Origin: Bacillales bacterium UBA7029
GTDB taxonomy: Bacteria > Bacillota_I > Bacilli_A > RFN20 > CAG-826
NCBI GenBank assembly: GCA_002494205.1
Contig: DLBE01000024.1
Location: 1 to 41,611 of the forward strand
DNA: 41,611 nt
Direction: 5' to 3'
Positions 1 to 41,611 of the stretch are shown one piece after another. The translations under genes and the position numbers were made by a program. Each line of letters opens with the position of its first letter. Position 1 is the stretch's first letter. The notes under the pieces are model-generated. The model searched no databases, was not told the DNA's origin, and saw only the letters and a list, made by a program, of their open reading frames with translations.

Positions 1-1
1 T

Positions 2-1591
2 AATACACCATCAAGATGGGGTACGCAAGCTCCATTTACCAACATCACTTTAGACTGGGTTGTTCCAAATGATATGGCAGAACTCAACGCTATTGTTGGT
101 GGCAAAGAAATGGACTTCAAATACAAAGATTGCAAGAAAGAAATGGATATGGTTAACAAAGCCTTCATTGAAGTTATGATCGAAGGCGATGCTAACGGAC
201 GTGGTTTCCAATATCCAATCCCAACATATTCAATTACTAAAGATTTTGACTGGTCAGAAACAGAGAATAATAAATTATTATTCACAATGACTGCAAAATA
301 CGGAACTCCTTATTTCTCGAACTATATCAACTCTGATATGGAACCAAGTGATGTTCGTTCTATGTGCTGTAGATTAAGACTCGACCTTAGAGAACTCCGT
401 AAGAAATCTGGCGGTTTCTTTGGTTCTGGTGAATCAACAGGGTCTGTTGGTGTTGTTACCATCAATATGCCAAGAATTGCATATTTAGCAACTGATGAAG
501 CTGACTTCTATTCAAGACTTGATAAGATTATGGATATCTCTGCACGTTCACTTAAAGTGAAGAGAGACACAATTACCAAACTTCTCGAAGCTGGTCTTTA
601 TCCATATACAAAACGTTACTTAGGTACATTCGCTAACCACTTCTCCACAATCGGTTTAGTTGGTATGAACGAAACTTGCTTAAATGCTCGTTGGTTAAGA
701 AAAGATTTAACACATCCAGAAGCTCAAGAATTTACCAAAGCTGTCTTAAATCATATGAGAGAAAGACTTTCTGATTATCAAGAACTCTATGGTGATCTTT
801 ATAACTTAGAAGCAACTCCAGCTGAATCAACTTCATATCGTTTAGCAAAACACGATAAGAAAAGATATCCAGATATTATCTGTGCTTCAGAAGGAACTGC
901 AAAAACTCCATATTACACCAACTCATCACACTTACCTGTTGGTTACACAGAAGACATCTTCAAAGCTCTTGATATTCAAGATGGATTACAAACTCTTTAC
1001 ACATCTGGAACAGTCTTCCATTGTTTCTTGGGCCAAAAACTTCCGTCATACAAGTCTTGTATGAATCTTGTTAGAAAGATTGCTGAAAACTATCATATTC
1101 CATATTACACAATGTCTCCTACATACTCTGTATGTAAAGACCACGGTTATATCGAAGGCGAACAATATGTTTGTCCACATTGTGGTGCTAAAACAGAAGT
1201 TTATTCTAGAATTACTGGTTACTATAGACCAGTTCAAAACTGGAATGATGGTAAGCTTGCTGAATTTAATGATCGAAAAGAATATGATCCAGCAAAATCA
1301 CACTTAACTCATGAACTTCATACTTGTAGCTGTGAAACCGAAAAGAAAGCATCTCAAATCGAAGGAATTACTTTATTTGGTACAAAAACATGCCCAAATT
1401 GCAAAATGAGCAAGATGCTTCTTGATAAGGCTGGTATTTCATACACATGGGTTGATGCTGAAGAAAATCCAGAGCTCACAAAGCAACTTGGTGTCAAAAA
1501 AGCCCCAACATTATTAGTGCCAAACGGTGATTCATTTGATTCATACGAGAACGCTTCAAATATTAAAGGCTTTATTGAAAGCAGAAACTAA
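2..1591 (+). CDS. nrdD: anaerobic (class III) ribonucleoside-triphosphate reductase, 5'-truncated by the window edge, with an extra C-terminal glutaredoxin/NrdH-like domain
   Basis: Frame 2 is open from nt 2 (NTPSRWGTQAPFTNITLDWVVPND...), so the gene starts upstream of the window. It has the C-terminal Zn-ribbon CKDHG...CPHC and the glycyl-radical motif SRITGYY. About 100 extra aa end in a thioredoxin-fold-like segment with CPNC (nt 1391-1402). Confidence 0.93.
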   Translation, partial: NTPSRWGTQAPFTNITLDWVVPNDMAELNAIVGGKEMDFKYKDCKKEMDMVNKAFIEVMIEGDANGRGFQYPIPTYSITKDFDWSETENNKLLFTMTAKYGTPYFSNYINSDMEPSDVRSMCCRLRLDLRELRKKSGGFFGSGESTGSVGVVTINMPRIAYLATDEADFYSRLDKIMDISARSLKVKRDTITKLLEAGLYPYTKRYLGTFANHFSTIGLVGMNETCLNARWLRKDLTHPEAQEFTKAVLNHMRERLSDYQELYGDLYNLEATPAESTSYRLAKHDKKRYPDIICASEGTAKTPYYTNSSHLPVGYTEDIFKALDIQDGLQTLYTSGTVFHCFLGQKLPSYKSCMNLVRKIAENYHIPYYTMSPTYSVCKDHGYIEGEQYVCPHCGAKTEVYSRITGYYRPVQNWNDGKLAEFNDRKEYDPAKSHLTHELHTCSCETEKKASQIEGITLFGTKTCPNCKMSKMLLDKAGISYTWVDAEENPELTKQLGVKKAPTLLVPNGDSFDSYENASNIKGFIESRN

Positions 1592-1592
1592 A

Positions 1593-2492
1593 ATGCACGA
1601 CATTATTATCATTGGTGGCGGACCGTCTGGTTTGACGGCCGCCTTATATGCCCTTAGAGCAAATAAGTCTGTCCTTATTCTTGAAAAAGAAAACTTTGGT
1701 GGACAAATTGCTAATTCTCCAAAGGTCGAAAACTATCCAACAATTAAAGAAATTTCTGGTTCAGATCTAACTGACTTAATGGTTAATCAAGTCATGGATA
1801 TGGGAGCAGAATTTGAACTTGAAGATGTTGAAAAAGTTGAGAAAAACGGTAGTATTTTCGAAGTTTACACTAATTATGGTAAGCACGAAGGCAAGACTGT
1901 TATTATCGCTAATGGTGTTAGACATAGAACATTAGGACTTCCAAAAGAAGAAGAGTTAATTGGTAAAGGCGTTTATTATTGCGCGGTGTGTGATGGCCCA
2001 ATGTATAAAGGCAAAGAAGTTTACTTAATTGGGGATGCAAATACAGCTCTTCAGTATGCAGTTCTTCTTTCTGGTTATTGCACAAAAGTTCATATGTTCT
2101 GCCTATTTGATCATTTCTTTGGAGATCCTATTCTTCAAGATAGAGTAAGAGAAAAAGAAAATGTTGAAGTTACATTCAATATGAACTTAGTAGAATACAA
2201 AGGTGAAGAACATCTTGAAGGTCTTGTGTTTGAAAATACTCAAACTCATGAACTCAAAGAGTTCAAAACTGATAACGTCTTCGTTTCAGTAGGTCAAATT
2301 CCTGATAACGATAAGTTCGCTAACTTAGTGGAACTTGAAAAAGGCTTTATTCTTACAGATGAAGATATGTGCACTAAAACTCCTGGCATCTATGCGTGTG
2401 GAGACACAAGAAAAAAGGCAATCAAACAAGTTGTGACTGCCTGTAATGATGGTGCTATTGCTGCAATGAGTGCAGTTAAGTATCTAAATTAA
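1593..2492 (+). CDS. thioredoxin-reductase-like FAD flavoprotein (atypical, NADPH-binding motifs not conserved)
   Basis: The ATG at 1593 lies 1 nt after the nrdD stop; the ORF-track start at 1527 overlaps nrdD and is unlikely. It has the N-terminal IIIGGGPSG FAD motif and the redox dithiol CAVCDG, and is collinear with low-Mr TrxR through the C-terminal GDTR...A. It reads GDANTA and CLFDHFF where TrxR has GGGNSA and HRRDxFR. Confidence 0.85.
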   Translation: MHDIIIIGGGPSGLTAALYALRANKSVLILEKENFGGQIANSPKVENYPTIKEISGSDLTDLMVNQVMDMGAEFELEDVEKVEKNGSIFEVYTNYGKHEGKTVIIANGVRHRTLGLPKEEELIGKGVYYCAVCDGPMYKGKEVYLIGDANTALQYAVLLSGYCTKVHMFCLFDHFFGDPILQDRVREKENVEVTFNMNLVEYKGEEHLEGLVFENTQTHELKEFKTDNVFVSVGQIPDNDKFANLVELEKGFILTDEDMCTKTPGIYACGDTRKKAIKQVVTACNDGAIAAMSAVKYLN

Positions 2493-3172
2493 TATCCTCT
2501 TAATTCGCAAGGAATAAGTGGAGATAAAATATTCTTAAAATGAATGGCTTCTTCGAGAGAAATCTCATGGAGGCCTTTTCTTATAACGCCTTCTCTATCA
2601 ACAAATTTTTGTAGATAAATCTTCTTTGCACCTTTAACCAAATCACGCATTTCTCTAATTGATTCTTCAGTGTGAAATTCTTTAACTAAAGTAGTGCGAA
2701 ATTCGTAATTTACCCCAGAATTCTTGAGAATTTCTATGGATTTCTTAATATTTTCGATATTTACTCCTGGGCATCCTGCAGTCTCTGCATACATCTTTTC
2801 AGAGTTCTTAACATCCATTGCAACATAGTCTAATAAACCTTCATTAATTAGGTCTTCTAATACGTTTGGATGAGTTCCGTTTGTATCTAACTTAATTAAA
2901 AACCCGAGTTCCTTTACTTTTTTAATTCTATTTTTAAGTTCCGCCATTAAAGTTGGTTCTCCACCAGTAAAAACGACGGCGTCGATTAATCCTACTCTAG
3001 ATTTAAGAAATTCAAGAATCTCTTCAAACGGAATTGGAGTGTTTGCATTTAAGACCGATTCGCCGTTATGACAAAAAGGGCATCTGAAATTACATGCGGG
3101 TGAAAATAGTACTATGGACACCTTTTCATCGTAGTCTAGCAATGAAAACTTATCGATTCCAACGAATTCCAT
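2489..3172 (-). CDS. nrdG: anaerobic ribonucleotide reductase activating protein (radical SAM)
   Basis: CNFRCPFCHN radical-SAM cluster motif near the N-terminus. Size is 227 aa. It is convergent with the nrdD unit, with a 4-nt overlap of the stop regions. Confidence 0.9.
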   Translation of the reverse strand: MEFVGIDKFSLLDYDEKVSIVLFSPACNFRCPFCHNGESVLNANTPIPFEEILEFLKSRVGLIDAVVFTGGEPTLMAELKNRIKKVKELGFLIKLDTNGTHPNVLEDLINEGLLDYVAMDVKNSEKMYAETAGCPGVNIENIKKSIEILKNSGVNYEFRTTLVKEFHTEESIREMRDLVKGAKKIYLQKFVDREGVIRKGLHEISLEEAIHFKNILSPLIPCELRGY

Positions 3173-3178
3173 ATTTTT

Positions 3179-3207
3179 ATTTTAAAATAAAACATATGGT
3201 GATTCAA
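3179..3207 (-). promoter_or_regulatory. sigma-70-type promoter of nrdG with leaderless geometry
   Basis: On the minus strand: TTGAAT (3207-3202), a 17-nt spacer, TAAAAT (3184-3179), then exactly 6 nt to the ATG at 3172. No Shine-Dalgarno sequence. Confidence 0.55.
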
Positions 3208-3260
3208 TCTTAATATAAAATTTGTTGCGATTTATATAAAATATAAGTAGACTAGTATAT

Positions 3261-6200
3261 ATGAAGTTTAAAAATAAATCCTCGTTGTGGGTTGCGGCAC
3301 TTTCGGTTGTTGCTGCTTTTTCATTTGGACTAGTCGCCAATGTAGCCTTTAGTAAAACTGAAACGACACAAGTGTCTGCATCAGCCGATCAAGGCACTTG
3401 GACTTATAGTGATAATAAACTGTCCTTTTCTTATAAAAGTGGTACATCTCGTGCATTTGTAAATAGAACAGAGCAAACTGCTGTTAATGGCCTTGGGGAT
3501 GGGAAATATGCTATTACCTACGAGGTTTGGGGATATAGTTCCGGAGCTATGCAGCCTGAAGAAGATTTATTGGAAACTATTGAACTTGAATTTATTTGGG
3601 GAAATTACGTTGAATCAGATACTTATGGAACAATAACCGCTTATCCAGCTGATATTCCTGGTCTTAGTTCAACAACGGCTTATTCAATAGATGTCCTTGT
3701 TGAGCCAACTGGTGATATGGCACTAACTTATCCTACTTGGAGATACAATATTGTAAATCAGAATTTTGTTTATTACGTTGACAGCCAAAATACTTATGAT
3801 GCGGAGCTCACGACAATTTCATTTATTAATTTTGGCCAAGACAATCGACATAACTATATAAGATTAGATTACGATGTCACGGATAATGGTAGCCTTGTAA
3901 GAAGAGATAGTATTGGCCTATATCAAGCCTCTGTTGTTAGATACGGAGAATCTACTGGAGATGGAGCTGTTTCTGGGACATATAAGAATCAAACAGTAGC
4001 CGAACTAGGGACCGGACAAATTAGTATTGATGAAGTAACTATTGCAAATGGCTTCAATTACATAGAGATTAATAACGAAGTTATTAAATATAATGAAAAT
4101 GATGACAGTATTCAAACAGTCTTTGTCACTGAAGCAACTTATAATACTGATTCATCAACCGCTAATATTTTTTACGTTTTAAGAGATGAATCGGGTCAAG
4201 AGACTGAAAATACAGAAGAGGCTGTTTTGAGAAATGCTTCTAAATCTTATGATGACGAATTGCAACGCTATTATATAACCGGAACTACAGGTGATTTTGA
4301 TGGAATAGATGAAACTGCAAGTATTACGCTATGCACAAGTAACCTAAATGAAGTCTATAATTATCATTACGTTGTTCATTTTGATGGAAATGGTGCAACA
4401 AGCGGTAGGATGAGTGACGATCCTTTTACATCTCAAGATTACTCAGTAGATTACGAACTACCAGAGTGTAGTTTTGAAAGAGAAAATTATACTTTCTTCG
4501 CCTGGTCTCTATCTGAAGATGGAATGATTACTATCAAACCGCACGAAACAAGAAATATAACTTATTCTGAAGAAGGAGTAATCTTCTACGCTATATGGGG
4601 ACGAACCATTACTTTTGATTCTAATGGTGGCAATGGATATATGGAACCTATAGTTGTTAAGGAAGGTTATAATGAAGTTCCGTCTTGTGATTTTACAAGA
4701 GACGGTTACGCTTTTAAATGCTGGGCTGTTGGATCTCCGACCGGCATCGAAATCAATGCTGGTAGTAGGGTTAATGTCGATGCCAACTATGTGCTTTATG
4801 CTGTTTGGGAACAATCAGGCCCTGTCCAGCATGAAGGAATGTGGTACGATGAAGAACTTCATAAATTGAGGTTTTACAATACTGATTTAGCAAAGGAACA
4901 GGAAGTACAACTTGAAGCTAAAGTTTTAGATTTTGGTCCTAACACTGCTGAAACGAGAGCAGAACTCGTTGCTTGCGTTTTAGACAAGGGCGAACTTTTG
5001 GGTGATTATTCCTATGACATGCGTTCATTTACTGTTGGTGTTGATAACAGTAAAAGATATATTTCAGGACCATTAGATTTAGATAATGGAGAAGGGTGTC
5101 AACAAGTTAAGTTATATCCTGAAACTTTCTACTATAATACCTTCAAACCAAATCAACTTAACTATGCAGAAGGCTACAATCAAATTTTCTATGTTAATGA
5201 AAATTATGAAGGCACACCTCTAGAATTTGAAATTGTTGAATTTAATGAAATTACAAGAGTTTTTAGAATCGAGGCTTATGCAGGTGATGTCACTGGCGAA
5301 CAAGATTTAATTGAATTCACTTTCGAATTAACTGACGGCGTTGTTTTAGAAGGCGATTTAACGCAAGACGCACAACTTATTGAAGGTTATTTGGAAGATG
5401 TTGGTAGAAAAGTAAAACTTAATGTCTATGACATTCAATATAATTCTTTAGAAGAAGAAGCAATTACTTCTGAAACAATTGAAAATATTACCAACGCAAT
5501 GGATGCGGTGGAATTAAGTCCAGATCAAATTAGCCAAATCAATCAAAAGATTGAAGATAATAAAGAACAGATTCCTGATTCTACAGGCGGCAAAATTGCG
5601 GATGCTTTAACTAATACAGCCCCAACTCTTTCTGATGATCCAGAAGTTTTAGAGGCACAAAAAGACGTTATTGTTGCAGTTGTCGAAACTGTTATTGAAG
5701 TTGAAACAAATAGGCCAAGTGATATTGGTCAATCTATTAGAACTGATAGTTCTTTACCTAAAAATGCTGGAATTTCTATTGAACAAGAAGTCAGAGAATT
5801 CTATGAACTTCAAATGGCAAACCTCATTGGTGAAGAAAAAGCTAATAGAAGAGCTATTTTAAGAGCGCCAACCGCTACCGATTATAAGATTGATGTTTCT
5901 GGTAAAACCAAAGAAGATCTTGAACAAGATTTAATTGATTATGGAACAATGACTGAGTTTATCGATGATTCGGTTCAAAACATGAACACAGCTGGTCGTA
6001 AGCTTAGATCTTGCTCTGGCGAGGCTATGAAAGTCGAAGTTAAGCGCACCGTGGTTAAGATTAAAACCTCTTCATTTAGAAAGTTTGATAAAGAAGCAGC
6101 TGATTTGCAATTTGCATATGACGTGCATAATGCAATGATGCTTCACTTACAAGAAGTCGTTGTTACTGAACTTGAAAAAGATTACAAGCCAAGCGGCAAC

Positions 6201-6623
6201 AAGGAAAAGGACGAACAATATCAGAAAGAACTTGCAGCATGTAAAGACATTGAGTCCTTTACCGAAATCGTTATTGAAGTCTTAAGACAAAAATATAATG
6301 CAATCACAGATTCTAATGTTAAATATGAAGATTTCGTTGAAATAAGCGATGATGGAAAATATTCAGGAATTTACTGGGATATTTTCGAAGCATGGTGCTT
6401 AGATAAACCATGTCCATATCCAATTACATTCCAAGAATTAACAGATGCAACAGTTGATACAACAACTCAAAATGCTAGAAGTTTTGAATTAAATACTAAG
6501 ATGACAAATACTGAAGTTGTATTTACAGCAGCATTTGTAGGTGGTGGAGTAGCATTTATTTCATTAGCTGGTGTTCTTGGATACATTTTAAAGAAAAGAA
6601 GCTTAAAGGGGGTAAGTAAATAA
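3261..6623 (+). CDS. large surface protein (1120 aa) with signal peptide, two Listeria-Bacteroides (Flg_new-type) repeats and a C-terminal TM anchor
   Basis: N-terminal hydrophobic signal SLWVAALSVVAAFSFGLVANVAFS. Two tandem ~70-aa repeats (VVHFDGNGATSG...YAIW and ITFDSNGGNGYM...YAVW). C-terminal TM FTAAFVGGGVAFISLAGVLGYIL followed by KKRSLK. No LPXTG motif. Confidence 0.7.
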   Translation: MKFKNKSSLWVAALSVVAAFSFGLVANVAFSKTETTQVSASADQGTWTYSDNKLSFSYKSGTSRAFVNRTEQTAVNGLGDGKYAITYEVWGYSSGAMQPEEDLLETIELEFIWGNYVESDTYGTITAYPADIPGLSSTTAYSIDVLVEPTGDMALTYPTWRYNIVNQNFVYYVDSQNTYDAELTTISFINFGQDNRHNYIRLDYDVTDNGSLVRRDSIGLYQASVVRYGESTGDGAVSGTYKNQTVAELGTGQISIDEVTIANGFNYIEINNEVIKYNENDDSIQTVFVTEATYNTDSSTANIFYVLRDESGQETENTEEAVLRNASKSYDDELQRYYITGTTGDFDGIDETASITLCTSNLNEVYNYHYVVHFDGNGATSGRMSDDPFTSQDYSVDYELPECSFERENYTFFAWSLSEDGMITIKPHETRNITYSEEGVIFYAIWGRTITFDSNGGNGYMEPIVVKEGYNEVPSCDFTRDGYAFKCWAVGSPTGIEINAGSRVNVDANYVLYAVWEQSGPVQHEGMWYDEELHKLRFYNTDLAKEQEVQLEAKVLDFGPNTAETRAELVACVLDKGELLGDYSYDMRSFTVGVDNSKRYISGPLDLDNGEGCQQVKLYPETFYYNTFKPNQLNYAEGYNQIFYVNENYEGTPLEFEIVEFNEITRVFRIEAYAGDVTGEQDLIEFTFELTDGVVLEGDLTQDAQLIEGYLEDVGRKVKLNVYDIQYNSLEEEAITSETIENITNAMDAVELSPDQISQINQKIEDNKEQIPDSTGGKIADALTNTAPTLSDDPEVLEAQKDVIVAVVETVIEVETNRPSDIGQSIRTDSSLPKNAGISIEQEVREFYELQMANLIGEEKANRRAILRAPTATDYKIDVSGKTKEDLEQDLIDYGTMTEFIDDSVQNMNTAGRKLRSCSGEAMKVEVKRTVVKIKTSSFRKFDKEAADLQFAYDVHNAMMLHLQEVVVTELEKDYKPSGNKEKDEQYQKELAACKDIESFTEIVIEVLRQKYNAITDSNVKYEDFVEISDDGKYSGIYWDIFEAWCLDKPCPYPITFQELTDATVDTTTQNARSFELNTKMTNTEVVFTAAFVGGGVAFISLAGVLGYILKKRSLKGVSK

Positions 6624-7513
6624 TGGCAGACGAATATGGAAATAAAAACGCGCCTGAATTTGCCTCTCAGAGCGAAAATAAAATTGTAAAAGAGAATCTT
6701 TTCGCCAAAGAAAACCAAATAGTTTCTGAAAACGTTGAGGCAAAAGAAAATCTTGATACAGTAGGCAAAAAACGTGGGGCTAATAAGAAAGCTAAGAAGC
6801 AAAGGCTTTCTGTTCTTTCAGCCGGACTTGTTGGCGTTGTTAGTTTTGCGCTTATTGGCATCACGTCCCTTGTAAATGTCAAGATGAAAGCTGAATTTGA
6901 TGATAAGAAAGTTGCTTATGAAGATGGCAAGATTTCTTATTCATTATCAGTCAAGGAAATGACTGAAAAAGAAACTTTATCAATCTATGTTATTAGAGAT
7001 AACGTTAAACTTGAGAAAATTGAGTTAGTTGATGAAGATGGCGATGGTTTAATTGAAGGTAAAATAGATGTTGATAAAACATATATTGATGAAAAATTTT
7101 CAAGCGGAAAATCTGAAGAAGTTCAATATAAACTTGATTTGAAAGGTGTTGTTGGACTTGAAGTAGAAAGATACTTTGATAGTGTCACAGTAAGCATTAA
7201 TCAAATTGTGTCTGCATTCTACTATGTAGAAGGACATTGTAATTGTGGTGTTGATGGCTATTACTACTTCACCATGGTTTTCGAAGATTTAGAACATATC
7301 TTTGATAACTTTAATGCCTATATTGTCGACGATTATGGCAATGAGGCACATTGTACGTTTAGTGACAATTTATATGAAGAACAAAAAATCTATGTTCATG
7401 ATTTAGAAAGTTCTCATGGTAAATTGGTAATCAAATACACTGCCGACGATGATCAAACCGAAGGCAAGGATGAATTTGGATTTTATACTATTGAAACCGA
7501 AATTAATATGTAA
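6623..7513 (+). CDS. type II membrane protein of unknown function, translationally coupled to the large surface protein
   Basis: TAATG stop/start overlap at 6621-6625. The N-terminal region is low-complexity with reiterated KEN/SEN motifs. It has a single TM (LSVLSAGLVGVVSFALIGITSLV) and a ~215-aa ectodomain. Confidence 0.6.
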   Translation: MADEYGNKNAPEFASQSENKIVKENLFAKENQIVSENVEAKENLDTVGKKRGANKKAKKQRLSVLSAGLVGVVSFALIGITSLVNVKMKAEFDDKKVAYEDGKISYSLSVKEMTEKETLSIYVIRDNVKLEKIELVDEDGDGLIEGKIDVDKTYIDEKFSSGKSEEVQYKLDLKGVVGLEVERYFDSVTVSINQIVSAFYYVEGHCNCGVDGYYYFTMVFEDLEHIFDNFNAYIVDDYGNEAHCTFSDNLYEEQKIYVHDLESSHGKLVIKYTADDDQTEGKDEFGFYTIETEINM

Positions 7514-7525
7514 GGAGGAAAACTT

Positions 7526-8551
7526 ATGAACGGTTCAAAAAAATTAGGAGCAGGATTTTTTGTAAAAATAGCGGTTTGCGTTGTTTTTGCAGCGTATGTT
7601 GCTCTCATTTTCGTAGGAAAGTTTATCTTTCCAAAAGAGTCTATTTTGTACAACTTATTTGCAGAAGCAAATGCTTTGAACGTCTATGCACGTATTGCAA
7701 AAACAGGCTTTGTAATCGCGTTATGTTATGTGATTATGCAACTTAGCAACATTTTTGTTGCTTTATCCGATAAGATAAAAAACAATTCGGTAAAAACCTC
7801 ATTTCTTCTTTTAGGAAATGTTATTAAATACGCTGCCGCAATTGCTATTGTCTTAATTTCACTTGGCATCTGGGGCGTTGATACAACTGCAATTGTTACT
7901 GGTGCTGGTGTTCTTACCCTTGTTATTGGTCTTGGTTGTCAATCACTTATTTCTGATATCGTTGCTGGTATTTTCATGTTATTTGAAGGCGATATTAAGG
8001 TTGGAGACATTGTTGTTATTGATGGCTGGAGAGGCACAGTTAAACAAATTGGTTTAAGAAGAACCAAAATTGAAGATGCTGTTGGAAACATTAACATTGT
8101 TAATAATGCGGCAATTTCAAATATCATCAACAACACACAACAATTATCAGTAGCTTTAGTTGATGTTGGTACCGAATATAATGAATCAATTCTTAGAATT
8201 GAAGAAGTTATTGAAGCTGCTCTTCCAGAAATGAAAAAACACATTCCTGCAATTGTTGAAGGACCTTACTATAAAGGTGTTTCAGCATTGGGCGAAAGTA
8301 GCGTTAACATTCGTTTAATTGCAAAATGTAAAGAAGAAGATAAATATCAAGTCGAACGTGATCTTAACCGTGAACTTAAGATATTGTTTGATGCAAATGA
8401 TATTAACATTCCATTCAATCAAGTGGTTCTTAATACTCGTGATCCACACGAACCAAACAAAACTCAATACAAACCAAAAAATAAATCAACTGAGAAATTT
8501 GCAGCAGAACAAGCTGAACTTTCAAAGGGTATTGAGGAACAATCTAAATAA
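7526..8551 (+). CDS. mechanosensitive ion channel, MscS family
   Basis: AGGAGG Shine-Dalgarno 7 nt upstream. Three N-terminal TMs, then the conserved MscS core (SDIVAGIFMLFEGDIKVGDIVVIDGWRGTVKQIGLRRTKIED). Confidence 0.85.
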   Translation: MNGSKKLGAGFFVKIAVCVVFAAYVALIFVGKFIFPKESILYNLFAEANALNVYARIAKTGFVIALCYVIMQLSNIFVALSDKIKNNSVKTSFLLLGNVIKYAAAIAIVLISLGIWGVDTTAIVTGAGVLTLVIGLGCQSLISDIVAGIFMLFEGDIKVGDIVVIDGWRGTVKQIGLRRTKIEDAVGNINIVNNAAISNIINNTQQLSVALVDVGTEYNESILRIEEVIEAALPEMKKHIPAIVEGPYYKGVSALGESSVNIRLIAKCKEEDKYQVERDLNRELKILFDANDINIPFNQVVLNTRDPHEPNKTQYKPKNKSTEKFAAEQAELSKGIEEQSK

Positions 8552-8580
8552 AATTTAGAAGACCTTACATTTAAAATATT

Positions 8581-8610
8581 AAAAAACCACGATAAAACGT
8601 GGTTTTTTTT
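8581..8610 (+). terminator. rho-independent terminator after the mscS-family gene
   Basis: AAAAAACCACG-ataaaa-CGTGGTTTTTTTT: a 5-bp GC-rich stem extended by A/T pairing, followed by a T8 tract. Confidence 0.8.
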
Positions 8611-8651
8611 ATAATTATATTTTATAATAATTTCAAATAGAGGTTATTGTT

Positions 8652-9443
8652 ATGACAATAAAAGAATATATTAAAGCCCGAAAAGAGGAAATTAAGTCTG
8701 AAGTTTTAAAGATGGAAAGAAAACCAAGTCTTGTTATTGTTCAAATTAACGAAGATGAAGCAAGTAAAGCTTACGTTAAAGGCAAACTTAAAGATGCTGC
8801 TGAACTCGGCATAAATGCTAGACTTGTTAAACTTCCTCTAGAAACGACTGAAAAAGAATTAATGAAAGTTATTTCTAAGCTTAATAAAGACAAGAAAGTT
8901 GATGGTTTCATTGTTCAAATGCCTCTACCAAAACAAATTAATGAAGAGAATGTTAAATTAGCAGTTGCGCCTGAAAAAGATGTTGATGGTTTCCATCCTT
9001 TAAGTGCACTTAATCCATGTACCCCTCAAGGAATAATGAATTATCTTCATCACGAGGGAGTGGAATTCCTTGGCAAGAATGCTGTAGTCATTGGAAGAAG
9101 TAATATTGTTGGTAAACCAATGGCAAAACTACTTCTTAAAGAGTCTTGCAATGTTACTGTTTTGCATTCTAAAACTTCTAAAGAAGATATGAAAAGATAT
9201 CTAAAAAATGCAGATATAGTTGTTGTAGCAGTAGGAAGAAAACACCTTATAACAAAAGAATTCGAATTCAAACCATCCGCAATATTGGTGGATGTCGGTA
9301 TTAATAGAGATGAAGAAGGACTTCATGGTGATATTGAACCAGGAATGAAAGTCGCTCTTCAAACTCCGGTTCCAGGTGGTGTTGGTTTATTAACTAGACT
9401 TGCATTAATGGAAAACTTATTAAAAATAAATTCAACTAAATAA
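8652..9443 (+). CDS. folD: bifunctional methylenetetrahydrofolate dehydrogenase / methenyl-THF cyclohydrolase
   Basis: Full-length collinearity with FolD (PSLVIVQINEDEASKAYVKGK, VDGFHP, VVIGRSNIVGKPMA, PVPGGVGLLT). AGAGG Shine-Dalgarno upstream. Confidence 0.95.
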   Translation: MTIKEYIKARKEEIKSEVLKMERKPSLVIVQINEDEASKAYVKGKLKDAAELGINARLVKLPLETTEKELMKVISKLNKDKKVDGFIVQMPLPKQINEENVKLAVAPEKDVDGFHPLSALNPCTPQGIMNYLHHEGVEFLGKNAVVIGRSNIVGKPMAKLLLKESCNVTVLHSKTSKEDMKRYLKNADIVVVAVGRKHLITKEFEFKPSAILVDVGINRDEEGLHGDIEPGMKVALQTPVPGGVGLLTRLALMENLLKINSTK

Positions 9444-9467
9444 CTTAAATACTGGAGGTTACTAAGT

Positions 9468-10625
9468 ATGAAGAAATTAAAAATTTTATCTCTAATTCCA
9501 GCTCTTCTACTTTGCGCATGCAATAATGAGAATCGTTGGATTGGAACTTATCAGTTTAGATTAGGTAAAAGTGATGGTAATCACATGGAAATCACTGCTG
9601 AACTTACTGCAAAACAAGATAAAAAATATAAAGATTACAAAGTAATGAATTTGACCGCCGACTTAGGAGACAACATGGATCCAACATCAACATTTGATGA
9701 TATAGAGGAAGCTGGCGAGATTATCATTCCTATTTTGGAAGACTTAGGTATTGAAATTGCCTCAGAATTCCCAGCTTTAATGAAAGTTGCAAAAAAGGAA
9801 TTAACCAATTTTAAAGACATTAAACTTTATTACAACGTTACAGACACAAAAGCTGAGGACGGTTCTTATAGACTAAATATTGGAACTCATGAACTCGGCG
9901 ATAGATTAAGAAGAATTAGAAAAGAACACCCAGAAATTAGAGAAATTGTTGATGAAGCAATAGATTTTGCTTCTGCGGCTCCATTTTTAGATTCTGATTT
10001 AAATCTTTCACCAAAAAATTCTAAATATTTATTTAACGTTTTTGTTAGTAGAAAAGGCTTAAATATTCAAGTTCCAGTTTCATCTGATGATGTTGATATG
10101 CAACTTTTATGGTATGGAATGAATTATCCACTTATTGGGACAAAAATTCTTCCTGACAAATATATGAAAGATATGCCTGGTAAAAAAGGTGACGAAAGAT
10201 TTGGAACCCATCCCAAAAGAACTATTAGAAATAACGTAGTTATTGAAGACCAAGTCCAAGAAGTTAACACAATATTTGCAAAAGAATTCTCAAAATCAAT
10301 TCTATATTTAAACGAAGATATAGAAAGTACAGAATTAGGACGTTTTGTAATTGTTACCAAAGATAACGCAAAACACTTAAAATTCATTTCTAATGCCGCA
10401 TACAGTTCACCACTTGAAGGCTATATTAAGAAAGAAGGTTCCTGGACCCATCTTTCATTAAATGTTGATGCAAGCGGAGATTGTGGAAAGATTAAAGGCA
10501 GCGGCAGGAAAATGGAAATTCAAGGCACAACCGAAACCTATTTATTAAAAGATTTCTTTTCTGATCCATTTGAGTTCCGTGACTTTAATAATGTTGATGT
10601 CGGTTTAGGTAAAGTGGTTTTATAA
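9468..10625 (+). CDS. lipoprotein of unknown function, first gene of an ABC-2 exporter operon
   Basis: Signal peptide with lipobox LLLCAC. GGAGG Shine-Dalgarno upstream. Its stop is 1 nt before the next start. Confidence 0.75.
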   Translation: MKKLKILSLIPALLLCACNNENRWIGTYQFRLGKSDGNHMEITAELTAKQDKKYKDYKVMNLTADLGDNMDPTSTFDDIEEAGEIIIPILEDLGIEIASEFPALMKVAKKELTNFKDIKLYYNVTDTKAEDGSYRLNIGTHELGDRLRRIRKEHPEIREIVDEAIDFASAAPFLDSDLNLSPKNSKYLFNVFVSRKGLNIQVPVSSDDVDMQLLWYGMNYPLIGTKILPDKYMKDMPGKKGDERFGTHPKRTIRNNVVIEDQVQEVNTIFAKEFSKSILYLNEDIESTELGRFVIVTKDNAKHLKFISNAAYSSPLEGYIKKEGSWTHLSLNVDASGDCGKIKGSGRKMEIQGTTETYLLKDFFSDPFEFRDFNNVDVGLGKVVL

Positions 10626-10626
10626 A

Positions 10627-11571
10627 ATGGAAAAAGAAGCAATCATTGAAGTAGATCATCTTACTAAAGACTATGGTTATGGCCGTGGTGTTTTTGATGT
10701 ATCAATCAAGGTACATAAAGGTGAATGCTACGGTTATTTAGGACCAAATGGTGCGGGAAAATCCACGACTATTCGACATATCATGGGCTTTAGCAAGCCT
10801 CAAAAAGGAAGCACAAAAATATTTGGTATAGATACATTTGGCCACACAGATGAAATTTTAGGTAAAGTCGGTTATCTTCCTGGTGAACCAAGCATTCCTC
10901 AAGGTTTAAATGGATGGGGCTTTATACGCATGATGCAAGGAATGCGTAAAGAAGTTAATGAAGAAAGACTTAACTATCTTCTTGACCTTTTTAAACTTGA
11001 TCCATCACCTATGGTGAAAGAAATGTCACTTGGTGATAAGCGTAAACTAGCAGTTGTTACAGCATTCATGAACGATCCAGATGTTTTAATTCTTGATGAA
11101 CCAACTTCTGGACTGGATCCACTTATGCAACAAGTTTTCATTAAATTTGTTGTAGAAGAAAAGAAAAGAGGCAAAACCATTCTTCTTTCATCTCATATAT
11201 TCGCTGAAGTTGAAGCAACATGTGACATGATTTCAATTATTAAAGATGGAAAACATGTCTCTTCTTTCAACGCTGAAGAAGTTAAGAAAATCGATACAAA
11301 AGTCTATATCTTAAGGTTTAAAGATAAACAGAACATGGAAAAATACCTAAAATCATGCAAATTTGAAATTGTTCAAAACATTCCTGAAAGATTATCGCTT
11401 ACTATAAAATTCCAAACAAAAGATTATCAAAGTTTTATTGATTCAATCCAAGGAATTAAGTTACATACATTTGCTGAAAGACCTTATACATTACAAGACT
11501 ACTTTATGTCCTTCTATAAAGAAGACAAGACATTTGGTGGATTATCTGGCGTAGTGGGAAATGAGAAATAG
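10627..11571 (+). CDS. ABC transporter ATP-binding protein (ABC-2 type), paralogue 1
   Basis: Walker A GPNGAGKST, Walker B LILDEPTSGLD, and a divergent signature MSLGDKRK. Confidence 0.9.
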   Translation: MEKEAIIEVDHLTKDYGYGRGVFDVSIKVHKGECYGYLGPNGAGKSTTIRHIMGFSKPQKGSTKIFGIDTFGHTDEILGKVGYLPGEPSIPQGLNGWGFIRMMQGMRKEVNEERLNYLLDLFKLDPSPMVKEMSLGDKRKLAVVTAFMNDPDVLILDEPTSGLDPLMQQVFIKFVVEEKKRGKTILLSSHIFAEVEATCDMISIIKDGKHVSSFNAEEVKKIDTKVYILRFKDKQNMEKYLKSCKFEIVQNIPERLSLTIKFQTKDYQSFIDSIQGIKLHTFAERPYTLQDYFMSFYKEDKTFGGLSGVVGNEK

Positions 11572-11573
11572 TT

Positions 11574-12524
11574 ATGATAGAAAAAGAATTATTTAAACAT
11601 GCGCCAAGTCTTGCTAATACAAAAGAGGAAGACATTGCAATTGAAGTAAATCACGTAACCAAAGATTATGGAAAAGGTCGTGGAATTTTCGATATTTCTT
11701 TTGTAATACCTAGAGGAAAAACATTTGGTTATTGTGGAACAAATGGTGCAGGAAAAACTACAACTATTCGCCACATAATGGGATTTTTAAAACCTGATAG
11801 TGGTTTTGTAAAAGTTAATGGTCTAGATGCGTGGAAAGATAGTGACGAAATTAAAAAATATATTGGCTATCTACCAGGAGAAATAGCATTTCCGCCTTTA
11901 GAAAGTGGAAGTGATTTTATTAAAGCACAAGCTGAACTTTTAGGATTAACCGACATGAGTAAAGCTGAACGTGTTATTAATGCGATGCAGCTTGATCCAA
12001 CAGCGAACTTAAAAAGAATGTCTAAAGGCATGAAACAAAAAACAGCAATGGTTGCAGCATTCATGCATTCACCAGACATTATTCTTCTAGATGAACCTAC
12101 TACGGGTCTTGATCCTCTTATGAGAGATGCATTTATTAACCTTATCAAAGAAGAAAAAGCTCGTGGAGCGACAATAATGATGTCTAACCATATGTTTGAT
12201 GAGTTAGAAGAAACATGCGATTATGTCGCATTTATTAAAGACGGAAAAATAGTAGATATTGTTGATATGGATGAAATCCATAATAGACCATTTAGAGAAT
12301 ACTTAATTGCATTCGCTTCTAAAGAAGATTATGAATCCGTTAATTTTAAGTTCTCTGAAATATTAGAGGAACATCCAAAACATAATGCCCTTTTAGTGAA
12401 AGTAAATAACGAACATGTTGATGATATGTTCAAAGAACTTCATAATCACAAAGTCACATTAATTAAAGAAGTCCAATATTCACTTGAAAAATACTTCTTA
12501 GAATATGTTGTGAAAGGAGAGTAA
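11574..12524 (+). CDS. ABC transporter ATP-binding protein (ABC-2 type), paralogue 2
   Basis: Walker A GTNGAGKTT, Walker B ILLDEPTTGLD, and a divergent signature MSKGMKQK. Confidence 0.9.
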   Translation: MIEKELFKHAPSLANTKEEDIAIEVNHVTKDYGKGRGIFDISFVIPRGKTFGYCGTNGAGKTTTIRHIMGFLKPDSGFVKVNGLDAWKDSDEIKKYIGYLPGEIAFPPLESGSDFIKAQAELLGLTDMSKAERVINAMQLDPTANLKRMSKGMKQKTAMVAAFMHSPDIILLDEPTTGLDPLMRDAFINLIKEEKARGATIMMSNHMFDELEETCDYVAFIKDGKIVDIVDMDEIHNRPFREYLIAFASKEDYESVNFKFSEILEEHPKHNALLVKVNNEHVDDMFKELHNHKVTLIKEVQYSLEKYFLEYVVKGE

Positions 12525-12526
12525 AA

Positions 12527-13501
12527 ATGGAGCAAGCAAAGAAAAAGGAATTTATTTCCAAACCATTATTGAAGCAAAGTATTAAGTCCAATTTTATGCT
12601 TTGGCTTATTATGGCACTTGGAAGTGCTGGAATATTTGTTGTTATTAACTTAGTTGTTGGTACTAAACAAATTTTCACCAATATTGATATGGAATCAGTC
12701 CAAGCTTACGTTCAAACTGAAGGATTAGGATGGCTTAAAATCTTAGGTCTTCTCCAAAAGATGGGCTTTAATTTATCAAGAATTCAAACTATGTCTCAGA
12801 TCGACTTAAACTCCGTCATGAACGATTTAATCTATAAGATTACTGGCGTTCTTCTTCCAATGATTTACGTTATGATTACGTGTAATAAACTTGTTTCTGC
12901 TCAAGTTAGTGATGGCTCAATGGCGTACATTTTATCAACTCCTACTAACCGAAAAACAGTTGTAAGAACTCAATACATCTTTATGACACTTTCATTAGTC
13001 GCAATGTATGTTGTAATTACAATTGGTGCATATTCTACAGGTGCAATTGCATTTGCAATTTCAAAACCAACCGATATAAACTTCGGAACATTTACAATCC
13101 GTACTTTCCTTTATTGCTTTGGTTCATTTGCCGCAATGTTTGGTTTAACAGGTGTTTGTTTTGGCGCATCATGTTGGTTTAGCAAAGCTCAACAATCAAC
13201 AGCTGTTGGCGGTGGTGCCTGTATCTTAGCTTTCCTTTGTTGTATTTTGGGTTTGTTCGGAAACAAGGTTTTCGTTTCTGTTGGTATTGGCGTTGAAGCA
13301 ATGAATGTCTTTAACTACTTAACTATCTACACCTTAATTGATACAGAATCGATGTCTAACTTCGCTAAAGCTGCAACTAATGTTTATGGCGGATTATTAT
13401 CATTCTCTTGGTTATGGAAGATTGCAATTCTTCTTGTAATCGGTGGTGTGGGCGCTTTTGTTGGTGGACGTAGATTTGTCAAAAAAGATTTACCACTATA
13501 A
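12527..13501 (+). CDS. ABC-2 type transporter permease
   Basis: Six predicted hydrophobic spans. AGGAG Shine-Dalgarno lies inside the end of the upstream gene, with a 2-nt intergenic gap. Confidence 0.75.
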   Translation: MEQAKKKEFISKPLLKQSIKSNFMLWLIMALGSAGIFVVINLVVGTKQIFTNIDMESVQAYVQTEGLGWLKILGLLQKMGFNLSRIQTMSQIDLNSVMNDLIYKITGVLLPMIYVMITCNKLVSAQVSDGSMAYILSTPTNRKTVVRTQYIFMTLSLVAMYVVITIGAYSTGAIAFAISKPTDINFGTFTIRTFLYCFGSFAAMFGLTGVCFGASCWFSKAQQSTAVGGGACILAFLCCILGLFGNKVFVSVGIGVEAMNVFNYLTIYTLIDTESMSNFAKAATNVYGGLLSFSWLWKIAILLVIGGVGAFVGGRRFVKKDLPL

Positions 13502-13517
13502 AGTCTCGTAAAAGTCG

Positions 13518-13546
13518 AAAAAACTCGGAAATTACCGAGTTTTTTT
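13518..13546. terminator. bidirectional rho-independent terminator between convergent operons
   Basis: AAAAAACTCGG-aaatta-CCGAGTTTTTTT: a perfect 6-bp core stem with an A-tract on one side and a T-tract on the other. Confidence 0.85.
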
Positions 13547-13557
13547 ATTGATAAAGC

Positions 13558-15579
13558 CTAATTATTTTCAACTAAACTATCTAAAAAGTCAGGAAGTAAT
13601 AATATTTCCCACATTGGTTTATTATTTGAATAACGTTGTTGTCTAACGATGTAGTAAACAGTGATTTCTTTATTCTCTAAAACGTATTCATCAAAAACCG
13701 GATTGAATAAATAAAGTTCCTCTTCGGTGGTGTTCCAGAAGTTTTCATTTTTGATTAAAGAGATGCCATAGTTTGCCATAGCGTTGTCTTTACCATTAAT
13801 TAAGTCTTTACGTTCAATATAAGAATCTGAAATACCAATGTAGTATTTGCCGCTTTCTTCAACTGCGGTTAAATAACCTGTTGTCTTATAAATGTTTCCA
13901 TATGTCTCAATGACTTCTGGGAATTTTACTGTACTGGTATCAACATCCTTTTGAGAACCATGAATATTCTTAAGATCCATAATTGAGATATTTGTAGCGT
14001 TAGATTCATAGTCAAAACTAATAGGAGTTTGATCAGCGCTTTGTTTTAAAGAAAATGCGACGATGATAGGCGAAAGATTTTTAATAGAAATAATTCCAGT
14101 CACATCATAGTTTTTGCCAATTGAAATTGAAGATAAATTAAAGGCGTTTACTCTGATGTTATTAATTCCATCAGTAAAGTTATAGTAACGTTTGCCTTGT
14201 CCATCAGATTCGGCATAGTAAAGTTTGAGATTATTAAGAGTTAAAACTTCGCCATAGCCATGACCTGCGCAGTTATAGTAAACATTTTTTGCGCGTCCAT
14301 AGAAATCACTAATACCAACAGTCGCTTCCGAAATAACAGAGTCACTCCATGAAATATCTAACGTTTTATCCCATTGGAAAGAAGTAACCATTATTTCTGG
14401 ATGTCCAAGATATTCGGAGATATAGCCTGTAACGACATATTTTGATGTTTCTTCTAATACATGGTCTCCAACCTTACCCCATAATGAGGTGCCTAAGTTA
14501 TTTACGGCAGAAGCTACTCCAATATAGTCAGTTTCATCTGCTAAAATAACTTTGCCTTTTTCAGAAACATCTAATCCATATTCACTAGTGGATTTCTCAA
14601 GATTAATCTTTGCTAAGGCAAAACCTTTGATTGTGACAGAGACATGTTCGTTTACTCCATTACCAAATTCATTTGTTTCAACTGGATTCTCTAAAATATA
14701 ATCCCTAACTTCAGAAATTGATTTAACACCTAAATTTAAATCTTCGCTAGGATCAACTTCGCCTTCATAAGTAACCTTAATTGCACTAATGCATCTATAA
14801 CCAGATGTGCCGCCTGCAACAAAATTAATTTCATCACTTATTCCTGTCCAAGTATCTACTGCAAATCCTTCAGGAGAAGAAGTAAGTGGATTACTGCTAG
14901 TATCTTTAGAAGAATCAAAAGTTAACTCGATTTTTCTAATTTTTGGTTCATTACTTGTAACGCTTAATTCGTTGCCTGGATACATTCTTACTGACCAAAC
15001 TTTGTTGTATTTGATGCAGCGGGGGCTAATAGAGCCTTCTCCAATAGAGAATGTCACATTAATGTTATCGTCAACTTTAAGTGTGTCGGTATAAGGGTCA
15101 ATCGTATCGCCTGAATATCCTTTGTCATTAAATATTAATGATGCAGATACTGTTTCAACTTCCGGAACTTTAGCATTAACAGTTACTTCACATGAATCAG
15201 TTTTGTTTCCGTCTTTAGTAATAATTGTAATTGTGGCTGTTCCAGGATTAATTCCGTATACAGTGCCGTCAATAACGTTAGCAACAGTACTATTGCTGGT
15301 AGACCACGAAACATTTTTATTTGTCGCATTACTTGGAGAAATGGTGTAGTTTAAAGTTTCATTTTGCATTTCTTCAAGAGTAATAGACTCTTTACTTAAA
15401 ATAACAGAAGTTACAGGTATTACAGAAGGGGTTGGAGGATTATCCTCATCATCTTTGTCTTTGTCTTCTTCTTTTTGGTCTGTGTCTTGGTCTTTCTTTT
15501 TCCAAAACATCAAGTCTTCAAGTGTACAGCCACATAATAATGTGGCGAATAACGGGATGAGCAATAACTTCTTTTTCAT
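13558..15579 (-). CDS. surface lipoprotein with a Big_2 (bacterial Ig-like) domain
   Basis: Start chosen at the ATG at 15579, which has an AGGAG Shine-Dalgarno 7 nt upstream; the ORF-track start at 15603 overlaps the upstream gene. Lipobox LLCGC. Acidic/lysine-rich linker. Big_2-like segment (ITLEEMQNETLNYTISPSNATNKNVSWSTSNSTVANV...GTATITIITKDG). Confidence 0.75.
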   Translation of the reverse strand: MKKKLLLIPLFATLLCGCTLEDLMFWKKKDQDTDQKEEDKDKDDEDNPPTPSVIPVTSVILSKESITLEEMQNETLNYTISPSNATNKNVSWSTSNSTVANVIDGTVYGINPGTATITIITKDGNKTDSCEVTVNAKVPEVETVSASLIFNDKGYSGDTIDPYTDTLKVDDNINVTFSIGEGSISPRCIKYNKVWSVRMYPGNELSVTSNEPKIRKIELTFDSSKDTSSNPLTSSPEGFAVDTWTGISDEINFVAGGTSGYRCISAIKVTYEGEVDPSEDLNLGVKSISEVRDYILENPVETNEFGNGVNEHVSVTIKGFALAKINLEKSTSEYGLDVSEKGKVILADETDYIGVASAVNNLGTSLWGKVGDHVLEETSKYVVTGYISEYLGHPEIMVTSFQWDKTLDISWSDSVISEATVGISDFYGRAKNVYYNCAGHGYGEVLTLNNLKLYYAESDGQGKRYYNFTDGINNIRVNAFNLSSISIGKNYDVTGIISIKNLSPIIVAFSLKQSADQTPISFDYESNATNISIMDLKNIHGSQKDVDTSTVKFPEVIETYGNIYKTTGYLTAVEESGKYYIGISDSYIERKDLINGKDNAMANYGISLIKNENFWNTTEEELYLFNPVFDEYVLENKEITVYYIVRQQRYSNNKPMWEILLLPDFLDSLVENN

Positions 15580-15589
15580 ACTTTTACTC

Positions 15590-17569
15590 CTATTCAAGTT
15601 CAAATGCGCCTGTATAAAGTTTATAGTAATAGCCCTTTTTGGCTATAAGTTCATCGTGTGTTCCTCTTTCAATAATTCTTCCGTTTTCCATGCACATAAT
15701 TGCATTAGAATTTTGAATTGTTGAAAGTCTATGAGCAATTGCAAATACAGTTCTACCTTTCATTAATTGATCCATACCTTGTTGAACTATCTTTTCAGTA
15801 CGTGTATCAATTGAAGACGTAGCTTCATCAAGAATCATAACAGGAGCATCTGCAACTGCGGCTCTAGCAATAGATAATAATTGTCTTTGACCTTGTGATA
15901 AATTAGAACCATCTCCTGAAAGCATTGTGTTATAACCTTCTGGAAGTCTAATAATAAAGTCATGAGCATTAGCAATCTTTGCAGCATTAATACATTCTTC
16001 ATCAGTGGCATCTAATCTACCATAACGAATGTTATCCATGACTGTTCCAGTGAACAAATTTACATCTTGTAAAACTATGCCTAAAGAACGTCTTAAATCG
16101 TCCTTTTTAATTTTATTAATATTAATTCCATCGTAACGGACTTTACCATCTGCTAAAGGATAGAATCTATTGATTAAGTTAGTAATGGTTGTTTTACCTG
16201 CACCTGTAGCACCCACAAGAGCGATTTGTTGACCTGGGTGAGCATAAACACTAACGTCATGGAGAACCATCTTTTTACCATCGTAAGAGAAGTCAACATC
16301 AAGTAATTGAATGTCACCTTTAAGTTCGGTGTAATCAATTTCTCCTGTAGCTTTATGTGGATGTTTCCATGCCCATCTATGTGTTCTATCGCTTGTTTCA
16401 ACAAGTTTTCCGTTTTCTTCTTTAACATTTACTAAAGTAACGTAACCATCATCAACTTCAGGTTTTTCATCTAATAAGTCAAAGCATCGTGATGCTCCAG
16501 CCATACCCATAACAATAAATACAACTTGTTGTGAGAATGTATTAACGTTATTAGTGAACATTCTAGACATCATTAAGAATGCAACGATCATACCCCAGAA
16601 TGTCGGCATAGTTTCAGGTGTTACTGCAGTGACTTGACCAAAGATATTAACGTTGTTAAATCCAGGGATTAAAATCATCATAAAACCAACGATTGCGGTG
16701 AAAACATACATGAAATTACCGATATTTCCATTAATTGGCATTGTAATGTTGCCGTGGATATTGGCCTCTGTAGCGAACGAACCAAGTTGGTCATTTAACT
16801 TATCAAAATCTTTGCCTGCTTGTTCTTCGTGAGAGAAAACTTTAATGACTTTTAAGCCATCAATTGCTTCTTGAATATTGCCTTCGACGATACCAACTTG
16901 AATTTGTTGTTTCATAAAGTATTTTGCTGAACGCCCACCAATGAATTTAGTGTTCATGAACATTGCGATTGTGAAGAAGATGGTGACTAAAGTCATCCAT
17001 ATTGAGTTCATAAGCATTGTTACAAAGACAAAGACAACGGCAAATGTTGCTTGAACTAAGCTTGGTAAGGCTTGAGAAATAAATTGTCTAATGGTGTCGA
17101 TATCATTTGTAAATAAGGACATAATTGCGCCGTGTGGGTGTGTATCAAAATATTTGATTGGTAAATCTTGAAGATGATTGAACATCTTAATTCTCATAGA
17201 ATTCATAAACTTCTGAGTAATAATTGCCATCGATCTATTCCAATACCAAGCGGCAAAAATACCAACGGTGTATATGATAGCCATTGCTATAAGCAATCTA
17301 GTTATATTTGTGTTAAAAGTCATGTTCATCGCAACAACGGTGTATCTTCCGGTAAATGGATTACTATGAGGTATTGCAACTGAAAGACAGTTAGTGATTA
17401 AGTTTGCAAAGATTGATGAACAAAGGTTGGTGAAAACATTAATAACGATGCACACGAAAACAACAATTAAGCGAATTGGATATTCCTTAACTAAAAGTCT
17501 AAGTAAACGTTTTAAAGTGCCTTTTTTAGCTTTACCACGTTCTCTAATTCTAGCGCCGCCTGGTGGCAT
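15590..17569 (-). CDS. ABC exporter permease/ATPase fusion, canonical-site subunit of a heterodimer
   Basis: Six-TM domain plus an NBD. Walker A GATGAGKTT, Walker B ILDEATSSID, H-loop IAHRLST, signature LSQGQRQ. The GGAGG Shine-Dalgarno is embedded in the end of the upstream gene, with TAG-ATG abutting. Confidence 0.9.
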   Translation of the reverse strand: MPPGGARIRERGKAKKGTLKRLLRLLVKEYPIRLIVVFVCIVINVFTNLCSSIFANLITNCLSVAIPHSNPFTGRYTVVAMNMTFNTNITRLLIAMAIIYTVGIFAAWYWNRSMAIITQKFMNSMRIKMFNHLQDLPIKYFDTHPHGAIMSLFTNDIDTIRQFISQALPSLVQATFAVVFVFVTMLMNSIWMTLVTIFFTIAMFMNTKFIGGRSAKYFMKQQIQVGIVEGNIQEAIDGLKVIKVFSHEEQAGKDFDKLNDQLGSFATEANIHGNITMPINGNIGNFMYVFTAIVGFMMILIPGFNNVNIFGQVTAVTPETMPTFWGMIVAFLMMSRMFTNNVNTFSQQVVFIVMGMAGASRCFDLLDEKPEVDDGYVTLVNVKEENGKLVETSDRTHRWAWKHPHKATGEIDYTELKGDIQLLDVDFSYDGKKMVLHDVSVYAHPGQQIALVGATGAGKTTITNLINRFYPLADGKVRYDGININKIKKDDLRRSLGIVLQDVNLFTGTVMDNIRYGRLDATDEECINAAKIANAHDFIIRLPEGYNTMLSGDGSNLSQGQRQLLSIARAAVADAPVMILDEATSSIDTRTEKIVQQGMDQLMKGRTVFAIAHRLSTIQNSNAIMCMENGRIIERGTHDELIAKKGYYYKLYTGAFELE

Positions 17570-19399
17570 CTATTTGTTTCCTCCTATTCTGTTTTGTGAA
17601 TAGTAAACTTCTTGATAAATCTTATTGGTTTTGATGAGTTCATCATGAGTTCCTATTGCGTTTATTTCACCATTATCCATAATGATAATTTTATCTGCAT
17701 CTTCAATAGAAGATATACGTTGCGCAACAACAATTTTTGTCATCTTTGGTAAATCTTCTTTGAGACCTTTTCTAATTAATTTATCTGTTCTTGTATCTAC
17801 AGCGGATGTTGAGTCGTCAAGAATCATGATTTTTGGATGTTTTAAAATAGCACGCGCAATACAAAGTCTTTGTTTTTGGCCACCAGAGAAGTTTGTACCG
17901 CCTTGCTCAACAACTGAATTGAAACCTGATTCTTTAGATTTAACGATGTCGTAACATTGAGCAATTTCGCATGCACGTGCCATCTCTTCTTCGGTAGCAC
18001 TTTCATTACCCCATTTAAGATTTGATGCTATTGTTCCAGAGAATAAAACATTCTTTTGAAGAACAACTGCAACGTTGTCTCTTAATACTTTTAAGTCGTA
18101 TTCTTTGACGTTATGATCGCCAACAAGAACCTCACCTTCGCTGACATCATAAAGTCTAGAAATGAGGTTTACAAAACTTGTTTTTCCAGAACCGGTTGAG
18201 CCCAAAACACCCACAAATTCCCCGGATTTTATGGTTAAATCGATATTTTTGAGGGCGTAATTTTCGGCAGATTCTTTATATTTAAAATTGACGCTTTTAA
18301 AGGTGATGTCACCATTAGAAACTTCAAGGAGTGGGTTTTCTGGATTTTTAATTGTCGGCTCTTCAAGTAAAACTTCGCCAACACGTTTAACTGATTCAAG
18401 AGAAATGATGAGCATGACTGAAATCATTGAAATCATCATAATGTTCATTAAAATTTGAATGCCGTATGTGAGTAACGCTGAAATTTGACCAATTTCGATT
18501 GATGCCCAATAACCAGTGCTCGCGTGTGACTTCCAATAAATTAATGAACCAACGCTCAAAACTAATATGTTAGACATATGAATGGTGGTGTTGATTAATG
18601 GGTTTGTTAAAGCAACAATTTTTTCGGCTTTAATAAAGTCACCAGACATATTGTTAGACGCTGTATTGAATTTTTGCTTTTCAAAGTCTTCACGGACATA
18701 GGATTTAACAACGCGGATGCCAGAAACGTTTTCTTGAACTGATTCGTTTAACTTATCATAGCGTTTGAAAACTCTTGTGAAAATTTTCATTGCGTGTTTT
18801 GCAATCATAAATAGTCCAAAACCAACAACCGGAATTAAAACAACAAAGATAAGAGCCATAACTCCACCTGTTATGAAAGCCATAACTGCAGAGAAAATCA
18901 TCATAAGTGGTGCCCTAACAACAATTCGGATGAGCATTTGGAACGCCATTTGAATTTGGTTGATATCTGTTGTAGTTCTTGTAACAAGTGATGAAGATGA
19001 GAATTTATCAATGTTTGAGAATGAGAAGGATTGGATCTTTTTGAAGATGTCTGATCTGAGGTTTGTAGCAAGACCAACTGAGGCCTTTGCACCATAAATT
19101 CCCCCGAAAATCCCGCAAATTATTGATAAAACAACAATTCCAACAAGCGTTAAAATTAAACCTAAAATAGAAACATTGAAGTTCATATTAAGATTCTGAT
19201 TGATGTAGGGAATTGAGGTTAGTATATCGAACTTGATTCCCGTCTTAACTGCATTATTAACTGAGTCAATAAGCATAGACATTGTGAAAGGCATAATACA
19301 TTCTAAAAGAGCCTCGCCAATCATAAAAAGTGGAGTAATTAATGCATACTTCTTATATTGTCTGATACTTTTTAGAATTAACTTAACTTTCTTCCACAT
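17570..19399 (-). CDS. ABC exporter permease/ATPase fusion, degenerate-site subunit of a heterodimer
   Basis: Walker A GSTGSGKTS and signature FSGGQKQ. Walker B reads ILDDSTSAVD (Asp replaces the catalytic Glu). The H-loop reads VAQRISS (Gln replaces His). Confidence 0.9.
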   Translation of the reverse strand: MWKKVKLILKSIRQYKKYALITPLFMIGEALLECIMPFTMSMLIDSVNNAVKTGIKFDILTSIPYINQNLNMNFNVSILGLILTLVGIVVLSIICGIFGGIYGAKASVGLATNLRSDIFKKIQSFSFSNIDKFSSSSLVTRTTTDINQIQMAFQMLIRIVVRAPLMMIFSAVMAFITGGVMALIFVVLIPVVGFGLFMIAKHAMKIFTRVFKRYDKLNESVQENVSGIRVVKSYVREDFEKQKFNTASNNMSGDFIKAEKIVALTNPLINTTIHMSNILVLSVGSLIYWKSHASTGYWASIEIGQISALLTYGIQILMNIMMISMISVMLIISLESVKRVGEVLLEEPTIKNPENPLLEVSNGDITFKSVNFKYKESAENYALKNIDLTIKSGEFVGVLGSTGSGKTSFVNLISRLYDVSEGEVLVGDHNVKEYDLKVLRDNVAVVLQKNVLFSGTIASNLKWGNESATEEEMARACEIAQCYDIVKSKESGFNSVVEQGGTNFSGGQKQRLCIARAILKHPKIMILDDSTSAVDTRTDKLIRKGLKEDLPKMTKIVVAQRISSIEDADKIIIMDNGEINAIGTHDELIKTNKIYQEVYYSQNRIGGNK

Positions 19400-19455
19400 A
19401 GTTTTAGTCGCAAAAAATATTTTAATATTTATTAAATAAATAGCAACAAAAAACC

Positions 19456-20640
19456 TTAGTTAAGAACGTATGAGAGGAATTGTTTTATGGTTTCTTTATC
19501 GTTTTCGAACACAAACATAAAGAACTCATCCCCCATAGCTTGTCTAAAACTTTCTGGATAAAAGCCATGGTCTTTGAGGTTGTCTTTATATTTATTCATT
19601 ATGTCTTCGCTCGAGTGCGTATATTTAATTCCGAATTTTCTATTAATTGAGTAAGAAATTTTGTTCGTTTCGTTATCTAAATGGCAAACATTATCAACAA
19701 TCATTGAAGCATAAGCTTCATAATAGTCAGTTTTTGCCACTAAATTGAGGAGTTCAGGTGTTTCTCCTCCAGGTGATCTCAAGTTAATTTCAAGTCCAAC
19801 AATTTCGCCTTTCTTTGCAAAGCCCGGTTTGTCTGAATTGAGCTTGAATAGTTCGGTGTGGAAACATCTAGATTGAACATTGAATGCTTTAATAATTCTT
19901 TCGCCCATTTGTCTATAGGTTTTTGGCATTTTTGATTCTGCAAAATAAAATACATCTAAGTTTTTAGAAACAACTTCTGCAATAGGTGTAGGGAAAGTTT
20001 CTTTAAAAGCCACAACAACTTCGGCATCTTTGTTTGAAATGCCGTCGAATGTGACAATACTTCCGTCTAAGAACTCTTCCATAATGTATTGTTCATTTGG
20101 TTTTACTTTATGAAAGTGTTTCAATTCTTCTTCGTTTCTAATTTTAAATGTATCGGCAGCGCCTACGCCTGAATCTGGTTTAGCAAAAACTGGGTAACCT
20201 ACTTGTTTAACAAATTTAAGACTTTCTTCAAATGAAGAAACAAGAATATATCTAGCAGTCTTTACGCCTGCTTCATTAAAATATTTTTTCATTCCTGATT
20301 TGGATTGATAATCAGCAAGTTCTTTAGGGCGATATCCACCTTTAATGTTGAACCATTCACGGTAGATCGCGTCGTTTTTCATCCAATATTCATTGTTGGA
20401 TTCAATATAATCAATTTGACCGTATTTATTCTTTAAATAATCAATTGTTTTAATCATCCAGTCTCTATTGTTCAAATTAGAGACATAACAATATTCAGTT
20501 AAATTATTCTTTAATTCGTCATTAAGTGTTTCGAATTTTTCATCTCCAATGCCTAAAACATTTATCCCTTTTGCTTTAAGTTCTTTAACAAAATGAGAAT
20601 AGATTCTTGGAAAATTTGGAGATATAAAAATGTAATTCAT
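19456..20640 (-). CDS. ATP-grasp family ligase, substrate unknown
   Basis: 394 aa with ATP-grasp organisation: YPVFAKPDSGVGAADTF, the acidic loop QYIMEEFLDG, and a late LEINLRSPGG segment. No closer family recognised. Confidence 0.7.
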   Translation of the reverse strand: MNYIFISPNFPRIYSHFVKELKAKGINVLGIGDEKFETLNDELKNNLTEYCYVSNLNNRDWMIKTIDYLKNKYGQIDYIESNNEYWMKNDAIYREWFNIKGGYRPKELADYQSKSGMKKYFNEAGVKTARYILVSSFEESLKFVKQVGYPVFAKPDSGVGAADTFKIRNEEELKHFHKVKPNEQYIMEEFLDGSIVTFDGISNKDAEVVVAFKETFPTPIAEVVSKNLDVFYFAESKMPKTYRQMGERIIKAFNVQSRCFHTELFKLNSDKPGFAKKGEIVGLEINLRSPGGETPELLNLVAKTDYYEAYASMIVDNVCHLDNETNKISYSINRKFGIKYTHSSEDIMNKYKDNLKDHGFYPESFRQAMGDEFFMFVFENDKETIKQFLSYVLN

Positions 20641-20649
20641 CTTTGGAGA

Positions 20650-20677
20650 ATTATAGTATTTTAAATATTTATTTCAA
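20650..20677 (-). promoter_or_regulatory. promoter of the 394-aa ATP-grasp gene
   Basis: On the minus strand: TTGAAA (20677-20672), a 16-nt spacer, TATAAT (20655-20650), then 9 nt to the ATG at 20640. No Shine-Dalgarno sequence. Confidence 0.6.
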
Positions 20678-20701
20678 ATACTTTCTATTATGAATTATAA
20701 T
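20673..20701 (+). promoter_or_regulatory. promoter of the RimK-like gene
   Basis: TTCAAA (20673-20678), a 17-nt spacer, TATAAT (20696-20701), then 11 nt to the ATG at 20713. No Shine-Dalgarno sequence. Its -35 box overlaps the -35 of the divergent promoter. Confidence 0.6.
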
Positions 20702-20712
20702 TAAGCAATCTT

Positions 20713-21582
20713 ATGAAAAAGGTTTTGATTGTAATAAATGGCTACGGCCTAGCAGGTGGAATTCAACACCAAGTTAAACGCTTAAAAGAAGAGTTTTCGA
20801 AACGTGGTGTCGAAGTTGAAATAATCAAAAATACCCAGGTTTTTGCATATATTTTCGAAGGAAACATCAAAATTTCATTACCAAAATACGACTTTGTTTT
20901 ATACCTTGATAAAGATAGATATGTTGCTGAATTATTAGAGAAAGCTGGCTACAAATTGTTTAATTCAATCGATTCAATAATTAAATGCGATGACAAAATG
21001 CTCACTCACATTTGTTTAGCGAATGAAGGAATTAAAATGCCAACATCAATTTCTTCAACTTTGTGCTACACAGACAACGGAAATCGCGATTACCTTAAAC
21101 CAGTCATTGAGAAAATTGGTCTTCCGATGATTGTAAAAGAAAACTATGGCTCATTAGGCAAACAAGTTTATTTTGCAGAGAACTATAACGAGTTATTAGA
21201 GATTGAAAATAGACTAATTCATGTCCCTCACATCTTCCAAGAGTTTATTTCTTCATCAAAAGGTAAAGATTACCGCATTATTGTTATTGGTGGAAAAGTT
21301 GTGGCCTACATGAAGAGAGAAAATCCAAATTCTTATCTTTCAAATTTAGCAACAGGGGGAAGTGCCTCAAAAGTAAAATTGCCAGGAAAATACCTAAAAA
21401 TTGCGGAGAAATGTGCCCATATTTTAGGTTTAGATTACTGTGGAGTCGATATTTTAGAAGGTCCAAACGGAGAACCGATTGTATCCGAAGTAAACTCTAA
21501 TGCTTTCTATGAAGGAATTGAAAAAACAACCGGCGTTAATGTTGCTGGTTGTTATGTAGATTATTTGCTAAATAAGAATTAA
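20713..21582 (+). CDS. RimK-family ATP-grasp ligase (alpha-L-glutamate-ligase-like)
   Basis: 289 aa with RimK-like layout: KCDDKMLTH, PMIVKENYGSLGKQVYF, DYRIIVIGGKVV, GLDYCGVDIL...VSEVNSNA. Confidence 0.8.
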   Translation: MKKVLIVINGYGLAGGIQHQVKRLKEEFSKRGVEVEIIKNTQVFAYIFEGNIKISLPKYDFVLYLDKDRYVAELLEKAGYKLFNSIDSIIKCDDKMLTHICLANEGIKMPTSISSTLCYTDNGNRDYLKPVIEKIGLPMIVKENYGSLGKQVYFAENYNELLEIENRLIHVPHIFQEFISSSKGKDYRIIVIGGKVVAYMKRENPNSYLSNLATGGSASKVKLPGKYLKIAEKCAHILGLDYCGVDILEGPNGEPIVSEVNSNAFYEGIEKTTGVNVAGCYVDYLLNKN

Positions 21583-22137
21583 CTATTTACAAGTTAGACC
21601 TTTAAGTCCATTGAGGACTTTTTCTTTTACTTCTGAGCCAACCAAATAATCAATAATTTCAAGAGCAAAAGGGATTGAGTATTGCATTGATCTTGCGGTG
21701 ATAATATTGCCGTCTCTTTCGACCTCTTTTCCTGTAAAATTACCGGAAATTCCTTCATTAAATCCTGCAAAACAGGTGAATTTCTTATTTTCTAAATAGC
21801 CATATTGACCAAGTACAGATGGTGCTGCACAAATAGCGCAAATAAGTTTGTTATGAAGTAAAAAATAATCAAGGTATGCTTTTAAAAATTCGCATTCCTT
21901 TAAATTTTTAGTGCCTCTTCCTCCGCCTGGAAGAATAATGAAGTCATATGGCTCAAGATCAAACATCAGTTTTAATAGGGCATCTGCTAAAATATGGAGC
22001 CCAAAACTACTTTCTACCTCTAATCTATCTGTTATTGAGCAAGTTTTAACTTCAAAACCCGCTCTCATAAGTACGTCTCTTGTTGTTAAAGCTTCTGTGT
22101 CTTCAAACCCGTCTGCTAAAATCATTAATCCTCTCAT
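21583..22137 (-). CDS. DJ-1/PfpI family protein
   Basis: 184 aa with the nucleophile-elbow motif AICAAPSVL and N-terminal ILADGFEDTEA typical of DJ-1/ThiJ. It abuts the RimK-like stop with zero gap. Confidence 0.85.
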   Translation of the reverse strand: MRGLMILADGFEDTEALTTRDVLMRAGFEVKTCSITDRLEVESSFGLHILADALLKLMFDLEPYDFIILPGGGRGTKNLKECEFLKAYLDYFLLHNKLICAICAAPSVLGQYGYLENKKFTCFAGFNEGISGNFTGKEVERDGNIITARSMQYSIPFALEIIDYLVGSEVKEKVLNGLKGLTCK

Positions 22138-22173
22138 ATGTATACCTCTATCAAATATGATATACTTAAAAGC

Positions 22174-22827
22174 ATGAAAAAGAAGATTTTGTTACTCCCA
22201 TTATTATCCATCGCGCTTGTTGGTTGTTCTTTTGAAGATTTGATGTTTTGGAAAAAGAAAGACAACGAACAGAGCGAGAAGGAAAAGGAACAAGAACAAG
22301 AACAAACTCAAGACGAACCAAAAAATTATAAAACCCTGACAATTGAAACTTTCGGTGATGGTTTAGACGAATTTTTGAATGATGCCGGTCATGTTTCTGA
22401 CTGCTTAGACGAATTTACGAATTATCTTAAAAATCAATCAACAGCTAATCTAATTACCAGTGTTGCAATTGAAAATTTGCATGGTAGAGAATGGGATGAC
22501 AATTTATATTTGCAATTTGGTTCCGGACAACAAGCAATTGGATCTTTAGACATTAACTTTGCCAATAAAGTTTATAAGGTAGATGCAAAAGTTTTATGCT
22601 ACTCAAAAACCTTTATTCCGGGTGGGCAAACTGAACCTATCACAAATGTTGATAGTTGGTCTCATTTTTCTATTAATGGAAAAGATAACGCACTTAGCTA
22701 CGACGAATCTAGAGGAATAGAAGTTTTTACATTTAGCAATGATATAAGTACAGGTACAAACACCGTTACGCTAGCATCATCAATGGGACGTGTATTGATG
22801 AAAGAATTTACTATTTATTACTTATAA
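22174..22827 (+). CDS. lipoprotein of unknown function, sharing its N-terminal module with the 13558-15579 lipoprotein
   Basis: Start taken at the ATG at 22174 (MKKKILLLPLLSIALVGC lipobox); the ORF-track start at 22138 would overlap the DJ-1 start. EQ/EK-rich linker follows. Confidence 0.7.
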   Translation: MKKKILLLPLLSIALVGCSFEDLMFWKKKDNEQSEKEKEQEQEQTQDEPKNYKTLTIETFGDGLDEFLNDAGHVSDCLDEFTNYLKNQSTANLITSVAIENLHGREWDDNLYLQFGSGQQAIGSLDINFANKVYKVDAKVLCYSKTFIPGGQTEPITNVDSWSHFSINGKDNALSYDESRGIEVFTFSNDISTGTNTVTLASSMGRVLMKEFTIYYL

Positions 22828-22830
22828 AAA

Positions 22831-23007
22831 ATGAAATTAACTGACGATCAAATTAGGTCAATTATGACAAAGGAATCTAAGTCGAAAACATTGCTTATAG
22901 ATTCAAAAAACGCAGGAAAAACCATAGAATTTTACGAAAAAGACGGCTGGAAACTTGTAAAGCAAAGTGAAGTAAACGGCAGAACCAAATTGACTTTCAT
23001 TAAGTAA
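22831..23007 (+). CDS. small 58-aa protein, below the ORF-track cutoff (DUF4177-like by eye)
   Basis: ATG 3 nt after the lipoprotein stop. Translation: MKLTDDQIRSIMTKESKSKTLLIDSKNAGKTIEFYEKDGWKLVKQSEVNGRTKLTFIK. No frame interruption. Family call is weak. Confidence 0.4.
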   Translation: MKLTDDQIRSIMTKESKSKTLLIDSKNAGKTIEFYEKDGWKLVKQSEVNGRTKLTFIK

Positions 23008-23093
23008 GTCAAAGAGGCAATGCCTTTTTTCTTTACAAAGTAGCCTTGAATAATTTATATTATTTGTGTTCGCATTTTAGGAGGACATATTGA

Positions 23094-23786
23094 ATGCAAT
23101 ATACAAAAGATGTTGAAAATATGTGCAAAGTTAATTGTGGCGCCTCTCACGGATGTGCTCCGATTCCTGAGGAAGGAAAATGGGTCTATTCGAGAAAGAT
23201 TGAAGATATTAGTGGTTTTACCCACGGTATCGGATGGTGTGCTCCACAACAAGGTGCATGTAAAATTACCTTAAACGTTAAAAAAGGAATTATCGAAGAA
23301 GCTTTAATTGAAACAATCGGTTGTTCTGGTATGACACACTCAGCTGCTATGGCTAGCGAAGCTATTGTTGGTAAAACTGTTCTTGAAGCATGTAATACTG
23401 ACTTAGTTTGTGACGCTATCAACACAGCTATGAGAGAATTGTTCTTACAAATTATCTATGGTCGTACACAATCAGCTTTCTCAGAAAACGGATTAGCTGT
23501 TGGTGCAGGTCTTGAAGACTTAGGTAAAGGACTCCGTTCACAAGTTGGAACTCTTTACGCAACAAAAGAAAAAGGTCCACGTTACCTTGAATTAACCGAA
23601 GGTTACATTACTTCTATGGCTTTAGATGAAAATAATGAAATCTGTGGTTATCAATATCTTTCACTTGGTAAATTCACTGACTTCTTAAAGAAGGGTGATA
23701 GCCCAGAAGTCGCCTTAGAAAAGGCAAAAGGCCAATATGGTCGTTATAACGATGGTGTCAAGTTCATTGACCCACGTAAGGAATAG
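23094..23786 (+). CDS. IscU/NifU-N-like iron-sulfur scaffold-type protein, partner of the GGGtGRT protein
   Basis: AGGAGG Shine-Dalgarno 8 nt upstream. Scaffold-like Cys pattern (WCAPQQGAC ... IGCSGMTHSAAMASEAIVGKTVLEA). Arg is coded almost only by CGT. Confidence 0.75.
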   Translation: MQYTKDVENMCKVNCGASHGCAPIPEEGKWVYSRKIEDISGFTHGIGWCAPQQGACKITLNVKKGIIEEALIETIGCSGMTHSAAMASEAIVGKTVLEACNTDLVCDAINTAMRELFLQIIYGRTQSAFSENGLAVGAGLEDLGKGLRSQVGTLYATKEKGPRYLELTEGYITSMALDENNEICGYQYLSLGKFTDFLKKGDSPEVALEKAKGQYGRYNDGVKFIDPRKE

Positions 23787-23798
23787 GAGGCAAGAACA

Positions 23799-24803
23799 AT
23801 GGCTTTATTTGAAGGTTATGAAAGAAGAATCGCTCAAATCAATAAATGCTTAAACGAGAATGGTATTGCCTCAATCGAAGAAGCAGAAAAGATTTGTAAA
23901 GACAAAGGCTTAGATGTTTACCAAATGGTAAAAGATATCCAAGTTATTTGTTTCGAAAATGCATGCTGGGCATACACTGTTGGTGCAGCCTTAGCAATTA
24001 AAAACAAAGCAAAAGATGCTGCAGAAGCAGCTAAATGGATTGGTGTTGGTTTACAATCATTCTGTATCCCAGGATCAGTCGCTGATGATAGAAAAGTTGG
24101 CTTAGGCCACGGTAACTTAGGTGCAATGTTACTTTCTGAAGAAACCAAATGCTTTGCATTCTTAGCAGGTCACGAATCATTCGCCGCTGCTGAAGGTGCT
24201 ATTGGTATTGCAAAGAAAGCAAACAAAGTCCGTAAAGAACCATTAAGAGTTATCTTAAACGGTTTAGGAAAAGATGCAGCTAAGATCATCGCAAGAGTAA
24301 ATGGATTTACCCATGTTGAAACTCAATTTGACTATTTCACTGGTAAAGTTAAGATTGTTAAAGAAACCAAATACGGCAACAATCCAGATAGATTAGCAGT
24401 TCGTTGCTATGGCGCAGATGATGTCCGTGAAGGTGTTGCAATTATGCATCTTGAAGGCGTTGATGTTTCTATTACTGGTAACTCAACCAACCCAACCAGA
24501 TTCCAACACCCAGTCGCAGGTACATACAAGAAAGAATGCATTGAACAAGGTAAGAAATACTTCTCAGTCGCATCTGGTGGTGGTACCGGTCGTACACTTC
24601 ACCCAGACAACATGGCAGCAGGTCCAGCTTCATATGGTATGACAGATACAATGGGTCGTATGCACTCTGATGCTCAATTCGCAGGATCAAGCTCAGTACC
24701 AGCACACGTTGAAATGATGGGCTTAATAGGTATGGGTAACAACCCAATGGTTGGCGCTACAGTCGCAGTTGCTGTCTCTGTCGCTCAAGCATTAGCAAAA
24801 TAA
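23799..24803 (+). CDS. GGGtGRT family protein (uncharacterised)
   Basis: The family-naming motif GGGTGRT is at nt 24576-24596 (ASGGGTGRTLHPDN). AGGAGG Shine-Dalgarno upstream. 334 aa. Confidence 0.85.
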   Translation: MALFEGYERRIAQINKCLNENGIASIEEAEKICKDKGLDVYQMVKDIQVICFENACWAYTVGAALAIKNKAKDAAEAAKWIGVGLQSFCIPGSVADDRKVGLGHGNLGAMLLSEETKCFAFLAGHESFAAAEGAIGIAKKANKVRKEPLRVILNGLGKDAAKIIARVNGFTHVETQFDYFTGKVKIVKETKYGNNPDRLAVRCYGADDVREGVAIMHLEGVDVSITGNSTNPTRFQHPVAGTYKKECIEQGKKYFSVASGGGTGRTLHPDNMAAGPASYGMTDTMGRMHSDAQFAGSSSVPAHVEMMGLIGMGNNPMVGATVAVAVSVAQALAK

Positions 24804-24822
24804 TTAAATCTGTGATTTAATA

Positions 24823-24847
24823 AGACACTCGAAAGGGTGTCTTTTTT
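24823..24847 (+). terminator. rho-independent terminator of the IscU-like/GGGtGRT operon
   Basis: AGACACTC-gaaa-GGGTGTCT (one G-U pair) followed by TTTTTT. Confidence 0.85.
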
Positions 24848-24910
24848 CTAACACTCATAGAGTGCAAGTGCTTGACTCTCTCTTTAGAATTAAAAAAGAG
24901 GAGGATCTTT

Positions 24911-25126
24911 ATGGTTTGTCCACATTGCAATAGTGAGAATGTTCAAGTAAATACAACGACCTATAATAAAAGTCAGAGTAGATCTTTCTTATGGAACTTG
25001 ATAATGAAAGTGATTACAAGCGGACTCTGGTTAATTTGGATGCTTGTAAGAAAAAAGAAAGAAGTGCTTGTGACACAAACAACTGCTGTTTGCCAAAACT
25101 GTGGTTATAGTTGGAAAATTAAATAA
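24911..25126 (+). CDS. small zinc-ribbon membrane protein (71 aa)
   Basis: GAGGAGG Shine-Dalgarno 7 nt upstream of the ATG at 24911. CPHC ... CQNC pairs flank one TM (FLWNLIMKVITSGLWLIWMLV). The ORF-track TTG start at 24872 is rejected. Confidence 0.6.
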   Translation: MVCPHCNSENVQVNTTTYNKSQSRSFLWNLIMKVITSGLWLIWMLVRKKKEVLVTQTTAVCQNCGYSWKIK

Positions 25127-25200
25127 ATATTTAATTAATTATAAAGAAATTATTATAAATTCTTTGTAAAGATTTATTATTTTTAAAATAATCTAATTGC

Positions 25201-25270
25201 CATTAATAGCGAGTAACAACCTAGTGGTTGGTGTAACAGTCTGTTGCTCAAGAATTAGCAAAATAATTAA
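25201..25270 (+). pseudogene. degenerate duplicate of the last ~85 nt of the GGGtGRT gene (relic 3' end including the stop codon)
   Basis: By-eye alignment to 24723-24807 gives three blocks (7/7, 24/29, 27/29 identical). They are separated by a 3-nt and a ~14-nt gap and end in the same ...GCTCAAG-ATTAGCAAAATAATTAA. Confidence 0.7.
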
Positions 25271-25383
25271 TTTAATTTAAATTTAGGCGCTGGAAATGGC
25301 GCCTCTCATTGTGAAAATAAAGAAATTTCAATGTCTTTTTGTGTATGTATTTTGCCATTTTTGATATATTGTAGTATATTAAA

Positions 25384-25412
25384 TTGACACTTTTAGGTAC
25401 ACAAACTATAAT
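25384..25412 (+). promoter_or_regulatory. consensus sigma-70 promoter driving a leaderless DUF3990 transcript
   Basis: TTGACA (25384-25389), a 17-nt spacer, TATAAT (25407-25412), then exactly 6 nt to the ATG at 25419. No Shine-Dalgarno sequence. Confidence 0.75.
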
Positions 25413-25418
25413 ATTGAC

Positions 25419-26075
25419 ATGGAAAGAATTATCTATCACGGTAGTGAATTTATAATTGAAAAGCCTTTATATGGTAAAGGTAATATTCATAACGATTATG
25501 GACTTGGTTTTTACTGTTGTTCAAATAAAGAACTCGCAAAAGAATGGGCCGCTAAGAAAACAGGGTCAGGATTTATTAATAAATATAGTATTAGAGACGA
25601 TAGGTTAAAAATTCTCGACTTAACAAAACCACCACACAATGACGTTTTGCATTGGATCGCTTTATTAATGCATAATCGTGAACTCTCAAGTGATTTAAAA
25701 GATAATTTCCCAAAAGAACTAAAATATTTGGAAGAAAAATATCTCATTGATGTCTCGGATTATGACATTGTAATAGGTTATAGAGCAGACGATAGCTATT
25801 TCCGATTCCCAGAATCTTTTGTAAGAAGTGAGATAACATTAGAGTCACTTAACAAAATTTTTCAGGCTGGAGATTTAGGAAAGCAATATGTCTTAATTTC
25901 TCAAAGAGCATTTAATTTGGTTCATTTTTTAAGTTACGAGGAAGCTCTTGAACAGTCGAAAATTGATTATTATAAAAGAAAAAGCGGCGCTGATAAATTG
26001 TATGCTGATTTATTGAAGGAAGATCGTTATTTAAAAGGAACAAGACTTAGAGACCTAATAACTGATTATGAGTAA
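25419..26075 (+). CDS. DUF3990-family protein (ADP-ribosyltransferase-fold-like), candidate toxin/effector
   Basis: N-terminal IIYHGSE, then DYGLGFYCCS...AKEWA, then DIVIGYRADDSYF. These match my recollection of DUF3990 and resemble the HGS / GxGxY motifs of H-Y-E ADP-ribosyltransferases. Confidence 0.75.
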   Translation: MERIIYHGSEFIIEKPLYGKGNIHNDYGLGFYCCSNKELAKEWAAKKTGSGFINKYSIRDDRLKILDLTKPPHNDVLHWIALLMHNRELSSDLKDNFPKELKYLEEKYLIDVSDYDIVIGYRADDSYFRFPESFVRSEITLESLNKIFQAGDLGKQYVLISQRAFNLVHFLSYEEALEQSKIDYYKRKSGADKLYADLLKEDRYLKGTRLRDLITDYE

Positions 26076-26661
26076 TTTTGATGTGAAAAAAGTTAAAGAA
26101 ATATTTTGTAGATTATTTGTTTTAGCGACCGAAAATAAAATGAATTTGGAAGCATTCACAAATCATCTTGCTAAAAGCAACTTTGCTAGTAGTATTGAAA
26201 ACAATTCATTTTCAGATTCTTTTAATCTTCCTCTTGAAAAAGTTTTTTATGAGATTACTGGCAATAACATTGATAAGGATACGAGTTTTGGAGTTTTTAA
26301 TGATGCTTATTGGTGTGGATATTCCTATTTTGAGATTCAACAACGAACAAGGAAGTCATTCGCTTTAATATTCTTAAAATTACCATTTGCAAAACTTATA
26401 GATTTATATCCGATATACCATGAAATGGATATCACATCACTTTTGGATTTTTTTAATAAACTTAATGCAGATAAAACGATTTTGCGATTGCTTTGTCAAA
26501 AAAATAACTGTTCTTTAAAAGAATTAAGCAATAAAACGGGCATTAATAAGGCAACACTTGCGAAATACAACGCAAACGACGAATATCTTCTTAAAGCATC
26601 ATTCAACAATGTATATAGAATTGCTAACTATTTTGATGTACCATACTCATTATTTTTGTGA
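26068..26661 (+). CDS. protein with C-terminal XRE-type helix-turn-helix, candidate antitoxin/regulator of the DUF3990 gene
   Basis: 8-nt overlap with the DUF3990 stop (ATGAGTAA). The C-terminal segment CSLKELSNKTGINKATLAKYNAND...NVYRIANYFDVPYSLF is HTH_XRE-like. The ~130 N-terminal aa are not recognised. Confidence 0.65.
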   Translation: MSNFDVKKVKEIFCRLFVLATENKMNLEAFTNHLAKSNFASSIENNSFSDSFNLPLEKVFYEITGNNIDKDTSFGVFNDAYWCGYSYFEIQQRTRKSFALIFLKLPFAKLIDLYPIYHEMDITSLLDFFNKLNADKTILRLLCQKNNCSLKELSNKTGINKATLAKYNANDEYLLKASFNNVYRIANYFDVPYSLFL

Positions 26662-26801
26662 CAGATTTTGAAAATTCTCAAAACACAAAAGATATAAACG
26701 TTTTGAGTAAGGATCATTCGAAAGAAGGCATGTAACCTCAAACGACTTAAAACTTAGTAATTTTTGTCTACAAAGTTGTATAATTTTAACGAGGTCGTTT
26801 T

Positions 26802-27722
26802 ATGTCAAAATATAGAGAAGTAAAAATAGTAGATAATTTCTATCAAAATAGTTTGTTTTATCCAATGCCGACGGTTGCAATTTCAACCTTAGCAGAAGAT
26901 GGATCTACAACAATTGGAGCCTATTCTTTAGTGTTTCCGTATTATATTGCTGGAAAAGATTATTATGCGATGATTTTAGAATGCAGAAACTCATCAAATA
27001 CTGCGCAGAACATATTAAGAACAGGCAAATGTGCTTTGAATTTTATCTTTGATAACAGAAAAGATTTTAAAGAACTTGTCCGCCTAGGATTTCCTGGTAA
27101 AACTCCTCAAGAAAAGATGAAGGATTGCCACTTCAAATTAATTAAAGGAGAAGCTGAAGGCGAAAGACCATTAATTTTAGAAGATGCATACCAAGTTCTT
27201 GAATGCACTTGGGACGAATCTTTAGAAAAAGGTTATGAATCAAAGAAACATATTGGTGAATTAGAGGGTGTAGAACCTCCTTACAAAGATTTCAATGGTA
27301 TTACATCAAAATTCGGTTGTCACTTTATCTTAAAAATAGACAAGATTTTGATGGTTGAGAAATTCGCGGATAACTTAAAGAATGGTTTAAAGAGAAATTC
27401 TTTCCCTAAAGTACCAGTTGATTATGGTTATCACGATTCTAAAAACTTTTGGTATATGAGATTTGGTGGTCTTAAACCAGTTTCAGAACCAATCGCTGCG
27501 ACTAATGCCGGATCTGTTGAATCGGTTATGTATTGTGCGGAAAGATTAGATACAAAAGTTAAATTTACAAAAGAAGCGTGTGAACTATACGTAAAAATTC
27601 CTCGACCATTTATGAAAGCGGCTTTAACTCAAATTGCAAAAATAGCCGAAGAGAACGGAATAATGGTTATTGATAAAGCAGCAGCCGAAAAGATTGCCGA
27701 AATAAGAAAAAAGTCAAAATAG
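26802..27722 (+). CDS. flavin-reductase-like (split-barrel FMN-binding) domain protein with a C-terminal extension
   Basis: LFYPMPTVAISTLAEDGSTTIGAYS ... TAQNILRTGKCALNF resembles flavin reductase domain proteins. GAGG Shine-Dalgarno upstream. Confidence 0.55.
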   Translation: MSKYREVKIVDNFYQNSLFYPMPTVAISTLAEDGSTTIGAYSLVFPYYIAGKDYYAMILECRNSSNTAQNILRTGKCALNFIFDNRKDFKELVRLGFPGKTPQEKMKDCHFKLIKGEAEGERPLILEDAYQVLECTWDESLEKGYESKKHIGELEGVEPPYKDFNGITSKFGCHFILKIDKILMVEKFADNLKNGLKRNSFPKVPVDYGYHDSKNFWYMRFGGLKPVSEPIAATNAGSVESVMYCAERLDTKVKFTKEACELYVKIPRPFMKAALTQIAKIAEENGIMVIDKAAAEKIAEIRKKSK

Positions 27723-27746
27723 TCAGGAAAAACCTATAAATTTTTT

Positions 27747-27787
27747 AAGAAATAGATAATTGTGAATTCGATTATCTTTTTCTTTTT
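27747..27787 (+). terminator. rho-independent terminator after the flavin-reductase-like gene
   Basis: AGATAAT-tgtgaattcg-ATTATCT core, extendable with flanking AAGAAAT/TTTTCTT pairing, followed by a T-rich tract. Confidence 0.7.
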
Positions 27788-27845
27788 AAATTGACTGTGA
27801 TAGCATATACACAGTTTTTTTAATTTTAAAAAAGGAACTTTATAT

Positions 27846-29348
27846 ATGGAAAACGAAAAAGCAAAAAAAGAACATAGCACTTTTTGGAAAGAATTCTGGA
27901 GAACAGTTAAATATTTCCTTGTAGCTGGATTAGCAGGATTAATTCAATTTGGTGTTTGTACCTTATTTGATGAAGTATTTTATGCAAAATTTGAAGGCCA
28001 ATATTACTATGTATTTTACTTTGTTGCATTAGTCTTATCTGTTCTTTGGAACTTCACCATAAATAGAAGCGTTACATTCAAATCAGTAGGCAACGTTCCT
28101 AAAGCAATGCTTAAGGTATTGGCTTACTATGTTGTTTTTACTCCTCTTTCACTCCAATTCTCCTACTACGCAATTGGTTGGAAGATTCCAGATATGGTAG
28201 TTACCGTAATAAATATTTTAGTAAACGGTATAACCGAATACTTATTTATGAGATTGTTTGTATTTAAGAAAGAAATTGATACTCTTAATGAGCAAACAAA
28301 GAAACCATTATCATTTAAATTTGTTTTCTTTGTTGTATGGGTCATTGCAGTTGTCCTTTTAGGACTTAACGGTATTATTCTTGCAATTTCTAATACAACT
28401 TGGGTTGTTCTTTGGGTTTTTGTTGGTCTTGCTGCTGTTACTCTTATATGGGGAACAATCTTTTTGATTGTTAGACACAATTTAAGAAAGGTTGGTAAAG
28501 ATATTGGAGATCGTAGAGATGCTAAATTAATTAGAGATGTTGACGGAATTCATATCGCTATGGCCCAACTTTATAATGGTAGAACTCAAAATGAAGCTTA
28601 TATTAATGAACAAGTTGATTTGCAACCTCTAAAAGATTGGATTGCAAAACATCCAGATGAAGAATTCAAATATACTTTCTTCCATATTCTTGTTGCGGCT
28701 TTACTAAAGATGTTAATACTTAGACCTAGATTAAATAGATTTATCTCTAATAGACACTATTATCAGAAAGATGAACGCTCTATTGGGTTCATTGTTAAAA
28801 GACAATTTTCAGATGATGGTGGAGAAGGAATGGCTGTTGTTCGTGCTGTTGAACAAACAAACATCTTTGATGTTCATAAATTGATTAAAGAACAAGTCAT
28901 ACCTTGTAGAAAAGGAAATCATTCTGGTGCTGAAAATGCATTAGATATATTTAAAAAATTACCTCATTGGCTTACATGCGTTGTTTTTAACACAATTATG
29001 CGCTGGTCTAAAAAAGGAAAACTTCCTAGATCACTTATGGAAGGAGATTCAAACCATTGTTCCGCATTTGTCACTAATTTAGGCTCAATAGGACTTAAAT
29101 GTGGTTACCATCATTTGATGGAATATGGAACAAACTCAATATTTGTTGTTATTGGTCAAAAGAAAATGACTCCTTTTTATAAAGAAGATGGAAGTGTTGA
29201 AATGAGAGAAACACTTGATGTTGGATTTACTATTGATGAAAGAATTGCAGATGGTTATTACTATGCAAAATCAATGAAAATCTTCAGAAAAGTACTAGAA
29301 AATCCAGAATTACTTGAACTTCCATTTGATACAGAGGTAGAAATCTAA
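27846..29348 (+). CDS. fusion protein: N-terminal GtrA-like 4-TM domain, two extra TMs, and a C-terminal 2-oxoacid-dehydrogenase/CAT-like acyltransferase catalytic domain
   Basis: GtrA-like segment VAGLAGLIQFG ... WNFTINRSVTFK ... EYLFMRLFVF. The C-terminal segment SAFVTNLGSIG ... TIDERIADGYYYAKSMKIFRKVLENPELL is collinear with the E2 motif S..TN.G...DHR..DG....F......LE.P..LL. Confidence 0.75.
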   Translation: MENEKAKKEHSTFWKEFWRTVKYFLVAGLAGLIQFGVCTLFDEVFYAKFEGQYYYVFYFVALVLSVLWNFTINRSVTFKSVGNVPKAMLKVLAYYVVFTPLSLQFSYYAIGWKIPDMVVTVINILVNGITEYLFMRLFVFKKEIDTLNEQTKKPLSFKFVFFVVWVIAVVLLGLNGIILAISNTTWVVLWVFVGLAAVTLIWGTIFLIVRHNLRKVGKDIGDRRDAKLIRDVDGIHIAMAQLYNGRTQNEAYINEQVDLQPLKDWIAKHPDEEFKYTFFHILVAALLKMLILRPRLNRFISNRHYYQKDERSIGFIVKRQFSDDGGEGMAVVRAVEQTNIFDVHKLIKEQVIPCRKGNHSGAENALDIFKKLPHWLTCVVFNTIMRWSKKGKLPRSLMEGDSNHCSAFVTNLGSIGLKCGYHHLMEYGTNSIFVVIGQKKMTPFYKEDGSVEMRETLDVGFTIDERIADGYYYAKSMKIFRKVLENPELLELPFDTEVEI

Positions 29349-29349
29349 A

Positions 29350-31059
29350 ATGAAAGAACTTTATAAAACCCCATGGGAAAGTTCGATGGGTGAAGTTCCA
29401 ATGCATTTGGATTATTTTCAAGGCATGATGGTTGAGTTTGTTGAAGAAGTTGCAGACAAATACCCAAATGTTATTGCGCTTAATTTCATGCACACCAAAA
29501 TTACATATAGAGAACTTGTAGAAGAAATTCATAGAACCGCAAAATCATTTCAAGCCATAGGATTAAAAGAAGGGGATCATGTAGTTATTGCGATGCCAAA
29601 CTGCCCACAAGGCATTTATGCCTTCTATGCAGTTAACTTAATTGGTGGTGTTGCTCATATGATTCACCCGCTAAGTGCAGAAAAAGAAATTTTGTTCTAT
29701 ATTCAAGATTCTAAGTGCAAATTAGTTTTAACCATAAATGCTTTCTATAAGAAATTTATTCCTGCAATTACGGAAGGAAATGTAGAACATTTCTTGTTAG
29801 CAAATCTTAAAGATGTTTTAAATCCTTTAATGAAAGTCGGCTTTCAAATAACAACAGGTAGAAAAATACCTAAACTTCCAAAAGATGGTTCGAATATTAC
29901 TTGGAAGAACTTCATTAAACTAGGAAATGACCGCGAACTTATACGCGCTCATAAAGATAAAGATGAGACAGCTGTCGTTCTTTATTCAGGGGGAACAACA
30001 GGAACTCCTAAAGGAATTGCCTTATCTAACCTAAATTTTAACGCTTTAGCGGCTCAAATCGTGGCTACAAACCCAATGTATAGGGTAAGTGACACCATGC
30101 TCGCAGCTATGCCTTTATTCCATGGATTTGGTTTAGGCGTATGTGTTCACTCAATACTTTGCGGTGGCGGAACTTGTATTTTGGTTCCAAGGTTTACCGC
30201 AGATTCATATTCTAAGCTTGTTGTTAAATATCGCTGCAATTTTATTGCAGGTGTCCCAACATTATATGAAGCTTTAACAAGAACAAAAGTAATGAATAAA
30301 GCTGATTTATCATGCCTAAAAGGCGTATTTTCAGGCGGAGATTCTCTTTCTGTTGAACTAAAAAAGAAATTTGATACGTTTTTAAAGGATCATAAAGCCA
30401 CAATTCAAATAAGAGAAGGCTATGGAACAACTGAATGTGTTACAGCTTCTTGTTTAACACCTTTAACTAAAGCAAAAGAAGGCTCTATAGGTATTCCTTT
30501 CCCTGATACTTACTATAAAATAGTAAAACCAGGAACTGATGATGAACTCCCTTATGGTGAAGAGGGCGAAATTATTCTCGCTGGACCAACTGTAATGAAA
30601 GAATACACAAATCATCCCGAAGAAACTGCTGATACACTCCACAAAGATAAATTTGGAACTGTATGGTTACATACTGGAGATCTTGGTTATATGGATGACG
30701 AAGGTTTTATTTACTTTAGAGGAAGAATTAAAAGACTTATCATAACTAGTGGTTATAACGTTTATCCAGCTCAGATTGAAAATATTATTGAAAAACATGA
30801 TGCAGTTCAAATGAGTTGTGTAATTGGCGTTCCAGACCCATATAGAATGCATAAAGTCAAAGCTTATATTGTTCTTAAAAAAGGAAAAGTCCCATCTGAA
30901 TTATTAAAGCAGTCAATATTAAATCACTGCAAAAAATATATCGCGAAATACGCGATGCCTAGAGAAATTGAATTTAGGGACGATCTTCCAAAAACTTTGG
31001 TTGGAAAAGTTGCCTATCGTCAGCTTGAAGAAGAAGTCTTAAATAATATGAAAGAGTAG
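29350..31059 (+). CDS. AMP-dependent synthetase/ligase (acyl-CoA or acyl-AMP ligase)
   Basis: AMP-binding motif YSGGTTGTPKG, plus GYGTTE, GDLGYMDDEGFIYFRGRIKRLI and a C-terminal PKTLVGK. Starts 1 nt after the upstream stop, with GAGGT Shine-Dalgarno. Confidence 0.9.
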   Translation: MKELYKTPWESSMGEVPMHLDYFQGMMVEFVEEVADKYPNVIALNFMHTKITYRELVEEIHRTAKSFQAIGLKEGDHVVIAMPNCPQGIYAFYAVNLIGGVAHMIHPLSAEKEILFYIQDSKCKLVLTINAFYKKFIPAITEGNVEHFLLANLKDVLNPLMKVGFQITTGRKIPKLPKDGSNITWKNFIKLGNDRELIRAHKDKDETAVVLYSGGTTGTPKGIALSNLNFNALAAQIVATNPMYRVSDTMLAAMPLFHGFGLGVCVHSILCGGGTCILVPRFTADSYSKLVVKYRCNFIAGVPTLYEALTRTKVMNKADLSCLKGVFSGGDSLSVELKKKFDTFLKDHKATIQIREGYGTTECVTASCLTPLTKAKEGSIGIPFPDTYYKIVKPGTDDELPYGEEGEIILAGPTVMKEYTNHPEETADTLHKDKFGTVWLHTGDLGYMDDEGFIYFRGRIKRLIITSGYNVYPAQIENIIEKHDAVQMSCVIGVPDPYRMHKVKAYIVLKKGKVPSELLKQSILNHCKKYIAKYAMPREIEFRDDLPKTLVGKVAYRQLEEEVLNNMKE

Positions 31060-31068
31060 GAAAAAACC

Positions 31069-31767
31069 ATGAAAAATCACGCAAAAACACTATTATTTGG
31101 AATCTATGCAGGCCTTGCAATTGGCTTTGGTGGATTGCTCAATATTATCGCAAACACACTTCTAAAAGATTATGCTCCTTGGGGTCGTATTTTGGGTTCG
31201 TTTTTGTTCCCTATTGGACTTACATTAGTTTGTTTTCTTGGCCTAAATCTTTTTACAGGTAAGATTGGATACCTTTTTGATAACAAAAAAGATTATTTAG
31301 GATTTCTAGGTCTCGTATACTTAGGAAATCTAATTGGAGCTTTGCTTATCGGATTGTTCTGTTATTTAGTTTTCCAGAACACCGGTTTATATTGGACTAA
31401 CTCAGGCATTGCTTTAGCAAAGATAACTGTGCCGAAGTTTTTAGATATTATGAAACAGTTTGCTGGAGCAGTTTTGTGCGGTGTTTGCGTATACGTTGCT
31501 GTTTTCTGTTACAAAATATTTAAAAATGTGATTTTAAAAGTTATTGGTATTTTTGTACCAATATTCTTGTTTGTTTTCTTTAAGTTTGATCACTGCATTG
31601 CAAATATGTATTATTTCATGTTCTATCCAGAATGCTACGCTAATGGTTATGCATATCTTAGTTTAGTGATTGTTACCCTCGGAAATTCACTTGGAGCAAT
31701 AGCTTTAAACGAACTTATAAAAGCATTCAAAAAACTATTCTTAAAAAATGACAAAAAAAGTATATAA
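31069..31767 (+). CDS. formate/nitrite transporter (FNT) family channel, short form
   Basis: Six hydrophobic spans with GLNLFTGK and FDHCIANMYYF, characteristic of FNT proteins. Confidence 0.7.
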   Translation: MKNHAKTLLFGIYAGLAIGFGGLLNIIANTLLKDYAPWGRILGSFLFPIGLTLVCFLGLNLFTGKIGYLFDNKKDYLGFLGLVYLGNLIGALLIGLFCYLVFQNTGLYWTNSGIALAKITVPKFLDIMKQFAGAVLCGVCVYVAVFCYKIFKNVILKVIGIFVPIFLFVFFKFDHCIANMYYFMFYPECYANGYAYLSLVIVTLGNSLGAIALNELIKAFKKLFLKNDKKSI

Positions 31768-32617
31768 AATACCTTATCTTGGATATCACACAAGAGCTTA
31801 TGTTTTAGGCAACTTAAATAGTGGCATTCCTTTAATCATTTTGCATGGTGGACCTGGTGGTTGCATTGAACGTTATGAACCACTTGAAAAATTGGCAGAA
31901 TTTGGGATTCCTTTAATCTTCTATGATCAACTTGGATGTGGTTATTCAAAAGTGCCAAAGAACCACAAAATCATATGGAATTTCCCTGTTTTTCTCGATG
32001 AATTCACGAATTTAGTTAGATATTTTAAACTTAAAAAATATAACGTTTTAGGGCATTCTTGGGGTGGCATGCTGGCCCTTGAATATGTCTGTAATTTTGA
32101 CCATAAAGGCCTCGAAAAATTAATCCTTTTTTCAACCCTTCCTTCGACAAAAATTTGGAATGAAGAACACATCAAAATATTCGATGAATTTAGCCCTTCC
32201 GAAAAGGCCGCCTTATTAGCAGAAAAAGACGGTCAAAAATATGATAAAAAGGAATACAAAAAAGCAGTAAAAAAGTTTATTAAAAATCATGTTGGAAAAA
32301 AGAGTACTGAACTTTATCCGTTTAAACGCAAAAAATTTCCAAAAACCAATAAGGAAATTTATGAAAAGATGTGGGGCAAGTCAGAATTTTTTGGAACAGG
32401 AACTTTGAAAGACTGGAATGTTGAATCAAAACTTAAAAATATTGATGTTCCAACTCTAATATTATCTGGAGCTTTAGATGAATCATCTCCAAGGATGAAT
32501 GAACTCATGAATAAAGAGATAAAAAATTCAAAATGGGTTCTATTAAAAAAGTCTCATCACATTGGCTATGTTGAAGAGACTAATCTAGTTATCGAAACAA
32601 TTAAGAACTTTATTTAA
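31748..32617 (+). CDS. proline iminopeptidase-family alpha/beta hydrolase
   Basis: LHGGPGG oxyanion motif and the GHSWGG nucleophile elbow. 20-nt overlap with the FNT gene. Confidence 0.8.
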   Translation: MTKKVYKIPYLGYHTRAYVLGNLNSGIPLIILHGGPGGCIERYEPLEKLAEFGIPLIFYDQLGCGYSKVPKNHKIIWNFPVFLDEFTNLVRYFKLKKYNVLGHSWGGMLALEYVCNFDHKGLEKLILFSTLPSTKIWNEEHIKIFDEFSPSEKAALLAEKDGQKYDKKEYKKAVKKFIKNHVGKKSTELYPFKRKKFPKTNKEIYEKMWGKSEFFGTGTLKDWNVESKLKNIDVPTLILSGALDESSPRMNELMNKEIKNSKWVLLKKSHHIGYVEETNLVIETIKNFI

Positions 32618-33599
32618 TAAGTTCCAAAAGATATCTCTTAATTTTGTCACTTGCAAAAGAAGATTTTATCGAATTTAGTGCAAATTCCCGCAAATTTTCT
32701 TCACTAAAGCCTAATTTTACAAGAGTTTCATATTCTTGTTTGAGAGTTGTGTTGGACACAGTCATATCATCGGTGTTAATTGAAATTTTAACACCTTTTT
32801 TAATGAATTCTTTAAGTGGAAGATCCTCGTATTTTGAGATTGTCTTGGTATCTAAATTAGATTTTGGGCAAACCTCTAAAGTCACGCCTCTTTTCGCGAG
32901 TTCTTTTATTACGTTATCATCTTCAATTGAATGGATACCGTGACCAATTCTTACTGCTCCATACTTTAAAGCTGATTTTACTGAAGATGCACCAGCTGCT
33001 TCACCTGCATGGATTGTTAATGGAATACCTAATTTGTTGATAAGTTTAAATTCTTCATCAAACATCTCATTAGGAAATAGTGCTTCTGCTCCTGCTAAGT
33101 CCATTGCAACAACGCCGTTACCTAAAAATTTCTTTGCAATGCTAATAGTTTCAAGATTCAATTTTAAGTTATCTTTTCCTCTCATCATGCAGAGTATTAA
33201 ATTCGAAAATATGCCTGATTTCTCGGCGATTTTGCATGTTTTTATTAAAGTTTCAACTACTTCTTCTTGTGTTAAACCTTTGGCGGTAGAAAGTTGTGGG
33301 GCCATACGTATTTCGACATACTTGAGGCCATCATTTTTTAATCTTTCTAATAAATCGAGAGTACATAACTCTAAACCTTCTTTTGTTTGTAGAACTAAAT
33401 TAGGCAAAGAAAAGCGCTCTAGATATTCGTTTAATGACCCACAATTATCGGGTACCATTAAATGTCTATTTAATTCTTCTTCATTAAAAGATGGTAATTT
33501 TATGTTTTCTTTTTTGGCTACTTCAATAATAGACTTAGCCGATAAAGAGCCGTCTAAATGCAAGTGGAGATCAACAATAGCGTATTTTTTGTAGTTCAT
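32610..33599 (-). CDS. add: adenosine deaminase
   Basis: VDLHLHLDGSL metal-binding motif, HAGE, and a late SINTDD motif. 329 aa. Confidence 0.9.
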   Translation of the reverse strand: MNYKKYAIVDLHLHLDGSLSAKSIIEVAKKENIKLPSFNEEELNRHLMVPDNCGSLNEYLERFSLPNLVLQTKEGLELCTLDLLERLKNDGLKYVEIRMAPQLSTAKGLTQEEVVETLIKTCKIAEKSGIFSNLILCMMRGKDNLKLNLETISIAKKFLGNGVVAMDLAGAEALFPNEMFDEEFKLINKLGIPLTIHAGEAAGASSVKSALKYGAVRIGHGIHSIEDDNVIKELAKRGVTLEVCPKSNLDTKTISKYEDLPLKEFIKKGVKISINTDDMTVSNTTLKQEYETLVKLGFSEENLREFALNSIKSSFASDKIKRYLLELIK

Positions 33600-33606
33600 T
33601 TAAATA

Positions 33607-33635
33607 ATTATATTCGTTTTTGTGGAAAAATAATA
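33607..33635 (-). promoter_or_regulatory. putative promoter of add with near-leaderless geometry
   Basis: On the minus strand TATAAT (33612-33607) sits 7 nt from the ATG at 33599, with no Shine-Dalgarno sequence. The -35 is weak (TATTAT). Confidence 0.4.
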
Positions 33636-33674
33636 ATTTTATATTAAAATATTATTCGCTGAAGGAGAAAAACA

Positions 33675-35006
33675 ATGAAAGAAATTACACTCGAAAAATT
33701 AGAAGAAGTTGAAAAAGAGTATCTCTCTGAAAAGACTTCAGCTATTGCAAGACATGCTCTTTCTAATTCTGATATTGCGGTCGTGGCCGCTTCAAAGGAT
33801 TCTGTTAAAAACATGGACTTTAATTTTGATATTAATATCAAAACAATGGCTGTTAACAACCAAAAAGCATCAGGAAGATGTTGGATTTTTGCCGCATGTA
33901 ATGGTATGCGCGAAATGATCGGCAAAAAGATTGGTGTTGGCTCATTCAAACTTTCACAAAGCTTTATTGCTTTCTATGACAAGTTAGAAAAACTCAACTA
34001 CACTCTTAATGCATTAATTGAGACAATTGATGCAGATTATGATGATAGAACGGTTCAATTCTTAGTCACAAATGGAATTGGTGATGGTGGTCAATGGGAC
34101 ATGCTCGTTAACGTTGTTAAAAAGTATGGTATCTGCCCAAAGAATGCGTTTGTTGAAACTTATACTTCCAACAATACAAGAATCTTAAATTCTTTACTTA
34201 ATGCTGAAGTTCGTAGATTCGCTAGCGAATGTCGTATTGTTAAGAAAGAAAAAGGATTGAAGGCTGTAGAAGAACTCAAAGAATCATATATGAAACGCTT
34301 CTATAAAGCACTTATTTCGTGCTACGGAATTCCACCAAAGAAATTCGACCTTAAATACACAGATGATAAAGGCGAATTCAAATGTGTTAAAGGATTTACA
34401 CCAAAATCATTCTTTGAAAAATATATTGGCTCAAAAATCGACGAATATGTTAGCTGCATTAATGCACCAACAAAATCAAAACCATTTGGAAAGAGCTATA
34501 CAGTCAAATATTTAGGTAATGTTGAAGGTGGTAAAGTTGTTAAACACTTAAATATTCCTATGGAAAGACTTAAAGAACTTATTATTCATCAACTTAAAGA
34601 CGGAGAAATCGTTTGGTTTGGTTCCGACGTCTCAAGTTATGGAGATAGAATGCGTGGCGTTTGGGATGATCAAGAATTTGATTTCAAATCCTTGTTAAAT
34701 CTCGACATTAAGATGGAAAAAGGAGAGTCATTAGACTTCCGTTCATCCGCAATGAATCACGCAATGTGTATTACTGGCGTGGCCTTTGATGAAAAAGGTG
34801 TTCCAACAAAATGGAAAATCGAAAACTCATGGGGCAACGATAGAGGAAAAGAAGGTTATTTCATCATGTCAGCAAGCTGGTTTGATCAATATACTTACCA
34901 AGCAGTTGTTAACAAGAAATACCTTACAAAAGAAGAACTCGCTGCATATGAAGCAGAACCAGTTGTACTCAAACCATGGGATCCAATGGGATCTTTAGCA
35001 GACTAA
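33675..35006 (+). CDS. pepC: aminopeptidase C (bleomycin-hydrolase-type C1 cysteine peptidase)
   Basis: Active-site QKASGRCWIFAA, the later NHAM..TG and ENSWG motifs, and size 443 aa. AAGGAG Shine-Dalgarno upstream. Confidence 0.9.
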   Translation: MKEITLEKLEEVEKEYLSEKTSAIARHALSNSDIAVVAASKDSVKNMDFNFDINIKTMAVNNQKASGRCWIFAACNGMREMIGKKIGVGSFKLSQSFIAFYDKLEKLNYTLNALIETIDADYDDRTVQFLVTNGIGDGGQWDMLVNVVKKYGICPKNAFVETYTSNNTRILNSLLNAEVRRFASECRIVKKEKGLKAVEELKESYMKRFYKALISCYGIPPKKFDLKYTDDKGEFKCVKGFTPKSFFEKYIGSKIDEYVSCINAPTKSKPFGKSYTVKYLGNVEGGKVVKHLNIPMERLKELIIHQLKDGEIVWFGSDVSSYGDRMRGVWDDQEFDFKSLLNLDIKMEKGESLDFRSSAMNHAMCITGVAFDEKGVPTKWKIENSWGNDRGKEGYFIMSASWFDQYTYQAVVNKKYLTKEELAAYEAEPVVLKPWDPMGSLAD

Positions 35007-35025
35007 TTTGATAAAGGAGTAATTT

Positions 35026-35775
35026 ATGTATAAATTAGTTATGATTAGACACGGTGAATCAGAATGGAATAAACTCAATTTATTCACTGGTTGGACTGAT
35101 GTCGAATTATCCGAGAAAGGTGTTATGGAAGCACATCGTGCTGGTAAGACCTTAAAAGAAGAAGGATATGACTTTGATGTTGTCTATACTTCTATGCTTA
35201 AAAGAGCAATTCATACAATGAATAATGTTCTTTTCGAACTTGACCGTGAATGGTTACCAGTTATTAAAACTTGGAGACTTAATGAACGTCACTATGGCGC
35301 TCTTCAAGGTTTAAACAAAGCTGAAACCGCTGAAAAGTATGGTGAAGAACAAGTTAAAGTTTGGAGAAGAAGTTATGATTGCCCACCTCCAGCATTAACA
35401 AAAGAAGACCCACGTAATCCAGCAAACCAAGCACAATTCAGAGATGTTCCAAGAGAAGATCTTCCTTTAACTGAATCTCTTGAACTTACAGTTGCACGTG
35501 CTGTTCCTTTCTTTGAAAAAGTCATTAGACCTGAAATGGAAAAAGGAAAACGCTGCTTAATCGTTGCTCACGGCAACTCATTAAGAGCACTTGTCAAATA
35601 TTTTGACAATATGCCAAAAGAAGAAATTGTTGGAGTTAACATCCCAACAGGCGTTCCACTAGTATATGAATTTGATGATAATATGAAAGCTGTCAAACAC
35701 TATTACTTAATGGACGAAGCCGCTTTAAAAGCTGAAATGGAAGCCGTTGCTAATCAAGGAAAAGTTAAGAAATAA
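35026..35775 (+). CDS. gpmA: 2,3-bisphosphoglycerate-dependent phosphoglycerate mutase
   Basis: [20 protein letters not shown] and AHGNSLRAL motifs. AAGGAG Shine-Dalgarno upstream. Confidence 0.95.
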
Positions 35776-35797
35776 GCGGAAAATATAGGGTTTTTTG

Positions 35798-36124
35798 ATG
35801 AAAAAAGAGACTTATGACAGATTAATGAAATTTAGAGACGACAGAGATTGGTCTCAATTTCATACTGGTGAAAATTTAGCTAAATCGATAATGATTGAAG
35901 CTGGCGAACTTCTTGAAGTTTTTCAATGGACAAATCAAGAAAAGTCTATTGATAAAGTAAAAGAAGAGCTTGCAGATGTTTTATCTTACTGTTATTTAAT
36001 GGCTGATCACTACCATTTGGACGTTGATGAGATTTTAAATAAAAAGTTAGATCAAAATGAAGCTAAGTATCCAGCTGACAAAGTCAGAGGTTCATCTAAA
36101 AAATATAACGAATATAAGAAATAA
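35798..36124 (+). CDS. MazG-like nucleotide pyrophosphohydrolase (small all-alpha NTP-PPase)
   Basis: EAGELLE and EELADVL metal-binding helices. About 108 aa. ATG at 35798 preferred over the TTG at 35795. Confidence 0.7.
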   Translation: MKKETYDRLMKFRDDRDWSQFHTGENLAKSIMIEAGELLEVFQWTNQEKSIDKVKEELADVLSYCYLMADHYHLDVDEILNKKLDQNEAKYPADKVRGSSKKYNEYKK

Positions 36125-37011
36125 TGGAAAAAGTAATCTTTTCTCTAACCTCTAGCAAAAAACTTGCTAAAGCAATATCTGAAAAATCTGGTATTCCTAT
36201 GGGAGAATCAGAAGTTTTAAGATTTGCCGATGGCGAGATTATGGCTAGATGTAAGAGCGATGTTCAAGGAAAGATTTGCTATGTTGTGCAATCAACTGTG
36301 AGTCCATCTACCGAGACTATTTTTGAGGTTTTGATGTTCGCTGATGCACTTAAAAATGCCGGAGCATTTGAGGTGGTTTTGATTGCTCCATATTTCGGAT
36401 ATTCACGCCAAGACAGAGTCGCTGTAAAAGGCGAGCCAATAACTGCTAAATTAGTTGCAAAAATGATAGAAATTGCCGGGATTTCCCGTGTTATTTGCGC
36501 AGATTTGCATACTCAACAAATTCAAGGATTCTTCTCAATTCCGGTCGAAAATATTGATACCAGTACATTATTTGGACAATATTTTGCAAAGAGATTTGAT
36601 GAACTTGGAATTAAGCATTCTGATGTATGTGTTGTTTCACCTGATCACGGTTCCGCAAATAGAGGCCGTGATGTTTCTAGTGAACTTAACGGGGCATCTT
36701 TAGCCGTTATTGATAAACGCCGTCCTGCTCCAAACAAATCCGAAGTTATTAATGTCGTTGGCGATGTTAAAGATAAAATTTGTTTAATTGTTGATGATAT
36801 AGTCGACACAGGCGGAACTGTAAACAATGCTGTTGAGGCACTACTTTCAAAAGGCGCAAAGGAAGTCTATGTTGCGGTAACCCACGCCATACTTTCTAAA
36901 GGCCCTTTGACCCCAAAAATTAAAGAATTTGTAACTACAGATTCTGTTGAAAAAGATAATAAAGGAGCTAAGGTGTTATCACTCGCTGAGATTTTATCTC
37001 AGAACATTTAA
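36124..37011 (+). CDS. prs: ribose-phosphate pyrophosphokinase (PRPP synthase)
   Basis: FADGE, PYFGYSRQDR, DLHTQQIQGFF, VSPDHG and IVDDIVDTGGT motifs. TAATG overlap with the MazG-like gene. Confidence 0.9.
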   Translation: MEKVIFSLTSSKKLAKAISEKSGIPMGESEVLRFADGEIMARCKSDVQGKICYVVQSTVSPSTETIFEVLMFADALKNAGAFEVVLIAPYFGYSRQDRVAVKGEPITAKLVAKMIEIAGISRVICADLHTQQIQGFFSIPVENIDTSTLFGQYFAKRFDELGIKHSDVCVVSPDHGSANRGRDVSSELNGASLAVIDKRRPAPNKSEVINVVGDVKDKICLIVDDIVDTGGTVNNAVEALLSKGAKEVYVAVTHAILSKGPLTPKIKEFVTTDSVEKDNKGAKVLSLAEILSQNI

Positions 37012-37018
37012 AAATATT

Positions 37019-37056
37019 AAGTGTTCCCTTGAATAACCACTTAGAAAAAAGCAAGG
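37019..37056 (+). promoter_or_regulatory. preQ1-I riboswitch (H-type pseudoknot) controlling queT
   Basis: P1 pairs AAGUG (37019-23) with CACUU (37038-42). L1 is UUC. P2 pairs CCUUG (37027-31) with CAAGG (37052-56). The conserved UAAC precedes the P1 3' strand. A-rich tail AGAAAAAAG. The 3' end lies 1 nt before the queT AUG. Confidence 0.8.
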
Positions 37057-37057
37057 T

Positions 37058-37564
37058 ATGAAAAACGAAGTAATTAGAACTTTAACTAGAAATGCTGTAG
37101 TAGCAGCTATCTACGTTGTATTAACAGTAGCAACAAGTGCAATATCATTTGGAATGATGCAAATTAGAATTGCGGAAGCCTTGATGCTACTTTGTTTCTT
37201 TAGAAAAGACTATATTTACGGCCTTACAGCGGGTTGTTTTATAGCTAATCTATTCTCATTTATGTGGATGGATATTATAGTAGGAACTCTTGCGACATTG
37301 ATTGCATGTTTATGTATATGTTTCTTGAGTTTTAAAAATTTATTTTTAGCGTCTCTATATCCAGTAATAGCAAACGGCTTCATTATTGGTGCAGAATTAA
37401 CATATTTTGAAGTTGGCCCTTATTGGGTTTGCACAGGATGGGTTGCTTTAGGTGAAGTAATTGCCGTTTGCGTTATAGGCTATGCTCTATTTATGATTTT
37501 ATGGCGCGAAAAAAGATTGCTCACTGTTTTTGGAGCGAATAGGAATTTGGAACCAAAATGGTAA
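37058..37564 (+). CDS. queT: queuosine-precursor transporter QueT
   Basis: 168-aa polytopic membrane protein (NAVVAAIYVVLTV ...), directly downstream of a preQ1 riboswitch and upstream of tgt/queA/queH. Confidence 0.8.
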   Translation: MKNEVIRTLTRNAVVAAIYVVLTVATSAISFGMMQIRIAEALMLLCFFRKDYIYGLTAGCFIANLFSFMWMDIIVGTLATLIACLCICFLSFKNLFLASLYPVIANGFIIGAELTYFEVGPYWVCTGWVALGEVIAVCVIGYALFMILWREKRLLTVFGANRNLEPKW

Positions 37565-37854
37565 AAATAACTGTTGTAAAAGTATCTAGATTTGATGATC
37601 TGATTTCAAAATATGAGAACCAAATTAAGCATGCTTGCGGCTTACATGAAGGTGACGTTTTTATTTCAAAAAATGCCGAAATTCCCGAGAATTTTTGCTT
37701 AGAAGCATGGAAAAGCTTAAAAGAATTTGTTGAAGCATTAGAACAAGGGAAAGGCAATTTTTTCGATGGTTGGATGAAAGATCCAATGAGCGCAATGATT
37801 TCTTGCAACGATGGATTTAGGCCAGTTAGTTTCTTTATCGAACTTATTAAATAA
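37558..37854 (+). CDS. TIGR04076-family small protein (uncharacterised)
   Basis: ATGGTAA overlap with the queT stop. The 98-aa protein carries KITVVKV ... CGLHEGDVF ... ENFCLEAW ... WMKD ... SCNDGFRPVSF, which matches my recollection of TIGR04076. Confidence 0.6.
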   Translation: MVKITVVKVSRFDDLISKYENQIKHACGLHEGDVFISKNAEIPENFCLEAWKSLKEFVEALEQGKGNFFDGWMKDPMSAMISCNDGFRPVSFFIELIK

Positions 37855-37875
37855 ATTCGATATTTTATTGAACTA

Positions 37876-39014
<1,139 letters not shown>

Positions 39015-39015
<1 letters not shown>

Positions 39016-40043
39016 TGGATATTTCCTTATTTGATTACAATTTACCAGAAGAACTTATTGCACAAACCCCTGCATCGGTCAGAGATGAGTGCAAACTTTT
39101 GTGCATAAATAAGAAAAATAAGTCATTCGAAGACAAAATTTTTAAAGATATAATTGACTATCTAAAACCTGGCGATGTTATCGTCAGGAATAACACTAAA
39201 GTGTTATCGGCCCGCATATTTGGGGTTAAAGAAGGAACTGGTGCACATGTCGAAATTTTGCTATTAAAACAGCTTGAAGGAGATGTGTGGGAATGCCTTG
39301 CAGGAAACGCTAAGGCAATTAAGGTTGGAACAGTCATAAATTTCAACAACGGAAGGCTTTTTGCCGAGTGTTTGGAGGTAAAAGACGAGGGGATTCGTAT
39401 ACTAAAATTCAAATATACTGGCATTTTCATGGAAATTTTGAATGAAATCGGTGCAATGCCGTTACCTCCATATATCAAGAAAAAGTGTGAGGATAAGTCT
39501 CAATATCAAACTGTATTCGCGAAAGTCTATGGTAGTGCCGCAGCACCAACAGCGGGATTCCATTTTACAAAAGAGTTAATTAAAAAATGTGAAGAAAAGG
39601 GTGTCGAGTTCTTAGACATCACTTTGAATATTGGTCTAGGAACCTTTAAACCTGTCAAAGAGAAAACTGTAGAGGCTCACAAAATGCATTCTGAGCATTA
39701 TGAGATAACTCAAGAGGTTGCAGATCGTCTAAATCTCGCAAAAAAAGAAAATAGACGCATTATTGCCCTTGGTACAACATCGACAAGAACCCTTGAAGCC
39801 AACTTCCAAAAATATGGAGAATTTAGAGGCGAAACAGACGATACAGAAATCTTTATTAAGCCTGGTTATGAGTTCAAAGCGATTGATGCTTTAATTACCA
39901 ATTTCCATCTACCAAAATCTACCCTTATTATGCTAGTGTCTGCCCTTATGGGCAGGGAGTTCACTCTCGCGTGCTATAAATATGCAGTTGAAAAGAGGTA
40001 TAGATTCTTCTCATTTGGGGATGCAATGTTTATCTATGAATGA
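39015..40043 (+). CDS. queA: S-adenosylmethionine:tRNA ribosyltransferase-isomerase
   Basis: LFDYNLPEELIAQTP, PLPPYI, AAPTAGFHFT, GTTSTRTLE and FSFGDAMFI. TAATG overlap with tgt. Confidence 0.95.
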
Positions 40044-40689
40044 GTATATTAATTACTATAAAGAATCATTAAAAGAATTAGAGAAACTTCCTAAAAATAA
40101 GAAGCCATCTTTATTACTTCATGCCTGTTGTGGACCATGTTTGACTTTTCCTTTAACTTTTTTATGCCCGCATTTTGATGTGACGATATTTTTCAATAAT
40201 TCAAACATCTATCCGTCAGAAGAATATTATAGAAGACTCAATGAGCTTAAAAAGTTTCTAGATTTCTTCAAAAGAGATTACGGATACGAGGTTAAAGTTA
40301 TCGAGACAAAATATGACAACGATAATTACAATAAAGACCTTGAAAAATACGCAGATCAAGATGAAGGAAAAGAGAGGTGTTTTTTGTGCTACGAAAAACG
40401 CATGGATCAGGCCTTCAAATTTGCTAACGAAAACGGCTTTGATTTCTTCACCACAGTTATGACCATTTCGCGTCAAAAGAATTCTCAAAAAATAAATGAA
40501 ATCGGTGCAAAATTACAGAAAAAATACGGAAATTCCCGCTATTTTTACTCAGATTTCAAGAAAAATAAGGGTATTGATATAGCTCGAGAAATGCGCATTC
40601 ATTACGACCTATATCAGCAGCTTTATTGTGGGTGTAAATTTACATACGAAAAGGGCCTAAAAAAGGAGGCAGAAAAATATGGAAAATAA
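40036..40689 (+). CDS. queH: epoxyqueuosine reductase QueH (DUF208 type)
   Basis: Start at the ATG at 40036 (ATGAATGA overlap with the queA stop); the ORF-track start at 39982 is rejected. LLHACCGPC motif, and CYxxR and CGC near the C-terminus. Confidence 0.85.
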   Translation: MNEYINYYKESLKELEKLPKNKKPSLLLHACCGPCLTFPLTFLCPHFDVTIFFNNSNIYPSEEYYRRLNELKKFLDFFKRDYGYEVKVIETKYDNDNYNKDLEKYADQDEGKERCFLCYEKRMDQAFKFANENGFDFFTTVMTISRQKNSQKINEIGAKLQKKYGNSRYFYSDFKKNKGIDIAREMRIHYDLYQQLYCGCKFTYEKGLKKEAEKYGK

Positions 40690-41017
40690 GATTGCTTTTT
40701 GTGGTCTAAATTGTGAAGAATGTGAAGCAAGAAAAGCGACAATAAATAATGACAACGAATTACGTAAAAAAGTTGCAAAACTATGGTCTGAGTGGAATCA
40801 GTGTGAAATAAAACCCAAATGGATTAATTGCGAAGGATGCCATGGTGATGGATGCAAGACACACTTCTGTAGCGAACAATGCAAGATTCGTAAATGCGCT
40901 TTGTCAAAAGGCTTCAACACATGTGCTGAATGTTCAAAAATGAATGACTGTGAGACCTTAAAAATGATTACTGATCACAGTCAATCAGCAAAAAATAATT
41001 TAAATAATTTGAAATAA
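40679..41017 (+). CDS. DUF3795-like cysteine-rich protein
   Basis: 11-nt overlap with the queH stop. CGLNCEECEA at the N-terminus plus further CxxC pairs (CEGCHGDGC, CAECSKMNDC). Confidence 0.6.
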   Translation: MENKIAFCGLNCEECEARKATINNDNELRKKVAKLWSEWNQCEIKPKWINCEGCHGDGCKTHFCSEQCKIRKCALSKGFNTCAECSKMNDCETLKMITDHSQSAKNNLNNLK

Positions 41018-41417
41018 AGTTTTTCACGCATATTCATTTATTAGATAAATAATAAGGTTGTTTTTAATAATGGATTTTTTTGAAATATTTTTATCATAAT
41101 TCAATTATTTATAATTGCTTTATCATAAACTATTTTGTAATTTTAATTGAATTTTCACTTAAAAATTGCAAAAATTTGGCAAAAATTTACATAAAAATGA
41201 TAGTAAAAAGAGGCAAAAATTTGTGTCTTTCGTGCGGGCGCCTAAAAATTTTTATTGATTTATATTATATATAGGCGTATCTTATTACACGTTAGCGTTT
41301 GCGTTGACATGCGAGGTTGCTGACACACCAACAGGCGTTGTCATGAAAGGTGGCCAGGGAATTCGCATCGAGCAGTTCGTTAAAAGCCTGAAATAAATAG
41401 TTATAGGAGGAAAATTC

Positions 41418-41611
41418 ATGGCAAAAGTTAAAACCATTAGGGTTCGCTTGCAAGCTTATGATCACAAGATTCTCGACTTAGCTGTTGAGAAGATCGTAGA
41501 AGCAGCGAAAAAGACTGGGGCTGGTGTTGTTGGTCCTATTCCACTCCCTACCGAGAAACAGGTTTACACCATCTTACGTGCTGTGCATAAGTACAAAGAT
41601 GCTCGTGAACA
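41418..41611 (+). CDS. rpsJ: 30S ribosomal protein S10, 3'-truncated by the window edge
   Basis: AGGAGG Shine-Dalgarno 8 nt upstream. [20 protein letters not shown]...[26 protein letters not shown] is near-consensus S10. Confidence 0.95.

Follow-up and report, generated by a model that had tools for sequence, protein, structure and literature searches.

Several toxins with an ADP-ribosyltransferase (ART) fold are known in bacteria. With each of them (DarT, ParT, the RES toxins, CmdT) came a target, and a kind of bacterial immunity or persistence, that had not been seen before. DarTG and CmdTAC are phage-defensive systems whose ART toxins modify DNA or mRNA, RES toxins have an R-E-S active-site pattern, and ART toxin families with an H-Y-D pattern have been described before. 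The family DUF3990 is listed in the Pfam ART clan (PMC7955679), and T6SS Rhs effectors carry it as their C-terminal tip (PMC4524185; PMC10763514). It is a sizeable ART family, spread over gut and rumen phyla and T6SS Rhs tips, with no known substrate or structure; our literature search found no paper that reports activity, toxicity or binding for any DUF3990 protein. The closest catalogued cassettes are PDC-M42, PDC-M10 and PDC-M13, PADLOC phage-defence candidates for which no mechanism has been proposed (Payne et al., bioRxiv 10.1101/2024.01.29.577857). PDC-M42 is defined as FAM_00403>>FAM_03189>>FAM_00360, and FAM_00403 is common to all three candidates (bioRxiv 10.1101/2024.01.29.577857). 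The models of all three also match the gene described here, so that FAM_00403 is presumably DUF3990.

We analysed a 41,611-nt stretch of DNA from Bacillales bacterium UBA7029 (contig DLBE01000024.1; hereafter, the window), which contains a two-gene module of ~1.3 kb (positions 25361-26661): a DUF3990 gene (gene A) followed by a gene for a helix-turn-helix (HTH) partner (gene B). An earlier note on this DNA had proposed the module as a candidate new toxin-antitoxin or defence pair. That proposal has to be qualified, since DUF3990 cassettes are already catalogued as PDC-M42, M10 and M13; their status there, however, is that of candidates only. On balance, we think that the module is probably a cassette of the type II toxin-antitoxin or abortive-infection kind, with an ART-fold toxin and an autoregulating partner.

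The DUF3990 protein and its putative active site

Gene A matches Pfam DUF3990 (PF13151) with an E value of 1.2e-38 and 132.7 bits (gathering cut-off 32.2), over residues 4-170 and profile positions 2-152 of 152, which agrees with its initial description as a 218-aa DUF3990 protein. The motifs IIYHGSE, DYGLGFYCC and YDIVIGYRADD, singled out in the earlier note, are all found in gene A, and the candidate functional residues are His7, Tyr32, Asp116, RADDSYF (residues 122-128) and Gln156. The DUF3990 profile matches 2,254 clusters at 50% identity (E<=0.001), and conservation was counted over 123 representatives of 50%-identity clusters. In the H-G-[ST] motif, His7 is present in 121/123, Gly8 in 123/123 and Ser/Thr9 in 120/123; Gly28, Gly30, Phe31 and Tyr32 of the G-x-G-x-Y motif are each found in 123/123, as are Asp116 and Gln156, and Arg122 is found in 122. 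Thus, the proposed catalytic residues, His7, Tyr32 and Asp116, are near-invariant among diverse relatives, and the acidic residue that had been anticipated near YDIVIGY is the invariant Asp116. At the start of strand 5, where the H-Y-E clade has its catalytic Glu, the residue is Asp116; gene A is an H-Y-D variant of the H-Y-E pattern, with Asp in place of the canonical Glu. There is no NCBIfam model for gene A and no Pfam match to a RES domain in it, nor does the module contain a Pfam match to DarT (DUF4433) or a macrodomain.

A structure model of gene A (pLDDT 80, pTM 0.75) has the order strand-strand-helix-strand-strand, then strand, that is expected of the ART fold. His7 lies in strand 1 (residues 2-9), Tyr32 in strand 2 (31-34), and Asp116 directly precedes strand 5 (117-121). 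The top matches in a Foldseek search of the PDB are almost exclusively the ART domains of PARP4, PARP1, PARP2 and tankyrase, together with the RES toxins VPA0770 (8gug) and NatT (8qnl), at weak statistics (E 0.04-1, TM 0.3-0.36). A search of viral models returned polyvalent-protein, ART-PolyVal-like and PARP-like matches (best annotated E 1.8e-4), and sub-threshold ART-PolyVal matches were found in 30 of 77 diverse DUF3990 members (best E 1.2e-4). Sequence searches of solved structures, with profiles of close and of diverse DUF3990 proteins, detected no relative. The comparison with ART folds suggested in the earlier note therefore has a mixed outcome: membership of the Pfam ART clan and the PARP, RES and polyvalent ART matches speak for it, but the PDB statistics are weak. 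The evidence as a whole supports an ART-type fold for gene A without proving it.

We considered the possibility that the enzyme degrades NAD+ rather than transferring ADP-ribose, and that arrest follows from NAD+ depletion, as for MbcT and NatT. Two RES toxins are among the fold matches, replacement of the catalytic Glu by Asp could favour hydrolysis, and the antitoxins that accompany RES toxins are Xre-type HTH proteins (PMC6436930). Nevertheless, gene A has no Pfam RES match and its pattern is H-Y-D rather than R-E-S; its best fold and HMM matches are transferases (PARPs and ART-PolyVal); and the large conserved surface motif RADDSYF, with Gln156, suggests recognition of a macromolecular substrate. 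We consider NAD+ depletion unlikely, and plain NAD+ consumption to be a less likely activity than ADP-ribosylation.

Promoter, leaderless start and operators

The promoter of gene A (Table 1) consists of a -35 hexamer TTGACA (25384-25389), a 17-nt spacer and a -10 hexamer TATAAT (25407-25412). As the earlier note had claimed, the match is perfect, and no second site of this kind occurs in the 41.6-kb window, where 0.04 would be expected by chance. Seven of the modules share this geometry. The gene A ATG is 6 nt past the -10 box, no Shine-Dalgarno (SD) motif precedes it, and there is no alternative start codon between an in-frame stop (25380-25382) and the ATG. The gene A mRNA is probably leaderless, with a predicted transcription start on the ATG at 25419, as first suggested. 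Of 15 Bacilli-type modules, 10 lack an SD and carry a -10-like hexamer 6-9 nt ahead of the ATG, versus 8 of 92 background ORFs. The Clostridia homologues have an ordinary SD; therefore, the leaderless start is a feature of the clade and lies outside the mechanism. Transcription from a weaker promoter upstream (TTGCCA-17-TATATT, 25352-25380) could give a 32-nt leader.

Table 1. Annotated and putative features of the DUF3990 module, in window coordinates
Feature	Position	Strand	Remarks
Left outer operator half-site (putative), TTTGTGTA	25338..25345		Inverted repeat with 25398-25405
Central 16-bp imperfect palindrome, ATATATTGTAGTATAT	25364..25379		Putative main operator
Consensus sigma-70-type promoter, TTGACA-17 nt-TATAAT	25384..25412	+	12/12 match; same geometry in relatives
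Right outer operator half-site (putative), TACACAAA	25398..25405		Within the -35/-10 spacer; kept in close relatives
Gene A, 218-aa DUF3990 protein, putative ART-fold toxin	25419..26075	+	Pfam, PADLOC, model, conservation
Gene B N-terminal all-helical domain, aa 1-134	26068..26469	+	Model pLDDT 93.5; putative toxin-binding/neutralising
Gene B C-terminal XRE-type HTH, aa 135-197, and stop codon	26470..26661	+	Pfam, Foldseek

A 10-bp-phased direct repeat, TATATT-gtag-TATATT, had been put forward as a possible operator just upstream of the -35 box. The sequence is there (25365-25380), contained in the central palindrome, but it is better read as a 16-bp palindrome, conserved among relatives, that has become imperfect here; in the relatives L001 and L003 it is perfect (ATATACTGCAGTATAT) and lies at the same position (-55 to -39). 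The two outer half-sites form a perfect 8-nt inverted repeat; their GTGTA and TACAC elements recur in L001, L005 and L009 at the same distances from the ATG as in the window, symmetric around the central palindrome. Together, the palindromes of the window make up a 68-bp dyad that takes in the -35/-10 spacer. Thus, a putative operator upstream of the -35 box stands, not as phased direct repeats but as a palindrome within a larger dyad. A 13-nt direct repeat (TATTAAATTGACA / TATAATATTGACA) is not kept in relatives and was put aside.

Palindromes of 16 bp are enriched upstream of the modules: across 81 modules the mean best score was 13.3, versus 6.8 in shuffled sequences and 6.9 for other ORFs. 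They frequently overlap the -10 box or occur in two copies. Each lineage has a palindrome of its own, and the half-sites vary in step with the HTH recognition helix (the helix LRTLQQYE, for example, goes with TACTTCT..AGAAGTA), although part of this covariation is explained by shared descent. That palindrome and recognition helix change together argues for autoregulation. From these comparisons, the gene B protein very probably binds operators at its own promoter, and it appears to repress its own operon, much as the earlier note had envisaged for the HTH partner.

The partner protein, its inheritance and its setting

Gene B, at 26068-26661, encodes 197 aa; as had been noted, its first 8 nt (ATGAGTAA) are shared with the end of gene A. 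Its Pfam matches (HTH_19, HTH_26 and HTH_3) are confined to residues ~135-197, and no Pfam family matched residues 1-130, consistent with the original description of an unrecognised domain of ~130 aa joined to a C-terminal XRE-type HTH. In Foldseek searches the HTH resembles C.BclI, CapH, SinR and CylR2 (TM, by target, of 0.6-0.8; rmsd about 2 A); the N-domain had no fold match in the PDB, where the HTH alone was matched, and a search of solved structures with a partner profile gave nothing meaningful. The N-domain is nonetheless the most conserved part of the partner, with invariant Trp82, Tyr114, His118 (79/79) and Glu119 (78/79), and it occurs without the HTH at two loci. The His118-Glu119 pair suggests that the partner may be more than a passive binder. 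Relatedness of the N-domain to DUF3791 was considered and rejected: Pfam gave no DUF3791 match for the window's partner, nor for ten distant ones, and the hhalign probability was 0.1, reflecting just an 8-residue Y-x3-H coincidence.

We identified 83 DUF3990 loci from Bacilli, Clostridia, Fibrobacter, Victivallales, Bacteroidales, Treponema and Coriobacteriia. A homologous partner gene is immediately downstream of the DUF3990 gene at 79 of these, nearly always overlapping it, in line with the proposal that the two genes are inherited together. None of the other four is a clear absence: three are cut by contig ends, and the fourth encodes a divergent HTH partner with a PDC-M42B match. Gene A is better conserved than gene B in all 76 pairs compared (mean identity 48.6% vs 30.3%), and one DUF3990-HTH fusion protein (448 aa) was found. 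Bacteria of the gut and rumen commonly carry the family. The module thus consists of a co-directional, coupled and jointly inherited pair of small genes, as expected of type II toxin-antitoxin systems, and comparative evidence, namely palindromes covarying with the recognition helix, points to the autoregulating DNA-binding antitoxin that is also expected of them.

The cassette is self-contained and horizontally mobile. DNA homology with relatives is confined to 25359-26640, and a metagenome scan showed that the cassette is absent from close relatives, in strains whose flanking gene is 90-96% identical. Distant DUF3990 modules adjoin rep genes on small Clostridium plasmids, and seven viral-labelled faecal contigs encode homologues. 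An empty-site search by exact-protein look-ups of the flanking genes returned the same strain only; the whole interval is rearranged in close relatives, so that no clean insertion junction can be defined. Two other features described in the earlier note did not hold up. AGA and AGG account for 0.71 of the module's Arg codons and for 0.68 of those in the window's 34 other ORFs (per-gene mean 0.64, sd 0.20), and the codon usage of the module is therefore not distinctive; GC content alone is somewhat below the surroundings (0.298 vs 0.348). No gene-fragment scar was found beside the module, the adjacent 84-aa ORF (24872-25126) being intact and zinc-ribbon-like. Rfam and tRNA scans of the module region found nothing, and the window has no third gene downstream of gene B before 26802.

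A rival idea is that the module is not a toxin pair at all but a regulatory or counter-defence module of mobile elements, in which the ART modifies host or competitor factors, as proposed for ART domains of polyvalent proteins of phages and conjugative elements, or modifies the HTH partner itself, and the partner is a mere transcriptional controller, like C proteins. The viral-labelled contigs fit this idea, as do the nearest HMM and viral fold relatives of gene A (ART-PolyVal and polyvalent proteins) and the resemblance of the HTH to CapH and to restriction-modification controller proteins. We regard it as highly unlikely. A controller-only role leaves unexplained the most conserved N-domain, with its HTH-less forms, as well as the strict pairing and overlap; the cassettes are mostly chromosomal, among housekeeping genes rather than within recognisable phages or conjugative elements; and DUF3990 serves as an Rhs toxin tip (PMC4524185).

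The cassette could also be a dedicated anti-phage (abortive infection) system. The partner's N-domain would then sense a phage cue and free the ART enzyme, whose target would be nucleic acid, of either phage or host, or the translation machinery, as for DarT and CmdT. This overlaps with our preferred explanation and differs in that defence, rather than addiction or stabilisation, would be the selected function. PADLOC models matched by gene A include PDC-M42A, M13A/B and M10A, and distant partners match PDC-M42B. The distribution of the cassette is patchy, and it is mobile; among its neighbours, a few are Fic/SoFic-, HipA-, AbiEii- or PD-Lambda-2_B-like. The PDC candidates owe their nomination to cassettes of this kind lying within BREX, DISARM, type I RM and Hma loci (bioRxiv 10.1101/2024.01.29.577857). 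However, the PDC systems hold candidate status only, PDC-M42 is defined with three families, and the window's own partner has no direct match to PDC-M42B. Moreover, among the 25 commonest Pfam/PADLOC families in a census of 140 neighbour ORFs from 42 loci, there is no restriction-modification or CRISPR family; most of the neighbours listed are housekeeping genes, and the module's flanks in the window are metabolic genes. The defence-island setting raised in the earlier note is thus not borne out, the census being heterogeneous and the immediate neighbourhoods unlike classical defence islands. A dedicated defence role is possible, if somewhat improbable.

Taken together, we propose that the cassette is a toxin-antitoxin or abortive-infection module that would work as follows. 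Gene A would be an ART-fold enzyme with an H-Y-D site formed by His7 on strand 1, Tyr32 on strand 2 and Asp116 before strand 5, and would spend NAD+ to attach ADP-ribose to an essential macromolecule, which would thereby be inactivated. Translation of gene B would be coupled to that of gene A through the overlap, and its conserved helical N-domain would restrain the enzyme. With the XRE HTH on palindromic operators straddling the promoter, the pair would repress its own transcription, which in the Bacilli-type clade is predicted to begin on the ATG, from a consensus promoter, giving a leaderless mRNA. A trigger, such as phage infection, is envisaged. A bolder reading, which we think quite unlikely, is that DUF3990 is a new H-Y-D branch of ARTs whose target, such as a nucleic acid or a translation factor, would be new to ART toxins, and that the partner's N-domain, with its His-Glu pair, is no passive plug but either an enzyme that takes the modification off again or a sensor that lets the toxin go when phage infects. 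If true, many bacteria of the gut and rumen would carry a reversible ADP-ribosylation switch with a new mechanism. The cassette offers a compact entry point to the family, with three catalytic candidates, an obligate partner with a His-Glu pair, and a predicted operator and promoter, and the lineage-specific pairs of operator and recognition helix are a natural set for studies of HTH specificity.

Comparison with known systems

The cassette is most similar to PDC-M42. Gene A matches PDC-M42A (PDLC04641, E 5e-38; PDLC04640, E 2.8e-32), with weaker matches to M13 and M10. The window's gene B has no match to PDC-M42B at E<1; partners retrieved by the gene B family profile (E down to 1e-18) do match it, with E values from 1e-12 to 2e-3, and the matches in other phyla span the partner N-domain. 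The window's own partner is too diverged for a direct match. PDC-M42 comprises three families; the module described here has two genes, the second of which joins the HTH to the B-like domain.

RES-Xre, MbcTA, ParST and NatRT are likewise small autoregulated operons that encode an NAD+-using toxin of the ART superfamily together with an Xre-type HTH antitoxin (all putative here). The module falls outside RES-Xre, ParST and MbcTA by domain, antitoxin layout and gene order: its toxin has the H-Y-D pattern and no RES match in Pfam, and is encoded first, whereas the RES-Xre antitoxin is encoded upstream; and the HTH of its partner is C-terminal, whereas that of the RES-Xre antitoxin is N-terminal, followed by a C-terminal toxin-binding domain. 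The other domain of the window's partner has no significant non-HTH match in Pfam. With DarTG and CmdTAC the cassette shares a small, here putative, H-Y-E-like ART toxin and a mobile operon, and a nucleic-acid target would be plausible for the window's toxin; unlike those systems, it lacks a chaperone and any DarT (DUF4433) or macrodomain match, and its partner carries an HTH.

The DUF3791-DUF3990 pairs of small C. botulinum and C. tetani plasmids have a toxin of the same family (about 27% identity, with the H, Y, D and ADD residues kept) and small overlapping genes, and they adjoin a replication gene. Their DUF3990 protein is shorter (161 aa), without the C-terminal helices, and their partner is a 74-aa DUF3791 protein, encoded upstream and without an HTH, that is not detectably similar to the partner in the window (hhalign probability 0.1). 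Finally, the relative nearest to gene A, by profile and by fold, is the ART-PolyVal domain found in polyvalent proteins of phages and conjugative elements, and T6SS Rhs tips use the same Pfam family as a delivered toxin domain. In both of these cases the domain is part of a giant secreted or injected protein, whereas in the window it is free-standing, with an intracellular partner.

Promoter, predicted start and putative operator region of the gene pair

A leaderless two-gene module had been described here in an earlier note, with a putative toxin of the DUF3990 family (gene A) followed by a partner with a helix-turn-helix (HTH) domain (gene B), and this observation proved largely real. The promoter matches the consensus at 12/12 positions, with a 17-nt spacer, and the two strands of the 41.6-kb window hold no other perfect site, where shuffles predict 0.04. 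The ATG of the 218-codon gene A lies six bases 3' of the -10 box, no alternative start codon separates it from an upstream in-frame stop, and we found no Shine-Dalgarno (SD) motif before it. The 8-nt overlap with gene B (ATGAGTAA) is present, as is the C-terminal HTH, with HTH-family matches in Pfam limited to the final ~60 residues. Two supporting points did not hold: the AGA+AGG share of Arg codons is 0.71 for the module vs 0.68 for other genes, the module being set apart by slightly lower GC content alone (0.298 vs 0.348), and no adjoining gene-fragment scar was found, the upstream 84-aa ORF being intact and zinc-ribbon-like.

Among 15 Bacilli-type modules with 44-95% identity to gene A, a -10-like hexamer ends 6-9 nt before the ATG, without an SD, in 10 (exactly 6 nt in nine), as against 8 of 92 other ORFs of the same loci; elsewhere, 56/81 modules have a normal SD. 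Leaderless geometry, with a predicted transcription start, is thus conserved in the Bacilli-type clade.

A direct repeat had been proposed as a possible operator. The site is better read as an imperfect palindrome (ATATATTGTAGTATAT); close relatives carry a perfect palindrome (ATATACTGCAGTATAT) at the same position. In the window, a larger dyad is centred exactly on the palindrome, with perfect inverted repeats 18 nt to either side, the right half-site falling within the -35/-10 spacer. Three related loci (L001, L005 and L009) share this layout despite unrelated flanking DNA. The score of the best palindrome upstream averages 13.3 over 81 distinct modules, compared with 6.8 for shuffles and 6.9 for the regions before other ORFs. 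Clostridia-type modules typically have the palindrome over the -10 box, with a second copy before the SD. Half-site sequence varies by lineage and follows the HTH recognition helix: TACTTCT..AGAAGTA with LRTLQQYE, TATCGCT..AGCGATA with RQIQLFEQ, TAATACC..GGTATTA with LNTIRAYE, TATCTCT..AGAGATA with LRMIQQYE, and ATATAyTGyAGTATAT with TLxKYNA in the window's clade. Shared descent accounts for part of this pattern. Position and dyad symmetry nevertheless persist as the sequence changes, as expected of an autoregulatory operator, and this comparison argues for the proposed autoregulation by the HTH partner.

Three further features were seen nearby. A weaker promoter-like site has its -10 box within the central palindrome, which is the layout of Clostridia-type modules, and would yield a ~32-nt leader without an SD. 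We did not find conservation in relatives of a 13-nt direct repeat whose second TTGACA finishes on the start-codon A. A GC-rich hairpin in the otherwise AT-rich spacer lacks a T-tract, and no terminator was called there.

Coordinates of features in the window and in loci outside it (L numbers)
Feature	Coordinates	Description
NifU-like and GGGtGRT-family genes	23094-24803	230 aa and 334 aa (E 2e-192); tight pair
Hairpin	25285-25304	AGGCGC-tggaaatg-GCGCCT; 160 nt past 84-aa ORF
Left half-site	25338-25345	TTTGTGTA
Weaker promoter-like site	25352-25380	TTGCCA-17-TATATT; 10/12
DNA similarity to related loci	25359-26640
Central palindrome	25364-25379	ATATATTGTAGTATAT
13-nt direct repeat	25377-25419	TATTAAATTGACA / TATAATATTGACA; spacing 30 nt
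In-frame stop	25380-25382
-35 box	25384-25389	TTGACA
Right half-site	25398-25405	TACACAAA
-10 box	25407-25412	TATAAT
Gene A	25419-26075 (+)	218 aa
Gene B	26068-26661 (+)	197 aa
Flanking gene	26802-27722
Extended partners	L004:5803-6900, L010:2472-3512, L012:6650-7756, L013:6653-7759, L017:3279-4289	336-368 aa; Bacilli-type
Paired cassettes	L009:2574-3858, 5995-7258	3.4 kb apart
Fibrobacter locus with HipA-like-looking ORF	L022:4857-7090	ORF of 377 aa
pCLI genes	L084:3777-4712	DUF3791 (74 aa), DUF3990 (161 aa), hypothetical (75 aa)
Antitoxin-like ORFs	L086:2028-2318, L090:5068-5334	96 aa, 88 aa

Family, fold and conserved residues of gene A

Gene A matches Pfam DUF3990 over its full length (E 1.2e-38) and ART-PolyVal weakly (E 0.03); 30 of 77 diverse DUF3990 members match the latter at E<=0.05. 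The family, with 2,254 clusters at 50% identity (exhaustive profile search, E<=0.001), is assigned to the Pfam ADP-ribosyltransferase (ART) clan (PMC7955679). The residues proposed as catalytic are conserved among 123 diverse full-length representatives: His7 in 121, Tyr32 in 123 and, as the acidic residue near YDIVIGY, Asp116 in 123. Gly8 is found in 123 and Ser/Thr9 in 120, Gln156 is invariant (123/123), and Asn25, Asp26, Gly28, Gly30, Phe31, Trp43, Tyr56, Trp79, Arg87, Gly120, Arg122, Ala123, Asp124, Asp125, Tyr127, Phe128 and Phe134 are invariant or nearly so. In an AlphaFold model (pLDDT 80, pTM 0.75), strand 1 ends with His-Gly-Ser, strand 2 carries Tyr32, and Asp116 directly precedes strand IVIGY. 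H-Y-E enzymes have their triad at these places.

Profile searches of solved structures found none related in sequence to DUF3990. In Foldseek searches of the PDB, catalytic domains of PARP4, PARP1, PARP2 and tankyrase, together with the RES toxins VPA0770 and NatT, fill nearly all of the top 27 matches, with weak statistics (E 0.04-0.6, TM 0.3-0.36). Among viral models, the matches include a polyvalent-protein domain (E 1.8e-4) and ART-PolyVal-like, PARP-like and 'NAD(+) ADP-ribosyltransferase' entries. The proposed ART fold therefore gains from clan, conserved residues, model, fold and HMM matches, but the structural statistics are weak and the acidic residue is Asp in place of Glu. We consider it well supported, though not proven, that gene A encodes an enzyme of the ART fold, here with H-Y-D as its motif.

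The partner and its association with gene A

The gene B model is all-helical (pLDDT 93.5), and residues ~138-197 superpose on the XRE-type HTH domains of C.BclI, CapH, SinR, CylR2 and HipB with an rmsd of about 2 A; for the N-terminal ~130 residues, neither PDB nor Pfam gave a match. We scanned one genome per species and obtained 80 loci, mostly from gut, rumen and faecal metagenome-assembled genomes, labelled as Bacilli, Acholeplasmatales, Erysipelotrichaceae, Clostridia, Fibrobacter, Victivallales, Bacteroidales, Treponema and Coriobacteriia. Co-occurrence was borne out: a gene B homologue is the next same-strand gene at 79 of 83 DUF3990 genes, overlapping by 8-38 nt in most loci. Three of the other four are truncated by contig ends; at the last one (L068), an HTH protein is present, with an N-domain that matches the PADLOC phage-defence candidate model PDC-M42B.

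Distant partners align with gene B across N-domain motifs and HTH, and Fibrobacter partners (L022, L035 and L046; 141-156 aa) lack the HTH, which makes the N-domain the core of the partnership. Within it, Trp82, Tyr114, His118 (79/79) and Glu119 (78/79) are invariant or nearly so in 79 partners. In each of the 76 pairs that could be compared, conservation is higher for gene A than for gene B (48.6% vs 30.3%). One 448-aa protein, P0318, joins an N-terminal DUF3990 to a C-terminal Xre-like HTH, and could be a genuine toxin-partner fusion or a frameshift artefact.

Some Bacilli-type partners carry a ~150-residue C-terminal extension beyond the HTH; scans of two of them (L012 and L017) gave it no significant match in Pfam. 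In L022, a HipA-like-looking ORF stops 8 nt ahead of the DUF3990 start, and a HipA-type operon may have taken in the cassette there; HipA_C is matched by 2 of 140 neighbour ORFs.

Genomic setting and known systems

The window's flanks are metabolic (GGGtGRT, NifU-like, flavin-reductase-like and acyl-CoA ligase genes), the upstream NifU-like/GGGtGRT pair belonging to poorly characterised families. DNA similarity to related loci is restricted to the cassette region. Metagenome contigs with a 90-96% identical flanking gene lack both cassette genes, and the interval upstream of that gene varies among them. Close relatives of the host have other cargo at the site preceding the flavin-reductase-like gene (in L087 and L088, ahead of the 6001/5776 match). 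In two of the contigs it includes ORFs that look, by eye, like antitoxins of the HigA type (L086) and the Phd/YefM type (L090). Small accessory modules thus have a hotspot in this interval. One Erysipelotrichaceae MAG (L009) has two diverged cassettes, both reading TATAAT, 6-9 nt, ATG. Neighbours are heterogeneous (140 ORFs, 42 loci: HTH_3 9, HAD hydrolases 4, Fic 3, HipA 2, AbiEii 1), with no restriction-modification or CRISPR families among the 25 commonest. Phage records rarely hold homologues (7 unannotated faecal contigs).

The toxin/HTH-partner interpretation remains the best available reading and has gained strength from the results on fold, conserved residues, co-inheritance and autoregulation; its key functional claims (NAD+ chemistry, toxicity, neutralisation and defence) are inferences. 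The cassette is an uncharacterised pair of a putative ART-fold toxin and an HTH partner, already catalogued as a defence candidate: the PADLOC-DB models PDC-M42A, M13 and M10 match gene A, and PDC-M42B matches distant partners. PDC-M42, M10 and M13 are among 145 'guilt-by-embedding' candidates of putative function; FAM_00403 is common to all three cassettes, and PDC-M42 comprises three families (bioRxiv 10.1101/2024.01.29.577857). A literature search found no paper characterising DUF3990 or DUF3791. In T6SS Rhs effectors, the C-terminal tip, where toxins have their reserved place, is also formed by DUF3990 (PMC4524185, PMC10763514, PMC12165300).

Small Clostridium plasmids carry short and distantly related DUF3990 genes, paired with DUF3791 and located beside rep genes. 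In C. botulinum plasmid pCLI (L084), the two overlap, with the 75-aa gene 1 nt downstream, adjoining a replication gene; the Y-x3-H of DUF3791 resembles Tyr114..His118 of the partner, a similarity that is not significant. The functionally nearest characterised systems are RES-Xre, MbcTA, ParST and NatRT, which couple an ART-superfamily toxin to an Xre antitoxin; the window cassette differs from them in toxin family, active-site pattern, gene order and partner domain order.
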